Below are positions 1 to 64,000 of a DNA stretch of 64,000 nt, in pieces. Both the position numbers and the translations under genes were made by a program. The DNA is from Escherichia coli. GTDB taxonomy: Bacteria; Pseudomonadota; Gammaproteobacteria; Enterobacterales; Enterobacteriaceae. Within the stretch, counting starts at the first letter, position 1, and each line of letters opens with the position of its first letter. The notes under the pieces were generated by a model. That model saw only the letters and a list, made by a program, of their open reading frames with translations, had not been told where the DNA came from and did not search any database. The stretch is taken from NCBI RefSeq assembly GCF_003334405.1, contig NZ_QOWM01000002.1; one strand, given 5' to 3'.

Positions 1-318
1 CGATTGCATATTGCGGTCGCTGACTAAAACAATCCCCATGTCAGTACTTGCAAGATAGTCAATCCAGTCTTTTTCAAGGAATAGACGTAAAAAACTTACT
101 GAAAAATCGACAAAAATATATCCGCTTAATCTCGCATTGTGGTTTTTTGTTAAGATACCTTCTACCACACCACGATTAAAATATGAACTTTCTTCGGGCC
201 ACATACAAAAACACGAGTTTGCGCAATACTGCAAACGCGGTGACTCTTCTGGCATTATTTGGCAATGCATTGAGCAACTATTGCATGTAAGACTTTTATA
301 ACGACTACAAAGCCCCAT
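1..318 (-). CDS. yqeH: Uncharacterized protein YqeH, N-terminal part (gene runs off the window start)
   Basis: Minus-strand ATG at 318-316 with GGAGG 6-10 nt upstream; frame stays open to position 1 (translation MGLCSRYKSLTCNSCSMHCQIMPEE...). Not in the ORF track because no stop lies in the window. Position after yqeG matches K-12 gene order. Confidence 0.55.
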   Translation of the reverse strand, partial: MGLCSRYKSLTCNSCSMHCQIMPEESPRLQYCANSCFCMWPEESSYFNRGVVEGILTKNHNARLSGYIFVDFSVSFLRLFLEKDWIDYLASTDMGIVLVSDRNMQS

Positions 319-777
319 GTTAAGAACCTCCCTATCCGTATATAATTGCATAATTTCATTGGTTATTGATGATGTCAATACACCATGATTTTGTAATTTT
401 GCCGGGAAAAATTGCGATTAATCTGTATTTGCTATAATTCTGAGTAAGGCATTTAAAAATGCATTTCTCGTTATCAAATATGATTATGTTTCACTGATTT
501 AATCTTGCATGGTTGAGAGCGGTCCAGATAACTATCTCATGGTATAAGAATATCTATATCGCAAATTGTTTTTGAATGACCAGAAGATATCTTGCGAATC
601 TAAGTTATGCATCTTAAATAGTCTTATTTAAGATGTTCAGATCTCTTTGTGTGTTTAACTAACTGATAATACTAGGATATGACGAGAGAAGTGATAGAGT
701 GGAATAATAACAAATGAATATTATGAAAAATGGAATGGTTCAAAATTGTAGCAATTTTGAACCATCCACAACTGATA

Positions 778-2007
778 TTAGCTAAAGAACATTACCGATA
801 CGCACAGGATACCCACGATCAGCGTAATCAGATTTCCGATGGAACGCCAGGGTTTAAGCGCCGGGATGAGATACGTTGACAGCGTAGGCATGATGAAAAG
901 TATCATGGCAATGAGCGGGCCGCTGATCGCGTAAATCATCGAAATCGCGTTCGGGTTAATGCAACAAACAATGAAGGTAATCAGCGATACCAACATAATT
1001 GATAGTGCGCGGTTAAATGCACGACTTTTCTTTACACCAACCTGCTGTAGTGTTGTTTTGACGACCTCTGTGGCACCTTCAATAACGCCAAAGTACGTAC
1101 CCAGGAATGATTTCGACATCGCAACTACTGCGACAATAATCCCGGAAATTGACAACCATGCTGGGGCGTTCGGCAGCATAGAAAGCGCCGATAAAATGGT
1201 GACCCCTTCTTCTTTAGCAGCTTCAATATACGAAGGTGGAATAGAAAGCAGGCAGCTAAAGACAAAGAACAGTACACTTATGCAGATGATGAGATAAGCG
1301 ACTTTCATAATTTTTTTGCATTTATCCATAGCGTGTTCGCCATATTTTTCACGTCTGTCTATGGCAAACGTAGAAATAATGGGCGTATGGCTAAAGGCGA
1401 AAACCATCACGGGAATCGATATCCATATCTGGTGAAGGGTATTCTGATTGAACTCTACCTGGGTTGTTAATAGATCAGGTTGCCAACTACCGACAAGGTA
1501 AATGGAAAGAAATAAGAAATAGGCAATCAATGGGAATACCAAAAATCCCATTACCCGAATAGTGGCATGACGTCCCATCAGAAAAATGAGATTCAGAATT
1601 AATACAACACCCAGACTCACCAACATACGGATGCGAAGATCAATAACCATATGCTTTGCCAGCTGTTCCGTAAGTGAGTTGGTAATTGCCACTGCATATA
1701 TCAACACGACGACAAAAAAGGCGATGAAGTACAGCGTGGTAATCAGATTACCAATCTTCTTGCTATAGTAGTGTGTTACCGCGCCCGTTATCCCTTCACC
1801 TGCTGATGTTTTTGATGAGAGGATGAACTGGCACAAGGCTTTATGTGGCCAATATGTTAAAGGCCAGGCGACCAGAGCAGTAATAAACAGGACCACAGCC
1901 CCTGCCGAACCTAACTGAATAGGAAGGAAGAGCGTGCCTGCACCAACGGCTGTGCCGTAGAGCGCGAAACTCCACAGAGTTTCTTCTTTAGACCAAATAT
2001 TAGACAT
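778..2007 (-). CDS. yqeG: Putative amino-acid transporter, HAAAP family (SdaC/TdcC-like)
   Basis: 409-aa ORF, polytopic hydrophobic profile, clear homology to SdaC encoded in this window (58116-59405); lower GC than neighbours. Confidence 0.85.
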   Translation of the reverse strand: MSNIWSKEETLWSFALYGTAVGAGTLFLPIQLGSAGAVVLFITALVAWPLTYWPHKALCQFILSSKTSAGEGITGAVTHYYSKKIGNLITTLYFIAFFVVVLIYAVAITNSLTEQLAKHMVIDLRIRMLVSLGVVLILNLIFLMGRHATIRVMGFLVFPLIAYFLFLSIYLVGSWQPDLLTTQVEFNQNTLHQIWISIPVMVFAFSHTPIISTFAIDRREKYGEHAMDKCKKIMKVAYLIICISVLFFVFSCLLSIPPSYIEAAKEEGVTILSALSMLPNAPAWLSISGIIVAVVAMSKSFLGTYFGVIEGATEVVKTTLQQVGVKKSRAFNRALSIMLVSLITFIVCCINPNAISMIYAISGPLIAMILFIMPTLSTYLIPALKPWRSIGNLITLIVGILCVSVMFFS

Positions 2008-2261
2008 TATCTGAACGTATCATCTACAAATTAAACAAAATGGAGGGCAATTTACCATAAACCAGGTTAAGTATGGGAGATTAACGCCCTATCTACCCCT
2101 CTATTGGTGGGTTAGTGGTTGCAAACCTTACGTGCCAGTTATGTCTCTGACTGCTGCTCAGGCATATTTCCTTTGTGATAAAAATCACTTTTTTTAAACA
2201 ATTAAGATAACTGTAATTAACAATCATTTACTATTGCACTGTTAATTGGTGCGAGGTTGTG

Positions 2262-3443
2262 ATGAAAGACGTTGTGATTGTCGGGGCGTTACGGACACCT
2301 ATCGGCTGCTTTCGTGGTGCGTTAGCGGGTCATTCCGCCGTGGAACTTGGTAGTCTGGTCGTGAAAGCGTTAATAGAACGTACCGGCGTTCCTGCATATG
2401 CGGTGGATGAAGTAATTCTTGGTCAGGTGTTGACTGCAGGGGCAGGGCAGAATCCGGCAAGGCAATCGGCTATTAAAGGTGGTCTGCCTAATAGCGTTTC
2501 TGCAATCACTATTAATGACGTTTGCGGTTCCGGGCTTAAAGCACTGCATCTGGCTACTCAGGCGATACAGTGTGGCGAGGCTGATATTGTCATCGCCGGT
2601 GGCCAGGAAAACATGAGCCGCGCACCACATGTTCTGACTGATAGCCGCACCGGTGCACAGCTTGGCAATAGCCAGTTGGTTGACAGTCTTGTGCATGATG
2701 GGTTGTGGGATGCCTTCAATGATTATCATATTGGTGTCACCGCCGAAAATCTGGCTCGCGAATATGGCATCAGCCGTCAGTTGCAGGATGCTTACGCACT
2801 TAGCTCGCAACAAAAAGCGCGAGCGGCGATTGACGCCGGACGATTTAAAGATGAGATCGTCCCGGTAATGACCCAAAGTAACGGGCAGACGTTGGTTGTT
2901 GATACCGATGAACAGCCACGCACTGACGCCAGCGCAGAAGGCTTAGCCCGTTTAAATCCTTCATTTGATAGTCTCGGTTCTGTGACAGCGGGTAATGCAT
3001 CATCCATAAACGATGGCGCAGCTGCGGTAATGATGATGAGCGAAGCCAAAGCACGAGCGTTGAATTTACCCGTGCTGGCCCGCATTCGCGCATTTGCCAG
3101 CGTTGGTGTAGATCCGGCATTGATGGGAATTGCGCCGGTGTATGCGACCCGCCGTTGCCTGGAGCGTGTAGGCTGGCAGTTGGCTGAAGTCGATCTTATC
3201 GAGGCTAATGAAGCGTTTGCTGCACAGGCGCTTTCGGTTGGCAAGATGCTTGAGTGGGATGAGCGTCGGGTCAATGTCAATGGTGGCGCGATCGCACTCG
3301 GTCACCCGATAGGCGCTTCCGGTTGCCGAATCCTGGTTTCTCTGGTTCATGAAATGGTGAAACGTAATGCCCGCAAAGGACTGGCAACGCTTTGTATCGG
3401 CGGGGGCCAGGGTGTGGCATTGACCATTGAACGTGACGAATAG
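2262..3443 (+). CDS. yqeF: Acetyl-CoA C-acetyltransferase (thiolase family)
   Basis: 393 aa from ATG 2262 (track ORF starts 1 codon earlier at GTG); thiolase motifs NDVCGSGLKA (active Cys) and C-terminal CIGGGQG. Confidence 0.9.
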   Translation: MKDVVIVGALRTPIGCFRGALAGHSAVELGSLVVKALIERTGVPAYAVDEVILGQVLTAGAGQNPARQSAIKGGLPNSVSAITINDVCGSGLKALHLATQAIQCGEADIVIAGGQENMSRAPHVLTDSRTGAQLGNSQLVDSLVHDGLWDAFNDYHIGVTAENLAREYGISRQLQDAYALSSQQKARAAIDAGRFKDEIVPVMTQSNGQTLVVDTDEQPRTDASAEGLARLNPSFDSLGSVTAGNASSINDGAAAVMMMSEAKARALNLPVLARIRAFASVGVDPALMGIAPVYATRRCLERVGWQLAEVDLIEANEAFAAQALSVGKMLEWDERRVNVNGGAIALGHPIGASGCRILVSLVHEMVKRNARKGLATLCIGGGQGVALTIERDE

Positions 3444-3600
3444 CTCTGCATTTCCTCCTTACCGATAAATATCTGCCGTCATTAATCTGTTGAATAATGA
3501 TGGCTGGCAAGTCGACATACATTTTCTGGGCTCCCTCATTTTTCCATTCTCATGACATATTCGTGATCGACACTGCACTTTTTTTAATCCTTAACTTAAA

Positions 3601-3686
3601 AATGAAACATTGTTTTATTTTTAATTGAAAACCCTAGCCCATGGGCATATCATCCCTTTATAGAGAAAACGAAACAGTGTTTCACT
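3601..3686. promoter_or_regulatory. Two KdgR-type operator palindromes upstream of kduI (AATGAAACATTGTTTTATT at 3601-3619; AAACGAAACAGTGTTTCACT at 3667-3686)
   Basis: Near-perfect inverted repeats built on GAAACA..TGTTTC half-sites, 50-130 bp upstream of the kduI start; matches the known KdgR operator type for pectin/hexuronate genes. Confidence 0.55.
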
Positions 3687-3729
3687 ATCGTTTTCTATTT
3701 TCACGCTTTACTGATTATCGGAGGTTGAT

Positions 3730-4566
3730 GTGGACGTAAGACAGAGCATCCACAGTGCGCACGCAAAAACGCTGGATACCCAAGGGCTGCGCAATGAATT
3801 TTTGGTTGAAAAGGTATTTGTCGCCGATGAGTACACCATGGTTTACAGCCACATTGACCGAATTATTGTTGGCGGCATTATGCCGATAACTAAAACGGTT
3901 TCCGTTGGCGGGGAAGTTGGTAAACAACTCGGCGTAAGCTATTTCCTTGAACGTCGCGAGTTAGGTGTTATCAATATTGGCGGTGCCGGTACGATTACTG
4001 TCGATGGCCAATGCTATGAAATCGGTCACCGCGACGCCCTGTATGTTGGTAAAGGTGCAAAAGAAGTTGTCTTTGCCAGTATTGATACCGGCACTCCGGC
4101 GAAGTTTTATTACAATTGCGCACCCGCGCATACGACGTATCCCACCAAAAAAGTCACACCGGACGAAGTATCTCCAGTCACGTTAGGCGATAACCTCACC
4201 AGTAACCGTCGCACGATTAACAAATATTTTGTCCCGGATGTACTGGAAACCTGCCAATTGAGTATGGGGCTGACGGAGCTGGCTCCGGGTAACTTGTGGA
4301 ACACCATGCCGTGTCACACCCACGAGCGCCGGATGGAAGTTTATTTCTATTTCAATATGGATGATGACGCCTGCGTTTTCCACATGATGGGGCAGCCGCA
4401 AGAAACGCGTCATATTGTGATGCATAACGAGCAGGCGGTGATCTCCCCGAGCTGGTCGATCCATTCCGGTGTCGGAACCAAAGCTTATACCTTTATCTGG
4501 GGCATGGTCGGTGAAAACCAGGTCTTTGATGATATGGACCATGTGGCCGTTAAAGATTTGCGCTAG
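3730..4566 (+). CDS. kduI: 4-deoxy-L-threo-5-hexosulose-uronate ketol-isomerase (5-keto-4-deoxyuronate isomerase)
   Basis: 278 aa, GTG start 3730 preceded by GGAGG; full-length match to KduI cupin family. Confidence 0.93.
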
Positions 4567-4595
4567 TTGTGGGCATAAACGAATAAGGTATTGTT

Positions 4596-5357
4596 ATGAT
4601 TTTAAGTGCATTTTCTCTCGAAGGTAAAGTTGCGGTCGTCACTGGTTGTGATACTGGACTGGGTCAGGGGATGGCGTTGGGGCTGGCGCAAGCGGGCTGT
4701 GACATTGTTGGCATTAACATCGTTGAACCGACTGAAACCATCGAGCAGGTCACAGCGCTGGGGCGTCGTTTTTTAAGCCTGACCGCCGATCTGCGAAAGA
4801 TTGATGGTATTCCAGCACTGCTGGATCGCGCGGTAGCGGAGTTTGGTCATATTGATATCCTGGTGAATAACGCCGGATTGATTCGCCGCGAAGATGCTCT
4901 CGAGTTCAGCGAAAAGGACTGGGACGATGTCATGAACCTGAATATCAAGAGCGTATTCTTCATGTCTCAGGCAGCGGCGAAACACTTTATCGCGCAAGGC
5001 AATGGCGGCAAGATTATCAATATCGCGTCAATGCTCTCCTTCCAGGGCGGGATCCGTGTGCCTTCTTATACCGCATCAAAAAGCGGCGTGATGGGTGTGA
5101 CGCGATTGATGGCGAACGAATGGGCTAAACACAACATTAATGTTAATGCGATAGCCCCGGGTTACATGGCGACCAACAATACTCAACAACTACGGGCAGA
5201 TGAACAACGTAGCGCGGAAATTCTCGACCGCATTCCAGCTGGTCGTTGGGGACTGCCGAGTGACCTGATGGGGCCGATAGTGTTCCTTGCCTCCAGCGCT
5301 TCAGATTATGTGAATGGTTATACCATTGCCGTGGATGGCGGTTGGCTGGCGCGTTAA
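4596..5357 (+). CDS. kduD: 2-dehydro-3-deoxy-D-gluconate 5-dehydrogenase (SDR family)
   Basis: 253 aa, Rossmann motif TGCDTGLGQG, SDR catalytic YxxxK (YTASK); 29 bp after kduI, so likely co-transcribed. Confidence 0.93.
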   Translation: MILSAFSLEGKVAVVTGCDTGLGQGMALGLAQAGCDIVGINIVEPTETIEQVTALGRRFLSLTADLRKIDGIPALLDRAVAEFGHIDILVNNAGLIRREDALEFSEKDWDDVMNLNIKSVFFMSQAAAKHFIAQGNGGKIINIASMLSFQGGIRVPSYTASKSGVMGVTRLMANEWAKHNINVNAIAPGYMATNNTQQLRADEQRSAEILDRIPAGRWGLPSDLMGPIVFLASSASDYVNGYTIAVDGGWLAR

Positions 5358-5379
5358 TTCATTCTTCTTACTTTTATGA

Positions 5380-5404
5380 CCCTGCCGCATGGCAGGGTTT
5401 TTTA
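5380..5404 (+). terminator. Rho-independent terminator after kduD
   Basis: Stem CCCTGCC/GGCAGGG with loop GCAT followed by a 7-T run. Confidence 0.7.
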
Positions 5405-5671
5405 TACCTGTAGATCATCATAATCCATATCATGGTTATGAAATAATCCATATTAATTATCAATTAATGAACTTTATGAATTTTATCTGCTGTAAAATTA
5501 GGTGGTTAATAATAATCTCAATAATTCAACTTAATTTGAAAATTGGAATATCCATCACATAACGACATGTCGCAGCAATTTAATCCATATTTATGCTGTT
5601 TCCGACCTGACACCTGCGTGAGTTGTTCACGTATTTTTTCACTATGTCTTACTCTCTGCTGGCAGGAAAAA

Positions 5672-7090
5672 ATGGTTACTATCAATACGGAATCTGCTTT
5701 AACGCCACGTTCTTTGCGGGATACGCGGCGTATGAATATGTTTGTTTCGGTAGCTGCTGCGGTCGCAGGATTGTTATTTGGTCTTGATATCGGCGTAATC
5801 GCCGGAGCGTTGCCGTTCATTACCGATCACTTTGTGCTGACCAGTCGTTTGCAGGAATGGGTGGTTAGTAGCATGATGCTCGGTGCAGCAATTGGTGCGC
5901 TGTTTAATGGTTGGCTGTCGTTCCGCCTGGGGCGTAAATACAGCCTGATGGCGGGGGCCATCCTGTTTGTACTCGGTTCTATAGGGTCCGCTTTTGCGAC
6001 CAGCGTAGAGATGTTAATCGCCGCTCGTGTGGTGCTGGGCATTGCTGTCGGGATCGCGTCTTACACCGCTCCTCTGTATCTTTCTGAAATGGCAAGTGAA
6101 AACGTTCGCGGTAAGATGATCAGTATGTACCAGTTGATGGTCACACTCGGCATCGTGCTGGCGTTTTTATCCGATACAGCGTTCAGTTATAGCGGTAACT
6201 GGCGCGCAATGTTGGGGGTTCTTGCTTTACCAGCAGTTCTGCTGATTATTCTGGTAGTCTTCCTGCCAAATAGCCCGCGCTGGCTGGCGGAAAAGGGGCG
6301 TCATATTGAGGCGGAAGAAGTATTGCGTATGCTGCGCGATACGTCGGAAAAAGCGCGAGAAGAACTCAACGAAATTCGTGAAAGCCTGAAGTTAAAACAG
6401 GGCGGTTGGGCACTGTTTAAGATCAACCGTAACGTCCGTCGTGCTGTGTTTCTCGGTATGTTGTTGCAGGCGATGCAGCAGTTTACCGGTATGAACATCA
6501 TCATGTACTACGCGCCGCGTATCTTCAAAATGGCGGGCTTTACGACCACAGAACAACAGATGATTGCGACTCTGGTCGTAGGGCTGACCTTTATGTTCGC
6601 CACCTTTATTGCGGTGTTTACGGTAGATAAAGCAGGGCGTAAACCGGCTCTGAAAATTGGTTTCAGCGTGATGGCGTTAGGCACTCTGGTGCTGGGCTAT
6701 TGCCTGATGCAGTTTGATAACGGTACGGCTTCCAGTGGCTTGTCCTGGCTCTCTGTTGGCATGACGATGATGTGTATTGCCGGTTATGCGATGAGCGCCG
6801 CGCCAGTGGTGTGGATCCTGTGCTCTGAAATTCAGCCGCTGAAATGCCGCGATTTCGGTATTACCTGTTCGACCACCACGAACTGGGTGTCGAATATGAT
6901 TATCGGCGCGACCTTCCTGACACTGCTTGATAGCATTGGCGCTGCCGGTACGTTCTGGCTCTACACTGCGCTGAACATTGCGTTTGTGGGCATTACTTTC
7001 TGGCTCATTCCGGAAACCAAAAATGTCACGCTGGAACATATCGAACGCAAACTGATGGCAGGCGAGAAGTTGAGAAATATCGGCGTCTGA
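5672..7090 (+). CDS. araE: Arabinose:H+ symporter (MFS sugar porter)
   Basis: 472 aa from ATG 5672 ([13 protein letters not shown]...); the track ORF starts 43 codons upstream at TTG 5543, which I take as spurious. MFS sugar-transporter signature. Confidence 0.93.
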
Positions 7091-7096
7091 TTTCAC

Positions 7097-7129
7097 GGGC
7101 CGGATGTGCTGTACATCCGGCCCTTTTTT
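7097..7129 (+). terminator. Rho-independent terminator after araE
   Basis: Perfect 11-bp stem GGGCCGGATGT/ACATCCGGCCC, 5-nt loop, then TTTTTT. Confidence 0.8.
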
Positions 7130-7218
7130 CGTTAATAGAGATTGGGCACTTGGCCGTTGAGGCGTTTGTCTCGTTCCTTATTCAGCCTTGTTGCGGTAAC
7201 ACACATCAGGAGAGAGGA

Positions 7219-7911
7219 ATGAAAACAATTGGTTTGCTGGGAGGAATGAGCTGGGAATCCACCATTCCTTACTATCGTTTGATAAATGAAGGCATTAAAC
7301 AGCGGCTTGGTGGGCTTCACTCTGCGCAAGTGCTGCTACATAGCGTCGATTTTCATGAAATAGAAGAGTGCCAGCGTCGCGGGGAATGGGATAAAACCGG
7401 GGACATTCTGGCTGAGGCGGCGCTTGGCTTACAGCGGGCGGGCGCAGAAGGTATTGTGTTATGTACCAATACGATGCATAAAGTGGCGGATGCCATTGAG
7501 TCACGTTGCACTCTGCCTTTCTTACACATTGCGGATGCCACCGGACGTGCAATTACCGGGGCCGGAATGACTCGTGTGGCGCTGCTGGGTACGCGTTACA
7601 CCATGGAACAGGATTTTTATCGCGGGCGGCTGACGGAACAATTTTCCATCAATTGTCTTATTCCTGAAGCGGATGAACGGGCGAAAATTAATCAGATTAT
7701 TTTTGAAGAACTGTGTCTGGGGCAATTTACCGAAGCGTCACGCGCTTATTATGCGCAAGTGATTGCTCGCCTTGCAGAACAGGGCGCACAGGGCGTCATT
7801 TTTGGCTGCACAGAAATTGGTTTACTGGTGCCAGAAGAGCGCAGTGTTTTGCCTGTGTTTGATACCGCGGCGATCCATGCCGAGGATGCTGTCGCTTTTA
7901 TGCTGTCGTAG
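7219..7911 (+). CDS. ygeA: Amino-acid racemase (Asp/Glu/hydantoin racemase family)
   Basis: 230 aa from ATG 7219 with AGGAG RBS ([15 protein letters not shown]...); track ORF is N-terminally extended. Confidence 0.88.
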
Positions 7912-8833
7912 CTGACGACAAAATAGCGTCAAGAGAAGTGACCAGTTTCGGTAACCCCGCTTGTAAATGCCCACTAAACGCCTGAACCAGCGCTGATGAC
8001 GGGCGGTGCAGGGGGCGGATCAGGCTGACGGTGAACGGAACCGCAATACTGAACCGCCGCACCACTAAACCGCTTGCCGCATAATCTAGTGCGGTGAGCG
8101 GGTTAACCACCGAAACACCTACCCCCGCCCGTACCATTGCGCAGACTGACGCGGCGTTGTGGGTTTCTACGATCATGCGTCGTTTAACCTGATGTTCAGT
8201 AAATAGCTGATCCAGCAACTGGCGATAGCTGTCAGTACGGGAAAGGCTGATGTAGTTCTCACCCTGAAAATCATCCGGCGTTAATACCTTTTTTACCGCC
8301 AGCGGATGACCCGGAGGTAACACACACACTTCATCTAAAGAGAGTAATTCGGTACGTTCTGTTCCCGCAGGCGTATGGAGCGTTTCAGTGAGTCCTAAAT
8401 CATGACGCTGGGCCGAGAGCCACTCTTCAAGTAGCGGTGATTCCTGGGGCACGATATTTAAGCTGACATCGGGATAACGTGCCAGAAAGGGTTGCAGGAG
8501 CTGCGGTAAAAAAGATTGCGAAAAGACCGGCAGGCAGGCAATAGACAGTTCTCCCTGGCGAAACTCGCGCAGACTTTCTGCGGCGCTGACAATGCGATCC
8601 AGTCCGTACCAGGATCGTTGCACTTCTTCAAACAGACGCAGTCCTTGCACGGTAGGATGTAATCGCCCACGTACGCGCTCAAACAATTTCAGCCCGATCA
8701 CCTTCTCAAAGCGCGCAAGTTCGCGGCTGACGGTTGGCTGTGAGGTGTGTAGCAGGTGTGCCGCCTCAGTCAGGCTTCCGGCGGTCATTACCGCATGAAA
8801 AATTTCAATATGACGTAAGTTAACGGCGGCCAT
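7898..8833 (-). CDS. lysR: LysR transcriptional activator of lysA (LTTR family)
   Basis: 311 aa; N-terminal LTTR HTH ([34 protein letters not shown]); divergent from lysA; 3' end overlaps ygeA by 14 bp. Confidence 0.93.
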
Positions 8834-8954
8834 TAGCGCTCTCTCGCAATCCGGTAATCCATATCATTTTTGCATAGACTCGACATAAATCGATATTTTT
8901 TATTCTTTTTATGATGTGGCGTAATCATAAAAAAGCACTTATCTGGAGTTTGTT

Positions 8955-10217
8955 ATGCCACATTCACTGTTCAGCACCGATACCGATCTCACCGCCGAAA
9001 ATCTGCTGCGTTTGCCCGCTGAATTTGGCTGCCCGGTGTGGGTCTACGATGCGCAAATTATTCGTCGGCAGATTGCAGCGCTGAAACAGTTTGATGTGGT
9101 GCGCTTTGCACAGAAAGCCTGTTCCAATATTCATATTTTGCGCTTAATGCGTGAGCAGGGCGTGAAAGTGGATTCCGTCTCGTTAGGCGAAATAGAGCGT
9201 GCGTTGGCGGCGGGTTACAATCCGCAAACGCACCCCGATGATATTGTTTTTACGGCAGATGTTATCGATCAGGCGACGCTTGAACGCGTCAGTGAATTGC
9301 AAATTCCGGTGAATGCGGGTTCTGTTGATATGCTCGACCAACTGGGCCAGGTTTCGCCAGGGCATCGGGTATGGCTGCGCGTTAATCCGGGGTTTGGTCA
9401 CGGACATAGCCAAAAAACCAATACCGGTGGCGAAAACAGCAAGCACGGTATCTGGTACACCGATCTGCCCGCCGCACTGGACGTGATACAACGTCATCAT
9501 CTGCAGCTGGTCGGCATTCACATGCACATTGGTTCTGGCGTTGATTATGCCCATCTGGAACAGGTGTGTGGTGCTATGGTGCGTCAGGTCATCGAATTCG
9601 GTCAGGATTTACAGGCTATTTCTGCGGGCGGTGGGCTTTCTGTTCCTTATCAACAGGGTGAAGAGGCGGTTGATACCGAACATTATTATGGTCTGTGGAA
9701 TGCCGCGCGTGAGCAAATCGCCCGCCATTTGGGCCACCCTGTGAAACTGGAAATTGAACCGGGTCGCTTCCTGGTAGCGCAGTCTGGCGTATTAATTACT
9801 CAGGTGCGGAGCGTCAAACAAATGGGGAGCCGCCACTTTGTGCTGGTTGATGCCGGGTTCAACGATCTGATGCGCCCGGCAATGTACGGTAGTTACCACC
9901 ATATCAGTGCCCTGGCAGCTGATGGTCGTTCTCTGGAACACGCGCCAACGGTGGAAACCGTCGTCGCCGGACCGTTATGTGAATCGGGCGATGTCTTTAC
10001 CCAGCAGGAAGGGGGAAATGTTGAAACCCGCGCCTTGCCGGAAGTGAAGGCAGGTGATTATCTGGTACTGCATGATACAGGGGCATATGGCGCATCAATG
10101 TCATCCAACTACAATAGCCGTCCGCTGTTACCAGAAGTTCTGTTTGATAATGGTCAGGCGCGGTTGATTCGCCGTCGCCAGACCATCGAAGAATTACTGG
10201 CGCTGGAATTGCTTTAA
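8955..10217 (+). CDS. lysA: Diaminopimelate decarboxylase
   Basis: 420 aa; PLP-dependent Orn/DAP/Arg decarboxylase fold; divergent from lysR. Confidence 0.94.
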   Translation: MPHSLFSTDTDLTAENLLRLPAEFGCPVWVYDAQIIRRQIAALKQFDVVRFAQKACSNIHILRLMREQGVKVDSVSLGEIERALAAGYNPQTHPDDIVFTADVIDQATLERVSELQIPVNAGSVDMLDQLGQVSPGHRVWLRVNPGFGHGHSQKTNTGGENSKHGIWYTDLPAALDVIQRHHLQLVGIHMHIGSGVDYAHLEQVCGAMVRQVIEFGQDLQAISAGGGLSVPYQQGEEAVDTEHYYGLWNAAREQIARHLGHPVKLEIEPGRFLVAQSGVLITQVRSVKQMGSRHFVLVDAGFNDLMRPAMYGSYHHISALAADGRSLEHAPTVETVVAGPLCESGDVFTQQEGGNVETRALPEVKAGDYLVLHDTGAYGASMSSNYNSRPLLPEVLFDNGQARLIRRRQTIEELLALELL

Positions 10218-10223
10218 CTGCGG

Positions 10224-11255
10224 TTAGTCGCTGGTTGCATGATGACTTGCCTCCAGCGACGGAGTTGACACTGAATGACGACGTACCAGCGTCGGACTAA
10301 AGACATTAGTGATTTCCGGGAGAGGGCGATTATCCGCCAGCGCCAAAGCCAGTTCGGCAGCCTGGGTCGCCATCGTCACGATTGGGTAACGCACGGTGGT
10401 CAGGCGCGGACGCACATAGCGTGACACCAGCACATCATCAAAGCCAATTAACGAAATCTCACCCGGTACATCAATACCATTATCATTGAGAACGCCCATC
10501 GCACCCGCCGCCATTGAATCGTTATAACAGGCTACCGCAGTGAAATTTCTTCCTCGTCCCAAAAGCTCGGTCATTGCCTGTTCGCCGCCGCTTTCGTCTG
10601 GTTCGCCAAATGTCACCAGCCGGTCATTGGCCGCAATACCACTTTCAGCAAGGGCATCGTAATACCCTTGCAGACGATCTTCGGCGTCAGAAATAGAGTG
10701 GTTAGAGCACAGATAACCAATGCGGGTATGACCTTGCTGAATTAAATGACGCGTTGCCAGCCAGGCACCGTAACGATCGTCCAGAGCAATACAACGGTTT
10801 TCAAAGCCAGGCAGGATACGGTTGATCAGCACCATACCGGGCATTTGTTTCATTAATGAGGCTAAATCAGCATCCGGGATCATTTTGGCATGGACGACCA
10901 ACGCAGCACAGCGATGGCGGATCAGTTGCTCAATGGCCTGACGCTCTTTTTGTTCGTTGTGGTAACCGTTGCCAATCAATAAAAAATTACCGGTGTGATA
11001 AGCCACCTGTTCGACCGCTTTCACCATTGCACCGAAAAACGGATCGGAAACATCACCAACGACCAGACCGACCGTTTCAGTGGTCTGCTGCGCCAGCGCA
11101 CGGGCGTTGGCGTTCGGGTGATAGCTAAGAGACTCCATTGCACTATGCACAGCCAGCCGGGAAGCTTCGCTGGCTTTGGGTGAATTATTAATGACGCGGG
11201 AAACGGTGGCGACTGAAACGCCTGCCAGTCGGGCTACATCCTTTATGGTCGCCAT
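10224..11255 (-). CDS. galR: Galactose operon repressor (LacI family)
   Basis: 343 aa; N-terminal LacI HTH (ATIKDVARLAGVSVATVSRVINN). Confidence 0.94.
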   Translation of the reverse strand: MATIKDVARLAGVSVATVSRVINNSPKASEASRLAVHSAMESLSYHPNANARALAQQTTETVGLVVGDVSDPFFGAMVKAVEQVAYHTGNFLLIGNGYHNEQKERQAIEQLIRHRCAALVVHAKMIPDADLASLMKQMPGMVLINRILPGFENRCIALDDRYGAWLATRHLIQQGHTRIGYLCSNHSISDAEDRLQGYYDALAESGIAANDRLVTFGEPDESGGEQAMTELLGRGRNFTAVACYNDSMAAGAMGVLNDNGIDVPGEISLIGFDDVLVSRYVRPRLTTVRYPIVTMATQAAELALALADNRPLPEITNVFSPTLVRRHSVSTPSLEASHHATSD

Positions 11256-11468
11256 GAAAATACCTTAGTGGGTAAACGCTTACATTCTTTCAGTGTTACG
11301 GAAAACGCCCGTTGGTTCAAGGGGTGGCGTGTTTTCATCGTGGGAATGTGAGCCAAACGCAAATAAGTAAGACAAAAAAAGAGATTGCAAACCTTTGGTT
11401 ACACTTTGCGAAACGCTGTTGCGATTGACCGCTGGTGGCGTTTGGCTTCAGGTTGCTAAAGTGGTGAT

Positions 11469-11550
11469 CCCAGAGGTATTGATAGGTGAAGTCAACTTCG
11501 GGTTGAGCACATGAATTACACCAGCCTGCGCAGATGCGCAGGTTTTTTTT
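11469..11550 (+). ncRNA. omrB: OmrB small RNA (RygB), 82 nt
   Basis: CCCAGAGGTATTGATAGGTGA... ending in hairpin CCTGCGCAGATGCGCAGG + T8; matches OmrB and its position between galR and aas. Confidence 0.9.
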
Positions 11551-11664
11551 GCCGGTCATCAATCTGTAACAGTAACCGACAATTTACACACCTCGTTGCA
11601 TTTCCCTTCATTCCTTTGCGTTTTCTCGCTGGCGAAGAGTCGTCGTGCAGACCACAATCAAGAT

Positions 11665-11752
11665 CCCAGAGGTATTGATTGGTGAGATTATTCGGTACGC
11701 TCTTCGTACCCTGTCTCTTGCACCAACCTGCGCGGATGCGCAGGTTTTTTTT
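11665..11752 (+). ncRNA. omrA: OmrA small RNA (RygA), 88 nt
   Basis: CCCAGAGGTATTGATTGGTGAGATTATTCGG... ending in hairpin CCTGCGCGGATGCGCAGG + T8; shares 5' and 3' ends with OmrB. Confidence 0.9.
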
Positions 11753-11818
11753 CGCACCTAATTTACTGTCGCTCGCGTTCTTTATCTCGTGTAATCTCCC
11801 TCCATTCGCTTTTACTGA

Positions 11819-15185
<3,367 letters not shown>

Positions 15186-15190
15186 TATTT

Positions 15191-15212
15191 AACGCCGGTT
15201 TTAACCGGCGTT
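15191..15212. terminator. Bidirectional hairpin between convergent lplT and tas
   Basis: Palindrome AACGCCGGTT..AACCGGCGTT; no long T-run, so terminator function is inferred. Confidence 0.4.
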
Positions 15213-15216
15213 AATC

Positions 15217-16257
15217 TTATGGTGCCGGATAAGTATAAACCTGATGCACCGCTTCAATTTCAGCTAATACGTCTTCGCTTAACTCCAGATGCAAACTTTC
15301 GATGTTAGTTTTCAGCTGATCCATCGTGGTTGCGCCCAGCAGAGTGCTGGCAACAAACGGTTGACGGCGTACAAACGCGAGCGCCATCTGAGCAGGGTCC
15401 AGGCCATGACGTCTGGCGATATCAACATACGCCGCGACGGCTTTTTGCGTTTGCTCACCGCTATAGCGGGTGAACCGACTAAAGAGCGTATTACGTGCGC
15501 CAGCGGGTTTTGCACCATTGAGATATTTCCCGGTCAGCGTGCCGAAACCCAGGCACGAATAGGCCAGCAGTTCGACCCCTTCATACTGGCTGACTTCTGC
15601 CAGACCTACTTCAAAACTGCGGTTTAACAGACTGTAAGGGTTCTGAATGGTGACAATACGCGGCAGATCGTGTTTGTCCGCCAGATGCAGGTAGCGCATT
15701 ACGCCAAATGCAGTTTCGTTCGACACGCCGATATAACGAATTTTTCCCGCGCGTTGGTACTCTGCCAGTGCGTCCAGCGTATCCAGCAGCGAAACCGCAG
15801 GCGCAGAATCCGTCCAGCTATAACCGAGTTTGCCGAAGCAGTTGGTCGGGCGCTGCGGCCAGTGCACCTGATAAAGATCGAGGTAATCAGTCTGTAGGCG
15901 CTTGAGGCTGTCATGCAGCGCTTCGCGGATATTCTTCCGATCCAGCGCCTGATCCGGGCGGATGCCCTTGTCATTATTGCGCGACGGTCCGCTCACTTTG
16001 GAGGCGATAATTAACTTTTCGCGGCTGCCATGTTTCGCCAGCCAGTTGCCGACGTAGGTTTCGGTTAACCCTTGCGTTTCGGGGCGCGGAGGTACTGGGT
16101 ACATTTCGGCAACGTCGATAAGGTTAATGCCCTGAGCGACGGCATAGTCGAGTTGTGCGTGGGCGTCGGCTTCGCTGTTCTGTTCACCAAACGTCATCGT
16201 GCCAAGCCCCAGCGTGCTGACTTCCAGCGAACTGTGGGGTATACGGTGATATTGCAT
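15217..16257 (-). CDS. tas: NADP(H)-dependent aldo-keto reductase
   Basis: 346 aa; AKR family signature. Confidence 0.92.
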   Translation of the reverse strand: MQYHRIPHSSLEVSTLGLGTMTFGEQNSEADAHAQLDYAVAQGINLIDVAEMYPVPPRPETQGLTETYVGNWLAKHGSREKLIIASKVSGPSRNNDKGIRPDQALDRKNIREALHDSLKRLQTDYLDLYQVHWPQRPTNCFGKLGYSWTDSAPAVSLLDTLDALAEYQRAGKIRYIGVSNETAFGVMRYLHLADKHDLPRIVTIQNPYSLLNRSFEVGLAEVSQYEGVELLAYSCLGFGTLTGKYLNGAKPAGARNTLFSRFTRYSGEQTQKAVAAYVDIARRHGLDPAQMALAFVRRQPFVASTLLGATTMDQLKTNIESLHLELSEDVLAEIEAVHQVYTYPAP

Positions 16258-16364
16258 AGCCGTTTCCTTTTTATAATCACGACATAAGGAATATAAAAAT
16301 GGCAGAGGGAAGGGAAAAGGGAAAGAGAAAAATCTTAAGGCCAGCCGGATGCTGACCTTATTTG

Positions 16365-16583
16365 TTAACGTTCAATAATTTGCGAAACATCATCACGGTT
16401 AATTTGCATCGCGTTACCTTGCTGATCGTGATAACTCACCAGCCCGGTATCATCATCAATTTCAGGTTTTCCATCGGTCAAAATCATACGGCCATCTTTG
16501 GTCGCCATGACGTAATCACTGGAACACCCGGAAACAGCAAACGCCAGTCCGACTGCAGAAATTATTACTGCCCATTTTTTCAT
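16365..16583 (-). CDS. ygdR: DUF903-family lipoprotein
   Basis: 72 aa; signal peptide plus lipobox (VSGC); paralog of YgdI at 44489-44716. Confidence 0.88.
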
Positions 16584-16720
16584 CCGGTTATCCTCATTTG
16601 GCCTACCTATGATAATAGTCTGTTTATAAACCGACGTTATATATCTTGAAAGCAGGAAAATCTTAAACTGTGAGGGTAAAAGGAGTGAGTACGCCCTCCC
16701 GCAGGAGAGCGTACGGAGTA

Positions 16721-17434
16721 TCAGAGCGGATTCTTTTTGTTGCGAATCAAGTTGAGGCTTTCAACCGCAATAGAGAAGAACATCGCGAAGTAGATGTAAC
16801 CTTTCGGTACGTGGATGTCGAAACTTTCCAGAATCAGGGTAAAGCCCACCAGAATCAGGAAAGAGAGCGCCAGCATTTTTACCGAAGGATGGCGTTCGAC
16901 AAAATCACCAATCGAGCGCGCGGCGAACATCATCACGCCTACGGCAATCACCACGGCTGCCATCATAATAAACAGGTGATCTGACAGACCCACAGCCGTA
17001 ATCACCGAGTCGAGGCTAAAGATAATATCCAGCAGCATAATCTGCACGATAGCGCCGAGGAATGATGAAACGCGTGTTTTCAGCCCTTCTTCTTCACCTT
17101 CAATGGATTCGTGGATTTCCTTGCTGGCTTTCCAGATAAGGAACAAGCCACCCAGAAGCAGAATCAAATCACGGGCAGAAATTTCCTGACTGAATATTGT
17201 AAAAAGCGGATTTGTCAGGCGCGTAACCCAGGCGATTGATGCCAGCAGCGCCAGACGCATAACCATGGCTCCCGCCAACCCCAGACGGCGCGCATGAGCA
17301 CGTTGTGCTGTGGGAAGCTTTGCCACCACCAGAGAAAGGAAAATAATATTGTCGATCCCAAGAACGATCTCCAGCAGCGTCAGCGTACCGAGCGCAAGCC
17401 AGGCGTTAGGATCGGTTATCCATGCAAATAACAT
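16721..17434 (-). CDS. ygdQ: TerC-family inner-membrane protein (UPF0053)
   Basis: 237 aa polytopic membrane protein. Confidence 0.9.
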
Positions 17435-17502
17435 CTAAAAAGCCCTGCCAAAAAAATGAAGCGGTAATTATATGCCCGGAAAGCGGCAGGTCAAAGCGAT
17501 GG

Positions 17503-18192
17503 CTACTGGATCAGAAAATGACGGGCCAGTAGTGCACTGGTGAAATTCTTCTTCAAATAAAAGCCGCGTGGCAGCGTCAGAATCCGTTCGCCCCGGGCAC
17601 CAATGGCTTCGGTAAGCGCTTTCGCATTCGCTGCTTTCGGTCGTATCTGTAAATACTCCCCGTGACGAGCGGTAATCCGCTCAACCTGACCGAGAACAAT
17701 CATATCCATTAATTCTTCCCAGTCTTCGCGTAGCTGCCGGTCTTCCTCTTCATTCGGGCTCCACAGCAACGGTGATCCAACGCGACGCTGCGCCAGCGGG
17801 ATGCTGCGCTCGCCTTCAACCGGTATCCACAGTACGCGTTTGAGTTTGTGGCGCACGTGGCTGGTTTCCCAGGTCACCCCGCTATTGCCCGTTAACGGGG
17901 CAACACAAACGAATGTTGTTTCCAGCGGACGACCAAGACTATCCACAGGGATAGTTTTAAGTTCCACGCCCAGAGCAGCAAAATCTTGCTCAGGTTTACT
18001 CCCTGCGCTGGCACCTAGCCAGATCTCCAGTAACACGCCAATCCAGCCTTTATCGCGTTTTAAATTCTCTGGCGTAACCAGCCCGACAAGTGCCGCCAGT
18101 TCTCCCAATGTATAACCAGAAAGTTGCTGTGCTTGCGCTAACAACTGTTCTTCAGTTTCGGGAGGAGAGAGCAGTGGGCGAGGTTGGGACAT
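17503..18192 (-). CDS. mutH: DNA mismatch-repair endonuclease MutH
   Basis: 229 aa; full-length match to MutH. Confidence 0.95.
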
Positions 18193-18377
18193 GTCATGAT
18201 ACCTTGATTAAAAAACAAACAGCAATTATGTGCCGAATATTCGCAGTGTAACTTTTTCCACATGCGTTGTTCAATTCTCTGATTTATATTGCTTTTTAGG
18301 TTGCCGGTAATCGAGTTGCGCAACACTGCAACGGGTTTTCCAAATCTGGTCACTGAAAATAAACAGGATCTTACACC

Positions 18378-18524
18378 ATGTTATCCACAGAAAGCTGGGA
18401 TAACTGTGAAAAACCTCCACTACTGTTTCCATTTACAGCCTTGACGTGCGACGAAACTCCAGTTTTTAGTGGTTCAGTGCTTAACTTAGTGGCACATTCT
18501 GTGGATAAATACGGCATTGGTTGA
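18378..18524 (+). CDS. ygdT: Small hypothetical ORF (48 aa), possibly ygdT; lies inside the DnaA-box region
   Basis: ATG 18378 to TGA 18522-18524 (MLSTESWDNCEKPPLL...); no convincing RBS; a consensus DnaA box sits at each end, so coding status is doubtful. Confidence 0.3.
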   Translation: MLSTESWDNCEKPPLLFPFTALTCDETPVFSGSVLNLVAHSVDKYGIG

Positions 18525-18751
18525 TCTTTCGCCAACCCGTAAATGAGAGGTGTGACCTGGGTCACGAATTACTCTTTTTCATTACTAAAATTACATGTAA
18601 TGCATTGACTGATAATGAATATTTTAAAATGTCTATATCGGGCTTATTCAGAATGCTCCGGGTTTTCCCGTAGTAATTCCGTAGTTCTTCACAACTCTAT
18701 CCACAGAAAAGGTGAATAAAAACGGCTATCCACCCCTTCCTCTGTTTATAA
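18381..18751. promoter_or_regulatory. DARS2-like DnaA-reactivating region: cluster of DnaA boxes in the mutH-rppH gap
   Basis: Perfect TTATCCACA at 18381-18389 (+) and TGTGGATAA at 18500-18508 (-); CTATCCACA at 18697-18705, CTATCCACC at 18726-18734 and TGTTTATAA at 18743-18751 are near-consensus. DARS2 is reported in the mutH-ygdP(rppH) intergenic region. Confidence 0.6.
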
Positions 18752-18876
18752 CTCTGCACATAACTGTGAGTTATTCAATTGTTATTAGTGTGTAATGCCC
18801 TGCAGAGAGTGGTTTACCGTCTTCCTGGAGTATGAAACAATCATTCGTATATAAAGCTTTATTTTGAGGTAGTCCG

Positions 18877-19407
18877 GTGATTGATGACGATGGCTACCGC
18901 CCAAACGTAGGTATCGTGATTTGTAATCGCCAGGGGCAGGTAATGTGGGCCCGGCGATTTGGTCAGCACTCCTGGCAATTTCCGCAAGGCGGAATCAACC
19001 CCGGAGAATCCGCAGAGCAGGCGATGTACCGTGAATTGTTTGAAGAAGTAGGATTAAGCCGCAAAGACGTTCGAATCCTTGCTTCAACGCGTAACTGGTT
19101 GCGCTACAAATTACCGAAACGTTTGGTGCGTTGGGACACGAAGCCGGTTTGTATCGGCCAAAAACAAAAATGGTTTCTCTTGCAGCTGGTGAGCGGCGAT
19201 GCAGAAATCAATATGCAAACCAGCAGTACACCAGAGTTTGACGGCTGGCGATGGGTAAGTTACTGGTATCCGGTCAGACAGGTGGTGTCATTTAAACGTG
19301 ATGTCTACCGTAGGGTAATGAAAGAGTTCGCGAGTGTGGTGATGTCACTGCAGGAAAATACGCCAAAACCACAAAACGCATCTGCTTATCGACGTAAAAG
19401 AGGTTAA
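18877..19407 (+). CDS. rppH: RNA pyrophosphohydrolase (Nudix)
   Basis: 176 aa, GTG start; Nudix box [23 protein letters not shown]. Confidence 0.94.
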
Positions 19408-19419
19408 GTCACGCCAATT

Positions 19420-21666
19420 ATGCTCACTCGCCTGCGCGAAATAGTCGAAAAGGTAGCCAGCGCACCACGCCTGAATGAGGCGTTAAATATTCTGGTTACC
19501 GACATCTGTCTTGCGATGGATACCGAGGTCTGTTCGGTCTACCTGGCCGATCATGATCGACGTTGTTACTACCTGATGGCGACCCGGGGGCTGAAAAAAC
19601 CACGCGGTCGCACTGTAACGCTCGCGTTTGATGAAGGGATCGTCGGCCTGGTTGGCAGGCTGGCGGAACCGATAAACCTTGCAGATGCGCAAAAGCACCC
19701 CAGCTTCAAATACATCCCCTCCGTAAAAGAAGAACGTTTCCGCGCGTTTTTAGGCGTACCAATTATTCAACGTCGCCAGTTGCTTGGTGTACTGGTGGTA
19801 CAGCAACGAGAGTTGCGCCAGTATGACGAAAGTGAAGAATCCTTCCTGGTGACGCTTGCCACCCAGATGGCAGCTATTCTTTCTCAGTCGCAGTTGACTG
19901 CCTTGTTTGGGCAATATCGCCAGACGCGAATCCGCGCATTACCGGCAGCACCTGGTGTGGCGATTGCCGAAGGCTGGCAGGATGCCACGTTACCTTTAAT
20001 GGAACAGGTGTATCAGGCATCAACGCTGGATCCGGCTCTGGAACGCGAACGACTGACCGGGGCGCTGGAAGAAGCGGCAAACGAGTTTCGCCGCTACAGC
20101 AAACGCTTTGCCGCCGGTGCACAAAAAGAAACGGCGGCTATTTTCGATCTTTACTCGCACCTGCTTTCGGACACCCGGCTGCGTCGCGAATTGTTTGCCG
20201 AGGTTGATAAAGGCTCGGTGGCAGAGTGGGCGGTAAAAACGGTCATTGAAAAATTTGCCGAACAGTTTGCCGCGCTAAGTGATAACTATCTCAAAGAGCG
20301 GGCTGGCGATTTACGTGCGCTGGGTCAGCGATTGCTGTTTCATCTTGATGACGCTAATCAAGGGCCGAACGCCTGGCCGGAACGTTTCATTCTGGTGGCA
20401 GATGAACTGTCAGCGACAACGCTTGCTGAGCTGCCCCAGGATCGCTTAGTCGGTGTTGTCGTGCGAGATGGCGCAGCCAACTCCCATGCTGCGATCATGG
20501 TACGTGCGCTGGGGATCCCTACCGTGATGGGCGCGGATATTCAGCCTTCGGTGCTGCATCGTAGGACGCTGATCGTTGATGGCTATCGCGGTGAATTGCT
20601 GGTCGATCCGGAGCCGGTACTGCTGCAAGAATATCAGCGGCTAATTAGTGAAGAGATTGAGCTTAGCCGTCTGGCGGAAGATGACGTCAATTTACCCGCG
20701 CAGTTAAAAAGCGGTGAGCGTATAAAAGTCATGCTCAATGCTGGTTTAAGCCCGGAACATGAAGAAAAACTGGGCAGCCGTATTGATGGCATCGGTCTTT
20801 ATCGCACTGAAATCCCATTCATGCTGCAAAGTGGTTTCCCGTCGGAAGAAGAACAGGTGGCGCAGTATCAGGGGATGCTGCAAATGTTCAATGATAAACC
20901 CGTCACCTTGCGTACGCTGGATGTCGGAGCAGATAAGCAGCTGCCTTACATGCCGATCAGCGAAGAGAATCCATGCCTGGGTTGGCGTGGGATTCGCATT
21001 ACGCTCGATCAGCCGGAGATCTTCTTGATCCAGGTGCGGGCGATGCTGCGTGCTAATGCCGCTACGGGCAACCTGAATATTCTGTTGCCGATGGTCACAA
21101 GCCTCGATGAAGTTGATGAAGCACGCCGCCTGATTGAACGTGCCGGACGTGAAGTCGAGGAGATGATCGGTTACGAAATTCCCAAACCACGTATCGGCAT
21201 CATGCTGGAAGTGCCGTCAATGGTATTTATGCTGCCGCATCTGGCAAAGCGGGTCGATTTCATCTCTGTTGGCACCAACGATCTGACTCAATACATTCTG
21301 GCCGTTGATCGCAACAATACCCGGGTGGCGAACATTTATGACAGTCTTCATCCTGCAATGTTACGAGCTCTGGCGATGATCGCCCGGGAAGCGGAAATAC
21401 ATGGAATCGATCTCCGTTTGTGCGGTGAAATGGCGGGCGATCCCATGTGCGTGGCAATCCTCATTGGGCTTGGGTATCGCCATCTGTCTATGAACGGACG
21501 TTCTGTAGCGCGGGCAAAATACCTGCTGCGGCGCATTGATTATGCCGAAGCAGAAAATCTTGCGCAGCGTAGTCTGGAAGCGCAACTGGCGACCGAAGTT
21601 CGCCATCAGGTTGCAGCCTTTATGGAGCGTCGCGGCATGGGCGGGCTGATTCGCGGAGGGTTATAG
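19420..21666 (+). CDS. ptsP: PEP-protein phosphotransferase enzyme I-Ntr (GAF domain + enzyme I)
   Basis: 748 aa; N-terminal GAF, C-terminal PEP-utilising enzyme domains; 12 bp after rppH. Confidence 0.94.
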   Translation: MLTRLREIVEKVASAPRLNEALNILVTDICLAMDTEVCSVYLADHDRRCYYLMATRGLKKPRGRTVTLAFDEGIVGLVGRLAEPINLADAQKHPSFKYIPSVKEERFRAFLGVPIIQRRQLLGVLVVQQRELRQYDESEESFLVTLATQMAAILSQSQLTALFGQYRQTRIRALPAAPGVAIAEGWQDATLPLMEQVYQASTLDPALERERLTGALEEAANEFRRYSKRFAAGAQKETAAIFDLYSHLLSDTRLRRELFAEVDKGSVAEWAVKTVIEKFAEQFAALSDNYLKERAGDLRALGQRLLFHLDDANQGPNAWPERFILVADELSATTLAELPQDRLVGVVVRDGAANSHAAIMVRALGIPTVMGADIQPSVLHRRTLIVDGYRGELLVDPEPVLLQEYQRLISEEIELSRLAEDDVNLPAQLKSGERIKVMLNAGLSPEHEEKLGSRIDGIGLYRTEIPFMLQSGFPSEEEQVAQYQGMLQMFNDKPVTLRTLDVGADKQLPYMPISEENPCLGWRGIRITLDQPEIFLIQVRAMLRANAATGNLNILLPMVTSLDEVDEARRLIERAGREVEEMIGYEIPKPRIGIMLEVPSMVFMLPHLAKRVDFISVGTNDLTQYILAVDRNNTRVANIYDSLHPAMLRALAMIAREAEIHGIDLRLCGEMAGDPMCVAILIGLGYRHLSMNGRSVARAKYLLRRIDYAEAENLAQRSLEAQLATEVRHQVAAFMERRGMGGLIRGGL

Positions 21667-21816
21667 CGCGGATCATATACATATCTTTTAACGGTATCCG
21701 GCAACCAGCCAGGTCCCCTTGTGCTATTATTCGCACCTTTGGAGCGCCTGAAACCTGCGGCGCGCATTTCAATCGCTGTTCTCTTTCAGCGAAATAACAA
21801 GAACTTGTGGTGACAG

Positions 21817-22692
21817 ATGACCAGTAGCTATCTGCATTTTCCGGAGTTTGATCCGGTCATTTTCTCAATAGGACCCGTGGCGCTTCACTGGTACGGCCTG
21901 ATGTATCTGGTGGGTTTCATTTTTGCAATGTGGCTGGCAACACGACGGGCGAATCGTCCGGGCAGCGGCTGGACCAAAAATGAAGTTGAAAACTTACTCT
22001 ATGCGGGCTTCCTCGGCGTCTTCCTCGGGGGACGTATTGGTTATGTTCTGTTCTACAATTTCCCGCAGTTTATGGCCGATCCGCTGTATCTGTTCCGTGT
22101 CTGGGACGGCGGCATGTCTTTCCACGGCGGCCTGATTGGCGTTATCGTGGTGATGATTATCTTCGCCCGCCGTACTAAACGTTCCTTCTTCCAGGTCTCT
22201 GATTTTATCGCACCACTCATTCCGTTTGGTCTTGGTGCCGGGCGTCTGGGCAACTTTATTAACGGTGAATTGTGGGGCCGCGTTGACCCGAACTTCCCGT
22301 TTGCCATGCTGTTCCCTGGCTCCCGTACAGAAGATATTTTGCTGCTGCAAACCAACCCGCAGTGGCAATCCATTTTCGACACTTACGGTGTGCTGCCGCG
22401 CCACCCATCACAGCTTTACGAGCTGCTGCTGGAAGGTGTGGTGCTGTTTATTATCCTCAACCTGTATATTCGTAAACCACGCCCAATGGGAGCTGTCTCA
22501 GGTTTGTTCCTGATTGGTTACGGCGCGTTTCGCATCATTGTTGAGTTTTTCCGCCAGCCCGACGCGCAGTTTACCGGTGCCTGGGTGCAGTACATCAGCA
22601 TGGGGCAAATTCTTTCCATCCCGATGATTGTCGCGGGTGTGATCATGATGGTCTGGGCATATCGTCGCAGCCCACAGCAACACGTTTCCTGA
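21817..22692 (+). CDS. lgt: Phosphatidylglycerol-prolipoprotein diacylglyceryl transferase
   Basis: 291 aa polytopic; Lgt signature region. Confidence 0.94.
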
Positions 22693-22698
22693 GGAACC

Positions 22699-23493
22699 AT
22701 GAAACAGTATTTAGAACTGATGCAAAAAGTGCTCGACGAAGGCACACAGAAAAACGACCGTACCGGAACCGGAACGCTTTCCATTTTTGGTCATCAGATG
22801 CGTTTTAACCTGCAAGATGGATTCCCGCTGGTGACAACTAAACGTTGCCACCTGCGTTCCATCATCCATGAACTGCTGTGGTTTCTGCAGGGCGACACTA
22901 ACATTGCTTATCTACACGAAAACAATGTCACCATCTGGGACGAATGGGCCGATGAAAACGGCGACCTCGGGCCAGTGTATGGTAAACAGTGGCGCGCCTG
23001 GCCAACGCCAGATGGTCGTCATATTGACCAGATCACTACGGTACTGAACCAGCTGAAAAACGACCCGGATTCGCGCCGCATTATTGTTTCAGCGTGGAAC
23101 GTAGGCGAACTGGATAAAATGGCGCTGGCACCGTGCCATGCATTCTTCCAGTTCTATGTGGCAGACGGCAAACTCTCTTGCCAGCTTTATCAGCGCTCCT
23201 GTGACGTCTTCCTCGGCCTGCCGTTCAACATTGCCAGCTACGCGTTATTGGTGCATATGATGGCGCAGCAGTGCGATCTGGAAGTGGGTGATTTTGTCTG
23301 GACCGGTGGCGACACGCATCTGTACAGCAACCATATGGATCAAACTCATCTGCAATTAAGCCGCGAACCGCGTCCGCTGCCGAAGTTGATTATCAAACGT
23401 AAACCCGAATCCATCTTCGACTACCGTTTCGAAGACTTTGAGATTGAAGGCTACGATCCGCATCCGGGCATTAAAGCGCCGGTGGCTATCTAA
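22699..23493 (+). CDS. thyA: Thymidylate synthase
   Basis: 264 aa; conserved catalytic-Cys region ([13 protein letters not shown]). Confidence 0.96.
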
Positions 23494-23514
23494 TTACGAA
23501 ACATCCTGCCAGAG

Positions 23515-23541
23515 CCGACGCCAGTGTGCGTCGGTTTTTTT
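23515..23541 (+). terminator. Rho-independent terminator after thyA
   Basis: Stem CCGACGC/GCGTCGG, loop CAGTGT, then a 7-T run. Confidence 0.75.
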
Positions 23542-23676
23542 ACCCTCCGTTAAATTCTTCGAGACGCCTTCCCGAAATTTTGCAACGTCCTGCAACGGCG
23601 TAAATAGTCCGGAAGATGCGCCGAAGAAATAGAAACTGGCCCTCGTCTTTTTTTCTCCTCGCTCCATACTGCCGGC

Positions 23677-24147
23677 ATGAAAACACAACGTGGTTATACG
23701 CTGATTGAAACGCTGGTCGCGATGCTGATTTTGGTCATGCTAAGCGCAAGTGGACTCTATGGCTGGCAATACTGGCAGCAGTCGCAACGGCTATGGCAAA
23801 CCGCCAGCCAGGCGCGGGACTATTTGCTCTATTTACGTGAAGATGCCAACTGGCATAACCGCGACCACAGTATCAGCGTTATCAGGGAGGGGACGTTATG
23901 GTGCCTTGTGAGTTCCGCTGCTGGGGCCAATACCTGTCATGGCAGTTCACCATTGGTCTTTGTGCCACGCTGGCCCGAAGTCGAAATGAGCGACCTGACA
24001 CCTTCGCTTGCTTTCTTTGGCCTGCGCAATACCGCATGGGCCGGGCATATTCGCTTCAAAAACTCAACGGGCGAGTGGTGGCTGGTGGTTTCGCCGTGGG
24101 GAAGACTCCGGCTTTGTCAGCAAGGAGAAACAGAAGGATGCCTGTAA
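23677..24147 (+). CDS. ppdA: Prepilin peptidase-dependent protein A (pseudopilin-like)
   Basis: 156 aa; N-terminal prepilin-type methylation motif ([13 protein letters not shown]). Confidence 0.88.
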
Positions 24148-24701
24148 AAGAGCAAGGTTTTTCTCTGCTGGAAGTGTTGATTGCTATGGCGATCAGTAGC
24201 GTATTGTTGCTGGGGGCGGCACGCTTTCTGCCTGCGTTACAGCGTGAAAGTTTAACGAGCACCCGTAAGCTGGCGCTGGAAGATGAAATCTGGCTGCGGG
24301 TATTTACCGTCGCGAAGCATCTCCAGAGGGCGGGTTATTGTCATGGCATCTGTACCGGCGAAGGGCTGGAAATTGTCGGACAGGGTGACTGTGTCATTGT
24401 GCAGTGGGATGCGAACAGTAACGGTATCTGGGATCGCGAACCGGTAAAAGAGTCCGACCAGATTGGATTTCGTCTGAAGGAGCATGTGCTGGAAACGCTA
24501 CGCGGTGCGACATCCTGTGAAGGTAAGGGCTGGGATAAAGTCACTAATCCGGATGCCATCATTATCGACACTTTTCAGGTCGTACGTCAGGATGTCAGCG
24601 GCTTCTCGCCGGTGTTGACGGTTAATATGCGTGCTGCCAGTAAGTCTGAACCGCAAACCGTGGTGAATGCCAGCTATAGCGTGACAGGATTCAACCTGTG
24701 A
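24138..24701 (+). CDS. ppdB: Prepilin peptidase-dependent protein B
   Basis: 187 aa from ATG 24138 with GGAG RBS (track ORF is extended from 23898); prepilin motif [13 protein letters not shown]; overlaps ppdA. Confidence 0.85.
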
Positions 24702-25105
24702 ACCGCGAAAAGGGTGTTTCGTCACTGGCTCTGGTCCTGATGCTGCTGGTTTTGGGTAGTTTGCTATTACAAGGAATGAGCCAACAGGATCGCAGTTTTG
24801 CCTCTCGCGTGAGCATGGAAAGTCAGTCATTGCGCCGCCAGGCCATCGTTCAGTCGGCGCTGGCGTGGGGAAAAATGCACTCCTGGCAGACGCAGCCAGC
24901 AGTTCAGTGCTCGCAGTACGCTGAAACCGATGCCCAGGTTTGTTTGCGTTTACTGGCAGATAATGAAGCCTTATTGATTGCCGGTTATGAAGGCGTTTCG
25001 TTGTGGCGAACAGGCGAAGTCATTGATGGAAACATTGTTTTTTCGCCACGCGGCTGGAGCGATTTTTGTCCGCTGAAAGAGAGGGCGTTATGTCAGCTTC
25101 CCTGA
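24698..25105 (+). CDS. ygdB: Pseudopilin-like protein YgdB
   Basis: 135 aa, GTG start overlapping the ppdB stop; hydrophobic N-terminus. Confidence 0.8.
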
Positions 25106-25413
25106 AGAATCAACAAGGCTTTAGCCTGCCGGAGGTAATGTTGGCGATGGTGTTGATGGTGATGATTGTCACTGCGTTATCGGGTTTCCAGCGAACATTA
25201 ATGAACAGTCTTGCCAGCAGAAACCAGTACCAACAGCTCTGGCGGCATGGCTGGCAGCAAACGCAACTGCGCGCGATTTCGCCACCTGCCAACTGGCAGG
25301 TCAACCGAATGCAGACATCGCAGGCGGGATGTGTCAGCATCAGCGTTACGCTAGTTTCACCCGGGGGCAGAGAAGGCGAGATGACCCGCCTGCATTGCCC
25401 GAATCGTCAGTAG
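25090..25413 (+). CDS. ppdC: Prepilin peptidase-dependent protein C
   Basis: 107 aa from ATG 25090; prepilin motif [13 protein letters not shown]; overlaps ygdB. Confidence 0.85.
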
Positions 25414-25425
25414 TCAGGAGCCGCT

Positions 25426-28400
25426 ATGTTAAGGGTCTACCATTCCAATCGTCTGGACGTGCTGGAAGCGTTGATGGAGTTTATTGTCGAACGCGAACGG
25501 CTGGACGATCCTTTCGAACCAGAGATGATTCTGGTGCAAAGTACCGGTATGGCACAGTGGCTGCAAATGACCCTGTCGCAAAAGTTTGGTATTGCGGCAA
25601 ACATTGATTTTCCGCTGCCAGCGAGCTTTATCTGGGATATGTTCGTCCGGGTGTTACCGGAAATCCCCAAAGAGAGCGCCTTTAACAAACAGAGCATGAG
25701 CTGGAAACTGATGACTCTGCTGCCGCAATTGCTGGAGCGCGAAGACTTTACCCTGTTGCGGCATTATCTGACTGACGATAGCGACAAGCGAAAACTGTTC
25801 CAGCTTTCCTCAAAAGCGGCGGACCTGTTTGACCAGTATCTGGTCTATCGTCCGGACTGGCTGGCACAGTGGGAAACAGGACATTTGGTTGAAGGGCTGG
25901 GAGAAGCACAGGCCTGGCAAGCCCCGTTGTGGAAGGCGCTGGTGGAATATACCCATCAACTCGGGCAACCGCGCTGGCACCGCGCCAATCTCTATCAGCG
26001 CTTTATCGAAACGCTGGAGTCCGCGACGACCTGCCCGCCGGGGTTACCTTCGCGCGTCTTTATATGCGGTATTTCCGCGTTACCGCCTGTTTATCTCCAG
26101 GCGCTACAGGCGCTGGGTAAACATATTGAAATCCATCTCCTGTTTACCAACCCCTGCCGTTATTACTGGGGCGATATTAAAGATCCTGCTTATCTGGCGA
26201 AACTGCTGACCCGTCAGCGTCGACACAGTTTTGAAGATCGCGAATTGCCGCTATTTCGTGATAGCGAAAATGCCGGGCAGCTCTTTAACAGCGATGGTGA
26301 ACAGGATGTCGGCAACCCGCTGCTGGCTTCATGGGGTAAGCTTGGGCGCGACTACATTTATCTCCTTTCTGACCTGGAGAGCAGCCAGGAGCTGGACGCC
26401 TTTGTCGATGTCACGCCAGATAACCTGCTGCATAACATTCAGTCTGACATTCTGGAACTGGAAAACCGCGCCGTTGCTGGTGTGAACATCGAAGAGTTTT
26501 CCCGTAGCGATAACAAACGCCCGCTTGATCCACTGGATAGCAGTATCACCTTCCACGTTTGCCATAGCCCGCAGCGTGAAGTTGAAGTTTTACACGATCG
26601 CCTGCTGGCGATGCTGGAGGAAGACCCGACACTTACTCCGCGCGACATCATCGTGATGGTGGCTGATATCGACAGCTACAGTCCGTTTATTCAGGCTGTG
26701 TTTGGTAGCGCACCTGCGGATCGTTACCTACCTTACGCCATTTCCGACCGTCGTGCGCGGCAGTCACATCCGGTACTGGAAGCGTTTATCAGCCTGTTAT
26801 CACTGCCTGACAGTCGTTTTGTGTCAGAGGATGTGCTGGCGTTGCTGGATGTGCCGGTGCTGGCGGCGCGGTTTGACATCACCGAAGAAGGGCTGCGTTA
26901 TTTACGCCAGTGGGTCAACGAATCCGGCATTCGTTGGGGCATAGATGACGACAACGTTCGCGAGCTGGAACTCCCCGCCACCGGACAACACACCTGGCGA
27001 TTTGGCCTGACGCGTATGTTGTTGGGCTACGCGATGGAGAGCGCGCAGGGCGAGTGGCAATCGGTTCTACCTTATGATGAATCGAGCGGCTTAATTGCAG
27101 AACTGGTGGGGCATCTGGCTTCACTGCTAATGCAGCTAAACATCTGGCGTCGCGGGCTGGCACAGGAGCGTCCGCTGGAAGAGTGGTTGCCGGTTTGTCG
27201 CGATATGCTCAACGCCTTCTTCCTGCCGGATGCGGAAACCGAAGCGGCGATGACGCTGATCGAACAACAATGGCAGGCGATTATCGCCGAAGGTTTAGGT
27301 GCGCAGTATGGCGACGCGGTGCCGCTGTCACTATTGCGTGATGAACTGGCACAGCGTCTGGATCAAGAACGTATCAGCCAGCGTTTTCTCGCCGGACCGG
27401 TTAACATTTGTACTCTGATGCCAATGCGTTCAATTCCGTTCAAAGTGGTTTGCCTGCTGGGAATGAACGACGGCGTTTATCCACGTCAGCTTGCGCCATT
27501 GGGCTTTGACCTGATGAGCCAGAAACCGAAGCGTGGCGACCGTAGCCGTCGCGATGACGACCGCTATCTGTTCCTGGAAGCGTTAATTTCCGCGCAGCAA
27601 AAACTCTATATCAGCTATATCGGTCGTTCCATTCAGGATAACAGTGAGCGTTTCCCGTCGGTACTGGTGCAGGAACTGATCGACTACATCGGGCAAAGTC
27701 ATTATCTACCGGGCGATGAAGCGCTCAACTGTGATGAAAGCGAGGCAAGGGTAAAAGCGCATCTTACTTGCCTCCATACCCGGATGCCGTTTGATCCACA
27801 AAACTACCAGCCAGGCGAACGACAAAGCTATGCTCGTGAATGGCTACCTGCGGCCAGCCAGGCTGGTAAAGCACATTCTGAATTTGTTCAGCCGCTGCCG
27901 TTTACCTTACCGGAAACCGTGCCGCTGGAAACGCTACAACGATTCTGGGCACATCCGGTGCGGGCATTTTTCCAGATGCGTTTGCAGGTGAACTTCCGTA
28001 CTGAAGACAGCGAAATCCCCGACACCGAGCCATTTATTCTGGAAGGACTTAGCCGTTATCAAATCAATCAGCAGTTATTGAATGCACTGGTTGAGCAGGA
28101 TGATGCCGAACGCTTGTTCCGCCGCTTCCGAGCGGCAGGGGATTTACCGTATGGCGCTTTTGGTGAAATTTTCTGGGAAACACAGTGCCAGGAGATGCAG
28201 CAGCTTGCCGACAGAGTCATTGCCTGTCGCCAGCCGGGGCAGAGTATGGAAATTGATCTCGCCTGCAACGGTGTGCAGATAACTGGCTGGTTGCCGCAGG
28301 TGCAGCCGGATGGCCTGTTGCGCTGGCGTCCCTCTTTATTAAGTGTGGCCCAGGGAATGCAACTTTGGCTGGAACACCTTGTCTACTGTGCCAGCGGTGG

Positions 28401-28794
28401 TAATGGTGAAAGTCGCCTTTTTCTACGCAAAGACGGCGAGTGGCGTTTTCCGCCGCTTGCAGCCGAACAGGCTTTGCATTACCTCTCACAACTGATTGAG
28501 GGGTATCGTGAAGGAATGTCCGCGCCATTGCTGGTGTTACCTGAAAGTGGCGGCGCGTGGCTAAAAACCTGTTATGACGCGCAAAACGATGCCATGCTGG
28601 ATGACGATTCCACGTTGCAAAAAGCCCGTACGAAATTCCTTCAGGCTTACGAAGGCAACATGATGGTGCGTGGCGAAGGTGATGATATCTGGTATCAAAG
28701 GCTCTGGCGGCAATTAACACCAGAGACAATGGAGGCCATCGTTGAACAGTCGCAACGTTTCCTGTTACCGCTGTTTCGCTTTAATCAGTCATGA
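25426..28794 (+). CDS. recC: Exodeoxyribonuclease V gamma subunit
   Basis: 1122 aa; full-length match to RecC. Confidence 0.96.
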   Translation: MLRVYHSNRLDVLEALMEFIVERERLDDPFEPEMILVQSTGMAQWLQMTLSQKFGIAANIDFPLPASFIWDMFVRVLPEIPKESAFNKQSMSWKLMTLLPQLLEREDFTLLRHYLTDDSDKRKLFQLSSKAADLFDQYLVYRPDWLAQWETGHLVEGLGEAQAWQAPLWKALVEYTHQLGQPRWHRANLYQRFIETLESATTCPPGLPSRVFICGISALPPVYLQALQALGKHIEIHLLFTNPCRYYWGDIKDPAYLAKLLTRQRRHSFEDRELPLFRDSENAGQLFNSDGEQDVGNPLLASWGKLGRDYIYLLSDLESSQELDAFVDVTPDNLLHNIQSDILELENRAVAGVNIEEFSRSDNKRPLDPLDSSITFHVCHSPQREVEVLHDRLLAMLEEDPTLTPRDIIVMVADIDSYSPFIQAVFGSAPADRYLPYAISDRRARQSHPVLEAFISLLSLPDSRFVSEDVLALLDVPVLAARFDITEEGLRYLRQWVNESGIRWGIDDDNVRELELPATGQHTWRFGLTRMLLGYAMESAQGEWQSVLPYDESSGLIAELVGHLASLLMQLNIWRRGLAQERPLEEWLPVCRDMLNAFFLPDAETEAAMTLIEQQWQAIIAEGLGAQYGDAVPLSLLRDELAQRLDQERISQRFLAGPVNICTLMPMRSIPFKVVCLLGMNDGVYPRQLAPLGFDLMSQKPKRGDRSRRDDDRYLFLEALISAQQKLYISYIGRSIQDNSERFPSVLVQELIDYIGQSHYLPGDEALNCDESEARVKAHLTCLHTRMPFDPQNYQPGERQSYAREWLPAASQAGKAHSEFVQPLPFTLPETVPLETLQRFWAHPVRAFFQMRLQVNFRTEDSEIPDTEPFILEGLSRYQINQQLLNALVEQDDAERLFRRFRAAGDLPYGAFGEIFWETQCQEMQQLADRVIACRQPGQSMEIDLACNGVQITGWLPQVQPDGLLRWRPSLLSVAQGMQLWLEHLVYCASGGNGESRLFLRKDGEWRFPPLAAEQALHYLSQLIEGYREGMSAPLLVLPESGGAWLKTCYDAQNDAMLDDDSTLQKARTKFLQAYEGNMMVRGEGDDIWYQRLWRQLTPETMEAIVEQSQRFLLPLFRFNQS

Positions 28795-28969
28795 GTGCTG
28801 TATAAAAATTGCGCAATCTATCCGCTTACTTTATGATGCGCACCAGTCACGGACTGATGGTTATATAAACATAGGCTGACTCGTGCAGCACAAGATTAAA
28901 TTCTGGCAGATGATTTGCGTTAACGTGTTGAATCTGGACAGAAAATTAAGTTGATTATGAGGTCCGTGA

Positions 28970-31858
28970 ATGCCCCGCAGCACCTGGTTCAAAGCATTAT
29001 TGTTGTTAGTTGCCCTTTGGGCACCCTTAAGTCAGGCAGAAACGGGATGGCAGCCGATTCAGGAAACCATCCGTAAAAGTGATAAAGATAACCGCCAGTA
29101 TCAGGCTATACGTCTGGATAACGGTATGGTGGTCTTGCTGGTTTCTGATCCGCAGGCAGTTAAATCGCTCTCGGCGCTGGTGGTGCCCGTTGGGTCGCTG
29201 GAAGATCCCGAGGCGTACCAGGGGCTGGCACATTACCTTGAACATATGAGTCTGATGGGGTCGAAAAAGTACCCGCAGGCTGACAGTCTGGCCGAATATC
29301 TCAAAATGCACGGCGGTAGTCACAATGCCAGCACTGCGCCGTATCGCACGGCTTTCTATCTGGAAGTTGAGAACGACGCCTTGCCTGGTGCGGTAGACCG
29401 CCTGGCCGATGCTATTGCTGAACCTTTGCTCGACAAGAAATATGCCGAACGTGAGCGTAATGCGGTGAACGCTGAATTAACCATGGCGCGTACGCGTGAC
29501 GGGATGCGCATGGCACAGGTCAGCGCAGAAACCATTAACCCGGCACACCCCGGTTCAAAGTTTTCTGGTGGTAACCTCGAAACTTTAAGCGACAAACCTG
29601 GTAATCCGGTGCAGCAGGCGCTGAAAGATTTCCACGAGAAGTACTATTCCGCCAATTTGATGAAGGCGGTTATTTACAGTAATAAACCGCTGCCGGAGTT
29701 GGCAAAAATGGCGGCGGACACCTTTGGTCGCGTGCCGAACAAAGAGAGCAAAAAACCGGAAATCACCGTGCCGGTAGTCACCGACGCGCAAAAGGGCATT
29801 ATCATTCATTACGTCCCTGCGCTGCCGCGTAAAGTGTTGCGCGTTGAGTTTCGCATCGATAACAACTCAGCGAAGTTCCGTAGTAAAACCGATGAATTGA
29901 TTACCTATCTGATTGGCAATCGCAGCCCAGGTACACTTTCTGACTGGCTGCAAAAGCAGGGATTAGTTGAGGGCATTAGCGCCAACTCCGATCCTATCGT
30001 CAACGGCAACAGCGGCGTATTAGCGATCTCTGCGTCTTTAACCGATAAAGGCCTGGCTAATCGCGATCAGGTTGTGGCGGCAATTTTTAGCTATCTCAAT
30101 CTGTTACGTGAAAAAGGCATTGATAAACAATACTTCGATGAACTGGCGAATGTGCTGGATATCGACTTCCGTTATCCGTCGATCACCCGTGATATGGATT
30201 ACGTCGAATGGCTGGCAGATACCATGATTCGCGTTCCTGTTGAGCATACGCTGGATGCAGTCAATATTGCCGATCGGTACGATGCTAAAGCAGTAAAGGA
30301 ACGTCTGGCGATGATGGCGCCGCAGAATGCGCGTATCTGGTATATCAGCCCGAAAGAGCCGCACAACAAAACGGCTTACTTTGTCGATGCGCCGTATCAG
30401 GTCGATAAAATCAGCGCACAAACTTTCGCCGACTGGCAGAAAAAAGCCGCCGACATTGCGCTCTCTTTGCCAGAGCTTAACCCTTATATTCCTGATGATT
30501 TCTCGCTGATTAAGTCAGAGAAGAAATACGACCATCCAGAGCTGATTGTTGATGAGTCGAATCTGCGCGTGGTGTATGCGCCAAGCCGTTATTTTGCCAG
30601 CGAGCCCAAAGCTGATGTCAGCCTGATTTTGCGTAATCCGAAAGCCATGGACAGCGCCCGCAATCAGGTGATGTTTGCGCTCAATGATTATCTCGCAGGG
30701 CTGGCGCTTGATCAGTTAAGCAACCAGGCGTCGGTTGGTGGCATAAGTTTTTCCACCAACGCTAACAACGGCCTTATGGTTAATGCTAATGGTTACACCC
30801 AGCGTCTGCCGCAGCTGTTCCAGGCATTGCTCGAGGGGTACTTTAGCTATACCGCTACGGAAGATCAGCTTGAGCAGGCGAAGTCCTGGTATAACCAGAT
30901 GATGGATTCCGCAGAAAAGGGTAAAGCGTTTGAGCAGGCGATTATGCCCGCGCAGATGCTCTCGCAAGTGCCGTACTTCTCGCGAGATGAACGGCGTAAA
31001 ATTTTGCCCTCCATTACGTTGAAAGAGGTGCTGGCCTATCGCGACGCCTTAAAATCAGGGGCTCGACCAGAGTTTATGGTTATCGGCAACATGACCGAGG
31101 CCCAGGCAACAACGCTGGCACGCGATGTGCAAAAACAGTTGGGCGCTGATGGTTCAGAGTGGTGTCGAAACAAAGATGTAGTGGTCGATAAAAAACAATC
31201 CGTCATCTTTGAAAAAGCCGGTAACAGCACCGACTCCGCACTGGCAGCGGTATTTGTACCGACTGGCTACGATGAATACACCAGCTCAGCCTATAGCTCT
31301 CTGTTGGGGCAGATCGTACAGCCGTGGTTCTACAATCAGTTGCGTACCGAAGAACAATTGGGCTATGCCGTGTTTGCGTTTCCAATGAGCGTGGGGCGTC
31401 AGTGGGGCATGGGCTTCCTTTTGCAAAGCAATGATAAACAGCCTTCATTCTTGTGGGAGCGTTACAAGGCGTTTTTCCCAACCGCAGAGGCAAAATTGCG
31501 AGCGATGAAGCCAGATGAGTTTGCGCAAATCCAGCAGGCGGTAATTACCCAGATGCTGCAGGCACCGCAAACGCTCGGCGAAGAAGCATCGAAGTTAAGT
31601 AAAGATTTCGATCGCGGCAATATGCGCTTCGATTCGCGTGATAAAATCGTGGCCCAGATAAAACTGCTGACGCCGCAAAAACTTGCTGATTTCTTCCATC
31701 AGGCGGTGGTCGAGCCGCAAGGCATGGCTATTCTGTCGCAGATTTCCGGCAGCCAGAACGGGAAAGCCGAATATGTACACCCTGAAGGCTGGAAAGTGTG
31801 GGAGAACGTCAGCGCGTTGCAGCAAACAATGCCCCTGATGAGTGAAAAGAATGAGTGA
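28970..31858 (+). CDS. ptrA: Protease III (pitrilysin), periplasmic M16 zinc metalloprotease
   Basis: 962 aa; signal peptide; inverted zinc motif HYLEHM. Confidence 0.96.
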   Translation: MPRSTWFKALLLLVALWAPLSQAETGWQPIQETIRKSDKDNRQYQAIRLDNGMVVLLVSDPQAVKSLSALVVPVGSLEDPEAYQGLAHYLEHMSLMGSKKYPQADSLAEYLKMHGGSHNASTAPYRTAFYLEVENDALPGAVDRLADAIAEPLLDKKYAERERNAVNAELTMARTRDGMRMAQVSAETINPAHPGSKFSGGNLETLSDKPGNPVQQALKDFHEKYYSANLMKAVIYSNKPLPELAKMAADTFGRVPNKESKKPEITVPVVTDAQKGIIIHYVPALPRKVLRVEFRIDNNSAKFRSKTDELITYLIGNRSPGTLSDWLQKQGLVEGISANSDPIVNGNSGVLAISASLTDKGLANRDQVVAAIFSYLNLLREKGIDKQYFDELANVLDIDFRYPSITRDMDYVEWLADTMIRVPVEHTLDAVNIADRYDAKAVKERLAMMAPQNARIWYISPKEPHNKTAYFVDAPYQVDKISAQTFADWQKKAADIALSLPELNPYIPDDFSLIKSEKKYDHPELIVDESNLRVVYAPSRYFASEPKADVSLILRNPKAMDSARNQVMFALNDYLAGLALDQLSNQASVGGISFSTNANNGLMVNANGYTQRLPQLFQALLEGYFSYTATEDQLEQAKSWYNQMMDSAEKGKAFEQAIMPAQMLSQVPYFSRDERRKILPSITLKEVLAYRDALKSGARPEFMVIGNMTEAQATTLARDVQKQLGADGSEWCRNKDVVVDKKQSVIFEKAGNSTDSALAAVFVPTGYDEYTSSAYSSLLGQIVQPWFYNQLRTEEQLGYAVFAFPMSVGRQWGMGFLLQSNDKQPSFLWERYKAFFPTAEAKLRAMKPDEFAQIQQAVITQMLQAPQTLGEEASKLSKDFDRGNMRFDSRDKIVAQIKLLTPQKLADFFHQAVVEPQGMAILSQISGSQNGKAEYVHPEGWKVWENVSALQQTMPLMSEKNE

Positions 31859-34800
31859 TGTCGCCGAGACACTAGATCCTTTGCGCTTGCCCTTACAGGG
31901 TGAGCGCCTGATTGAAGCCTCTGCCGGCACAGGCAAAACCTTTACGATTGCGGCGCTCTATTTGCGCCTGTTACTTGGACTAGGCGGTTCCGCCGCCTTT
32001 CCCCGCCCGCTGACCGTTGAAGAACTGCTGGTGGTCACCTTTACCGAGGCTGCCACGGCAGAATTGCGCGGTCGTATCCGTAGCAATATCCACGAGTTGC
32101 GCATCGCCTGTCTGCGTGAAACCACCGACAATCCACTGTACGAACGCCTGCTGGAAGAGATCGACGATAAAGCGCAAGCCGCGCAGTGGTTGTTGTTAGC
32201 CGAACGGCAGATGGATGAAGCGGCAGTCTTTACTATTCACGGCTTTTGCCAGCGCATGCTCAACCTGAATGCCTTTGAATCCGGCATGCTGTTTGAGCAG
32301 CAGCTGATTGAAGATGAGTCTCTGCTACGCTACCAGGCCTGCGCCGATTTCTGGCGTCGCCACTGCTACCCGCTGCCGCGTGAAATAGCCCAGGTCGTCT
32401 TTGAAACCTGGAAAGGGCCGCAGGCGTTGCTGCGCGATATTAATCGTTATCTGCAAGGCGAAGCGCCGGTTATCAAAGCACCGCCGCCCGATGATGAAAC
32501 GCTGGCTTCCCGTCACGCGCAAATTGTGGCGCGTATTGATACGGTAAAACAGCAGTGGCGCGACGCAGTGGGTGAACTGGATGCGCTGATCGAATCTTCT
32601 GGTATTGATCGACGCAAGTTTAACCGTAGCAATCAGGCTAAATGGATCGACAAGATCAGCGCCTGGGCAGAAGAAGAGACAAACAGTTATCAGTTGCCGG
32701 AGTCGCTGGAAAAATTCTCCCAGCGTTTCTTAGAAGATCGCACGAAGGCCGGGGGGGGAACCCCGCGACATCCACTGTTTGAGGCGATCGATCAACTGCT
32801 TGCAGAACCATTGTCGATCCGCGATCTGGTGATCACCCGCGCATTGGCTGAGATCCGCGAAACAGTAGCGCGTGAAAAACGCCGCCGTGGCGAATTGGGT
32901 TTTGATGACATGTTAAGTCGGCTCGATTCCGCGCTGCGTAGCGAAAGCGGTGAGGTGTTGGCAGCGGCGATCCGTACGCGATTCCCGGTGGCAATGATCG
33001 ATGAATTTCAGGATACCGACCCCCAGCAGTACCGAATTTTTCGCCGTATCTGGCACCATCAGCCGGAAACCGCATTGTTGCTAATTGGCGACCCGAAGCA
33101 GGCCATATATGCATTCCGGGGTGCGGATATCTTCACTTATATGAAGGCGCGTAGCGAAGTTCACGCCCACTACACTTTAGACACCAACTGGCGTTCCGCA
33201 CCAGGAATGGTGAACAGCGTGAATAAGCTTTTCAGCCAGACTGATGACGCGTTCATGTTTCGCGAAATACCGTTTATTCCAGTGAAATCAGCCGGGAAAA
33301 ATCAGGCGTTACGTTTTGTATTTAAAGGTGAAACACAGCCTGCGATGAAAATGTGGCTGATGGAAGGCGAAAGCTGCGGCGTTGGCGATTATCAAAGTAC
33401 CATGGCGCAGGTATGTGCTGCGCAAATCCGCGACTGGCTACAAGCCGGACAGCGGGGCGAAGCGTTGCTGATGAACGGCGACGACGCGCGTCCGGTGCGT
33501 GCTTCGGACATCAGTGTGCTGGTGCGCAGCCGCCAGGAGGCCGCCCAGGTGCGCGATGCCTTAACGTTGCTGGAAATCCCTTCCGTTTACCTTTCGAACC
33601 GCGACAGTGTTTTTGAAACTCTGGAAGCGCAGGAAATGCTTTGGTTGTTGCAGGCGGTGATGACGCCCGAACGTGAGAACACCCTGCGTAGTGCGCTGGC
33701 AACGTCAATGATGGGGCTGAACGCGCTGGATATCGAAACGCTGAACAATGACGAACATGCGTGGGATGTGGTAGTCGAAGAGTTCGATGGTTATCGGCAA
33801 ATCTGGCGCAAACGTGGCGTTATGCCGATGCTGCGGGCGCTGATGTCGGCGCGTAACATTGCTGAAAACTTGCTGGCAACGGCAGGCGGTGAGCGGCGTC
33901 TTACCGATATCTTGCATATCAGCGAACTGCTACAAGAAGCCGGAACGCAGCTGGAAAGTGAACATGCGCTGGTACGCTGGTTATCGCAACATATCCTCGA
34001 GCCAGACAGTAATGCCTCCAGCCAACAAATGCGTCTCGAAAGTGATAAACATCTGGTGCAGATTGTCACGATCCACAAATCGAAAGGGCTGGAATATCCA
34101 TTGGTCTGGCTGCCGTTTATCACCAATTTCCGCGTCCAGGAGCAGGCGTTTTATCACGATCGCCACTCGTTTGAGGCAGTTCTGGATCTTAATGCTGCGC
34201 CAGAAAGCGTCGACCTCGCGGAGGCCGAACGTCTGGCGGAAGATCTGCGTTTGCTTTACGTGGCGCTGACACGTTCGGTTTGGCATTGCAGTCTCGGCGT
34301 TGCACCGCTGGTGCGCCGTCGTGGCGATAAAAAAGGTGACACCGACGTCCACCAAAGTGCGCTCGGGCGTTTGCTGCAAAAAGGGGAACCGCAAGATGCG
34401 GCAGGGCTTCGCACCTGTATTGAAGCGTTATGCGATGATGATATTGCCTGGCAAACGGCACAAACTGGTGATAACCAACCCTGGCAGGTTAATGATGTTT
34501 CTACAGCAGAGCTGAATGCGAAGACGTTACAACGATTGCCCGGCGATAACTGGCGCGTCACCAGCTACTCTGGTTTGCAACAGCGTGGTCACGGTATCGC
34601 CCAGGATTTGATGCCTCGGCTGGATGTCGATGCTGCAGGCGTTGCCAGCGTCGTTGAAGAACCGACGTTAACACCACATCAGTTTCCGCGCGGTGCGTCA
34701 CCGGGGACGTTCTTGCACAGTTTGTTTGAAGACCTGGATTTTACCCAGCCGGTTGACCCGAACTGGGTGCGGGAAAAACTGGAACTCGGCGGCTTTGAAT

Positions 34801-35393
34801 CGCAGTGGGAACCGGTATTGACCGAGTGGATCACGGCTGTCCTCCAGGCACCTCTCAATGAAACCGGCGTAAGCCTGAGTCAACTTTCCGCCCGCAATAA
34901 ACAGGTGGAGATGGAGTTTTATCTGCCGATTAGTGAACCGCTTATCGCCAGTCAGCTTGATACGTTAATCCGCCAGTTTGACCCGCTATCCGCAGGCTGC
35001 CCGCCGCTGGAGTTCATGCAGGTACGTGGCATGTTAAAAGGCTTTATCGACCTGGTGTTCCGCCACGAAGGGCGTTATTACCTGCTCGACTATAAATCCA
35101 ACTGGTTGGGTGAAGACAGTTCGGCTTACACCCAACAGGCTATGGCAGCGGCAATGCAGGCACACCGCTATGATCTGCAATATCAGCTTTATACCCTGGC
35201 GCTGCATCGTTATCTGCGCCATCGCATTGCTGATTACGACTATGAGCACCACTTTGGCGGCGTTATTTATCTGTTCCTGCGTGGCGTTGATAAAGAACAT
35301 CCGCAACAGGGGATTTACACAACCCGACCCAACGCCGGGTTGATTGCCCTGATGGATGAGATGTTTGCCGGTATGACCCTGGAGGAGGCGTAA
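31851..35393 (+). CDS. recB: Exodeoxyribonuclease V beta subunit (helicase-nuclease)
   Basis: 1180 aa from ATG 31851 ([11 protein letters not shown]...); Walker A ASAGTGKT; 8-nt overlap with ptrA. Confidence 0.96.
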
Positions 35394-37219
35394 TGAAATT
35401 GCAAAAGCAATTACTGGAAGCTGTGGAGCACAAACAGCTACGCCCGCTGGATGTGCAATTTGCCCTGACCGTGGCGGGAGATGAACATCCTGCCGTCACC
35501 CTCGCGGCGGCACTGTTAAGTCATGATGCCGGAGAGGGACACGTTTGTTTGCCGCTTTCACGACTGGAAAATAACGAGGCGTCGCATCCGCTGTTGGCGA
35601 CCTGTGTCAGTGAAATCGGTGAGCTACAAAATTGGGAAGAATGCTTGCTGGCTTCTCAAGCGGTCAGCAGGGGAGATGAACCCACGCCGATGATCCTCTG
35701 TGGCGATCGTCTTTATTTGAATCGCATGTGGTGTAACGAGCGCACAGTGGCACGCTTTTTCAACGAAGTGAATCATGCCATTGAGGTTGATGAAGCTCTA
35801 CTGGCGCAAACCCTGGACAAACTTTTTCCAGTAAGCGATGAAATTAACTGGCAAAAAGTTGCGGCGGCAGTGGCGCTGACGCGGCGGATCTCGGTGATTT
35901 CCGGCGGCCCTGGCACCGGTAAAACGACCACCGTAGCGAAGTTGCTGGCAGCGTTAATTCAAATGGCCGACGGCGAACGCTGCCGTATCCGTCTGGCTGC
36001 ACCAACGGGTAAAGCTGCCGCGCGCTTAACCGAATCTCTCGGCAAGGCTTTGCGACAGTTACCGCTGACCGATGAACAAAAGAAACGCATTCCGGAAGAT
36101 GCCAGCACTTTGCACCGATTGCTGGGCGCGCAGCCGGGTAGCCAGCGTTTACGTCATCATGCCGGTAACCCGCTGCATCTTGATGTGCTGGTGGTAGATG
36201 AAGCGTCAATGATCGATCTGCCTATGATGTCGAGACTGATCGACGCTTTGCCCGATCATGCGCGAGTGATCTTTCTCGGCGATCGTGATCAACTGGCCTC
36301 GGTTGAGGCTGGGGCTGTGCTGGGCGATATCTGCGCTTATGCCAACGCGGGCTTTACCGCCGAGCGTGCCAGGCAGCTAAGCCGCCTGACGGGGACTCAC
36401 GTTCCGGCAGGAACCGGCACAGAAGCGGCATCTTTGCGCGACAGTCTCTGCCTGCTGCAAAAAAGCTATCGTTTCGGCAGCGATTCTGGCATTGGTCAGT
36501 TAGCTGCGGCGATCAACCGTGGTGATAAAACGGCAGTGAAAACCGTTTTTCAGCAGGATTTTACTGATATCGAAAAACGGCTTTTACAGAGCGGCGAAGA
36601 TTATATTGCGATGCTTGAGGAAGCTCTTGCGGGTTACGGACGTTATCTGGATCTGCTGCAAGCGCGTGCCGAGCCGGATTTAATCATTCAGGCGTTCAAT
36701 GAGTACCAGCTTTTGTGCGCCCTGCGGGAAGGGCCGTTTGGCGTGGCTGGACTGAATGAGCGAATTGAGCAGTTTATGCAACAGAAGCGCAAAATTCATC
36801 GTCATCCGCACTCTCGTTGGTACGAAGGTCGACCGGTGATGATTGCCCGTAATGACAGCGCGCTTGGGTTGTTTAATGGCGATATCGGTATTGCGCTGGA
36901 TCGCGGGCAGGGGACGCGCGTCTGGTTTGCGATGCCGGACGGCAATATTAAGTCTGTGCAACCGAGTCGCTTGCCAGAGCACGAAACTACGTGGGCGATG
37001 ACGGTACATAAATCGCAGGGATCGGAGTTCGACCATGCGGCGTTGATTTTGCCGAGCCAACGCACGCCGGTAGTAACGCGAGAGCTGGTTTATACCGCGG
37101 TGACCCGCGCGCGTCGCCGTCTGTCGCTGTATGCCGATGAGCGCATATTAAGTGCGGCAATCGCCACTCGTACTGAGCGGCGCAGTGGTCTGGCGGCGTT
37201 GTTTAGTTCACGGGAATAA
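35393..37219 (+). CDS. recD: Exodeoxyribonuclease V alpha subunit (helicase)
   Basis: 608 aa; Walker A GGPGTGKT; TAATG overlap with the recB stop. Confidence 0.96.
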
Positions 37220-37226
37220 ACGTAAT

Positions 37227-37268
37227 TGCCGGATGCGACGTACGAGTGTTACGCATGTCGCATCCGAC
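37227..37268. repeat. REP-like palindrome between convergent recD and argA
   Basis: GCCGGATGCGACG...CGTCGCATCCGAC imperfect palindrome. Confidence 0.5.
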
Positions 37269-37280
37269 GATTTTCATCGC

Positions 37281-38612
37281 TTACCCTAAATCCGCCATCA
37301 ACACTTTGGATTTACGCTGGTAGTTGTACAACTGCTTTTTGCTCTCGGGCAGTAAATCAATATCCACTGGGGTAAATCCACGTTCCTGGAACCAGTGAAT
37401 ACTGCGCGTGGTCAGCACAAACAATTTGCTTAAGCCGCTCTGCTTCGCCTGAGCGGCAATGCGTTCCAGCAGAACTTCACCCCTTGATGAACTGCGGTAA
37501 TCCGGGTGAACTGCCACACAGGCCATTTCCCCAATCTTCTCTTCCGGGAACGGATAGAGCGCGGCGCAGGCAATAGTCGTGTTATCGCGCTGAATAATGG
37601 TGAATTTGTCGATTTCCATCTCCAGCTGCTCGCGAGAACGGCGTACCAGAATACCTTGCTGCTCCAGTGGGCGAATCAACTCCAGAATACCGCCAATATC
37701 GTTGATTGTTGCGCGACGAATCTGCTCGGCGCTTTCCATCACAATCTGCGTACCGATACCGTCGCGTGAGAACAACTCTTGCAACAGCGCGCCATCTTCC
37801 TGATAACTGATTAAATGACAGCGACGCACGCCGCTGCGGCAGGCTTTCACTGCGCCACGCAAAAAGCGCACCGTACCGGAGTTGTAATCGCCTTTCTCTT
37901 CCTGGGCTTCTACCCGCGCTTGCGCTTCGTTAGGGAAAAGTTCGGAGACAATATCACCGTCGTCATTAGTGACGCCCTGGGAAGAGCAAAAACCAATCAT
38001 CTTTTCAGCTTTCAGTTTGATGGCCAGTTGAGTGGCAATCTCTTCCGAGGTCAGGTTAAAGCTCTCGCCAGTGACTGAAACAGCGACCGGCCCCATTAGC
38101 ACTATTGCACCGCTGTCCAGTTGACGATGGATCGCGTCTTCATCAATCCGCCGGATACGCCCGCTATGGCAGTAATCCACGCCGTCATCGACGCCCAGCG
38201 GCTGGGCAATAATAAAATTGCCACTGACGACGTTGATATGCGCGCCCTGCAGCGGCGTGTTATTGAGACTCATCGACAGGCGAGCAGTAATATCCAGTTG
38301 CAATGTTCCCGCAGCCTGCTTCACCAGTTCCAGTGTTTTGGCGTCGGTCACACGTATATTCTTGTGATACAGCGGTTCGTGGTGATGCGCAGCCAGATTT
38401 GCGTCGATCTGCGGACGTGCGCCATAGACCACCACCAGACGGATGCCGAGGCTGTGCAACAACCCGATATCATTAACGATACTGGAGAAATTCTCATGCT
38501 CAATGGCTTCACCGCCGAGCATGATGACAAACGTTTTTCCCCGGTGGGTATTGATATAGGGAACCGAATGGCGGAATCCCTCGACCAACTCGGTTTTACG
38601 TTCCTTTACCAC
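37281..38612 (-). CDS. argA: N-acetylglutamate synthase
   Basis: 443 aa from GTG (minus strand, 38612-38610; [15 protein letters not shown]...); track ORF is extended to 38678; amino-acid kinase plus GNAT domains. Confidence 0.93.
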
Positions 38613-38843
38613 GGCACACCTCTTTGCATGATTATTCGAAATTAGTGTATTTTTATTCTGTTTTTTCGCAGGGTGCAAGTGTAAATTTTATGCGAGAGCG
38701 ACTTTTTTATCAGTAATGCCGTGAATATAAAAAGAATGTTTACCGTTTATTAGATGACAGATTATGCGTCTTTCGCTAAAGTTTCCGGTCAAATTAGTCG
38801 TTTACTTGTTACACAGCTTAGATTTCTTTTGCTCGGGAGAGGC

Positions 38844-40097
38844 ATGTCAGGATCCAACACTGCAATCAGCCGTCGTCGTTTACTGCAAGGCGCGGGTGCC
38901 ATGTGGCTATTGAGCGTAAGTCAGGTCAGTCTGGCTGCGGTCAGCCAGGTCGTGGCGGTGCGCGTCTGGCCTGCGTCCAGCTACACCCGCGTGACGGTGG
39001 AATCAAATCGTCAGCTGAAATATAAGCAGTTCGCGTTGAGTAACCCTGAACGCGTGGTGGTGGATATCGAAGATGTAAACCTGAACTCGGTACTCAAGGG
39101 GATGGCGGCACAAATTCGTGCAGACGACCCGTTCATCAAGTCGGCGCGCGTCGGGCAATTTGACCCGCAAACCGTACGGATGGTTTTTGAATTAAAGCAA
39201 AACGTAAAACCGCAGCTGTTTGCCCTTGCGCCGGTCGCCGGGTTTAAAGAGCGTCTGGTGATGGACCTCTATCCGGCCAATGCACAGGATATGCAGGACC
39301 CGCTGCTGGCGCTGCTGGAGGATTACAACAAAGGCGACCTCGAAAAGCAGGTGCCGCCAGCGCAAAGTGGTCCACAACCGGGTAAAGCAGGGCGCGATCG
39401 TCCGATTGTCATTATGCTTGACCCTGGCCACGGTGGCGAAGACTCCGGTGCGGTGGGGAAATACAAAACGCGCGAAAAAGATGTGGTATTGCAAATAGCT
39501 CGCCGTTTGCGCTCTCTGATCGAGAAAGAGGGCAATATGAAGGTGTACATGACGCGCAATGAAGACATCTTCATTCCATTGCAAGTGCGCGTAGCAAAAG
39601 CCCAGAAACAGCGTGCTGACCTGTTTGTCTCTATCCATGCCGACGCCTTTACCAGTCGTCAGCCGAGCGGTTCCTCTGTGTTTGCGCTCTCAACCAAAGG
39701 TGCAACCAGTACTGCGGCAAAATATCTGGCACAAACCCAGAACGCCTCGGACTTGATTGGTGGCGTGAGCAAAAGCGGTGACCGCTATGTCGACCACACC
39801 ATGTTCGATATGGTACAGTCGCTGACCATTGCCGACAGCCTGAAGTTTGGTAAAGCGGTACTGAATAAGCTCGGTAAAATCAACAAGCTGCATAAAAATC
39901 AAGTTGAACAGGCCGGGTTTGCCGTACTAAAGGCACCAGATATTCCCTCCATTCTGGTCGAAACGGCGTTTATCAGTAACGTTGAGGAAGAGCGTAAACT
40001 GAAAACGGCGACTTTCCAGCAGGAAGTTGCGGAGTCTATTCTTGCGGGGATTAAAGCGTATTTTGCCGATGGGGCGACGCTGGCGAGAAGGGGATGA
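38844..40097 (+). CDS. amiC: N-acetylmuramoyl-L-alanine amidase AmiC (Tat-exported)
   Basis: 417 aa from ATG 38844; twin-arginine signal SRRRLLQG; amidase_3 domain; track ORF is extended from 38754. Confidence 0.93.
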
Positions 40098-40100
40098 TAA

Positions 40101-40127
40101 AAAGGCGCTGAATGGCGCTTTTTTATG
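40101..40127 (+). terminator. Hairpin + T-run after amiC
   Basis: AAAAAGGCGC-TGAATG-GCGCTTTTTT; short GC stem extended by A:T pairs, then T6. Confidence 0.4.
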
Positions 40128-40140
40128 GGAGACCAGAAAC

Positions 40141-40164
40141 AAAAAAACACCCGTTAGGGTGTTC
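40141..40164 (-). terminator. Rho-independent terminator of the tRNA-fMet transcript
   Basis: On the minus strand, immediately 3' of the tRNA: ACACCC-UAAC-GGGUGU followed by U7. Confidence 0.7.
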
Positions 40165-40170
40165 AATAAT

Positions 40171-40247
<77 letters not shown>

Positions 40248-40455
40248 TCCGTGGATGCGCACTATACTCCGCTCGCGTTTTCATGCAACCTTTTTTTTAC
40301 CCCGATCACGGATTTGGCATGATTTTGAACAAAAACAAATCACTAAAGCCTATTTTTTGTGCAAAATTTGCGTCAGGGAGAGGCTGCTCATTTCATTAAA
40401 CGCGGCGGTTTGTTATCTTCGTTGCGCCTTATTTTTTAACCTGAAGAAGAGAACA

Positions 40456-41553
40456 ATGAAAGGACGTTGGGTAAAGTACCTTCTTATGGGCACGGTTGTG
40501 GCAATGCTTGCCGCCTGCTCTTCCAAACCAACCGATCGCGGACAGCAATATAAAGACGGGAAATTTACCCAGCCTTTCTCTCTGGTGAACCAGCCAGATG
40601 CCGTTGGCGCGCCGATTAACGCCGGTGATTTTGCCGAGCAAATTAACCATATCCGTAATTCGTCACCGCGTCTGTATGGCAACCAGAGTAATGTTTATAA
40701 CGCGGTGCAAGAGTGGCTGCGCGCAGGCGGTGATACCCGCAATATGCGCCAGTTCGGCATTGATGCCTGGCAGATGGAAGGTGCCGACAACTATGGTAAC
40801 GTGCAGTTTACCGGTTATTACACGCCGGTAATTCAGGCGCGCCATACCCGCCAGGGCGAGTTCCAGTATCCTATTTACCGTATGCCGCCAAAACGTGGTC
40901 GTCTGCCGTCTCGTGCGGAGATCTACGCGGGGGCATTGAGTGATAAATATATTCTCGCTTACAGTAACTCCCTGATGGATAACTTCATTATGGATGTGCA
41001 GGGTAGTGGGTATATCGACTTTGGTGATGGCAGTCCGCTTAACTTTTTCAGCTATGCAGGGAAAAACGGTCATGCCTATCGCAGCATTGGTAAGGTGCTG
41101 ATCGACCGTGGCGAAGTGAAAAAAGAAGATATGTCGATGCAGGCGATTCGTCACTGGGGCGAAACACACAGTGAAGCCGAGGTTCGCGAGCTGCTGGAAC
41201 AGAACCCGTCTTTCGTCTTCTTTAAACCGCAATCTTTTGCTCCGGTGAAAGGGGCAAGTGCGGTGCCGCTGGTTGGTCGCGCGTCAGTTGCCTCTGATCG
41301 TTCCATTATTCCGCCAGGTACTACCTTGCTGGCAGAAGTGCCGTTGCTGGATAATAACGGCAAATTTAATGGTCAGTACGAACTGCGTCTGATGGTGGCG
41401 CTGGATGTCGGTGGTGCAATCAAAGGCCAACACTTCGATATCTATCAAGGGATCGGGCCGGAAGCCGGACACCGCGCAGGTTGGTACAACCACTATGGAC
41501 GTGTCTGGGTGCTGAAAACCGCCCCGGGCGCAGGTAACGTCTTTAGCGGCTGA
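40456..41553 (+). CDS. mltA: Membrane-bound lytic murein transglycosylase A (lipoprotein)
   Basis: 365 aa from ATG 40456 (MKGRWVKYLLMGTVVAMLAACSS..., lipobox LAAC); the 508-aa track ORF reads through the tRNA and is rejected. Confidence 0.93.
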   Translation: MKGRWVKYLLMGTVVAMLAACSSKPTDRGQQYKDGKFTQPFSLVNQPDAVGAPINAGDFAEQINHIRNSSPRLYGNQSNVYNAVQEWLRAGGDTRNMRQFGIDAWQMEGADNYGNVQFTGYYTPVIQARHTRQGEFQYPIYRMPPKRGRLPSRAEIYAGALSDKYILAYSNSLMDNFIMDVQGSGYIDFGDGSPLNFFSYAGKNGHAYRSIGKVLIDRGEVKKEDMSMQAIRHWGETHSEAEVRELLEQNPSFVFFKPQSFAPVKGASAVPLVGRASVASDRSIIPPGTTLLAEVPLLDNNGKFNGQYELRLMVALDVGGAIKGQHFDIYQGIGPEAGHRAGWYNHYGRVWVLKTAPGAGNVFSG

Positions 41554-41640
41554 TGTGATATTCTGTATGCCGTTTTTACGGATATGACAGGGTGAGGGGT
41601 AACCTCACATCCTGATTATTGACTAAGTGCGCGTTGTTCA

Positions 41641-41738
41641 TGCCGGATGCGGCGTGAACGCCTTATCCGGCCTACAAATCATGCAAATCCAAAATATTGC
41701 AGGAGTTATGTAGGCCTGATAAGCGTAGCGCATCAGGC
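41641..41738. repeat. BIME: two inverted REP elements
   Basis: GCCGGATGCGGCGTGAACGCCTTATCCGGCCTAC (41642-41675) and GTAGGCCTGATAAGCGTAGCGCATCAGGC (41710-41738) in head-to-head arrangement. Confidence 0.8.
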
Positions 41739-41750
41739 ATTTATGCGTTT

Positions 41751-41777
41751 AGGGTGAGGGATAACCTCGCCCTTTTT
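41751..41777 (+). terminator. Hairpin + T5 just upstream of tcdA
   Basis: GGGTGAGG-GATAA-CCTCGCCC followed by TTTTT; could terminate mltA read-through. Confidence 0.45.
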
Positions 41778-41791
41778 AATTCTGAGGTGCT

Positions 41792-42598
41792 ATGTCTGTG
41801 GTAATTAGTGATGCATGGCGTCAGCGTTTTGGTGGCACAGCGCGTCTGTATGGTGAAAAAGCGTTGCAACTGTTTGCTGACGCGCATATTTGTGTGGTTG
41901 GTATCGGTGGTGTCGGTTCCTGGGCGGCGGAAGCGCTGGCGCGCACGGGGATTGGCGCAATCACGCTTATCGATATGGATGATGTGTGCGTCACCAATAC
42001 CAATCGGCAAATTCATGCCCTGCGCGATAACGTTGGGCTGGCAAAAGCGGAAGTTATGGCGGAGCGTATTCGCCAGATTAACCCGGAGTGCCGTGTAACG
42101 GTGGTGGATGATTTCGTGACGCCGGATAACGTAGCGCAGTATATGAGCGTGGGTTATTCGTACGTGATTGATGCCATTGATAGTGTACGGCCCAAAGCGG
42201 CGCTGATTGCTTATTGTCGGCGCAATAAAATCCCACTGGTCACAACCGGTGGCGCGGGTGGGCAGATTGATCCGACGCAGATTCAGGTTACCGATCTGGC
42301 GAAAACGATTCAGGACCCGCTGGCGGCGAAGTTGCGCGAGCGCCTGAAAAGCGATTTTGGCGTAGTGAAAAACAGTAAAGGTAAGCTCGGCGTGGATTGC
42401 GTGTTTTCTACTGAAGCACTGGTGTACCCGCAGTCAGACGGTACGGTGTGTGCGATGAAAGCCACGGCAGAAGGGCCGAAGCGGATGGATTGTGCATCTG
42501 GATTTGGCGCGGCAACGATGGTGACCGCCACCTTTGGGTTTGTTGCGGTTTCTCATGCGCTGAAGAAGATGATGGCGAAAGCGGCGCGTCAGGGTTAA
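41792..42598 (+). CDS. tcdA: tRNA threonylcarbamoyladenosine dehydratase (ThiF/MoeB-like E1)
   Basis: 268 aa; nucleotide-binding motif VVGIGGVGSWAAEALAR. Confidence 0.92.
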   Translation: MSVVISDAWRQRFGGTARLYGEKALQLFADAHICVVGIGGVGSWAAEALARTGIGAITLIDMDDVCVTNTNRQIHALRDNVGLAKAEVMAERIRQINPECRVTVVDDFVTPDNVAQYMSVGYSYVIDAIDSVRPKAALIAYCRRNKIPLVTTGGAGGQIDPTQIQVTDLAKTIQDPLAAKLRERLKSDFGVVKNSKGKLGVDCVFSTEALVYPQSDGTVCAMKATAEGPKRMDCASGFGAATMVTATFGFVAVSHALKKMMAKAARQG

Positions 42599-42606
42599 AC
42601 AATCAG

Positions 42607-42637
42607 GTCGGATGAGACGCGAACGTCTTATCCGACC
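42607..42637. repeat. REP-like palindrome between convergent tcdA and csdE
   Basis: GTCGGATGAGACGCGAACGTCTTATCCGAC. Confidence 0.55.
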
Positions 42638-42648
42638 CGGTTCTGTGC

Positions 42649-43092
42649 TTAAACCTGCTTCGTCGCAGCGATAATCGCCTCGCTTAACGCATTTAACCCC
42701 TGGCTGCGTGAGGCGCTAAGCTGCGCACGTAATCCCAGCTCATCAAACAATGCCAGTGGTGACTGTGCCTGCAACTCGGCGGCGGTTTTCCCCTCAACGG
42801 CAGTCAACAACACCGCCAGCAGGCCGCGCACAATGCGCCCTTCGCTGTCGCCAAAGAAATGCATTTTGCCGTTTTCAGCCACTGTATATCCCAGCCAGAC
42901 GCGGTTTTCGCATCCGGCAATCTCTTTAGCCTGCGCTTTTAACTCGTCTGGCAATGCCGGAAGCTGTTTCCCCAGCATGATCAACTGGCGATATTTATCT
43001 TCCCATTGCGTCAACGGTGCGAAGGTATTGCGTAACGTTTCTGCGGTTACGGTTGTGCCGAACGGATGTCCGGCGAATTGCGGGTTTGTCAT
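42649..43092 (-). CDS. csdE: Sulfur-acceptor protein CsdE (SufE-like)
   Basis: 147 aa; SufE family; start overlaps the csdA stop. Confidence 0.92.
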
Positions 43093-44297
43093 TAATCCAC
43101 CAATAATTCCAGCGCGCGGTCAACGGCATTCACCAGCGCATCCACATCACTCTTTGTATTATATGGCGCAAAAGAGGCGCGCAGTGTGCCGGTTACGCCT
43201 AATTCTGCCAGTAGCGGCTGAGCGCAATGCTGCCCGGCCCGCAGGGCAATACCGTACTCCGCCAGCAGCGTCACCATATCGCTATGATGAACGCCAGCAA
43301 AATCAAAGGCCAGCAGGCTGGAATCCTGGCAGCGGAATGAACGAAAGCCGGGACGTTTCGCCAGCGCATCTTCCGCCAGCGTTGCTAAGCTACGGCTCCA
43401 GCTTTCGGCCTGGTTGATATCGTAATCTGCCAGCCATTCCAGCGCCGCGCTTAATCCTATGACACCAGCGACATTTGGCGTTCCAGCTTCCAGTTTCCAC
43501 GGCGCAGATTGAGTCGTGAAGCCGTCAAAACTCACTTCGTGAACCATTTTGCCGCCGCCCAGCCAGGGCGACATCGCCTCCAGCAGTTCTGATTTACCAT
43601 ACAGCACGCCGATACCTGTCGGGCCATACAGTTTGTGACCTGAAAAAGCATAGAAATCAATATCCAGTTGCTGAACATCCGCGGGGAAATGCACTGCCCC
43701 CTGAGCACCATCAACCATCACCACCATCCCGGCTGAATGAGCAAAGGTAATCGCTCGCGCCAGATCCGGGCAACCGCCAGTAACGTTCGACATCTGACCC
43801 AACGCCAGAATCCGACTACGGGGAGTAATCAGTTCTGGCAACAAATCGACATCCGGCAGTCGCTGCGCATTAAGCGGCAATTTCACCACTTTGGCTCCAG
43901 TTTGTTGGGCGACCATCAGCCAGGGGACGAGGTTGGCGTGGTGTTCTGCCACGCTGACAATAATCTCATCGCCCGGTTGCAGACGCGGACGCGCATAGCA
44001 TTGTGCCACCATGTTGATGGATTCAGTGGTGCCGCGCGTCCAGACGATAGTTTTATCATCCGGTGCATTCAGTAATTGCGCCACTTTCTCTCGTGCAGCT
44101 TCATAACGCGCGGTCAGGCGTTGGGCTTCGGCAAACTGGCTGCGATGGACGTTTCCGGCGCTCAGACTGTAAAACTGTTGGGTGGCTTCAACCACGGCTT
44201 CAGGTTTAAGCGCGGTCGCGGCGCTGTCGAGATAGACGCCCGCATCCTGTAGTGCGGGAAACTGGGCGCGAAACTGCGCGGGATTAAAAACGTTCAT
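43092..44297 (-). CDS. csdA: Cysteine desulfurase / cysteine sulfinate desulfinase (class V PLP)
   Basis: 401 aa from the ATG giving [12 protein letters not shown]... (track ORF is extended by 12 codons); PLP-Lys motif FSGHK. Confidence 0.93.
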
Positions 44298-44488
44298 GGT
44301 ACTCCTCGGCTTGATGCACCGATCGTGACGCAAAATTCACTTTGATACAAGGAGAGTGCTAACCATCAGAATTATCTGGATATCCTGGCGAAGCCGCGTA
44401 AGTAACATATGCTGAATAGTGTTAGGCGTTAATTTTAGCCTGTTAATCAATACTATTAAGATTTATTAATCGCTTTAAGGAGAAGATG

Positions 44489-44716
44489 ATGAAAAAGACT
44501 GCCGCAATTATTTCTGCCTGTATGCTGACTTTTGCCCTGAGCGCCTGTTCCGGTTCGAACTATGTGATGCACACCAATGACGGACGTACCATCGTCTCTG
44601 ACGGCAAACCACAGACTGATAACGATACCGGTATGATTTCGTATAAAGACGCTAATGGCAACAAACAGCAGATCAACCGTACTGACGTGAAAGAGATGGT
44701 CGAACTGGATCAGTAA
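44489..44716 (+). CDS. ygdI: DUF903-family lipoprotein
   Basis: 75 aa from the second ATG (best spacing to the AAGGAG RBS); lipobox LSAC; paralog of YgdR. Confidence 0.88.
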
Positions 44717-44732
44717 TTCGCGATCGCAAGGT

Positions 44733-44938
44733 AAAAAAAAGCACCGCAATTAGGCGGTGCTACATTAATCACTATGGACAGACAGGGTAAATGTACAGGA
44801 AGTGAAAAAAGGTAGCTTTGCTACCATGGTCTGAATCGCAGACCAATTGCAAACACAACAACACAACATCACAACCGTAAGCCAAAAGTTCACCAGAACA
44901 CGCATTCCGATAAAACTTTTCGTTCCGGCTCAGGAAGT
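44733..44938 (-). ncRNA. gcvB: GcvB small RNA (~206 nt)
   Basis: Minus-strand sequence ACTTCCTGAGCCGGAACGAAAAGTTTTATCGGAATGCGTGTTCTGGTGAAC... with GT-rich region and terminal hairpin GCACCGCCTAATTGCGGTGC + U8; divergent from gcvA. Confidence 0.9.
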
Positions 44939-45066
44939 GCCGCCACTATAGGTATTTGCTGGTAGAAGCTCAACGGACAATTTATAATGGCTCAGATTAA
45001 AAAAACTAATAGGTTACATAGTGTGATCTAATTGTTAAATTCATTTAACATCAAAGTTTAATAGCC

Positions 45067-45984
45067 ATGTCTAAACGATTACCACCGCTAAATGCCTTAC
45101 GAGTTTTTGATGCCGCAGCACGCCATTTAAGTTTCACTCGCGCAGCAGAAGAGCTTTTTGTGACCCAAGCCGCAGTAAGTCATCAAATCAAGTCTCTTGA
45201 GGATTTTTTGGGGCTAAAACTGTTCCGCCGCCGTAATCGTTCACTCCTGCTGACCGAGGAAGGGCAAAGCTATTTCCTCGATATCAAAGAGATATTTTCG
45301 CAATTAACCGAAGCGACGCGTAAACTCCAGGCCCGTAGCGCCAAGGGGGCGTTGACGGTCAGTTTACTCCCCAGTTTCGCCATTCATTGGTTGGTTCCGC
45401 GACTTTCCAGCTTTAATTCAGCTTATCCGGGAATTGACGTTCGAATCCAGGCGGTTGATCGTCAGGAAGATAAGCTGGCGGATGATGTTGATGTGGCGAT
45501 ATTTTATGGTCGGGGCAACTGGCCGGGGCTACGGGTGGAAAAACTGTACGCCGAATATTTATTGCCGGTGTGTTCGCCGCTACTGCTGACTGGCGAAAAA
45601 CCCTTGAAGACACCGGAAGATCTGGCTAAACATACGTTATTACATGATGCTTCGCGCCGTGACTGGCAGACATATACCCGACAGTTGGGGTTAAATCATA
45701 TCAACGTTCAGCAAGGGCCAATTTTTAGCCATAGCGCCATGGTGCTGCAAGCGGCTATCCACGGGCAGGGAGTGGCGCTGGCAAATAACGTGATGGCGCA
45801 ATCTGAAATCGAGGCCGGACGTCTTGTTTGCCCGTTTAATGATGTTCTGGTCAGTAAAAATGCTTTTTATCTGGTTTGTCATGACAGTCAGGCAGAACTG
45901 GGTAAAATAGCCGCCTTTCGCCAATGGATCCTGGCGAAAGCCGCTGCTGAACAAGAAAAATTCCGCTTTCGTTATGAACAATAA
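45067..45984 (+). CDS. gcvA: Glycine cleavage system transcriptional regulator (LTTR)
   Basis: 305 aa; LTTR HTH (LNALRVFDAAARHLSFTRAAEELFVTQAAVSHQIKSLE). Confidence 0.95.
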   Translation: MSKRLPPLNALRVFDAAARHLSFTRAAEELFVTQAAVSHQIKSLEDFLGLKLFRRRNRSLLLTEEGQSYFLDIKEIFSQLTEATRKLQARSAKGALTVSLLPSFAIHWLVPRLSSFNSAYPGIDVRIQAVDRQEDKLADDVDVAIFYGRGNWPGLRVEKLYAEYLLPVCSPLLLTGEKPLKTPEDLAKHTLLHDASRRDWQTYTRQLGLNHINVQQGPIFSHSAMVLQAAIHGQGVALANNVMAQSEIEAGRLVCPFNDVLVSKNAFYLVCHDSQAELGKIAAFRQWILAKAAAEQEKFRFRYEQ

Positions 45985-46002
45985 TTTACGTAGGGTACGA
46001 CC

Positions 46003-46398
46003 ATGACCAGCCGTTTTATGCTGATTTTCGCCGCCATTAGCGGCTTCATTTTTGTGGCTCTGGGCGCTTTTGGCGCGCATGTGTTAAGTAAAACCATGGG
46101 GGCCGTTGAGATGGGCTGGATCCAGACCGGCCTCGAATACCAGGCGTTTCATACGCTGGCGATCTTAGGTCTGGCGGTGGCAATGCAGCGTCGCATCAGT
46201 ATCTGGTTTTACTGGAGTAGCGTTTTCCTCGCGTTAGGCACGGTGTTGTTCAGCGGCAGCCTTTATTGCCTGGCGCTGTCCCATCTGCGTTTGTGGGCGT
46301 TTGTCACTCCGGTTGGCGGCGTGAGCTTCCTCGCGGGCTGGGCGTTAATGTTAGTTGGTGCTATCCGTTTAAAGCGCAAGGGCGTAAGTCATGAATAA
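46003..46398 (+). CDS. ygdD: DUF423 inner-membrane protein
   Basis: 131 aa; four predicted transmembrane segments. Confidence 0.88.
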
Positions 46399-47491
46399 GG
46401 TTGTATTGCTGTGCCGTCCGGGCTTTGAAAAAGAGTGCGCCGCAGAAATTACCGATAAAGCCGGCCAGCGGGAAATTTTCGGTTTTGCCCGCGTGAAAGA
46501 GAATGCGGGTTATGTCATTTATGAATGTTATCAACCTGATGATGGCGATAAGTTAATCCGTGAGCTGCCGTTCAGTTCATTAATTTTTGCCCGCCAGTGG
46601 TTTGTGGTGGGGGAACTCCTGCAGCATTTGCCGCCAGAAGATCGTATTACCCCCATTGTCGGCATGTTACAGGGCGTAGTAGAGAAGGGCGGTGAACTGC
46701 GTGTTGAAGTTGCCGATACCAACGAAAGCAAAGAGTTACTGAAATTCTGCCGTAAATTTACTGTTCCGCTACGCGCTGCCTTGCGCGATGCCGGGGTGCT
46801 GGCGAACTATGAAACGCCGAAGCGTCCGGTTGTGCATGTATTCTTTATTGCACCAGGCTGCTGCTATACCGGTTACTCATACAGCAACAATAATTCGCCG
46901 TTCTATATGGGCATTCCGCGCCTGAAATTTCCGGCAGATGCGCCGAGTCGTTCCACGCTCAAACTGGAAGAGGCATTTCATGTGTTTATTCCTGCGGATG
47001 AGTGGGATGAACGCCTGGCGAACGGGATGTGGGCGGTGGATTTAGGCGCTTGCCCTGGCGGCTGGACCTACCAACTGGTGAAGCGCAACATGTGGGTTTA
47101 TTCCGTCGACAACGGCCCGATGGCGCAAAGTCTGATGGATACCGGACAGGTGACGTGGCTGCGGGAAGACGGTTTCAAATTCCGTCCGACGCGCAGCAAT
47201 ATCTCCTGGATGGTATGCGATATGGTTGAAAAACCGGCGAAAGTTGCGGCATTGATGGCGCAGTGGCTGGTTAATGGCTGGTGCCGTGAAACCATTTTCA
47301 ACCTCAAACTGCCGATGAAAAAACGCTACGAAGAAGTGTCACACAATCTGGCGTATATTCAGGCACAGCTTGATGAACATGGCATAAATGCTCAGATTCA
47401 GGCGCGGCAGTTGTATCACGATCGCGAAGAAGTGACGGTGCACGTCCGCCGCATCTGGGCTGCGGTGGGTGGTCGTCGCGACGAGCGATAA
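46391..47491 (+). CDS. rlmM: 23S rRNA (cytidine2498-2'-O)-methyltransferase
   Basis: 366 aa; overlaps the ygdD stop by 8 bp. Confidence 0.92.
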
Positions 47492-47498
47492 CAGGCAA

Positions 47499-47520
47499 GG
47501 CCGGGGCGTCGTCTCCGGCC
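47499..47520. terminator. GC-rich hairpin between convergent rlmM and fucR
   Basis: GGCCGGGG-CGTCGT-CTCCGGCC; no T-run, so terminator role is inferred. Confidence 0.35.
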
Positions 47521-47534
47521 TGCTACCCTTTCCG

Positions 47535-48266
47535 TCAGGCTGTTACCAAAGAAGTTGCAACCTGGCGCTCATCAGAAATAATGTGCGTTACCTCATCCAG
47601 ATGCCCGATGCGGGCTTCCCCTGAACGATTAAATTTACTTTTATCAATCAATAACAACGATTGCGCGGCACGTTTTAATAGCATCGATTTGTAATCAGCG
47701 TTGATCGCATTGGAGTCCCACAGTGCGCCGCTGCTATCGATCCCTTCACAAGAAAAAATAAACAGATCGATTTCCAGCGATTTAAGTTGGGAAATCAGCG
47801 AGGGATTGACGTAACAGCCATATTTGCGCTCAAGTGTGCCGCCGGAACTGATCAGTTGAATGCGTTCGCGTTTACCGAGTTCATGGCAAATCGGATGGCT
47901 ATTGGTGAAGACCTGAATGTTGATGTCAGGCAACTGGCGTGCCAGATACCAGCAAGTTGAACTGGCGTCTAAGGCTATCACCATCCCTTCTTCAATCCAC
48001 GCGAGCGCCTCGCGCGCGATATCTGCTTTATGCGCATAATGGCTTTTCAGCCTGATGTGAAAGGGATCGCCACTGTCTTGATTTTGACGGTGGATATATT
48101 TAGCGCGTCCATGATTGCGCAGAATTTTACCCTGCGTCTGTAATTCATTGAGATCGCGACGAATGGTTTCTTTACTGACCTTTAGCTGTTCAGAGAGAGC
48201 TTCCGTGGTCAGGCTGGTATGGTTCAGCAGCAGGTCGACTATCGCTTGCTGGCGTGCCGCTTTCAT
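47535..48266 (-). CDS. fucR: L-fucose operon activator (DeoR family)
   Basis: 243 aa from ATG (MKAARQQAIVDLL...); N-terminal DeoR HTH; track ORF begins 3 codons earlier at GTG. Confidence 0.92.
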   Translation of the reverse strand: MKAARQQAIVDLLLNHTSLTTEALSEQLKVSKETIRRDLNELQTQGKILRNHGRAKYIHRQNQDSGDPFHIRLKSHYAHKADIAREALAWIEEGMVIALDASSTCWYLARQLPDINIQVFTNSHPICHELGKRERIQLISSGGTLERKYGCYVNPSLISQLKSLEIDLFIFSCEGIDSSGALWDSNAINADYKSMLLKRAAQSLLLIDKSKFNRSGEARIGHLDEVTHIISDERQVATSLVTA

Positions 48267-48323
48267 ATTTTTCACCCCATCATTCGATAACCGCCCGCGT
48301 CATGCGGGCGTACCGGTATGAGA

Positions 48324-48746
48324 TTACGGTGTTACCCCTTTTTTTAAAAGAATATTCCCGTACTTCGCTCGTTCGCCTGTGATAACGATCGCAAAGGCTT
48401 TTTGCGCCCGTTCATAAAACGCAAAACGATTGATGCGGATGATGTCAGGACACGGGGCTTGTAGTGAAAGCGCATTACGGTAACGTCGTTCTACTTCAGG
48501 ATCGAGAGTGTCACCTTCTACCGCCGCCATCATCACCAGCGGCGGTGCATAACTGTCCAGTTCAAATAACGGGATAATCGCCTGGAGCAAGTCGCTCACC
48601 AACAGGCCATCAGCGCGGATCACCTGCGGTCCCATCGAATGGGCGGGAAAGTGAGCATCGGAAAAAATAATTTCATCTCCATGTCCCATCTCTGCCAGCA
48701 CTTTCAATAGTTCGGGAGAAATTAACGGCGAAATTGTTTTCAGCAT
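48324..48746 (-). CDS. fucU: L-fucose mutarotase
   Basis: 140 aa; RbsD/FucU family. Confidence 0.93.
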
Positions 48747-48747
48747 T

Positions 48748-50166
48748 TCACACTTCCTCTATAAATTCAGGTTCAGTTTGCGGGTAGAAATAACGGTACT
48801 GATAATGAATCTGTGCGCGGGCTTCTTCCGGGCTGTTAAATTCCCCTACGCCATACCAACCGAACAGCGCAGCTCCTGCGACGGTCGTTTCGGCGTCGTC
48901 GAGAACTTTTACCGGAATATCAAGCATATTGGCTTTAATCTGATTCCACAATGTGTTGCGACTTCCTCCACCGACTAACAATAATTCAGAGGCCTTAAAG
49001 TGCCCGATTTTTTCCAGCATCTGTAGATTGCGCTGTAATTGCGCAGTTAACCCTTCCAGCGCCGCGCGATAGAAATGCCCCCGCGTGGTATTAAGCGTCA
49101 CTCCTTGCCAGCCAGCGTTCTGACACGACAATAAATCACACTGCATTTTTACGCCATCCGCGCCAGGCGCGATCAGACGAGCTTCTTCAATCAACATTTG
49201 CCAGGGTGTTTCAGCCGTCCAGAACAGTTTTCTCACCCATTCCAGCACGCCGGATGCCAGCCATTGCATACCTGGGTTATACAACCCTGCCTGGCTATCC
49301 AGTTCGCAGGTGGAACCGGCGTACTGACTTAACAGCGAAGTATCAACCTGGGCGCTGCGAACCATTAAAATTTCCCATGTACCGGAAGAGAGCACGGGTT
49401 CATTTTGTTCAGCACCAGCGCCAAAAAGGGCGAACTGGGTATCGTGACCTGCGGAAATCACCGGTATGCCAACGGGTAAGCCGAGCATTGCTGCGGCGCT
49501 GTTCTGTAGCGTACCAATCTGTTCACCCGCTTCCACCAGACGAGGGAAGAGTCGGCGTGGAATACCGGTGGCTTGTAAAATTTGCGGACTGAAATCGCGT
49601 TGCTGGATATCCAGCATCTGGCTGGTTCCGGCCATCGTGATATCAGTAGTGAATTCGCCGGTTAAACGGTGGTTAATCAGCGACGAAATAAAGAGCCAGG
49701 CGTGCGCGCGTTCCAGCAGTTGTGGATGATTTTCTTTCAACCACACCAACTTATATAACGTATTGAAACTAAAGGCTCCGACGCCAGAAATAGCCTGCAA
49801 CCGCTGTGCGGAGATTAACCGTTCAATATTGTCCATAACCGCTGCTGTTCGCGGACATTTCCAGCTAATAATCGGATAGAGCAGATTGCCTTGCTTATCT
49901 ACCAGAGCGCCATCCACACCAAAGGTGGTGACGGCGATACCGCGGATGTGGCATTCAGTCAGTTCACTATTGATTTGCCGACAGCAATCAGCAAAGCGTT
50001 GCAAAATGGCGTCTAAAGACCACTGGTGCCAGGTGTTGTTTTCCATCGCGATATCGCTGGCATTAGGCGTTGAGGCGCGGGCAACAATTTTGCCCTGCCG
50101 ATTAACCGCGATGGCCCTGACATTGGTCGCGCCACAGTCGAGTACCAGGATAACTTCTTGTTTCAT
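48748..50166 (-). CDS. fucK: L-fuculokinase (FGGY kinase)
   Basis: 472 aa from the ATG giving [18 protein letters not shown]...; the track ORF is 10 codons longer. Confidence 0.92.
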
Positions 50167-50183
50167 AATCGCTCCTGCAATAT

Positions 50184-50253
50184 AGCCGGATAACATTGCT
50201 TATCCGGCTAACCACTCTTGCTTGTTCAGGCCCGGTAGCCGGAGCGACCGGGC
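50184..50253. repeat. REP-like palindromes in the fucI-fucK intergenic gap
   Basis: AGCCGGATAA-CATTGC-TTATCCGGCT and GCCCGGTAGCCGGAGCGACCGGGC. Confidence 0.5.
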
Positions 50254-50274
50254 ATCACATCAGGGAGTAATGTA

Positions 50275-52050
50275 TTAACGCTTGTACAACGGACCGTAGT
50301 TCTGGCAAGCGCGGTAATCCTGGCCTTCAATATCCATGCCGTGCGCAGCCCAGGCAGAAGGACGATACACTTTGGTCTCTTCAACGTTGTGCATACATAC
50401 CGGGATACGCAGCATGGAGGCGAGAGTGATAAAGTCTGCGCCAACGTGGCCGATGGTCAGAACCCCATGGTTAGCGCCCCAGTTCGCCATTACCGAGTAC
50501 ACATCCGTAAACGGCCCTTTACCGGTGAGGCGCGGTGCAAACCAGGTGGTTGGCCAGGTTGAGTTGGTGCGTTTGTTGAGGATGTCATGCACATCCTTCG
50601 GCAATTCCACGCTCCAGCCTTCCGCGATTTGCAGTACCGGTCCCAGGCCTTTGATGATGTTGACACGAGTCATGGTGAACGGGACGCCGCCTTCGGTAAG
50701 GAAGCGGGAAGAGTAACCGCCGCCACGGAAGTATTCGTGGATCGCCGGGCACCATTCGGTAGCGGCGAGGCAAGCGTCAGCCTCTTGCTGAGAGATTTCC
50801 CAGTGTGGCTTCATCGTCGGGTTACCTTCGCTGTCGCGTTGTTTACAGGAACCGTCCAGCGCAGCAGAACCGGAGTTGATCAAATGGATGATGCCGTGTT
50901 CTGCCAGTCCATCCAGTTTATGCCCCGTTACACGCTCAATTGCTTCTGGTGACCAGTAGGTACGCACATCGGCAAATACCTGAGCGGTGCCGGTGAGCTG
51001 GTGACCCATTAGCATTGCCACGCCGTTAAGACTGTCGTTTTCGGTCGCCACGACAAAGGGTTCGCGCACGCCATTCCAGTCAAATGAACTGTTGAGGATC
51101 GCTTCGGCGGTGTCACCATTGGGATATTGATCGGTCCAGTGACGTTGCCCCTGGAAGCCCGCAGCGATGGCGTTGTAGCCAAGTGATTCTTCCACGCGAC
51201 CAATATCGGCCAGTTTGCTGTTGCCTTGCATCATGTCGCGGATACACATCGCCATCAGTAAACTTTCGCGCAGAACTGCGCGGCTTTGCTCGGCATTACG
51301 TTGATACTGTTTGTTATTTTCATCTTCGCCATAGCGGAAGTTTTTATCAGCCCAGGCCAGTGCCATTTCCAATTCGGCTTCGTCGTAAATCTTCTGATCG
51401 ATACGGCGACGCAGTTCGGTCATATCCACCGCCTGGACTTTCATTCCCAGCCAGGATTCAAAGAAGTTGTGATCAACAATGGAACCGGCGATACCCATCG
51501 AAACGCCGCCCAGCGACAGATAGCTTTTACCTTTCATGCTGGCGACGGCCAAACCGGCGCGGGCAAAGCGCAGCAGTTTTTCTTCAACATCGGCAGGAAT
51601 CGATGTGTCATCGGCATCCTGAACGTCATGACCGTAAATGGAGAATGCTGGGATGCCTTTCTGGCTGTGAGCTGCCAGAGCCGCTGCCAGGTAAACAGCG
51701 CCGGGGCGTTCAGTGCCGTTAAAGCCCCAAATGGCCTTCGGGCGGGTTGGATCCATGTCGATGGTTTCACTGCCATAGCACCAGCAAGGCGTTACCGTAA
51801 TGGTGAGGCCTACATTCTGACTGCTGAATTTTTCTTCGCAAGCAGCGGCTTCAGCCATACCCGCGATACAGGTATCGGAAATGACACACTCGACGGCAGC
51901 TCCGCAGGCATGGCGCAGTTTCTCGGTCAGCAGTGCGGCCGTAGCTTTCGCCATATTCATTGTTTGTTCTTCAAGCGACTCACGAACACCCATGCGACGA
52001 CCGTCAATAACCGGGCGGATACCAATTTTCGGTAAGCTGATTTTTTTCAT
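50275..52050 (-). CDS. fucI: L-fucose isomerase
   Basis: 591 aa; full-length FucI. Confidence 0.95.
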
Positions 52051-52082
52051 TACAGATTCCTCACTTTATTCGGAAAATATGT

Positions 52083-53399
52083 TCAGTTAGTTGCCGTTTG
52101 AGAACGGAAACGGGCAAAGATAAAGATGACCGCGAAGCAGAGTGCGGGGATCAGTTCAGCAGTGGGGATGTTGCCCGCCGCGTCACTGACAAAACCCATG
52201 ACCGGAGTGACAATACCGCCGCCAATAATGGTCATAACGATGAAGGACGAACCATATTTGGTGTCCTGGCCGAGATTCTTAATGCCCAGCGAGAAGATTG
52301 TTGGGTACTGAATCGACATAAAGGCGCTGCATAAAGTCAGGGCTATTAAGCCCACATGACCGCCAGCGAAGGCTGAGATCAGGCACAGTGCCATAGCGAT
52401 TAATGCGTAGGCGGCCAGGACTTTGTGTGGTGCGAAGCGACTGATGAGCCAGGTACCGGTGAAACGACCAATAAAGAAGCACACCATGGTTCCGGTTAAA
52501 TAGTTAGCGGCAAAGCCTGCAGTCATACCTGGAATTTCTTCTACAGCGTAGCGAATCAAATAGCTCCAGCAGGCCGTTTGTGCGCCGACATAGCAGAATT
52601 GCGCTAATACCGCCCAGCGCCAGTGGCGAATACGCGCCAGGCGAGAAAGCGATGCGGAGAACGATCCTTGTTTGGCGTCACTGTGATTATCACTCTGCAA
52701 TGCCGGGAATTTCGTCAGCATGATCAGCAGGGCGACCAGTAACACGATAGCCACGATGATCATATAAGGTGTCTGTACCGATAATACCAGGCTGTGTTTA
52801 TACGCACTCAATTGCTCTGGAGACATTTTATCGAGAACGTCTTGCGATTGATGTGGCACGTTAGACAAAATAAGACTTTGCCCAAAGACAACCGCGATAA
52901 TTGCGCCAAACGAGTTAAATGTTTGCGCAAGATTTAAGCGGAAGTGACCACTACTTTCCGGCCCTAATACCGTAACAAAAGGGTTTGCGGCAGTTTCCAG
53001 ACAACCTAATCCGGCTGCAATAATAAATAGGCCAACTAAAAATAAGGTGTAGTTCATTATTTCTGCGGCGGGCCAGAATAATGCAGCACCCAAGGCATAT
53101 AAAAATAACCCGGTAATAATCCCTGCTTTATAACTGAGTTTTTTCATCAATATCCCAGCAGGGATTGGGATAATGAAATAACCAAAGTAAAAGGCCGATT
53201 GGATCAGGCCAGCCTGGAAATTTGTCAGCGTAAAAGCCTGCTGGAATTGAGGTAATAAAATGTCGTTAAGGTTATTGGCTACCGCCCAAAGAAAAAACAG
53301 TGAGCACAGCAGCGCGAATGGAATAATGTAACTTCTGCTTTGCCCTGCATCTTTATCTACCGCACGGTAACTCTGCGTTTGTATTGATGTGTTTCCCAT
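52083..53399 (-). CDS. fucP: L-fucose:H+ symporter (MFS)
   Basis: 438 aa; 12-TM MFS. Confidence 0.95.
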   Translation of the reverse strand: MGNTSIQTQSYRAVDKDAGQSRSYIIPFALLCSLFFLWAVANNLNDILLPQFQQAFTLTNFQAGLIQSAFYFGYFIIPIPAGILMKKLSYKAGIITGLFLYALGAALFWPAAEIMNYTLFLVGLFIIAAGLGCLETAANPFVTVLGPESSGHFRLNLAQTFNSFGAIIAVVFGQSLILSNVPHQSQDVLDKMSPEQLSAYKHSLVLSVQTPYMIIVAIVLLVALLIMLTKFPALQSDNHSDAKQGSFSASLSRLARIRHWRWAVLAQFCYVGAQTACWSYLIRYAVEEIPGMTAGFAANYLTGTMVCFFIGRFTGTWLISRFAPHKVLAAYALIAMALCLISAFAGGHVGLIALTLCSAFMSIQYPTIFSLGIKNLGQDTKYGSSFIVMTIIGGGIVTPVMGFVSDAAGNIPTAELIPALCFAVIFIFARFRSQTATN

Positions 53400-53578
53400 A
53401 GCATCCTCTTAGGTTCAGAAGCTTAAGCACGTAATCGGTTATGTTTTCAAAAGTGCAAAACCAGCGAGTTCGGGCTTCATATCAGTGAATATTTGCCTGT
53501 CTGAAATGAACTCATGGATTCATTTTCAAATAAAAAACGCTCTGTAATATGACGGCGGTCACACTTATTAGCTAGAAG

Positions 53579-53594
53579 GTGACTTTATGTGACT
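53579..53594. promoter_or_regulatory. CRP-binding-site candidate in the fucP/fucA divergent control region
   Basis: TGTGA-CTACCA-TCACT matches the CRP consensus TGTGA-N6-TCACA at 9 of 10 positions. Confidence 0.5.
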
Positions 53595-53661
53595 ACCATC
53601 ACTTTAATAATCGAAATTTCATGCCCGTTTCAGAAAATAAATCATAAAAAACACAAATCAG

Positions 53662-53756
53662 ATGACCGTATTAATTGTTTGTGCCGAAAACGGTCATTCC
53701 GGGCTTGGAGGAATAGAAAAATGACCGTTTTGATAAATATTTTTAAGAGCGGTCAT
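53662..53756. promoter_or_regulatory. Two dyad operators, ATGACCGT-N20-(A/G)CGGTCAT; likely FucR sites
   Basis: ATGACCGT at 53662-53669 and 53721-53728, each paired with (A/G)CGGTCAT 20 nt downstream (53690-53697; 53749-53756); the two dyads are 59 bp apart. Confidence 0.5.
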
Positions 53757-53945
53757 TTTTAATGGGGTTATAAAAAGAGAACTTGCAGTTATTTACTGTG
53801 ATTAGTTGAACCAGGTCACAAAATATAAGCTTGTGAATTTCTTTCTTGTTAATCAGGAAGAAGATGGTGGGTAATTAAACGGCTAATTCAATAGTGTGAA
53901 AGGAACAACATTATTGCCCTGTTTTGAATCAGAGAGAGGTAGCTA

Positions 53946-54593
53946 ATGGAACGAAATAAACTTGCTCGTCAGATTATTGACACTTGCCTGGAAATGACCC
54001 GCCTGGGACTGAACCAGGGGACAGCGGGGAACGTCAGTGTACGTTATCAGGATGGGATGCTGATTACGCCTACAGGCATTCCATATGAAAAACTGACGGA
54101 GTCGCATATTGTCTTTATTGATGGCAACGGTAAACATGAGGAAGGAAAGCTCCCCTCAAGCGAATGGCGTTTCCATATGGCAGCCTATCAAAGCAGACCG
54201 GATGCCAACGCGGTTGTTCACAATCATGCCGTTCATTGCACGGCAGTTTCCATTCTTAACCGATCGATCCCCGCTATTCACTACATGATTGCGGCGGCTG
54301 GCGGTAATTCTATTCCTTGCGCGCCTTATGCGACCTTTGGAACACGCGAACTTTCTGAACATGTTGCGCTGGCTCTCAAAAATCGTAAGGCAACTTTGTT
54401 ACAACATCATGGGCTTATCGCTTGTGAGGTGAATCTGGAAAAAGCGTTATGGCTGGCGCATGAAGTTGAAGTGCTGGCGCAACTTTACCTGACGACCCTG
54501 GCGATTACGGACCCGGTGCCAGTGCTGAGCGATGAAGAGATTGCCGTAGTGCTGGAGAAATTCAAAACCTATGGGTTACGAATTGAAGAGTAA
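53946..54593 (+). CDS. fucA: L-fuculose-phosphate aldolase (class II)
   Basis: 215 aa; class II aldolase/adducin family. Confidence 0.95.
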   Translation: MERNKLARQIIDTCLEMTRLGLNQGTAGNVSVRYQDGMLITPTGIPYEKLTESHIVFIDGNGKHEEGKLPSSEWRFHMAAYQSRPDANAVVHNHAVHCTAVSILNRSIPAIHYMIAAAGGNSIPCAPYATFGTRELSEHVALALKNRKATLLQHHGLIACEVNLEKALWLAHEVEVLAQLYLTTLAITDPVPVLSDEEIAVVLEKFKTYGLRIEE

Positions 54594-54620
54594 TTTCGTA
54601 AAGCAACAAGGAGAAGGATG

Positions 54621-55769
54621 ATGGCTAACAGAATGATTCTGAACGAAACGGCATGGTTTGGTCGGGGTGCTGTTGGGGCTTTAACCGATGAGGTGAAACG
54701 CCGTGGTTATCAGAAGGCGCTGATCGTCACCGATAAAACGCTGGTGCAATGCGGCGTGGTGGCGAAAGTGACCGATAAGATGGATGCTGCAGGGCTGGCA
54801 TGGGCGATTTACGACGGCGTAGTGCCCAACCCAACAATTACTGTCGTCAAAGAAGGGCTCGGTGTATTCCAGAATAGCGGCGCGGATTACCTGATCGCTA
54901 TTGGTGGTGGTTCTCCACAGGATACTTGTAAAGCGATTGGCATTATCAGCAACAACCCGGAGTTTGCCGATGTGCGTAGCCTGGAAGGGCTTTCCCCGAC
55001 CAATAAACCCAGTGTACCGATTCTGGCAATTCCTACCACAGCAGGTACTGCGGCAGAAGTGACCATTAACTACGTGATCACTGACGAAGAGAAACGGCGC
55101 AAGTTTGTTTGCGTTGATCCGCATGATATCCCGCAGGTGGCGTTTATTGACGCTGACATGATGGATGGTATGCCTCCAGCGCTGAAAGCTGCGACGGGTG
55201 TCGATGCGCTCACTCATGCTATTGAGGGGTATATTACCCGTGGCGCGTGGGCGCTAACCGATGCATTGCACATTAAAGCGATTGAAATCATTGCTGGGGC
55301 GCTGCGAGGATCGGTTGCTGGTGATAAGGATGCCGGAGAAGAAATGGCGCTCGGGCAGTATGTTGCGGGTATGGGCTTCTCGAATGTTGGGTTAGGGTTG
55401 GTGCATGGTATGGCGCATCCACTGGGCGCGTTTTATAACACTCCACACGGTGTTGCGAACGCCATCCTGTTACCGCATGTCATGCGTTATAACGCTGACT
55501 TTACCGGTGAGAAGTACCGCGATATCGCGCGCGTTATGGGCGTGAAAGTGGAAGGTATGAGCCTGGAAGAGGCGCGTAATGCCGCTGTTGAAGCGGTGTT
55601 TGCTCTCAACCGTGATGTCGGTATTCCGCCACATTTGCGTGATGTTGGTGTACGCAAGGAAGACATTCCGGCACTGGCGCAGGCGGCACTGGATGATGTT
55701 TGTACCGGTGGCAACCCGCGTGAAGCAACGCTTGAGGATATTGTAGAGCTTTACCATACCGCCTGGTAA
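54621..55769 (+). CDS. fucO: L-1,2-propanediol oxidoreductase (lactaldehyde reductase, Fe-ADH)
   Basis: 382 aa from the second ATG (MANRMILNE...); iron-containing alcohol dehydrogenase signature. Confidence 0.94.
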   Translation: MANRMILNETAWFGRGAVGALTDEVKRRGYQKALIVTDKTLVQCGVVAKVTDKMDAAGLAWAIYDGVVPNPTITVVKEGLGVFQNSGADYLIAIGGGSPQDTCKAIGIISNNPEFADVRSLEGLSPTNKPSVPILAIPTTAGTAAEVTINYVITDEEKRRKFVCVDPHDIPQVAFIDADMMDGMPPALKAATGVDALTHAIEGYITRGAWALTDALHIKAIEIIAGALRGSVAGDKDAGEEMALGQYVAGMGFSNVGLGLVHGMAHPLGAFYNTPHGVANAILLPHVMRYNADFTGEKYRDIARVMGVKVEGMSLEEARNAAVEAVFALNRDVGIPPHLRDVGVRKEDIPALAQAALDDVCTGGNPREATLEDIVELYHTAW

Positions 55770-55787
55770 ATGCGCTGATGTGATAAT

Positions 55788-55817
55788 GCCGGATACGACG
55801 TTTGCGGCGTATCCGGC
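55788..55817. repeat. REP element between convergent fucO and xni
   Basis: GCCGGATACGACGTTTGCGGCGTATCCGGC palindrome. Confidence 0.65.
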
Positions 55818-55823
55818 TCGCCG

Positions 55824-56690
<867 letters not shown>

Positions 56691-58058
56691 TTAATCGCAG
56701 GCAACGATCTTCATTGCCAGGCCGCCGCGAGAGGTTTCGCGGTACTTGGCGTTCATATCTTTACCTGTTTCGTACATGGTTTCGATAACTTTATCGAGGC
56801 AGACGCGCGGCTCGCTGGTACGGCGCAGCGCCATACGTGCGGCGTTCACCGCTTTTACTGCCGCAATGGCGTTACGCTCGATGCATGGCACCTGTACCTG
56901 TCCGGCGACCGGGTCACACGTCAGACCGAGGTTGTGCTCCATGGCGATTTCCGCCGCGATGCACACCTGCGCCGGGCTTGCGCCTAATAGTTCTGCCAGA
57001 CCAGCCGCCGCCATTGAGCACGCCACGCCAACTTCACCCTGGCAACCCACTTCAGCACCAGAAATCGACGCGTTCATCTTATAAAGAGAACCAATGGCGC
57101 TGGCTACCAGCAGGTAACGAGCCAGTGAGTTAGCGTTCACTTCGCGGATAAACTTGTCGTAGTACGCCAGAACTGCCGGGATAATCCCGCACGCACCGTT
57201 AGTCGGCGCAGTCACCACGCGACCGCCAGCAGCGTTCTCTTCGTTCACTGCCAGTGCAAACATGTTGATCCAGTCAACAACCGCCATCGGGTCAGTGGTG
57301 GTTTTATCCTGGCTGACCAGCATCCGGCGTAGTGCCGCAGCACGGCGTGGAACGCGCAGTTTGCCAGGCAACACGCCTTCGGTGGAAATACCGCGCTCAA
57401 TACCGCCGCGCATGACTTCCCAGACGTTCGCCAGGTGCTGTTCCAGCTCTTCTTTGCTGTGCAGCGCCAGCTCGTTTTTCATCATCAGGCCAGAGAGTGA
57501 CAGCCCGGTTTCCTGACAATGTTTTTGCAGATCGGCTGCTGAACTGTACGGATAAGGAACTTCAACCGGTGCGCTATCCTGCTGGCCAAAATGCTCTTCA
57601 TCAACGATAAAGCCACCGCCAATAGAGTAGTAAGTCTGGCTGTAAACGACTTTATCGCCCGCCAGCGCGGTAATGCGCATACCGTTTTCATGCAGAGAAA
57701 GGTTGTCGGCGTGGAAGTTCATGCACTGATCAACCGGGAACTCCACTTCATGCTGACCGTTTGCCAGCATCAGGCGACCATGAGTATTCACATCCTGAAT
57801 AAAACTGGGGATGGAATCGATATCCACGGTATCCGGCAGGTTACCCGCCAGGCCCATAATAATGGCGATATCAGTGTGGTGGCCTTTACCGGTCAGAGAG
57901 AGCGAGCCGTACACGTCAACCACCACGCGGGTCACGTCTTTAAGCAGGTTACGGGCAATCAGATCGTCGGTAAATTGTTTACCCGCTTTCATTGGTCCAA
58001 CGGTATGAGAACTGGAAGGGCCAATGCCGATTTTGAAAATATCGAATACGCTAATCAT
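56691..58058 (-). CDS. sdaB: L-serine dehydratase 2 (Fe-S)
   Basis: 455 aa; full-length SdaB. Confidence 0.95.
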   Translation of the reverse strand: MISVFDIFKIGIGPSSSHTVGPMKAGKQFTDDLIARNLLKDVTRVVVDVYGSLSLTGKGHHTDIAIIMGLAGNLPDTVDIDSIPSFIQDVNTHGRLMLANGQHEVEFPVDQCMNFHADNLSLHENGMRITALAGDKVVYSQTYYSIGGGFIVDEEHFGQQDSAPVEVPYPYSSAADLQKHCQETGLSLSGLMMKNELALHSKEELEQHLANVWEVMRGGIERGISTEGVLPGKLRVPRRAAALRRMLVSQDKTTTDPMAVVDWINMFALAVNEENAAGGRVVTAPTNGACGIIPAVLAYYDKFIREVNANSLARYLLVASAIGSLYKMNASISGAEVGCQGEVGVACSMAAAGLAELLGASPAQVCIAAEIAMEHNLGLTCDPVAGQVQVPCIERNAIAAVKAVNAARMALRRTSEPRVCLDKVIETMYETGKDMNAKYRETSRGGLAMKIVACD

Positions 58059-58115
58059 AGGAAATACATCGCGTTAAAACGGAGGAAGCGCCGCCCGAAA
58101 GCGGCGCGAAAGGAC

Positions 58116-59405
58116 TTAGCTGAACAGAGAGTAGAAGATTGCGGAGATTGCAATCAGACCCATCACGACAACGAATACGTTGCTGATGTGACCGCTGTAC
58201 TTACGCATTGCCGGTACTTTCTGAATTGCGTACATCGGCATCAGGAACAGGATCATCGCGATGATTGGACCGCCCAGGGTTTCAATCATACCCAGGATGC
58301 TCGGGTTCAGGGTGGCAACAATCCAGGTCGTTACCAGCATGAACAGCGCAGTGATACGGTTCAGCTTGTTGATTTCGATAGACTTACCTTTACCACGCAG
58401 AGATTTAATCACCATACCGTTGAAGCCTTCACGTGCGCCCAGGTAGTGACCGAGGAAGGATTTGGTGATAGCGATAATCGCGATAATCGGAGCCATCCAC
58501 GCGATAACCGGTGCGTTAAAGTGGTTAGCCAGGTAAGACAGAATCGAGATGTTCTGCTCTTTAGCCGCAGCCAGGTCTGCCGGAGTCAGGCTCAGTACAC
58601 AGCTGAAGACGAAGAACATTACGGTCAGCACCATCATGATGTGTGCGAATGCCAGGATCTTCGAGCATTTCTGTTCTGCCATATCGCCGTACTCTTCACG
58701 CTTCGCAACGGCGAAAGAAGAGATGATCGGAGAGTGGTTGAACGAGAACACCATTACCGGAATTGCCAGCCACAGGGTCATCCACAGACCGTTTCCGGTT
58801 GCAGATGCAGTGTCCAGAGACAGCGTTTCCAGTGCAGCGCCGTTCCACTGCGGGATCAGGTACAGAGCCAGCAGCATCAGTACGCCAACAAACGGGAATA
58901 CCAGAATACTCATCGCTTTAACGATCATCTGCTCACCGAAGCGAACGATGGTCATCATACCCACGATCAGGATCAGCGACAGAATCGCACGCGGCGGTGG
59001 CGTCATACCCAGCTGGTGAGACATGAAGCTTTCAACGGTATTGGTGATTGCCACGCTATAAACCAGCAGGATCGGGTAGATAGCGAAGAAGTAGAGCAGG
59101 GTAATCAGTTTACCTGCGCCAATACCAAAGTGTTCTTCTACAACCTCGGTGATGTCTTCGCCCGGGTTTTTACCAGACAGTACGAAGCGAGTCAGGCCGC
59201 GGTGAGCAAAAAACGTCATCGGGAACGCAAGGATAGCCATGATGATCAGCGGGATCATACCGCCAACACCGGCGTTGATTGGCAGGAACAGCACGCCCGC
59301 GCCGATTGCCGTGCCGTAAAGGCCCAGCATCCACATGGTGTCTGTCTTGCGCCAGGCACTACGAGAGTCTTTCGACGCAATCGTGCTGGTTTGAGTCGTT
59401 TCCAT
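58116..59405 (-). CDS. sdaC: Serine:H+ symporter (HAAAP family)
   Basis: 429 aa; polytopic; upstream of sdaB in the same orientation. Confidence 0.95.
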
Positions 59406-59961
59406 CTATTTCTCCTGGAGGAATGCAAATAATTCAGCTTTTAGCCAGTTCAGCCCGGGAAGGTGCCTGACCGTAAAAATGAAATCTGTCTATCGGCGAT
59501 GGCTTAATCATTTACCGCCGTAATAATTTGAGGGCGGAAAGATACACACAAGTTATGTATCTATCAGTGATCTTGATCTCAAATACAATAATCTACTTGG
59601 AAGATAGATTATCCCAACGCTTTACTCTGTAAATCAAAAGTAAAAGAGAATTTAAGGGCAATATTTGCCCATTAAACGACATCTGACTTCTTCCGGGGCG
59701 CGCAATATATGTAGGTTGAACTGAAAAAATCAATACTTTTAGTTAATCATGGCGATAATTTCTTTTTCATAGCGATAAAATACGGTTTATGAAAATAGGG
59801 AAACGTTTGCGTTGCAACATAAATTGTATGACATATTAACTGTGATGATATTTGTCGCGTGAGGGTGGTAAGAAACATTCATATAACAAATGAAATGAGT
59901 TGATGAGTAAGTGACCAAAAACGAGAAAACCCGGCAACAAACGTCACCGGGGGAGCGGAGA

Positions 59962-61326
59962 TTACGTGCAGATTTCGTAGCAAGGGATGTAGGCTGAGCC
60001 TGGCAACTTCATACGATGCTGGGCAACAAAACCCTGTAGCAGGTCGTCCATACGACGCATAATCTCTTTATCGCCGTTGATTTTGTAAGGACCAAACTCT
60101 TCAATGGCGCGAATACCGACTTCTTTTACGTTACCCGCCACAATACCGGAGAACGCACGGCGCAGGTCGGCAGCCAGCACTTCAACAGGTTGATCCGGGT
60201 AAAGCTTCAGATTAGCCATATTCTCGTGAGACGGCTCAAACGGCATTTGCAAATCTGGCGCAATGCGCATTGACCAGTTAAAGCTGTAGGCATCGCCTGT
60301 ATCACGGCGATTTTCTTTCACCAGCGGCATCGATTTTTTCATCTGACGAGCGACTTCAGCTGCGTCATCAATGATGATGCGGTAATGGCGGCGCGCGTTT
60401 TCACCCAGCGTATGCACGACAAACTCGTCCAGTACGCGGAAGTAGTCGGCGCTCTCTTTCGGGCCGGTGAGGATCAATGGTAAAACCTGATCTTTGTTGG
60501 CCGGGTTCATTAAAATTCCCAGCAAATAGAGCAACTCTTCTGCCGTACCCACACCGCCAGGGAAGATAATGATACCGTGAGCGATACGGACAAACGCTTC
60601 CAGACGTTTTTCGATATCTGGCATGATGATCAATTCGTTGACCAGCGGGTTAGGCGGTTCAGCGGCGATAATCGACGGCTCTGTCATACCAATAAAACGA
60701 CTGTCTTTGTAACGCTGCTGCGCGTGTCCGACCGCAGCACCTTTCATCGGCGCTTCCATCGCTCCCGGACCACAGCCGGTGCAGATATTCAGCTCACGCA
60801 GGCCCAGCTGGTTTCCGACGCGACGGGCATACAAATACTCGTTTTCGTTAATTGAGTGACCGCCCCAGCAGACCACCATATTTGGCGCTTCACCCACATG
60901 CAGCGCGCGAGCGTTACGCAAGATGGAAAAGACCAGGTTAGTGATGTGGACGGAGTTGTCGAGATTCAGGTTGGGAAAACGAACGGTGTTATGGATTTGC
61001 CCGTAAACGAAGAGAATGTCACGCAGGACCGCGAACAAGTTGGCCTGCAAAGCGCGAATAATTCGCCCATCGACAAAAGCCTCTTCCGGGGGATTAATCA
61101 GTTCCAGCTTTACGCCGCGTTCACGGCGCAAGACGTTAATATCGAAATTTTCAAAACGAGACAGCAATTCTTTGCTGTTATCGGTCAAACTACCGGAGTT
61201 CAGTACGGCAAGTGAACAGTTGCGAAACAGTTGATAGAGGTCGCTGCTGGCGGTGCGTTTAAGCATATCCACTTCCAGCTGCGACAACATATCCATGGAG
61301 CCAAGCGGGCTAATATGTGTAATCAA
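59962..61326 (-). CDS. ppnN: Pyrimidine/purine nucleotide 5'-monophosphate nucleosidase (LOG family)
   Basis: 454 aa; full-length match to PpnN (YgdH). Confidence 0.93.
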
Positions 61327-61437
61327 GAAAAACTCCTTATGGGACGAATATCGTCATTCCCTTTGATTACAATAGCCCTGCCTGATGACCTTTCACAACC
61401 TTCTGCGTGAATCCAGCACGCAAAATTGAGAAAAAAT

Positions 61438-62286
61438 TTATTGCCGAACCAGTCTTGTGGTCGATGGGACAAAATCGCTATTACTGCGCCACGGGTTAAT
61501 GTCCAGACCGCCACGACGGGTATAACGTGCGTAAACGCTCAATTTTTCTGGCTGGCAGAAGCGTAACAGGTCATTAAAGATGCGTTCCACGCACTGTTCG
61601 TGGAACTCGTTGTGATGACGGAATGAGACCAGGTAACGCAGCAGTTTTTCTCTGTCAATTTGGCGTCCACGATACTGAATTTGGAGCGAACCCCAATCTG
61701 GTTGATGGGTGATCAGGCAGTTTGATTTCAGCAGGTGGCTGACAAGCGTCTCTTCCACTACTTTTTCACCACAGGTGGCATTCTCCAGATAGTCAGTAGT
61801 GAATTCATAGTTATCGATAGTGATATCCTGGTCATCAATGCAAGTGCCATTAAAATGACCTATCGGCTGGCCTTCCAGTTCATCAAGACGATATAACGCC
61901 ACGCTAATCTTACCCTGAGCGCAAGTGCTTAAGTCGCGCTCCAGCGTCTGGCGCACCTCATCCCAGTTATTAAAACGCGTCTGGTTAAAACTGTTGAGAT
62001 AGAGCTTAAAACTCTTCGACTCAATCAGATTTACGCTGGTGTAATCAAGTTCAACATGACCGACAGCGACCTGCGGCAAACCTTTCGCATTCAGCCAGGA
62101 AAGTTCATACAGCGTCCAGATATCCGTACCGTGAAAAGGCAGGTTATCCGCTTTCAGACCCAGCGGGTCGCGATTCAGGCTGCGTGGAACGCCTTGCAGT
62201 AGGCTGGCGTCATAGGTATCCCGGTAATCGGTTGATTTTCCAAGAGTCAGGCCCGCAAGTGCCTGATGGTTTGCATAAGAAGACAT
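61438..62286 (-). CDS. queF: NADPH-dependent 7-cyano-7-deazaguanine reductase
   Basis: 282 aa; type II QueF. Confidence 0.94.
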
Positions 62287-62353
62287 GTTTCACCGTCATA
62301 AACCAGATAAACTAAACGACAAGTGTATCTGGTTTAAGTGAAGAGAGAAATTA

Positions 62354-62899
62354 GTGGACGATTTGACCGCACAAGCCCTGAAAGATTTTACTGCACGCTA
62401 CTGCGATGCGTGGCATGAAGAGCATAAAAGCTGGCCGTTAAGTGAGGAACTGTACGGTGTTCCTTCACCGTGCATTATTTCAACTACCGAAGATGCCGTA
62501 TACTGGCAACCCCAGCCGTTTACCGGGGAACAAAATGTAAACGCGGTTGAACGCGCTTTTGATATTGTGATACAACCCACAATTCATACCTTTTATACGA
62601 CTCAGTTTGCCGGGGATATGCACGCGCAGTTTGGCGATATCAAACTGACATTGCTGCAAACCTGGAGTGAAGACGACTTCCGTCGGGTGCAGGAAAATCT
62701 GATTGGTCATCTGGTGACTCAGAAAAGGCTAAAACTGCCGCCCACACTATTTATCGCGACGCTGGAAGAAGAGTTAGAGGTCATCTCGGTGTGTAATCTC
62801 TCCGGTGAAGTGTGCAAAGAGACGCTGGGAACACGTAAACGGACGCATTTAGCCTCAAATCTTGCGGAATTCCTTAATCAACTTAAGCCTCTTCTGTAA
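62354..62899 (+). CDS. syd: SecY-interacting protein Syd
   Basis: 181 aa, GTG start; full-length Syd. Confidence 0.92.
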
Positions 62900-63109
62900 T
62901 CCAAATACCCCATCTGGTTGTGAGAGATCTCTTACAGACTCTGTAGGAGATCGCCAGGAAATAAGCGAATACTTAAAAAGATAAGAATCGTTATTTTCAT
63001 TTAAAATCAAAATGTTGATTGTTAATTCTTAACTTTCATATGAAATTTTCCTTAAGGCATTGTCTGTAAGCGCCTTGTAAGACTTCGCGAAAAAGACGAT
63101 TCTATCTTC

Positions 63110-63475
63110 GTCGACAGGGAGTCAGACAACGAAGTGAACATCAGGATGATGACACTTCTGCAGGACACACCAGGATGGTGTTTCAGGGAAAGGCTTCTGG
63201 ATGAAGCGAAGAGGATGACGCAGGACGCGTTAAAGGACACCTCCAGGATGGAGAATGAGAACCGGTCAGGATGATTCGGTGGGTCAGGAAGGCCAGGGAC
63301 ACTTCAGGATGAAGTATCACATCGGGGTGGTGTGAGCAGGAAGCAATAGTTCAGGATGAACGATTGGCCGCAAGGCCAGAGGAAAAGTTGTCAAGGATGA
63401 GCAGGGAGCAACAAAAGTAGCTGGAATGCTGCGAAACGAACCGGGAGCGCTGTGAATACAGTGCTCCCTTTTTTT
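63110..63475 (+). ncRNA. csrB: CsrB regulatory RNA (CsrA-sequestering sRNA)
   Basis: About 366 nt carrying well over a dozen GGA motifs, mostly in CAGGA(U/A)G context, ending in hairpin GGGAGCGCTGTGAATACAGTGCTCCC + U7; lies between syd and yqcC. Confidence 0.93.
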
Positions 63476-63520
63476 ATTCCTGCTATCCTTCGCGGCAGTT
63501 TTTCTTATTGAGGTTGCTTT

Positions 63521-63850
63521 ATGACCACTCATGACCGCGTTCGTCTCCAGTTGCAGGCGCTTGAAGCGTTACTGCGTGAACATCAGCACTGGCGAAACGA
63601 TGAACCCCAGCCGCATCAATTTAATAGTACCCAACCGTTCTTTATGGACACCATGGAACCACTGGAGTGGTTGCAGTGGGTGCTGATCCCGCGAATGCAC
63701 GATTTGTTAGATAACAAACAGCCGTTACCGGGCGCTTTTGCCGTTGCACCCTATTATGAAATGGCGCTGGCGACGGACCATCCGCAACGCGCGCTTATTC
63801 TGGCTGAGCTGGAAAAACTGGATGCTCTTTTTGCGGATGATGCGAGCTAA
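63521..63850 (+). CDS. yqcC: DUF446-family protein
   Basis: 109 aa; stop overlaps the next ATG (TAATG). Confidence 0.88.
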   Translation: MTTHDRVRLQLQALEALLREHQHWRNDEPQPHQFNSTQPFFMDTMEPLEWLQWVLIPRMHDLLDNKQPLPGAFAVAPYYEMALATDHPQRALILAELEKLDALFADDAS

Positions 63851-64000
63851 TGCTGGAAATACTCTATCAGGATGAATGGCTGGTTGCGGTAAATAAACCC
63901 TCCGGCTGGCTGGTTCACCGCAGCTGGCTGGATCGCGACGAGAAAGTAGTGGTCATGCAAACCGTGCGTGACCAGATAGGCCAGCATGTTTTTACTGCTC
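63850..64000 (+). CDS. truC: tRNA pseudouridine(65) synthase TruC, N-terminal part (runs off the window end)
   Basis: ATG 63850; translation MLEILYQDEWLVAVNKPSGWLVHRSWLDRDEKVVVMQTVRDQIGQHVF... (RluA-family N-terminus). Confidence 0.8.
   Translation, partial: MLEILYQDEWLVAVNKPSGWLVHRSWLDRDEKVVVMQTVRDQIGQHVFTA

Follow-up and report, generated by a model that had tools for sequence, protein, structure and literature searches.

The window analysed here is a stretch of 64,000 nucleotides of Escherichia coli DNA. From the start of ppdA to the first base of recC (positions 23677-25426) it carries four small genes, which overlap one another and end 12 nt before recC, as the preliminary description had stated:

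23677-24147, plus strand: ppdA, 156 aa, minor pilin of the GspH/FimU/FimT class by its model; leader MKTQRG/YTLIE (slash, predicted cleavage site)
24138-24701, plus strand: ppdB, 187 aa, minor pilin, probable GspJ/PilW position; leader MPVKEQG/FSLLE
24698-25105, plus strand: ygdB, 135 aa, GTG start, DUF2509, apparently in the place of GspK/PilX; leader MNREKG/VSSLA
25090-25413, plus strand: ppdC, 107 aa, the smallest minor pilin, probable GspI/PilV position; site before FSLPE
25416-25428, plus strand: Shine-Dalgarno sequence AGGAG of recC, inside the 12-nt gap after the ppdC stop, and the recC ATG

The overlaps, taken from the open reading frame listing and the sequence, are 10 nt (ppdA/ppdB), 4 nt (ppdB/ygdB) and 16 nt (ygdB/ppdC), in agreement with the 4-16 bp given earlier. 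The recC ATG lies at 25426, and ptrA, recB and recD follow downstream, also on the plus strand, which bears out the common orientation claimed for the ppd genes and the recC-ptrA-recB-recD cluster. A 100% identical RefSeq record of the K-12 type has the same four genes annotated at the same coordinates. The four genes, which carry names and annotation in all E. coli genomes, are already known, as is their linkage to recC.

The names ppdA-ppdB-ygdB-ppdC and the pseudopilin-like character of the products, both proposed in the preliminary description, hold, as NCBIfam equivalog models match all four proteins far above the cut-offs. The prepilin motif was likewise found in three of the four: PpdA, PpdB and PpdC match the Pfam N_methyl family PF07963 (5e-7, 1e-8 and 2e-6, respectively) and also TIGR02532. 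YgdB, matched by Pfam DUF2509, has Ala at position +5 and gives no N_methyl match, as in GspK-type subunits. All four leaders are short, positively charged and end in Gly, followed by a hydrophobic stretch of ~20 residues, and the Gly at position -1 is invariant or conserved to at least 90% in the alignments of PpdA, PpdB, YgdB and PpdC. The set has the composition of a minor pilin quartet, with four overlapping pilin-like genes of which one, ygdB, encodes a product without Glu5. Cleavage and N-methylation of the four products by prepilin peptidase are predicted, and the names (prepilin peptidase dependent) go back to prediction and to earlier work.

The pilin fold, in which a long N-terminal helix lies on an antiparallel sheet, is present in the structure models of PpdA and YgdB. 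The PpdA model has the GspH/FimU/FimT fold, with the H class clear; its best structural matches include GspH/EpsH, and FimU matches equally well. YgdB (DUF2509) is, by its model, a fourth pilin-fold protein, which keeps the cleavage-site Gly and lacks Glu5, and this structural confirmation may be of interest to specialists. The model matches GspI about as well as GspK, and the extra domain of GspK is absent. YgdB is a probable GspK equivalent on the basis of position, fold and the missing Glu5, not of homology, and it is much smaller. PpdB is recognized by NF007848 at 4e-98, with a weak match to GspJ (2.7e-4) and, for the PpdB profile, to the T. thermophilus pilin TTHA1219 (also weak); PF27121 (PpdB) is matched on PpdB orthologues. 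PpdC is recognized by NF007660 at 3e-65 and, besides N_methyl, by the Pfam family T2SSppdC (PF12528), with no informative match to solved structures. Searches of PDB sequences with the four proteins and their profiles returned the generic N-terminal pilin helix or nothing. At the sequence level, the GspJ/PilW position is probable for PpdB and the GspI/PilV position for PpdC.

All of the 5426 complete E. coli genomes searched carry the ppd block, and the same layout, with recC directly downstream, is found in each of the 80 Enterobacteriaceae species sampled. The arrangement had been described as unusual; it is universal in this sample and has been in print since 2006, when the ppd-recC adjacency was noted in Enterobacteriaceae and Pasteurellaceae and the ppd genes were given as orthologous to pulG-HI0941 (PMC1635313). 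The overlaps and the 12-nt gap are almost invariant across the 80 species; automatically called genes give a gap of 12 nt in 68 of them, a count that rises to 69 once the mis-called locus L022 is corrected. An apparent 577-nt insertion before recC in Citrobacter koseri is artefactual and was traced to a recC frame that is broken in the assembly. The gene order is also the same in Providencia, where ppdC overlaps recC by 23 nt, and in Pectobacterium and Pantoea, where 60-nt spacers precede recC, while in Gilliamella an intact four-gene module is located away from recC. A diverse YgdB alignment proved too heterogeneous for scanning genomes and a narrower one gave Enterobacteriaceae only, so the synteny in Pasteurellaceae rests on the literature. 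The same applies to the orthology of YgdB to comP, since the YgdB profile search reached Orbaceae and no named Pasteurellaceae protein.

All four genes are under purifying selection, with dN/dS of 0.09-0.13 against E. albertii and 0.09-0.25 along their whole length. Conservation by codon position follows the order 2>1>3, gene lengths and motifs are kept in the 80 species, and the YgdB family has an invariant pattern of Cys and Trp residues that reaches Orbaceae. The ppd proteins evolve faster than their neighbours, and occasional broken copies occur (loci L009 and L066). No Rfam families and no defence-system models were matched in the region.

The function of the genes had been called unclear in the preliminary description; in the literature their products are treated as minor pilins of the type IV pilus, which prime the assembly of the fibre, and the genes as subject to Sxy/CRP-S regulation. 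PulG assembly is primed by PpdAB-YgdB-PpdC in a pulHIJK mutant (PMC5131608, citing Cisneros 2012), and a reconstituted E. coli type IV pilus (T4P) system uses the ppd genes as minor pilins (bioRxiv 10.1101/856302). According to PMC12616744, with Sinha 2009 and Jaskolska & Gerdes 2015 as its sources, the ppd operon is Sxy-regulated. Transcription of other Sxy-regulated pilus genes, ppdD and yrfD, is poor or undetectable unless Sxy is induced (PMC1635313). For E. coli, the abstract of PMC3330819 gives neither a laboratory phenotype nor natural transformation. An operon ppdAB-ygdB-ppdC-recC is listed in PMC3936743.

Among known systems, comNOPQ of Haemophilus influenzae (HI0938-HI0941, 'pulG-HI0941') likewise comprises four small prepilin-type genes in one operon upstream of a co-oriented recC (PMC1635313). 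In PMC12616744 these genes likewise belong to the Sxy/CRP-S competence regulon, are needed for Haemophilus DNA uptake and are also located before recC. Compared with fimU-pilVWXY1E of the Pseudomonas aeruginosa type IVa pilus, the E. coli cluster lacks both PilE and a gene for the PilY1 adhesin, and its genes are smaller and overlap tightly. They are also reported to be regulated by CRP-Sxy, whereas the P. aeruginosa minor pilins are under Pseudomonas regulators. With respect to GspH-I-J-K (ETEC complex, PDB 3ci0), YgdB with its 135 aa is without the large inserted domain of GspK, and the ppd genes, in an H-J-K-I-like order, lie outside a gsp operon and have the regulon and partners of a pilus/competence system. 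PpdA matches the DNA-binding minor pilin FimT of Legionella pneumophila more weakly than GspH or FimU, and DNA binding by E. coli PpdA is putative.

The spacer between thyA and ppdA contains the following elements:

23514-23541, plus strand: thyA intrinsic terminator, fold of -16.6 kcal/mol (z -3.25) with a downstream U run
23558-23573, plus strand: candidate CRP-S site TTCGA-GACGCC-TTCCC, 8/10 against TGCGA-N6-TTCCA
23581-23596, plus strand: direct repeat TGCAAC-N4-TGCAAC with a 10-bp period, within the promoter region of ppdA
23665-23670, plus strand: hexamer CAtACT, separated from the ppdA ATG by exactly 6 nt; over 70 species the consensus is CA.ACT-.ccG.CATG

The thyA terminator, named earlier as the only obvious one upstream, is real by RNA folding; it is conserved across Enterobacteriaceae and delimits the ppd transcription unit on the upstream side. 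The pattern scan gave no convincing terminator between ppdA and recC. The candidate CRP-S site, centred 111.5 nt before the ppdA ATG, is the sole 8/10 match in the intergenic region to the E. coli consensus TGCGA-N6-TTCCA (PMC6728893), and 8/10 matches are as frequent in the window as expected by chance. Its position is conserved across genera, with 9/10 matches in other species: Pseudescherichia and Silvania have TGCGA-N6-TTCC in the alignment, Enterobacter has TACGA or TTCGA-N6-TTCCA, and similar CRP-S-like sites are found upstream of ppdA in Pantoea, Providencia and Gilliamella. The palindromic form (TGCGA-N6-TCGCA, with up to 2 mismatches) is absent from the spacer. From this pattern we infer a candidate site for CRP and Sxy at 23558-23573.

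The TGCAAC repeat is among the best-conserved elements of the spacer other than the terminator (70 species). A sigma-54 promoter at the repeats was rejected by eye, as the GG of the -24 element is absent. A CpxR-like reading as GTAAA-N5-GTAAA would be no more than a loose resemblance. The ppdA start has no preceding Shine-Dalgarno sequence, and CAtACT might, speculatively, be the -10 box of a leaderless ppdA transcript. Such conserved elements in the ppdA promoter region may be of interest to specialists.

Another conserved element lies within the 3' part of ppdC:

25312-25341, plus strand: candidate recC promoter, -35 CAGACA (25312-25317), 17-nt spacer, extended -10 with TGt and CAGCAT (25332-25340)

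The synonymous sites of this block are invariant in 73 species. The fraction of identical codons, given an identical amino acid, is 0.88 (10-codon window) against a background of 0.46, and the best other ppd window reaches 0.60. The alignment shows a conserved hexamer, 10 variable nucleotides and a conserved 12-mer; the promoter-like motif is present in 77 of 80 species and ends 85 nt before the recC ATG in 72. Transcription is predicted to start near 25347. The candidate -10 element CAGCAT is weak (3/6, plus TG at -15/-14), and the invariant block contains a short inverted repeat, GATG-N6-CATC. The putative 5' leader of recC shows no unusual RNA structure (z 0.17). A scan for consensus sigma-70 promoters (22600-29100) found none on the plus strand, and its negatives carry little weight because it also omitted the genuine thyA terminator, probably as the stem extended into the T run. 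No description of an embedded recC promoter was found in the papers available; one may well exist in older work (Finch et al. 1986) or in RegulonDB.

The block in ppdC suggests that recC is not dependent on the ppdA promoter. Judged from its sequence, it is probably a sigma-70 promoter of recC itself, to which read-through from ppdA would be added when Sxy is on. As there is no terminator between ppdC and recC, transcripts from the ppdA promoter should read into recC; the features of a transcription unit (same strand, absence of a terminator, 12-nt gap) are conserved across species, and co-transcription of ppdA to recC is plausible.

A single ppdA-to-recC operon, in which recC would depend on the ppdA promoter and the pseudopilins would be functionally fused to RecBCD expression, accounts for the missing terminator, the 12-nt gap with its near-invariant spacing in 80 species, the 23-nt ppdC/recC overlap of Providencia and the operon listing ppdAB-ygdB-ppdC-recC (PMC3936743). 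It is nevertheless unlikely in view of the promoter geometry in ppdC, synonymous-invariant in 73 species, and of the synteny, with the Gilliamella module away from recC and the 60-nt spacers of Pectobacterium and Pantoea. Moreover, RecBCD is needed constitutively. The Sxy-regulated ppdD and yrfD are near-silent when uninduced (PMC1635313), and the ppd genes are themselves reported to be Sxy-regulated (PMC12616744). The expression "fused to the RecBCD cluster", used in the preliminary description, is overstated, given the location of the Gilliamella module. It is possible, at a lower probability than we give to a recC promoter, that the block at 25312-25341 is a different signal, such as a regulator site at GATG-N6-CATC, a site for RNA processing or for an sRNA, or a signal in the translation of ppdC. 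The weak -10 element and the inverted repeat would fit such a signal, while the pattern of hexamer, variable 10 nt and 12-mer, the 17-nt spacing, the TG at -15/-14 and the fixed distance of 85 nt from the recC ATG argue for a promoter, as do the ordinary structure of the downstream RNA (z 0.17) and the lack of an Rfam match there.

As to the proteins, they might be spare pseudopilins of a cryptic type II secretion system (Gsp) and not parts of a T4P or DNA-uptake machine, as the structural matches of PpdA to GspH/EpsH and of YgdB to GspI/GspK, and the name of PF12528 ('Type II secretion prepilin peptidase dependent protein C'), would have it. This is very improbable: the T4P minor pilin FimU matches PpdA as well as GspH does, and the gsp operons of E. 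coli already carry their own gspHIJK. Co-regulation with pilus and competence genes by Sxy and the need for the counterparts comNOPQ in Haemophilus uptake are reported (both in PMC12616744), and the T4P reconstitution uses the ppd genes as minor pilins (bioRxiv 10.1101/856302). Least credible of all is that the ppd genes are decaying relics without present function, kept for the regulatory signals of recC. The lack of a laboratory phenotype or natural transformation in E. coli (abstract of PMC3330819), the faster evolution and the occasional broken copies (L009, L066) would agree with decay; neither a dN/dS near 1 nor frequent frameshifts across species were seen, and dN/dS stays at 0.09-0.25 throughout all four genes, whose lengths and motifs are kept in 80 species. 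In addition, the Cys/Trp pattern of YgdB reaches Orbaceae, and the Gilliamella module is intact though not beside recC.

In our reading, the region is with high probability the ppdAB-ygdB-ppdC operon of E. coli K-12, encoding the four core minor pilins of a chromosomal type IVa pilus/DNA-uptake machine in an old, conserved position before recC. The other parts of the machine would be the major pilin PpdD, HofB/C, HofMNOPQ and the prepilin peptidase. The peptidase would cut the short, basic, Gly-ending leader and leave the hydrophobic N-terminal helix, after which PpdA, PpdB and PpdC would form a small inner-membrane complex with the Glu5-less YgdB. At the fibre tip, this complex would prime polymerisation of the major pilin, as GspHIJK does for the type II pseudopilus. 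The operon would be essentially silent in the laboratory and be switched on by CRP-cAMP and Sxy (TfoX) at the weak, asymmetric CRP-S site. As RecC is needed constitutively, recC would most probably be driven by a weak sigma-70 promoter of its own, lying within the 3' portion of ppdC. The present analysis supplies the structure of the genes, the pilin folds, the conservation and purifying selection, the synteny and the invariant ppdC block; assembly priming, regulation by Sxy/CRP-S and the requirement for comNOPQ in DNA uptake by Haemophilus come from the literature, and we infer which sequence is the CRP-S site, the recC promoter and the read-through.

A promoter embedded in ppdC would explain how an always-needed repair gene can stand behind a silent operon. 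More tentatively, and at somewhat less than an even chance, this housekeeping promoter has frozen seven codons of ppdC across Enterobacteriaceae, and Sxy-dependent read-through raises RecC while the uptake machinery is being synthesized. If this is true, DNA uptake and RecBCD dosage would be hard-wired to each other.

The region belongs to a K-12-type E. coli chromosome (over 23400-25500 it shows 100% identity to strain J53 and comparable records), and RefSeq labels its genes, in order, thyA, ppdA, ppdB, ygdB, ppdC, recC, ptrA and recB. The features of the open reading frame (ORF) listing and the terminator are the following:

23514-41, thyA terminator, judged genuine
23677-24147, + strand, ppdA
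24138-24701, + strand, ppdB
24698-25105, + strand, ygdB (GTG start)
25090-25413, + strand, ppdC
from 25426, + strand, recC

The ppd genes overlap by 10, 4 and 16 nt (ppdA/ppdB, ppdB/ygdB and ygdB/ppdC), the 12-nt gap after ppdC contains the Shine-Dalgarno sequence of recC, and recB and recD lie further downstream in the same orientation. The preliminary description of four overlapping genes on one strand, ending 12 nt before recC, thus agrees in all details with the ORF listing and RefSeq, and the thyA terminator is indeed the only obvious one upstream. A consensus terminator scan of 22600-29100 found no terminator-like element between ppdA and recC, a negative of limited weight, as the scan also missed the clear thyA terminator (probably by extending the stem into the T run).

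The prepilin motif claimed for three of the four products is confirmed by the N-termini and by Pfam N_methyl matches in three proteins. The full cleavage/methylation motif is present in PpdA (MKTQRG|YTLIE), PpdB (MPVKEQG|FSLLE) and PpdC (mature part starting |FSLPE); YgdB (MNREKG|VSSLA) keeps the glycine without Glu5. All four proteins far exceed the NCBIfam equivalog cut-offs, with additional Pfam matches to T2SSppdC in PpdC and DUF2509 in YgdB. PpdA was modeled with AlphaFold from 38 orthologues (pLDDT 89) and compared with known structures. For PpdB and PpdC, placement was possible only by size, order and weak sequence matches. The YgdB family is very small: a profile search of 1.84 billion representatives yielded 154 clusters (50% identity), and all named members belong to Enterobacterales or Orbaceae. 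Invariant in this family are a Gly in position -1, a pair of Trp, and four Cys (C71, C82, C124, C132) together with a GW(S/L/I)D(F/Y)CP motif, a pattern that suggests two disulfides.

The arrangement had been called unusual and its function unclear, and neither statement holds. The ppd region occurs in 5426/5426 complete E. coli genomes at 95-100% identity. (The E. coli collection has 5429 matching places, one of them on a record labelled plasmid, and in at least one genome the thyA-ppd-recC junction region is present twice.) Among 80 Enterobacteriaceae species, sampled as one genome per species with a YgdB alignment (including Escherichia, Citrobacter, Salmonella, Enterobacter, Klebsiella/Raoultella, Kluyvera, Kosakonia and others), recC lies directly downstream in every one. 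Genes ppdB and ygdB share 4 nt in 76 species, ygdB and ppdC share 16 nt in 77, and ppdA and ppdB share either 10 or 7 nt in 72. Between ppdC and recC, automatic gene calling gives a gap of 12 nt in 68 species and of 15 nt in 6; the former count becomes 69 after correction of Citrobacter koseri NCTC10786, in whose assembly the recC reading frame is interrupted. Besides this locus, the exceptions to the layout are Enterobacter sp. EA-1, with seemingly broken thyA, ppdA, ppdB and recC, Escherichia sp. MOD1-EC7003, with ygdB shortened to 79 codons, and Kluyvera sichuanensis, where a 2.8-kb insertion separates thyA from ppdA.

Conservation by codon position follows 2>1>3 in all four genes, and dN/dS against E. 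albertii is 0.09-0.13 for the ppd genes, 0.00 for thyA and 0.03 for recC. The ppd genes are fast-evolving yet clearly under purifying selection, and the region is neither rare nor decaying. The thyA-ppd-recC-ptrA-recB order extends to Providencia, where the gene in the ppdC position (7441-7824 of the locus) runs 23 nt past the start of recC, and to Pectobacterium and Pantoea, with 60-61 nt between the two. In Gilliamella (Orbaceae) the four-gene module (ppdA-like, PpdB, DUF2509, PpdC) lies away from recC; on a G. apicola metagenome contig it occupies 5984-7754, and the gene after it is a convergent hydrolase gene instead of recC. The module is therefore autonomous, and its linkage to recC not obligatory.

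In the literature, the enteric ppd genes are taken as orthologues of H. influenzae pulG-HI0941 (PMC1635313), and the E. coli operon is Sxy-regulated, ppdA being the most strongly induced (PMC12616744). PpdAB-YgdB-PpdC prime PulG pseudopilus assembly in a pulHIJK mutant (Cisneros et al. 2012, as cited in PMC5131608), and in reconstitutions of the E. coli type IV pilus the four genes serve as 'minor pilins' (bioRxiv 10.1101/856302). Co-transcription with recC is likewise existing database annotation, and a transcript-stability study gives the operon as ppdAB-ygdB-ppdC-recC (PMC3936743). The preliminary description is thus borne out and its interpretation only in part: this is the known type IV pilus/competence minor-pilin operon at its conserved position before recC.

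The thyA-ppdA spacer, aligned from 70 species, contains conserved elements beyond the thyA terminator, namely CGtAaaa, cTCG and the following:

23558-23573, T[T/G]CG[A/G]-N6-TTCC, candidate CRP-S site
23581-23596, TGCAAC-N4-TGCAAC, a direct repeat with a period of 10 bp and one of the most strongly conserved elements apart from the terminator
within 23665-23679, CAtACT hexamer exactly 6 nt 5' of the ppdA ATG, kept in Enterobacteriaceae (CAGAGT in Pantoea)

The element at 23558-23573 resembles the asymmetric E. coli CRP-S consensus TGCGA-N6-TTCCA (PMC6728893), matching 8/10 positions in E. coli and 9/10 in several other genera, with comparable sites upstream of ppdA in Pantoea, Providencia and Gilliamella; it lies 111.5 nt from the ppdA ATG. 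Matches of 8/10 quality occur in the window at chance frequency (70 found, 72 expected). The TGCAAC repeats do not form an inverted repeat of the CRP type, and the GG of a sigma-54 -24 box is absent. No Shine-Dalgarno sequence precedes ppdA, and the CAtACT-N6-ATG spacing would fit, speculatively, the -10 box of a leaderless ppdA mRNA.

With nothing halting transcription between ppdA and recC, Sxy-induced transcripts should reach recC. RecBCD is needed constitutively, and a second promoter is therefore expected for recC. Transcription of other Sxy-regulated pilus genes, ppdD and yrfD, is poor or undetectable in the absence of Sxy induction (PMC1635313). Synonymous sites were compared in 73 species, each <90% identical to E. 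coli, as the fraction of identical codons given the same amino acid. The background is 0.46 and no 10-codon window of ppdA, ppdB or ygdB exceeds 0.60, whereas the ppdC window 25312-25341 reaches 0.88; here the codons CAG, ACA, GGA, TGT, GTC, AGC and ATC are identical in all species wherever the amino acid is the same. The aligned block consists of invariant CAGACA, 10 variable bases and invariant (G)ATGTGTCAGCATC (in short, CAGACA, 10 variable nt, then GATGTGTCAGCATC). It can be read as a putative recC promoter with sigma-70 geometry:

25312-17, -35 element CAGACA, followed by a 17-nt spacer
25332-33, TG of an extended -10
25335-40, -10 element CAGCAT
~25347, predicted start

The promoter-like motif is found in 77/80 species; in 72, its end lies 85 nt upstream of the recC ATG. 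The main alternative is that the block carries some other embedded signal; the RNA leader downstream of it has no unusual fold, and the ppd-recC region has no Rfam match. We lean, by a modest margin, towards a recC promoter embedded in ppdC. No description of such a promoter was found, although the older literature may hold one, and it may be the sole part of the analysis not already described. More tentatively, and with rather less confidence, the embedded promoter and Sxy-driven read-through could together couple RecC dosage to DNA uptake.

Follow-up and report, generated by a model that had tools for sequence, protein, structure and literature searches.

An eight-G run in recB of Escherichia coli, very probably a one-base extension of a seven-G tract and a site of assembly frameshifts

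The DNA analysed here is a 64,000-nucleotide stretch of an Escherichia coli genome (GCF_003334405.1, NZ_QOWM01000002.1), referred to below as the window, in which the open reading frames of ptrA, recB and recD follow one another in an order that matches the RefSeq annotation (Table 1). Within recB lies an uninterrupted run of eight G, GGGGGGGG, with a C at 32750 before it and an A at 32759 after it. A first-pass annotation made from the sequence had placed eight G at this position, and direct reading of the sequence bore this out. It had also given the codons involved as spanning 32749-32760; the in-frame translation AGGGT was correct but the start was not, the codons beginning one base earlier, at 32748. 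The listing of open reading frames opens recB at a GTG at 31842, and the annotated ATG lies 9 nt later, at 31851. The GCC codon at 32748 is in frame with ORF 31842..35393, the distance 32748-31842 being a multiple of 3, and, with the annotated start at the ATG, the residues AGGGT are RecB 300-304.

The identification of the gene as recB with an intact frame, made in the first-pass annotation, holds. The frame is uninterrupted over 1180 codons in the window, and the open reading frame matches two NCBIfam equivalogs well above their cut-offs, NF008128 (2336 bits, cut-off 1697) and TIGR00609 (1545 bits, cut-off 696), both covering residues 4-1182. The homologous region is annotated as recB in 5,426 of 5,426 complete E. 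coli genomes in RefSeq. One of these matches lies on a record typed 'plasmid', probably because the replicon was mislabelled or the record is a piece of chromosome.

At the two borders of recB the genes overlap. The stop of ptrA and the start of recB share 8 nt (AATGAGTGA, window 31851-31858), and the recB stop TAA and the recD ATG share one A (TAATG, window 35391-35395). These overlaps are a translational-coupling layout, as in the K-12 annotation. A -1 slip at the run brings in a stop 27 codons downstream and a +1 slip a stop 11 codons downstream, so that a slip in either direction cuts RecB short near residue 310-327 of 1180, in agreement with the truncation predicted in the first-pass annotation. 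Because the recD ATG and the recB stop share one base, a frameshift at the run would uncouple the translation of recD as well.

Table 1. Genes, the eight-G run and other features of the window, in window coordinates
Feature	Position	Strand	Basis
ptrA	28970..31858		ORF list, RefSeq annotation
recB CDS, exodeoxyribonuclease V beta subunit, 1180 aa, intact	31851..35393	+	NCBIfam equivalogs, RefSeq annotation
Codons GCC GGG GGG GGA ACC, Ala300 Gly301 Gly302 Gly303 Thr304 of RecB	32748..32762	+	Translation; numbering from PDB alignment
G8 homopolymer run, recB nt 901-908	32751..32758	+	Read directly
Variant base A908G, GAA (Glu303) to GGA (Gly303), G7 to G8	32758..32758	+	Alignments to MG1655 and other strains
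recD	35393..37219	+	ORF list, sequence, K-12 annotation
T8 run	11543-11550	+	Run tally
T8 run	11745-11752	+	Run tally
T8 run	40291-40298	+	Run tally
A8 run	44733-44740	+	Run tally

A structured RNA at the run was considered and rejected. The candidate, a mini-hairpin in which GGGG pairs with a downstream CCCC in a 4-bp stem closed by a GNRA loop, was no better than shuffled sequences on either strand or with either allele (z of -0.6 for the window, -1.0 for K-12 and -0.2 for the minus strand), and no Rfam families were found in window 30000-36000.

By base composition the run is unremarkable, because about 1.2 G runs of at least 8 nt are expected per 64 kb if bases are independent. The window holds fewer G and C runs than that model predicts, with one G6 observed vs 12.5 expected, no G7 vs 3.3 expected and no C run of 6 or longer vs 10 expected, and the G8 in recB is its only G/C run longer than 6. 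Markov models of order 2 and order 3 predict 0.15-0.22 G/C runs of at least 8 nt per 64 kb. It is on these higher-order models, together with the observed depletion of G/C runs, that the description of the run as long for coding DNA rests, a description already given in the first-pass annotation and upheld here. Against this single G/C run, the tally of A/T runs of 8 nt in the window comes to five (four are listed in Table 1), and the K-12 genome contains 216 runs of 8 nt with all four bases counted (Foster laboratory, 10.1101/346874). The G8 run is long for local coding DNA, yet statistically it is not extraordinary at genome scale.

In MG1655 and five other strains the aligned codons read GCC GGG GGG GAA ACC (AGGET), a run of seven G, and all solved RecB structures represented among the PDB chains have E at residue 303. 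Over 3,543 nt the recB of the window differs from that of MG1655 at one position, nt 908 (A908G, Glu303Gly). The 24 kb around the run are almost identical to K-12 derivatives, and the best 24-kb matches, BR1220 and WP5-S17-ESBL-10, are both carriers of G8. The first-pass annotation had asked for a comparison with reference recB sequences, and the run proved to be variable among them, K-12 having G7 followed by AAA. Its cautious reading is supported, with the correction that the reference run is G7 and the addition that a recurrent missense SNP produced the eighth G.

The alleles at the run were counted in 5,426 complete E. coli genomes, 5,397 of which were matched by 44-mers; these begin at the GCC codon and are therefore clear of a synonymous AAG/AAA polymorphism 4 nt upstream. 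G7AAA was found in 5,151 genomes (~95%), G8AA in 101 (~2%), G6AAA in ~84, G7AA in 5 and G8AAA in 1, and G9AA in none of the 5,426, all of these counts being approximate since bands of at least 99% identity may take in end-trimmed alignments, and all being cross-checked between queries. For G6, 30 of the ~84 genomes matched exactly over the full length, and the queries agree with one another on cross-checking. Left unclassified were ~54 matched and 29 unmatched genomes. The polymorphism upstream, at recB nt 897 (window 32747), is a common synonymous difference between the Lys codons AAG and AAA that divides the recB haplotypes of E. coli, and because it does so an origin of G8 on separate backgrounds can be demonstrated. 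G8 is present in ~5% of genomes with the AAG flank vs ~0.1% of others, and the whole 90-mer of the window is common to 97 of the 101 G8AA genomes, which come from many projects.

Four G8 genomes, MS1494, MS1737, NCCP15734 and N137, have the AAA-Lys flank. The recB of MS1494 and MS1737 is 128 substitutions away from the window allele and differs from that of LF82 at nt 908 alone, and the recB of NCCP15734 and N137 is 84 substitutions away from the window allele and differs from that of M15 at nt 908 and at one private site each. Each G8 haplotype is thus separated by 0-1 other changes from a G7 sibling (MG1655, LF82 or M15). In public contigs (NCBI, ENA, Logan) the 1180-aa E303G protein of the window type has an exact match on at least 1000 contigs and that of the LF82 type on 131, and in view of these numbers both are certainly real alleles. 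The M15-like G8 alleles are present on 1-2 public contigs each; there G7A3 may have been mis-called as G8A2 at the boundary of the two runs, in which case the firm origins number two and not three. Judged from these haplotypes, A908G has had separate origins on two recB backgrounds at least, and probably on three, K-12-like, LF82-like and M15-like. The other way for G8 to reach several haplotypes is short-patch recombination, which is judged unlikely, though less firmly so on the LF82-like background. For the M15-like G8 alleles, differences from the window at 4 nt upstream and 34 nt downstream bound an imported tract to less than 45 nt; on the LF82-like background flanking differences bound it to less than 204 nt. 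At the same locus in MS1494 (NZ_CP097724.1, locus 1-1838) an IS1203 element (IS3-family) lies within ptrA, and a 5'-truncated 'insulinase family' pseudogene is found directly upstream of the intact recB.

Among 80 loci, one genome per species, G7 occurs in E. coli-like genomes only. At the site of the run E. albertii has GCG GGG GGC GAG, and in Citrobacter and Salmonella the codons are GGY GGY GTA, in which no more than 2-3 G stand together; in these and in at least 70 other genera the run is interrupted by GGC or GGT codons. More distant genera are without one of the glycines, and Serratia and Yersinia are among those with a 1-aa gap. Across the 80 species sampled, residue 303 takes the values E, V, I, A, Q, T, N and D, and in none of them is it Gly. 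Because sister genera break the run and the loop varies, the G7 run is explained by the codons that one lineage happens to use in this loop and is not a conserved DNA or RNA element. The variation of residue 303 among enterobacteria suggests in the same way that E303G is probably tolerated.

Residue 303 is in a variable loop at the foot of the RecB arm, a surface to which duplex DNA binds, four residues past K299 and six past R297. Of these, R297 contacts a DNA phosphate and E114 of Gam, and K299 contacts a DNA phosphate; E303 is absent from the listed contact residues (PMC9836394 Table 1). The arm segment 241-289 is bordered by loops that were disordered in earlier structures, and the arm is the binding site of Gam and gp5.9 and possibly of a retron (PMC9836394).

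The position and identity of the changed base are those of a known class of mutation. In mutation-accumulation lines of E. coli, base substitutions are raised up to ~18-fold at runs; 63% of run-associated substitutions fall on the nucleotide adjoining the run, 46% of those are run-templated, and the authors ascribe the run-adjacent substitutions to transient misalignment of the primer (bioRxiv 10.1101/346874). A908G adjoins a run of seven, longer than the 4 nt that this class of mutation calls for, and its new base is the base of the run (G7-A to G7-G), and the change recurs on three haplotype backgrounds, the third represented on 1-2 contigs. In the preferred sequence of events, G7 is a by-product of writing Gly-Gly as GGG-GGG where the protein has a variable surface loop and the gene is weakly expressed. 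In the lineage of the window the A directly 3' of G7 then became G, extending the run by one base. Transient misalignment, applied to nt 908 by analogy, would have the primer slip back in the run, copy an extra run base and realign, yielding A908G. The extension to G8 would in turn probably raise the run's own risk of indels. Substitutions next to runs, known as 'dislocation' base substitutions, were reportedly described by Kunkel and Soni in 1988.

The recB run resembles the mononucleotide-run hotspots of E. coli, the products of Streisinger slippage and transient misalignment, in that a substitution adjoins a run of 7, the new base is the same as the run base and recurs on independent backgrounds, and alleles changed by one base in either direction occur at the run, more of them on the longer tract. 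It differs in that the evidence at recB comes from natural and archived genomes whereas rates were measured in the hotspot studies, and in that most of the recB indels look technical.

The first-pass annotation had called the run a potential site of slippage or sequencing error, and it is demonstrably such a site. About 90 'complete' E. coli genomes in RefSeq are frameshifted exactly at the run (~84 G6, 5 G7AA, 1 G8AAA and 1 double deletion), with 90 deletions vs 1 insertion. In F9792, ETEC4073, 2014C-3057, E686, RM19259 and NCTC9038, that is, in every one inspected, recB is annotated as a pseudogene with the label 'frameshifted'. Of the 30 listed G6 genomes, at least 23 have accessions in the series CP027xxx, CP127xxx and CP122xxx, compared with 0 of 57 control genomes taken from across the G7 set (Fisher p = 2e-6). 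A single ETEC project, on which a literature search returned nothing relevant, contains -1 alleles on the G7 as well as on the G8 background; the recB of ETEC4073 is otherwise identical to the window allele. E686 (NZ_CP049198.1, locus ~61-102) has two 1-nt deletions 3 nt apart, from G7 to G6 and from CCCC to CCC, a double deletion that is typical of long-read consensus error.

The -1 fraction is 5/106 (~4.7%) on G8 vs 84/5,236 (~1.6%) on G7 (odds ratio 3.0, Fisher p = 0.03), a difference that is expected of a longer run whether the alleles are real or technical. In ETEC4073 and 2014C-3057 recB is the sole pseudogene in 40 kb; since no other long G/C run is nearby, pseudogene density as a proxy for assembly quality speaks neither for nor against a real mutation. 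The neighbourhood of recB in 2014C-3057 also contains, at locus 27609-32837, a five-gene insertion between amiC and a tRNA-Met triplet that is missing in ETEC4073 and encodes a PRD-domain regulator, a PTS EIIC, MalY/PatB, a KpsF/GutQ isomerase and a phosphoglycerate dehydrogenase.

Long-read consensus errors are chiefly homopolymer deletions (PMC12007338). The recB alleles are like the homopolymer errors of PacBio and Nanopore reads described there in their strong deletion bias and their clustering in sequencing projects, in striking the longest G/C run of the neighbourhood, in the 'frameshifted' label given by PGAP and in the one genome with two adjacent deletions; they differ in that they are judged from assembled sequences. 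Because nearly all of them are deletions and they cluster by project and not by lineage, the frameshifts at the run are likely to be errors of long-read assembly. E. coli without functional recB has poor viability and is sensitive to DNA damage, and a prevalence of 1.6% recB-null among isolates is therefore unlikely. Most likely, then, the frameshift alleles mainly reflect long-read homopolymer under-calling and not real recB-null isolates. Taken as a whole, we hold with considerable confidence that the run has no function of its own, that it is a one-base extension of G7 through a recurrent run-adjacent A908G, and that the frameshifts found at it are mainly under-calls in long-read assemblies.

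Two other accounts give the length of the run a different meaning, one biological and one technical. The run could be a contingency tract, in which reversible slips of one base in either direction switch RecBCD off and on, and the frameshifted genomes would be the OFF variants. The ~90 of ~5,400 complete genomes with a frameshift exactly at the run and a recB annotated as pseudogene would fit this, as would the higher -1 rate on the longer G8 tract and the two frameshift genomes that have no other pseudogene in 40 kb. A contingency locus is, however, expected to show length polymorphism in both directions, independent of the sequencing method, and a tract that is kept in related species and lineages; at recB there are 90 deletions for 1 insertion, the alleles group by sequencing project and not by lineage, and beyond Escherichia the tract is broken by GGC and GGT codons. 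The double homopolymer deletion of E686 and the sickness of recB-null E. coli also speak against a switch. The recB tract shares with the poly-G/C contingency loci of Neisseria, Haemophilus, Campylobacter and Helicobacter a coding poly-G tract in which a change of length shifts the frame off, but at 7-8 it is short, the sister genera do not keep it, the gene around it serves housekeeping repair, and its changes are nearly all deletions that track sequencing projects. A tract of G7-G8 is at or below the lengths found at classical contingency loci, and to our knowledge phase variation by poly-G is not known in E. coli. No evidence of ON/OFF switching at the run was seen among the assembled genomes, a literature search for a homopolymer hotspot or switch in recB returned nothing, and we regard phase variation here as extremely improbable. 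We give next to no probability to the technical account, by which the eighth G of the window came about in sequencing or assembly, as a G7A3 mis-called as G8A2 in a K-12-like genome. The recB of the window does differ from MG1655 at nt 908 only, its 24-kb surroundings are nearly identical to K-12 derivatives, and adjacent homopolymers are error-prone in long reads (PMC12007338). The identical 90-mer, however, is present in 97 complete genomes from many projects, G8 is much more frequent on one haplotype than on the others, at least 1000 public contigs encode exactly this 1180-aa protein, and the best 24-kb matches carry G8 themselves.

Run-adjacent mutation would account for the repeated appearance of G8; selection on the protein could do so too. 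On that account E303G would be positively selected, the loss of a negative charge altering the binding of DNA ends or the sensitivity to phage inhibitors or retron guards, which we consider improbable; that selection, rather than mutation bias, lies behind the repeated origin of E303G and its spread to ~2% is given an equally small chance. The same non-synonymous change has three apparently independent origins, two of the alleles have spread widely (at least 1000 contigs for one, 131 for the other), the neighbouring R297 and K299 touch DNA phosphates and R297 touches E114 of Gam (PMC9836394 Table 1), and the arm binds Gam and gp5.9 and possibly a retron. The arm is a known target of phage DNA mimics, Gam and T7 gp5.9 (PMC9836394), and residue 303 is like the targeted positions in being close to the contacts R297 and K299, but differs from them in that no contact is reported for E303 itself. 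Against selection, the position varies freely among enterobacteria with Gly in 0 of 80 species, the changed base is exactly the one that a run-adjacent hotspot predicts (10.1101/346874), E303 is not a listed contact (PMC9836394), and E is kept in 95% of E. coli. The fuller version, in which the recurrent Glu303Gly is adaptive by tuning DNA-end binding, by escape from inhibitors such as Gam and gp5.9 or by retron guarding, with G7 as a frequent source of the mutation, is quite improbable; if it were true, the G7 run would be a mutational shortcut to the variant.

With recurrent run-adjacent substitution and long-read under-calling as the preferred explanation, the locus is an ordinary mutational and technical hotspot that is already represented in public data. 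It has little biological weight, since slippery runs of this kind are textbook matter, the gene is well known and the allele already occurs in thousands of public assemblies; its value is as a clean natural example of a run-adjacent substitution that extends the run, with the same change from A to G on what are probably three recB backgrounds. For users of the genomes the consequence is practical, as ~1.6% of the 'complete' E. coli genomes in RefSeq call recB a pseudogene because of a frameshift at the run, a call that is most likely mistaken. Where loss of RecBCD is deduced from annotation, for instance in work on phage defence, CRISPR adaptation or recombination, frameshifts at the run should be treated as artefacts until they are confirmed in the reads.

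Follow-up and report, generated by a model that had tools for sequence, protein, structure and literature searches.

We analyzed a 64,000-nt stretch of Escherichia coli DNA (the window) in which a short spacer separates mltA, encoding murein transglycosylase A, from tcdA. The mltA coding sequence occupies 40456–41553 on the + strand, with the end of the open reading frame at 41553 (stop codon TGA, 41551–41553); its start at 40456 was set from the 1098-nt length of RefSeq mltA in identical E. coli sequence. The tcdA feature, also on the + strand, spans 41784–42598 and includes a GAGG ribosome-binding site (41784–41787) and an ATG at 41792, 15 nt past the T-run of the mltA terminator. The mltA-tcdA region of the window matches K-12 (NC_000913.3, 2945843–2946080, reverse orientation), and REP features are no longer listed in the current annotation of NC_000913.3. 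A promoter scan of 41300–42000 gave no candidate. Directly past the mltA stop, GCCGTTTTTACGG forms a small hairpin of its own. A short direct repeat, GCCGTTTTTA (41569–41578) and GCCCTTTTTA (41769–41778), lies before the left of the two hairpins described below and at the end of the right one, and is probably due to chance. More REP-like matches are found in the window at 37228–37268, 42607–42619, and 55788–55817, and the tcdA-csdE spacer, just 3′ of tcdA, holds one of them.

An earlier note on this sequence had described a pair of direct repeats in the spacer, and we confirmed both positions on the + strand: AGGGTGAGGGGTAACCTCAC at 41589–41608 and AGGGTGAGGGATAACCTCGC at 41751–41770. They agree in 18 of 20 letters, and their starts are separated by 162 nt. 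A separate repeat search of the window returned the same pair, and no match within three mismatches arose in 100 dinucleotide-preserving shuffles of the window. Each copy can form a hairpin, as the note had stated, with folding energies of −15.4 kcal/mol (left) and −17.2 kcal/mol (right). The left copy (41589–41613, + strand; AGGGTGAGGGGTAACCTCAC-A-TCCT) forms a hairpin with a bulge, lacks a T-run, and borders directly on the A end of the following element; because this fold, with its 1-nt bulge, extends to 41613, the whole 23-nt hairpin was duplicated and not merely 20 nt. The right copy (41751–41777, + strand), detected by a terminator scan as well as by folding, has a 9-bp stem in a stem-loop at 41751–41773 and then T5 at 41773–41777. 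The feature expected of an intrinsic terminator, a GC-rich stem-loop with a T-run, is present in the right copy and in the empty allele discussed below; the left copy lacks it because it has no T-run. The fold and the T5 support the suggestion that the second copy is a terminator, and we regard it as a functional-looking, predicted intrinsic terminator of mltA. The loops of both copies have the same orientation, making these direct and not inverted repeats, which excludes a fold-back or inverted-copy origin of the second hairpin.

Between the two hairpins lies an inverted REP pair, as the note's head-to-head REP elements implied; the repeat search of the window placed its inverted arms at 41662–41676 and 41709–41723. 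From left to right, the element consists of an A-end motif, GATTATTGACTAAGTGCGCGTTGTTCA (41614–41640, + strand); a Y-type REP or palindromic unit (41641–41675, + strand), classified according to the description in PMC3333891; a 34-nt L linker (41676–41709, + strand), recognized by the L consensus and by alignment with 10 other copies; a Z1-type REP (41710–41739, − strand), inverted relative to the Y unit and delimited by its arms and by alignment; and a truncated B-end motif, TTTATGCGTTT (41740–41750, + strand), delimited by alignment of 11 BIME-1 copies. BIME-1 (RIP/RIB) is defined as a Y REP, an L linker, and an inverted Z1 REP (PMC3333891), and the mltA element is a BIME-1 because it has one Y unit and one inverted Z1 unit with the 34-nt L between them. 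It aligns over its full length with 10 Y-L-Z1 copies, it is a single, non-tandem, extragenic copy between the mltA stop and the tcdA start, and it belongs to a set of many dispersed copies, with at least about 39 matching places per genome.

Within the linker, 41681–41705 lies within two mismatches of the L consensus, and 41675–41717 matches Rfam RF02751 (ES036) with 46.5 bits (gathering score, 37.6). The RF02751 family (ES036/CssrF sRNA) itself appears to have been modeled on a dispersed BIME-1 segment and not on a single-copy gene. The L linker of BIME-1 is the region reported to carry an IHF site, and from its likeness to that linker 41676–41709 may hold a putative one. An L-motif scan of viral contigs gave chance matches in AT-rich phage DNA only, and a looser L-motif search over all retrieved loci added no loci and returned only chimeric metagenome contigs.

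The sequence preceding the Y REP (27 nt, 41614–41640) is a dispersed motif and not unique spacer; this A-end motif recurs 5′ of a Y REP elsewhere, at about eight detectable places in K-12. Alignment of 11 copies end to end gave a 154-nt consensus, TCAGATTGTTGACAAAGTGCGCGTTGTTCA - Y - L - Z1 - AATTTTGCGTTTGTCATCAGTCTCA, which folds as one stem-loop (−66.7 kcal/mol) and has terminal inverted repeats: in the consensus, the A end TCAGATTGTTGACAAAG pairs with the reverse-complemented B end TGAGACTGATGACAAA at 13 of 16 positions. The A end is the left terminal inverted repeat, and the TCA that starts its consensus overlaps 41611–41613. The A boundary is nearly identical across the 11 aligned copies. 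The B end varies among them, being full length or 13 or 17 nt short, and at mltA it lacks the terminal 13 nt of the consensus (...GTCATCAGTCTCA).

We then compared alleles of the spacer. The full mltA-tcdA structure, taken as a 438-nt query region, is present in 2752 of 5426 complete E. coli genomes. Alleles sampled from the remaining genomes measure 276 nt; comparing spacers with and without the BIME, as the note had proposed, thus gave a difference of exactly 162 nt in the sampled strains, equal to the repeat spacing. The occupied-only segment can be placed at 41609–41770 (+ strand) in the allele alignment, this being one of several equivalent registers. The empty alleles (ST131, O111:H8, and NIST0056) read GAC-AGGGTGAGG-GRTAA-CCTCACCCT-TTTTT-AATTC and have a single, perfect hairpin (−17.7 kcal/mol) followed by T5. 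Because they are 162 nt shorter and carry one hairpin, the occupied allele amounts to an element of ∼140 nt plus a duplication of the whole hairpin. The sampled BIME-less genomes hold one hairpin, which bears out the note's proposal of a terminator hairpin duplicated at a REP/BIME insertion site, and the contrary arrangement, both copies in strains lacking the BIME, was looked for in the sampled strains and not found. A 38-nt terminator probe matched 8199 places in the 5426 genomes, ∼1 per empty and ∼2 per occupied genome, and the hairpin is therefore limited to the mltA-tcdA locus.

The flanks of these alleles bear on how they are related. The ST131 empty allele (loop G) matches the K-12 occupied allele in its left-flank haplotype and loop base, and the O111 empty allele (loop A) resembles the occupied allele of the E. 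coli species representative (L006), with two flank positions differing. This pairing of empty and occupied alleles is consistent with precise loss of the element; recombinational allelic exchange would also explain it. Among the few alleles read, none was a recombinant empty allele combining loop G with stem G, the kind that would prove excision from an allele of the K-12 type.

To read the polarity of the change, we took tcdA neighborhoods from 80 species representatives and read their mltA-tcdA spacers. A single hairpin with T5, in a spacer of 70–77 nt, is found in Citrobacter amalonaticus, C. sedlakii, Citrobacter sp. NCU1, and Phytobacter massiliensis, and also in at least six Enterobacter and two Leclercia genomes. 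Since Citrobacter, Phytobacter, Enterobacter, and Leclercia all have the single hairpin, the single terminator is the older state. The occupied form is found in L006, in Escherichia sp. E1V33, and in E. albertii; the two hairpin copies of L006 are identical at 20 of 20 positions. The unusual truncated B end TTTATGCGTTT, in direct contact with the right copy, is common to all three and indicates a single old insertion in the Escherichia lineage. The empty alleles of E. coli are then probably secondary, precise losses via the direct repeats, and so do not directly show the original target. The polarity of the insertion, read from alleles and not from an observed event, rests on outgroups and parsimony.

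We conclude that the original spacer held one intrinsic terminator, AGGGTGAGG-GRTAA-CCTCACCCT with T5; that BIME-1 was joined to the 3′ foot of its hairpin, between stem and T-run; and that the occupied allele carries the whole hairpin twice in direct orientation, in effect a hairpin-sized target-site duplication in which the T-run was lost from the left copy and T5 retained by the right one. Our confidence that the mltA-tcdA spacer holds a BIME-1 insertion with a duplicated mltA terminator is high.

Other repeats also occupy this spacer in relatives. Salmonella enterica subsp. arizonae, Enterobacteriaceae bacterium RIT714, and Phytobacter diazotrophicus carry other REP-type palindromes there, just upstream of the single mltA terminator hairpin; the mltA-tcdA spacer has been colonized repeatedly by different repeats. 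The 663-nt spacer of Enterobacteriaceae bacterium UBA5654 illustrates another way of remodeling it: it holds four to five tandem repeats of the last mltA codons (…GGGACGGGTAACGTGTTTAGCGGCTGA), and a boxC-like-looking palindrome, CCCTCTCCC…GGGAGAGGG, is joined to each.

The mltA locus taken alone holds an ordinary, known repeat, and the informative part is the insertion footprint that recurs at other loci. Our survey comprised 13 BIME-1 loci, drawn from a metagenome scan, 400 kb of K-12, and a few BLAST matches. At five of these 13, direct repeats of a locus-specific hairpin abut the element ends, and do so exactly. Besides mltA-tcdA, with a flanking hairpin repeat of 20–23 nt, these are yqeA-yqeB, where GGCCGGGTGGGTAATACCATCCGGCC is a perfect 26/26 repeat around an element with full A and B ends (length difference between alleles, 180 nt; 1649 genomes occupied); fbaA-mscS, with a repeat of ∼37 nt that has one gap and includes the terminator A-run (167 nt; 3719 genomes occupied); mscK-rsmS, which has its own hairpin as a direct repeat, diverged in the K-12 copy; and yvcK-uvrB, with an 18/20 repeat in one lineage and the right copy lost from K-12. 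Empty alleles with a single hairpin were recovered at yqeA-yqeB, fbaA-mscS, and mscK-rsmS; yvcK-uvrB yielded none. Flank-repeat alignments scored 15.5, 28, 25.5, and 16 against a cross-locus null maximum of 10.5 (n = 90 control pairs); the diverged K-12 copy at mscK scored 8, under that maximum. In the first 250 kb of K-12, an unbiased sample, all three canonical Y-L-Z1 elements show the duplication.

A stable hairpin ends 0–4 nt from the A end at 10 of the 13 loci, and one more locus has a hairpin directly against its B end. At several loci the A side alone is next to a hairpin, and two loci lack one altogether. At dacB-obgE (L226:30340–30680 compared with L227/L228), where the alleles differ by 145–146 nt, the empty allele reads hairpin-TTTTGC-TGATTAACGC. 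Its occupied counterpart has the element at the hairpin's 3′ foot and no second hairpin copy, the 6 nt TTTTGC having been replaced. This is a second class of insertion outcome; hairpin duplication is not obligatory. The BIME-1 at yqjG-yhaH is degenerate and fixed in nearly all strains. At yhaC-rnpB in K-12 (L225:19600–19940, − strand), the element has short inverted, not direct, flanks (…GCGGGTT | element | AACCCGC…), and gives the impression either of interrupting a hairpin or simply of having terminal pairing that reaches outward. Two metagenome contigs join the left flank of mscK, inside the element, to the right flank of another BIME-1 locus, which in one of them (L150, as opposed to L127) is mltA-tcdA; these joins are most likely assembly chimeras caused by the repeat.

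Related arrangements were found at the orthologous mltA terminator of other genera, where the terminator sequence differs from the E. coli hairpin. In three genomes of the Cedecea clade, Cedecea colo and two Enterobacter-labeled genomes with Cedecea-like spacers (L045, L047, and L061), the orthologous hairpin ACGGGCTGTATAATCAGCCCGT is duplicated, with the copies 149–162 nt apart. The inserts between them have no recognizable E. coli-type REPs; their ends are A/B-like: the left one shows GAGGTTGCTGACAAAG, and the right one, when reverse-complemented, TCAGACCACTGACAAACC. The same flank with a single hairpin is found in Cedecea neteri, which serves as the empty relative. In Kosakonia sp. S29, the mltA hairpin is duplicated around an element with A/B-like ends and different REPs. 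A further variant lies at yvcK-uvrB in E. coli GMF054, where an insert of ∼115 nt with a boxC-like core, CCCCTCACCCTCTCCCCGGAGGGGCGAGGGG, and ends resembling the BIME-1 A/B termini immediately adjoins the 5′ foot of the terminator hairpin, which is single and not duplicated. Because they are seen on REP-less, other-REP, and boxC-like inserts, the A/B ends look like the functional termini of a wider family.

The explanation that we consider likely is that BIME-1 was joined at the 3′ foot of the terminator hairpin and the hairpin duplicated, in a structure-directed integration. Integration would be guided by the structure of the DNA and not by its sequence. With the hairpin extruded, one strand would be broken or joined at its 3′ foot and the other broken at the opposite foot, and gap filling would then copy the hairpin twice; a single break would leave no duplication. 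Transcription of mltA would continue past the left copy and the REP pair, and the right copy would be where it stops. The 20–23-nt direct repeats around a 140-nt palindrome would also permit precise loss, giving the single-hairpin allele found in about half of E. coli.

Among candidate agents, TnpA_REP (RAYT), a REP-associated HUH/Y1 enzyme, would be the most plausible, as hairpin binding and C^T cleavage close by are both among its activities. Its C^T cleavage takes place in and around BIMEs, including at sites some way from them (PMC3333891). No target duplications arise with Y1 transposases of the IS200/IS605 type (PMC3333891), and RAYT would therefore need to act in an unusual way. Our confidence in the enzymology, including the role of TnpA_REP, is low to moderate. 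The junction sequences have C^T at the repeat boundary at four of the five loci; we dropped this as a RAYT signature, since any terminator is expected to show C^T. No rule relating A-to-B orientation to replication or transcription emerged among the K-12 loci: five of seven share one orientation in the left replichore, with transcription in either direction.

A serious rival, which we consider possible and less probable than integration, dispenses with a transposase. By copy-choice, a nascent-strand hairpin would detach at its 3′ foot, copy a BIME-1 elsewhere from A to B, and re-pair at or before the hairpin start on the exposed template, so that the hairpin is copied again. This would account for the constant junction of the A side with the hairpin 3′ foot, the variable B end (full length or 13 or 17 nt short), repeats ranging from 0 to ∼37 nt, and the lack of the fixed stagger expected of a classical transposase. 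A 4-nt microhomology, TTGC, at the return junction of fbaA-mscS also speaks for it. Repeat lengths of 0–37 nt together with variable B ends fit copy-choice as well as they fit an enzymatic process. However, switching driven by microhomology does not predict an A boundary that is nearly identical in 11 copies, the return junction at mltA shows no microhomology (GCGTTT|AGGG versus ATGAC|AGGG), and that at yqeA-yqeB shows only 1 nt. Conserved inverted-repeat ends that are common to REP-less elements of other genera look, moreover, like recognition sites.

It is very improbable that the two hairpins are an ancestral tandem terminator pair between which REPs settled later, the single-hairpin alleles being deletions unrelated to insertion. 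The age of the insertion, which is shared by E. coli, E. albertii, and Escherichia sp. E1V33, would agree with such a history, as would the ease with which direct repeats around a palindrome are deleted and the match of both kinds of empty allele to the flank haplotype of an occupied one. Against this stand the single hairpin at the same spacer length in three Citrobacter species, Phytobacter massiliensis, at least six Enterobacter, and Leclercia; the element with a duplicated hairpin at four other E. coli loci, the hairpin differing each time; the same architecture with different elements at the orthologous terminator in other genera; and repeats that adjoin the element ends exactly. The note's other suggestion, that hairpin, BIME, and hairpin form an unrecognized composite repeat unit that moves whole, draws on the symmetric look of the window and is refuted by the uniqueness of the hairpin to the mltA-tcdA locus, since the motif lies nowhere else in 5426 genomes and each duplicated-hairpin locus has its own hairpin, present also in the empty allele (four loci recovered).

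Structure-directed integration, our preferred reading, can be extended to the elements of other genera in a way that we offer tentatively and think somewhat doubtful. BIME-1 may belong to an Enterobacterales family of mobile palindromes defined by the termini TCAGATTGCTGACAAAG ... CTTTGTCATCAGTCTCA. The family would integrate by recognition of an extruded hairpin at its foot, in most cases that of a terminator, with a hairpin-sized duplication; other members would appear to carry boxC or REP-less cargo, and RAYT would possibly be the catalyst. If this were true, it would supply the missing integration step in REP/BIME spread, the target choice and duplication mode would be undescribed for any bacterial transposon, and, with the palindrome cut at its two feet, a working terminator would be retained on the downstream side.

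About 1% of the E. coli genome consists of REP/BIME repeats, whose spread was still described as poorly understood in 2021 by a laboratory working on TnpA_REP (PMC8266576). Any mechanism for that spread is constrained by a reproducible insertion footprint, and the one described here has four parts: an A end at the 3′ foot of a resident hairpin, frequent duplication of the whole hairpin, a variable B end, and precise, reversible loss. The footprint explains why BIME-1 is placed at the 3′ ends of transcription units. Termination need not be destroyed by BIME-1 insertion, since the T-run stays with the downstream copy, and because direct repeats promote clean excision, presence/absence polymorphism of BIME-1 is frequent. 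In about half of E. coli strains, the mltA mRNA should be longer by 162 nt and carry a REP pair just before tcdA. The mltA, yqeA, and fbaA terminator hairpins provide defined substrates on which to test the RAYT enzyme.

The abstract of a 1997 paper by Bachellier is said to mention excisions of whole BIME-1. Polymorphism among strains is known, with 71% of BIME-1 length lying in strain-specific loops (PMC1187871). In the BIME literature that we consulted, we found no description of a hairpin-sized target duplication, of a preference for hairpin feet, or of the A/B termini as element ends common to REP-less elements, any of which the primary papers of the 1990s may already describe.

Among known systems, BIME-1 (RIP/RIB) is the same element as that at mltA: inverted Y and Z1 units, a conserved 34-nt L, and a single extragenic copy after a gene, with dozens per genome. 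It is known at the 3′ ends of E. coli transcription units and is the enterobacterial counterpart of REPINs. With MITEs (ERIC/IRU, Correia, and YPAL), the element has in common that it is short and non-coding, with terminal inverted repeats (13/16 in the consensus, the B end being truncated at mltA) and a fold into one long stem-loop, and that direct repeats of target DNA flank it and both occupied and empty sites exist. Classical MITE target duplications are 2–10 bp long and of a fixed length set by the transposase. Those of BIME-1, in contrast, measure 20–37 nt, coincide with a whole stem-loop, depend on the locus, and are absent at dacB-obgE. To our knowledge, no cognate transposase with matching ends is known for BIME-1. 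A 2011 review described REPs as being without MITE signatures.

The hairpin foot recalls the IS200/IS605 and RAYT systems, whose HUH/Y1 enzymes recognize hairpins and cut single-stranded DNA at a set distance from the foot, much as the junction here lies at the hairpin foot and then C^T. IS200/IS605 elements, however, insert beside a short sequence without duplicating it, whereas we found duplication at at least five loci, namely mltA and four others. Robart, Seo, and Zimmerly reportedly showed in 2007 that group IIC introns insert just past intrinsic terminator hairpins. Those introns are retroelements with a reverse transcriptase and do not duplicate the hairpin, and BIME-1 has no intron features; what the two share is the use of a terminator DNA stem-loop as the target, with landing on the 3′ side of the stem.

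What the first reader, a model, noticed from the sequence alone, without database searches (positions are those of the whole stretch)
53553..53760. Paired dyad operators and a CRP-like site in the fucPIK/fucAO divergent control region
Two copies of ATGACCGT-N20-(A/G)CGGTCAT (53662-53697 and 53721-53756), 59 bp apart, sit between fucP and fucA, with a near-consensus CRP site (TGTGA-N6-TCACT, 53579-53594) upstream. The regular spacing suggests two adjacent dimer sites for the DeoR-type activator FucR. I do not recall the FucR operator sequence with certainty, so the assignment is inferred.
Basis: partly seen in the sequence, partly recalled or inferred. Interest (0 to 1): 0.3.

Follow-up and report, generated by a model that had tools for sequence, protein, structure and literature searches.

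The report
Known FucR and CRP sites, fuc control region
The two repeats and the CRP-like site are real and belong to the already-studied switch that turns on the E. coli fucose genes; what is new here is that the sites form a five-element layout with fixed spacing, conserved across enteric bacteria.

Summary
The window is an E. coli chromosome. The 546-bp spacer (53400-53945) separates fucP (-) from fucA (+). The CRP-like site exists but lies at 53588-53603, 9 bp right of the stated position.

The right arms of the two dyads are OFucR2 (CCGAAAACGGTCATT, 53684-53698) and OFucR3 (TTAAGAGCGGTCATT, 53743-53757). Mutating them lowers fucose induction of PfucAO by about 30% and more than 50-fold (PMC11011485). 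The CRP site is OCrp1 of the fucPIK promoter.

Comparison of 46 orthologous fucP-fucA spacers adds the following:
- A fifth half-site (53621-53628).
- Left arms as conserved as right arms.
- Arm-to-arm spacing fixed at 28/29 bp.
- Two rigid modules, [OCrp0-OCrp1-A-B-C] and [D-E-OCrp2], joined by a variable linker of 20-145 bp.

One FucR dimer per dyad remains unproven. Published truncations lacking the left arms keep 70-100% of PfucAO activity. Verdict: already known, low interest.

The parts
53545..53566 (.). OCrp0, the CRP site proximal to the fucPIK promoter (taaTaTGAcggcggTCACActt; core 53548-53563)
   Evidence: The sequence quoted in PMC11894529 matches the window. 7-9 of 10 core positions are kept in all 47 spacers, and it lies 39/40 bp from OCrp1 in 46 of 47.
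53572..53575 (.). CTAG, the IS5 target that activates fucAO and silences fucPIK
   Evidence: Given as -374 to -371 from the fucA ATG in PMC11894529, which is 53572-53575 here. An insertion there separates the fucPIK promoter and OCrp0 from OCrp1 and all FucR sites.
53588..53603 (.).
   Evidence: 9 of 10 core positions in 47 of 47 spacers, and 29/30 bp from site A in 41 of 41. Described as a fucPIK CRP site that PfucAO does not need (PMC11011485).
53620..53631 (-). FucR half-site A (+ strand CATGCCCGTTTC; reads GAAACGGGCATG towards fucP).
   Evidence: One mismatch to ATGACCGT in E. coli, perfect in most other genera. Conserved block in the phylogenetic footprint. PWM score 14.7. The A-B distance is 40-42 bp in 41 of 41 spacers.
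53644..53656 (.). Conserved unassigned block ATAAAAAACACAA (TTAAAACCCACAG in other genera), centred about 28 bp from site A
   Evidence: High information content in the anchored alignment. In some Photorhabdus species (L075, L076, L078, L080) this position carries a real half-site, AATTCGGTCAT(A/G). It is not the SrsR box, which lies at 53456-53466.
53661..53672 (-). FucR half-site B, the left arm of dyad 1 (ATGACCGT 53662-53669)
   Evidence: Conserved. Absent from truncation V5 (starts at 53676), which keeps full PfucAO activity.
53684..53698 (+). FucR half-site C, the right arm of dyad 1, identical to published OFucR2 (CCGAAAACGGTCATT)
   Evidence: Mutation gives about 30% loss of fucose-induced PfucAO activity (PMC11011485). 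B-C is 28 bp in 44 of 46 spacers and 29 bp in 2.
53720..53731 (-). FucR half-site D, the left arm of dyad 2 (ATGACCGT 53721-53728)
   Evidence: Conserved. Absent from truncation V6 (starts at 53740), which keeps about 70% activity.
53743..53757 (+). FucR half-site E, the right arm of dyad 2, identical to published OFucR3 (TTAAGAGCGGTCATT)
   Evidence: Mutation lowers fucose-induced PfucAO activity more than 50-fold (PMC11011485). D-E is 28/29 bp in 38 of 38 spacers and E-OCrp2 is 59/60 bp in 38 of 38.
53802..53823 (.). OCrp2, the CRP site essential for PfucAO (ttagtTGAaccaggTCACAaaa), centred at -70.5 from the 5'RACE start site C at 53883
   Evidence: PMC11011485. Conserved in the footprint.
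47535..48266 (-). fucR, the DeoR/GlpR-family activator that reads the half-sites
   Evidence: NF007720 'L-fucose operon activator', 508 bits against a cutoff of 259, full length 1-243.

Best explanation
This is the shared control region of the divergent fucPIKUR and fucAO operons of E. coli. It holds five copies of an asymmetric FucR recognition element (core AAACGG[T/G]CAT). Sites A, B and D point towards fucP; sites C and E point towards fucA. At PfucAO, occupancy of E (OFucR3), helped slightly by C (OFucR2), promotes CRP-cAMP action at OCrp2 (-70.5), and CRP then recruits RNA polymerase. That much is published. Inferred here from comparative data: (i) the convergent pair with 28 bp between arm centres is the structural unit, probably two winged-helix domains of one FucR oligomer across an AT-rich spacer; (ii) the region consists of two rigid, promoter-specific modules, [OCrp0-40-OCrp1-29-A-41-B-28-C] for fucPIK and [D-28-E-60-OCrp2] for fucAO; (iii) these are joined by a linker (C-D) that is free to vary; (iv) dyad centres lie a whole number of helical turns from the neighbouring CRP site (84 bp and 74 bp), so FucR and CRP would sit on the same DNA face.
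For: Shown by others: the OFucR2 and OFucR3 sequences equal the right arms, and mutating them costs about 30% and more than 50-fold of induction. Mutating OCrp2 costs 350-fold. The start site is at -63 from the ATG (PMC11011485). All FucR sites lie to the right of the IS5 target, which explains the Fuc- phenotype of IS5 mutants (PMC11894529). Shown here: exact dyads, 0.04 expected by chance. fucR is present. In 46 orthologous divergent fucP-fucA spacers, with FucA identity from 100% down to 77% (Escherichia to Yersinia and Photorhabdus), the conserved blocks coincide with A-E and the CRP sites. 33 of 43 non-Escherichia spacers have a convergent pair at 28/29 bp, against 0 in 200 shuffles. The derived motif has informative A-A at the unselected positions -2 and -1, matching the published consensus. 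Spacings: B-C 28 bp (44 of 46), D-E 28/29 bp (38 of 38), OCrp1-A 29/30 bp (41 of 41), A-B 40-42 bp, E-OCrp2 59/60 bp (38 of 38), C-D 20-145 bp. 28/29-bp dyads recur upstream of fucA in Edwardsiella and Serratia sp. DD3, which have a distant FucP or none.
Against: PfucAO truncations lacking A and B (V5, from 53676) keep full activity. V6 (from 53740), lacking A-D, keeps about 70%. So the left arms are not required for fucAO activation in that single-copy reporter. The published in vitro motif is a single asymmetric 15-mer, not a palindrome. Site A has no recognisable partner in E. coli. 28 bp is about 95 A of straight DNA, which is long for one dimer without bending. No footprint, stoichiometry or structure of FucR on DNA was found in the held literature. 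No mutational data exist for A, B or D, or for any FucR site at PfucPIK; PMC11894529 calls OR0 and OR1 'putative'. The 47 sequences are phylogenetically related, so counts overstate independence. The PWM enrichment is circular because the PWM was trained on the spacers; one search is the unbiased version.
Confidence: 0.85

Rival explanations
1. Each half-site is an independent FucR site, and the convergent pairing is incidental. FucR acts from single elements in an orientation-specific way: C and E for fucAO; A, B and D for fucPIK.
For: V5 and V6 truncations keep 100% and about 70% of PfucAO activity without the left arms. The published motif is an asymmetric 15-mer. The validated sites C and E both point towards fucA. 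The arms diverge independently between species.
Against: Arm-to-arm distance is 28/29 bp in 46 of 46 (B-C) and 38 of 38 (D-E) spacers, while the neighbouring C-D interval ranges from 20 to 145 bp. Dyads with the same spacing recur in other contexts. No convergent pair at this spacing appears in shuffles.
Confidence: 0.3
2. The functional unit is the inner divergent pair C/D. This is the longest perfect inverted repeat in E. coli: AAAACGGTCATT / AATGACCGTTTT, 12 nt, 21 nt apart.
For: Inverted repeat I5 is 12 nt and 100% complementary.
Against: C-D spacing is the only variable interval among the sites: 20, 24-31, 38, 47-53 and 145 bp across genera. Divergent-pair distances show no dominant value.
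Confidence: 0.03
3. The dyads act as nucleic-acid secondary structure: an RNA hairpin, terminator or attenuator, or a DNA cruciform.
For: RNA folding of 53650-53770 gives -33.8 kcal/mol, z = -3.2 against shuffles.
Against: The region lies upstream of both promoters: the fucA start site is at 53883, and the fucPIK promoter lies to the left of OCrp0. There is no terminator-like hit. There is no covariation: only 1 of 36 and 2 of 28 unique arm pairs are perfectly self-complementary, and identity at variable positions equals the independent expectation.
Confidence: 0.02
4. The elements are read by a regulator other than FucR.
For: No direct FucR footprint could be read in the held literature. SrsR also binds this spacer in vitro.
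Against: Mutating C or E removes fucose (FucR)-dependent induction but not basal activity. The motif is attributed to an in vitro FucR-DNA binding assay. The SrsR box is elsewhere (53456-53466) and is irrelevant to PfucAO. The sites co-occur with fuc genes across genera.
Confidence: 0.03

Closest known systems
E. coli fuc regulon control region as mapped by Zhang et al. 2024 (PMC11011485) and 2025 (PMC11894529): OCrp0-3 and OFucR2/3 (OR0-OR3)
   Same: It is the same locus and the same sequences. The IS5 target, start site and truncation end points all map onto the window.
   Different: The text of those papers treats the FucR sites as single 15-mers. The words palindrome, inverted repeat and dimer do not occur in the 2024 paper. 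The left arms and site A are not named in the readable text; OR0 and OR1 are called 'putative' and appear only in a figure. No cross-species spacing analysis is given.
Other E. coli DeoR/GlpR-family operators (GlpR, DeoR, UlaR, AgaR), recalled from general knowledge and not tested here
   Same: The regulator has the same fold (FucR hits the GlpR, AgaR, SrlR, UlaR and DeoR models). All use several repeated short elements spread over tens of bp, a sugar-phosphate effector, and CRP co-regulation.
   Different: Those are repressors released by the effector, whereas FucR is an effector-dependent activator. The FucR half-sites are 28 bp apart centre to centre, a much longer spacer than the compact palindromes or tandem repeats I recall for DeoR and GlpR.
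Multi-site activator plus CRP nucleoprotein regions at divergent or activator-dependent sugar promoters (malEp/malKp with MalT and CRP; melAB with MelR and CRP), recalled from general knowledge
   Same: Several activator sites and several CRP sites share one spacer. Spacing is fixed. The activator and CRP depend on each other, and Zhang et al. propose that FucR helps CRP bind.
   Different: The activator families differ (MalT/LuxR type and AraC type versus DeoR type). Co-binding of FucR and CRP has not been shown physically.

Membership tests
FucR operator (E. coli fuc regulon) | Sequence matches the published FucR motif, ...AAA(A/T)CGG(T/G)CA(T/A)T, with CGG and CA most conserved | tested here: met
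   C and E are literally OFucR2 and OFucR3. A, B and D keep CGG and CA and score 14.7-19.4 on the derived PWM. The T/G alternative at core position 5 matches the published degeneracy.
FucR operator (E. coli fuc regulon) | Lies in the regulatory DNA of fuc genes in a genome that encodes FucR | tested here: met
   Located in the fucP-fucA spacer. fucR lies about 5.1 kb away and matches NF007720 at 508 bits.
   Five sites are conserved in position and orientation across up to 46 spacers from more than 15 genera.
FucR operator (E. coli fuc regulon) | Mutating the element abolishes FucR/fucose-dependent induction | not testable with these tools
   Published for C (about 30%) and E (more than 50-fold) at PfucAO. 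No data for A, B or D. Truncations suggest B and D are dispensable for PfucAO. Nothing is published for PfucPIK in the held papers.
FucR operator (E. coli fuc regulon) | Direct binding by purified FucR with fuculose-1-P (footprint or EMSA) | not testable with these tools
   Only the in vitro genomic binding assay of Baumgart 2021 is cited for the OFucR2 region. That paper is not held.
Symmetric operator bound by one dimer per dyad | Two inverted half-sites at a fixed, conserved distance | tested here: met
   28/29 bp in 46 of 46 (B-C) and 38 of 38 (D-E) spacers. 33 of 43 with the untrained motif against 0 in shuffles.
Symmetric operator bound by one dimer per dyad | Both arms are needed for function | tested here: inconclusive
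   Literature check only. V5 (without B) keeps full PfucAO activity and V6 (without D) keeps about 70%. The effect on PfucPIK and on binding affinity is unknown.
Symmetric operator bound by one dimer per dyad | Stoichiometry of two DNA-binding domains of one oligomer per dyad | not testable with these tools
   No oligomeric-state or structural data for FucR were found.
CRP-cAMP site | Match to TGTGA-N6-TCACA | tested here: met
   TGTGACTACCATCACT at 53588-53603, 9 of 10 core positions. On its own it is not beyond chance in the window.
CRP-cAMP site | Conserved, and at a fixed distance from neighbouring sites | tested here: met
   9 of 10 core positions in 47 of 47 spacers. 39/40 bp from OCrp0 in 46 of 47 and 29/30 bp from site A.
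CRP-cAMP site | Functional dependence on CRP | not testable with these tools
   PMC11011485 and PMC11894529 describe it as OCrp1, important for fucPIK, citing Podolny 1999, which is not held. It is dispensable for PfucAO: V4, starting at 53607, is fully active.
Intrinsic terminator / RNA hairpin | Stem kept by compensatory changes, a T-run, and a position inside a transcript | tested here: not met
   No terminator-like hit. No covariation. The region is upstream of both start sites.

The most novel reading that the evidence does not exclude
FucR may recognise an unusually long-spacer operator: two AAACGG(T/G)CAT elements in convergent orientation, 28 bp centre to centre. It would read this as one structural unit, probably by bending or wrapping the AT-rich spacer. 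The fuc control region would then be two rigid, helically phased FucR-CRP modules, one per promoter, joined by a freely variable linker, with an ancestral third dyad (A plus the block at 53644-53656) that survives intact only in some Photorhabdus species. This architecture is not described in the papers I could read.
Probability: 0.5. Interest if true: 0.35.

Novelty: already known. Interest (0 to 1): 0.15.

Why it matters
The practical value is as a check: a tool-less reader inferred FucR operators and a CRP site correctly, and the literature bears this out. The comparative layout is a modest addition. It consists of five conserved half-sites, invariant 28-bp dyads, two rigid promoter-specific modules, and phasing with CRP. 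It gives testable predictions for the still-unmapped FucR control of fucPIK, and for how a DeoR-type activator (most family members are repressors) cooperates with CRP from -130 and further upstream. It does not open a new kind of system.

Tried and rejected
(1) RNA hairpin or terminator reading. The fold z-score is -3.2, but there is no terminator hit, no covariation, and the region is upstream of both promoters. Rejected.
(2) Inner divergent pair C/D as the unit. Rejected because its spacing varies from 20 to 145 bp.
(3) The conserved block at 53644-53656 as the SrsR box. Rejected: the SrsR box is GCAAAACCAGC at 53456-53466.
(4) Other FucR-motif hits in the window. Strong singletons near 20242 and 41069 lie inside long ORFs and have no partner at 28 bp. 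Treated as chance.
(5) FucA-paralogue loci without fucP (34 of 80). Most lack site clusters. Only Edwardsiella and Serratia sp. DD3 carry dyads.
(6) Papers I could not read: Podolny 1999, Zhang 2010, Chen 1989 and Baumgart 2021 are not held. As a result, the positions of the fucP start site and of 'OR0/OR1' could not be taken from the literature, and the supplements of PMC11894529 do not mention them.
(7) Sigma-70 consensus scan of the spacer: no hits, consistent with activator-dependent promoters.
(8) No whole-genome scan for further dyads was possible.

Full report
WHAT IS THERE. The window matches E. coli chromosomes at 95-100% identity over the 546-bp stretch 53400-53945, in 5,013 of 5,426 complete genomes. 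This stretch is the spacer between fucP (52083-53399, minus strand) and fucA (53946-54593, plus strand). fucI and fucK lie beyond fucP, and fucO lies after fucA. fucR is at 47535-48266 on the minus strand. It matches NCBIfam NF007720 'L-fucose operon activator' at 508 bits against a cutoff of 259, with weaker hits to DeoR/GlpR-family models.

CHECK OF THE OBSERVATION. Both dyads are exactly as described: ATGACCGT (53662-53669)-N20-ACGGTCAT (53690-53697), and ATGACCGT (53721-53728)-N20-GCGGTCAT (53749-53756), 59 bp start to start. Allowing two mismatches, the pattern is found only at these two places in 64 kb, against 0.04 expected. The CRP-like sequence TGTGACTACCATCACT exists but sits at 53588-53603, 9 bp to the right of the stated coordinates. 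As a pattern it is not beyond chance in this window: with up to 1 mismatch there are 7 hits against 3 expected. Its significance comes from conservation and the literature.

WHAT THE LITERATURE ALREADY SAYS. Zhang et al. 2024 (PMC11011485) dissected this same spacer.
- They quote a FucR motif from the in vitro binding screen of Baumgart et al. 2021, with CGG and CA most conserved.
- They name two sites, OFucR2 (CCGAAAACGGTCATT) and OFucR3 (TTAAGAGCGGTCATT).
- Mutating OFucR2 lowers fucose-induced PfucAO activity by about 30%. Mutating OFucR3 lowers it more than 50-fold. Neither affects basal activity.
- OCrp0 and OCrp1 serve fucPIK and are dispensable for PfucAO.
- The IS5 target CTAG (-374 to -371 from the fucA ATG) maps to 53572-53575, between OCrp0 and OCrp1.
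- The 5'RACE start site of fucA is the C at -63, which is 53883. That places OCrp2 at -70.5 and site E at -130.5.
- The 2025 paper speaks of four known FucR sites, all to the right of the IS5 site. Two of them (OR0, OR1) are 'putative' sites for fucPIK, and their positions are not given in the readable text.
- Neither paper describes the sites as inverted repeats or discusses dimers.

A scan of one genome per species with FucA returned 80 loci. Of these, 46 carry a divergent, E. coli-type fucP upstream of fucA. They span Escherichia, Salmonella, Citrobacter, Klebsiella, Raoultella, Kluyvera, Yokenella, Kosakonia, Hafnia, Buttiauxella, Rahnella, Mangrovibacter, Yersinia and Photorhabdus, with FucA identity from 100% down to 77%.
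- In a MAFFT alignment of the 47 spacers, the conserved blocks are the fucP promoter region, OCrp0, OCrp1 and OCrp2. There are also five short blocks, each holding a copy of the CGGTCAT element.
The fifth (A, ATGCCCGT at 53621-53628) has one mismatch in E. coli but is a perfect ATGACCGT in most other genera.
- The mismatch in A is the T/G position that the published motif also allows.
- The left arms are as well conserved as the validated right arms.
- The motif derived from the sites is AAACGG(T/G)CAT. The flanking A-A positions, which played no part in site selection, carry about 1 bit each, in agreement with the published consensus.
It is 7.7-fold enriched in non-Escherichia spacers over coding flanks. 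33 of 43 spacers hold a convergent pair at 28/29 bp, against none in 200 shuffles.

SPACING. The distances between site centres are strikingly uneven in how much they vary.

| Interval | Distance (bp) | Spacers |
|---|---|---|
| OCrp0-OCrp1 | 39/40 | 46 of 47 |
| OCrp1-A | 29/30 | 41 of 41 |
| A-B | 40-42 | 41 of 41 |
| B-C | 28 (29 in 2) | 44 of 46 |
| C-D | 20 to 145 | variable |
| D-E | 28/29 | 38 of 38 |
| E-OCrp2 | 59/60 | 38 of 38 |
| OCrp2-fucA ATG | 90 to 188 | variable |

- The sequence between E and OCrp2 is not conserved although its length is.
- The region is therefore two rigid blocks, [OCrp0-OCrp1-A-B-C] next to the fucPIK promoter and [D-E-OCrp2] next to PfucAO, joined by a linker that tolerates indels.
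- This fits the mutational result that E is critical and C marginal for PfucAO.
- It predicts that A/B/C with OCrp1 and OCrp0 are the fucPIK module.
C/D is the longest perfect inverted repeat in E. coli (12 nt) but has no conserved spacing.
- 28/29-bp dyads also occur upstream of fucA in Edwardsiella (distant FucP) and in Serratia sp. DD3 (no fucP upstream).
- Dyad centres lie 84 bp (B/C to OCrp1) and 74 bp (D/E to OCrp2) from the adjacent CRP site centre. That is 8.0 and 7.05 turns at 10.5 bp per turn. I take this as a hint that FucR and CRP occupy the same DNA face; this is inference.

WHAT IS NOT ESTABLISHED. 'One FucR dimer per dyad' is not shown.
- The published 5' truncations argue that the left arms are not needed for fucAO. 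V5 starts at -270 (53676) and lacks A and B, yet is fully active. V6 starts at -206 (53740), keeps only E, and retains about 70%. V7 (from -166) loses most activity.
- The arms are therefore not obligatorily paired for PfucAO activation in that reporter. Their conservation and fixed spacing may reflect cooperative binding at low FucR levels, a role at fucPIK, or both.
- Across species the two arms of a dyad vary independently. Only 1 of 36 (B/C) and 2 of 28 (D/E) distinct pairs are perfectly self-complementary. The perfect 8/8 symmetry seen in this window is thus a feature of this lineage.
- A hairpin explanation is excluded. It is also ruled out by the absence of terminator-like features and by the position upstream of both promoters, despite a fold z-score of -3.2.

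MECHANISM, WITH STATUS OF EACH STEP.
1. FucR is a DeoR-family protein encoded nearby. Shown.
2. Effector-bound FucR acts through C and E. Shown by others.
3. FucR from -130 acts by helping CRP at OCrp2, which recruits RNA polymerase. This is the authors' model and is not physically shown.
4. A, B and D are also FucR sites. Inferred from motif match and conservation.
5. Convergent arms 28 bp apart form one binding unit. Inferred from spacing invariance and weakened by the truncation data.
6. There are two promoter-specific modules. Inferred.

COMPARISON AND NOVELTY. The feature is the known fuc regulon control region. The FucR and CRP assignments are published. The increment from this analysis is the fifth site, the conservation of the left arms, the rigid 28-bp unit, and the two-module layout. 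These refine a known system and do not make a new kind. Interest is low.

ASIDES.
- A conserved unassigned block (53644-53656) sits where a partner of site A would lie. In some Photorhabdus species (L075, L076, L078, L080) it is a true half-site.
- One natural isolate carries IS1 in the fucP leader, with the target duplication at 53458-53466, on the SrsR box.
- The -35 hexamer quoted in PMC11011485 does not sit at its quoted coordinates in this sequence.

Noticed in passing
It has one mismatch in E. coli but is a perfect ATGACCGT in most other genera. It always lies 29/30 bp from OCrp1 and 40-42 bp from site B.
   Followed up: yes
window 53644-53656: A conserved unassigned block, ATAAAAAACACAA (TTAAAACCCACAG in other genera), centred about 28 bp from site A, where a partner arm would lie. 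In some Photorhabdus species (L075, L076, L078, L080) the position holds a real half-site, AATTCGGTCAT(A/G). It is not the SrsR box. It may be a decayed third dyad or a site for another factor.
   Followed up: partly
window 53458-53466 (locus L081, E. coli EC25, NZ_CM169476.1): A natural IS1A insertion in the fucP leader with a 9-bp target duplication, AAACCAGCG, landing on the reported SrsR box (GCAAAACCAGC, 53456-53466). It is distinct from the well-known IS5 hotspot at 53572-53575.
   Followed up: partly
window 53400-53945 against E. coli genomes: 401 of 5,426 complete E. coli genomes have no match to the fucP-fucA spacer. Some (for example TW10598, hit H12) keep only its last 67 bp. This suggests lineage-specific loss or replacement of the fucPIK side.
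   Followed up: no
window 53831-53836 versus 53850-53855: PMC11011485 gives the PfucAO -35 as TTGtgA at -96 to -91 from the fucA ATG. That position reads TAATCA here. TTGTGA lies at -115 to -110, 36 bp from the quoted -10 (53873-53878). The published -35 assignment looks internally inconsistent. The 5'RACE start site (53883) is unaffected.
   Followed up: partly
window ~20237-20248 and ~41064-41075: Two strong single matches to the FucR element (AAAACGGTCATT, AAAACGGTCATG) inside long ORFs (19420-21666 and 40027-41553), with no partner at 28 bp. Probably chance.
   Followed up: partly
loci L042, L047, L052 (Edwardsiella) and L056 (Serratia sp. DD3): FucR-type dyads with 28/29-bp spacing lie upstream of fucA even where the upstream gene is a distant FucP homologue (about 40% identity) or is not fucP at all. 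Most other FucA-paralogue loci (about 30 of 34) have no such cluster.
   Followed up: partly
loci L001-L003 versus window 53690-53697: Site C (OFucR2) is polymorphic within Escherichia. It reads ACGGTCAT in this window but ACGGGCAT in another E. coli, an Escherichia sp. and E. albertii. So the perfect symmetry of dyad 1 is strain-specific.
   Followed up: yes
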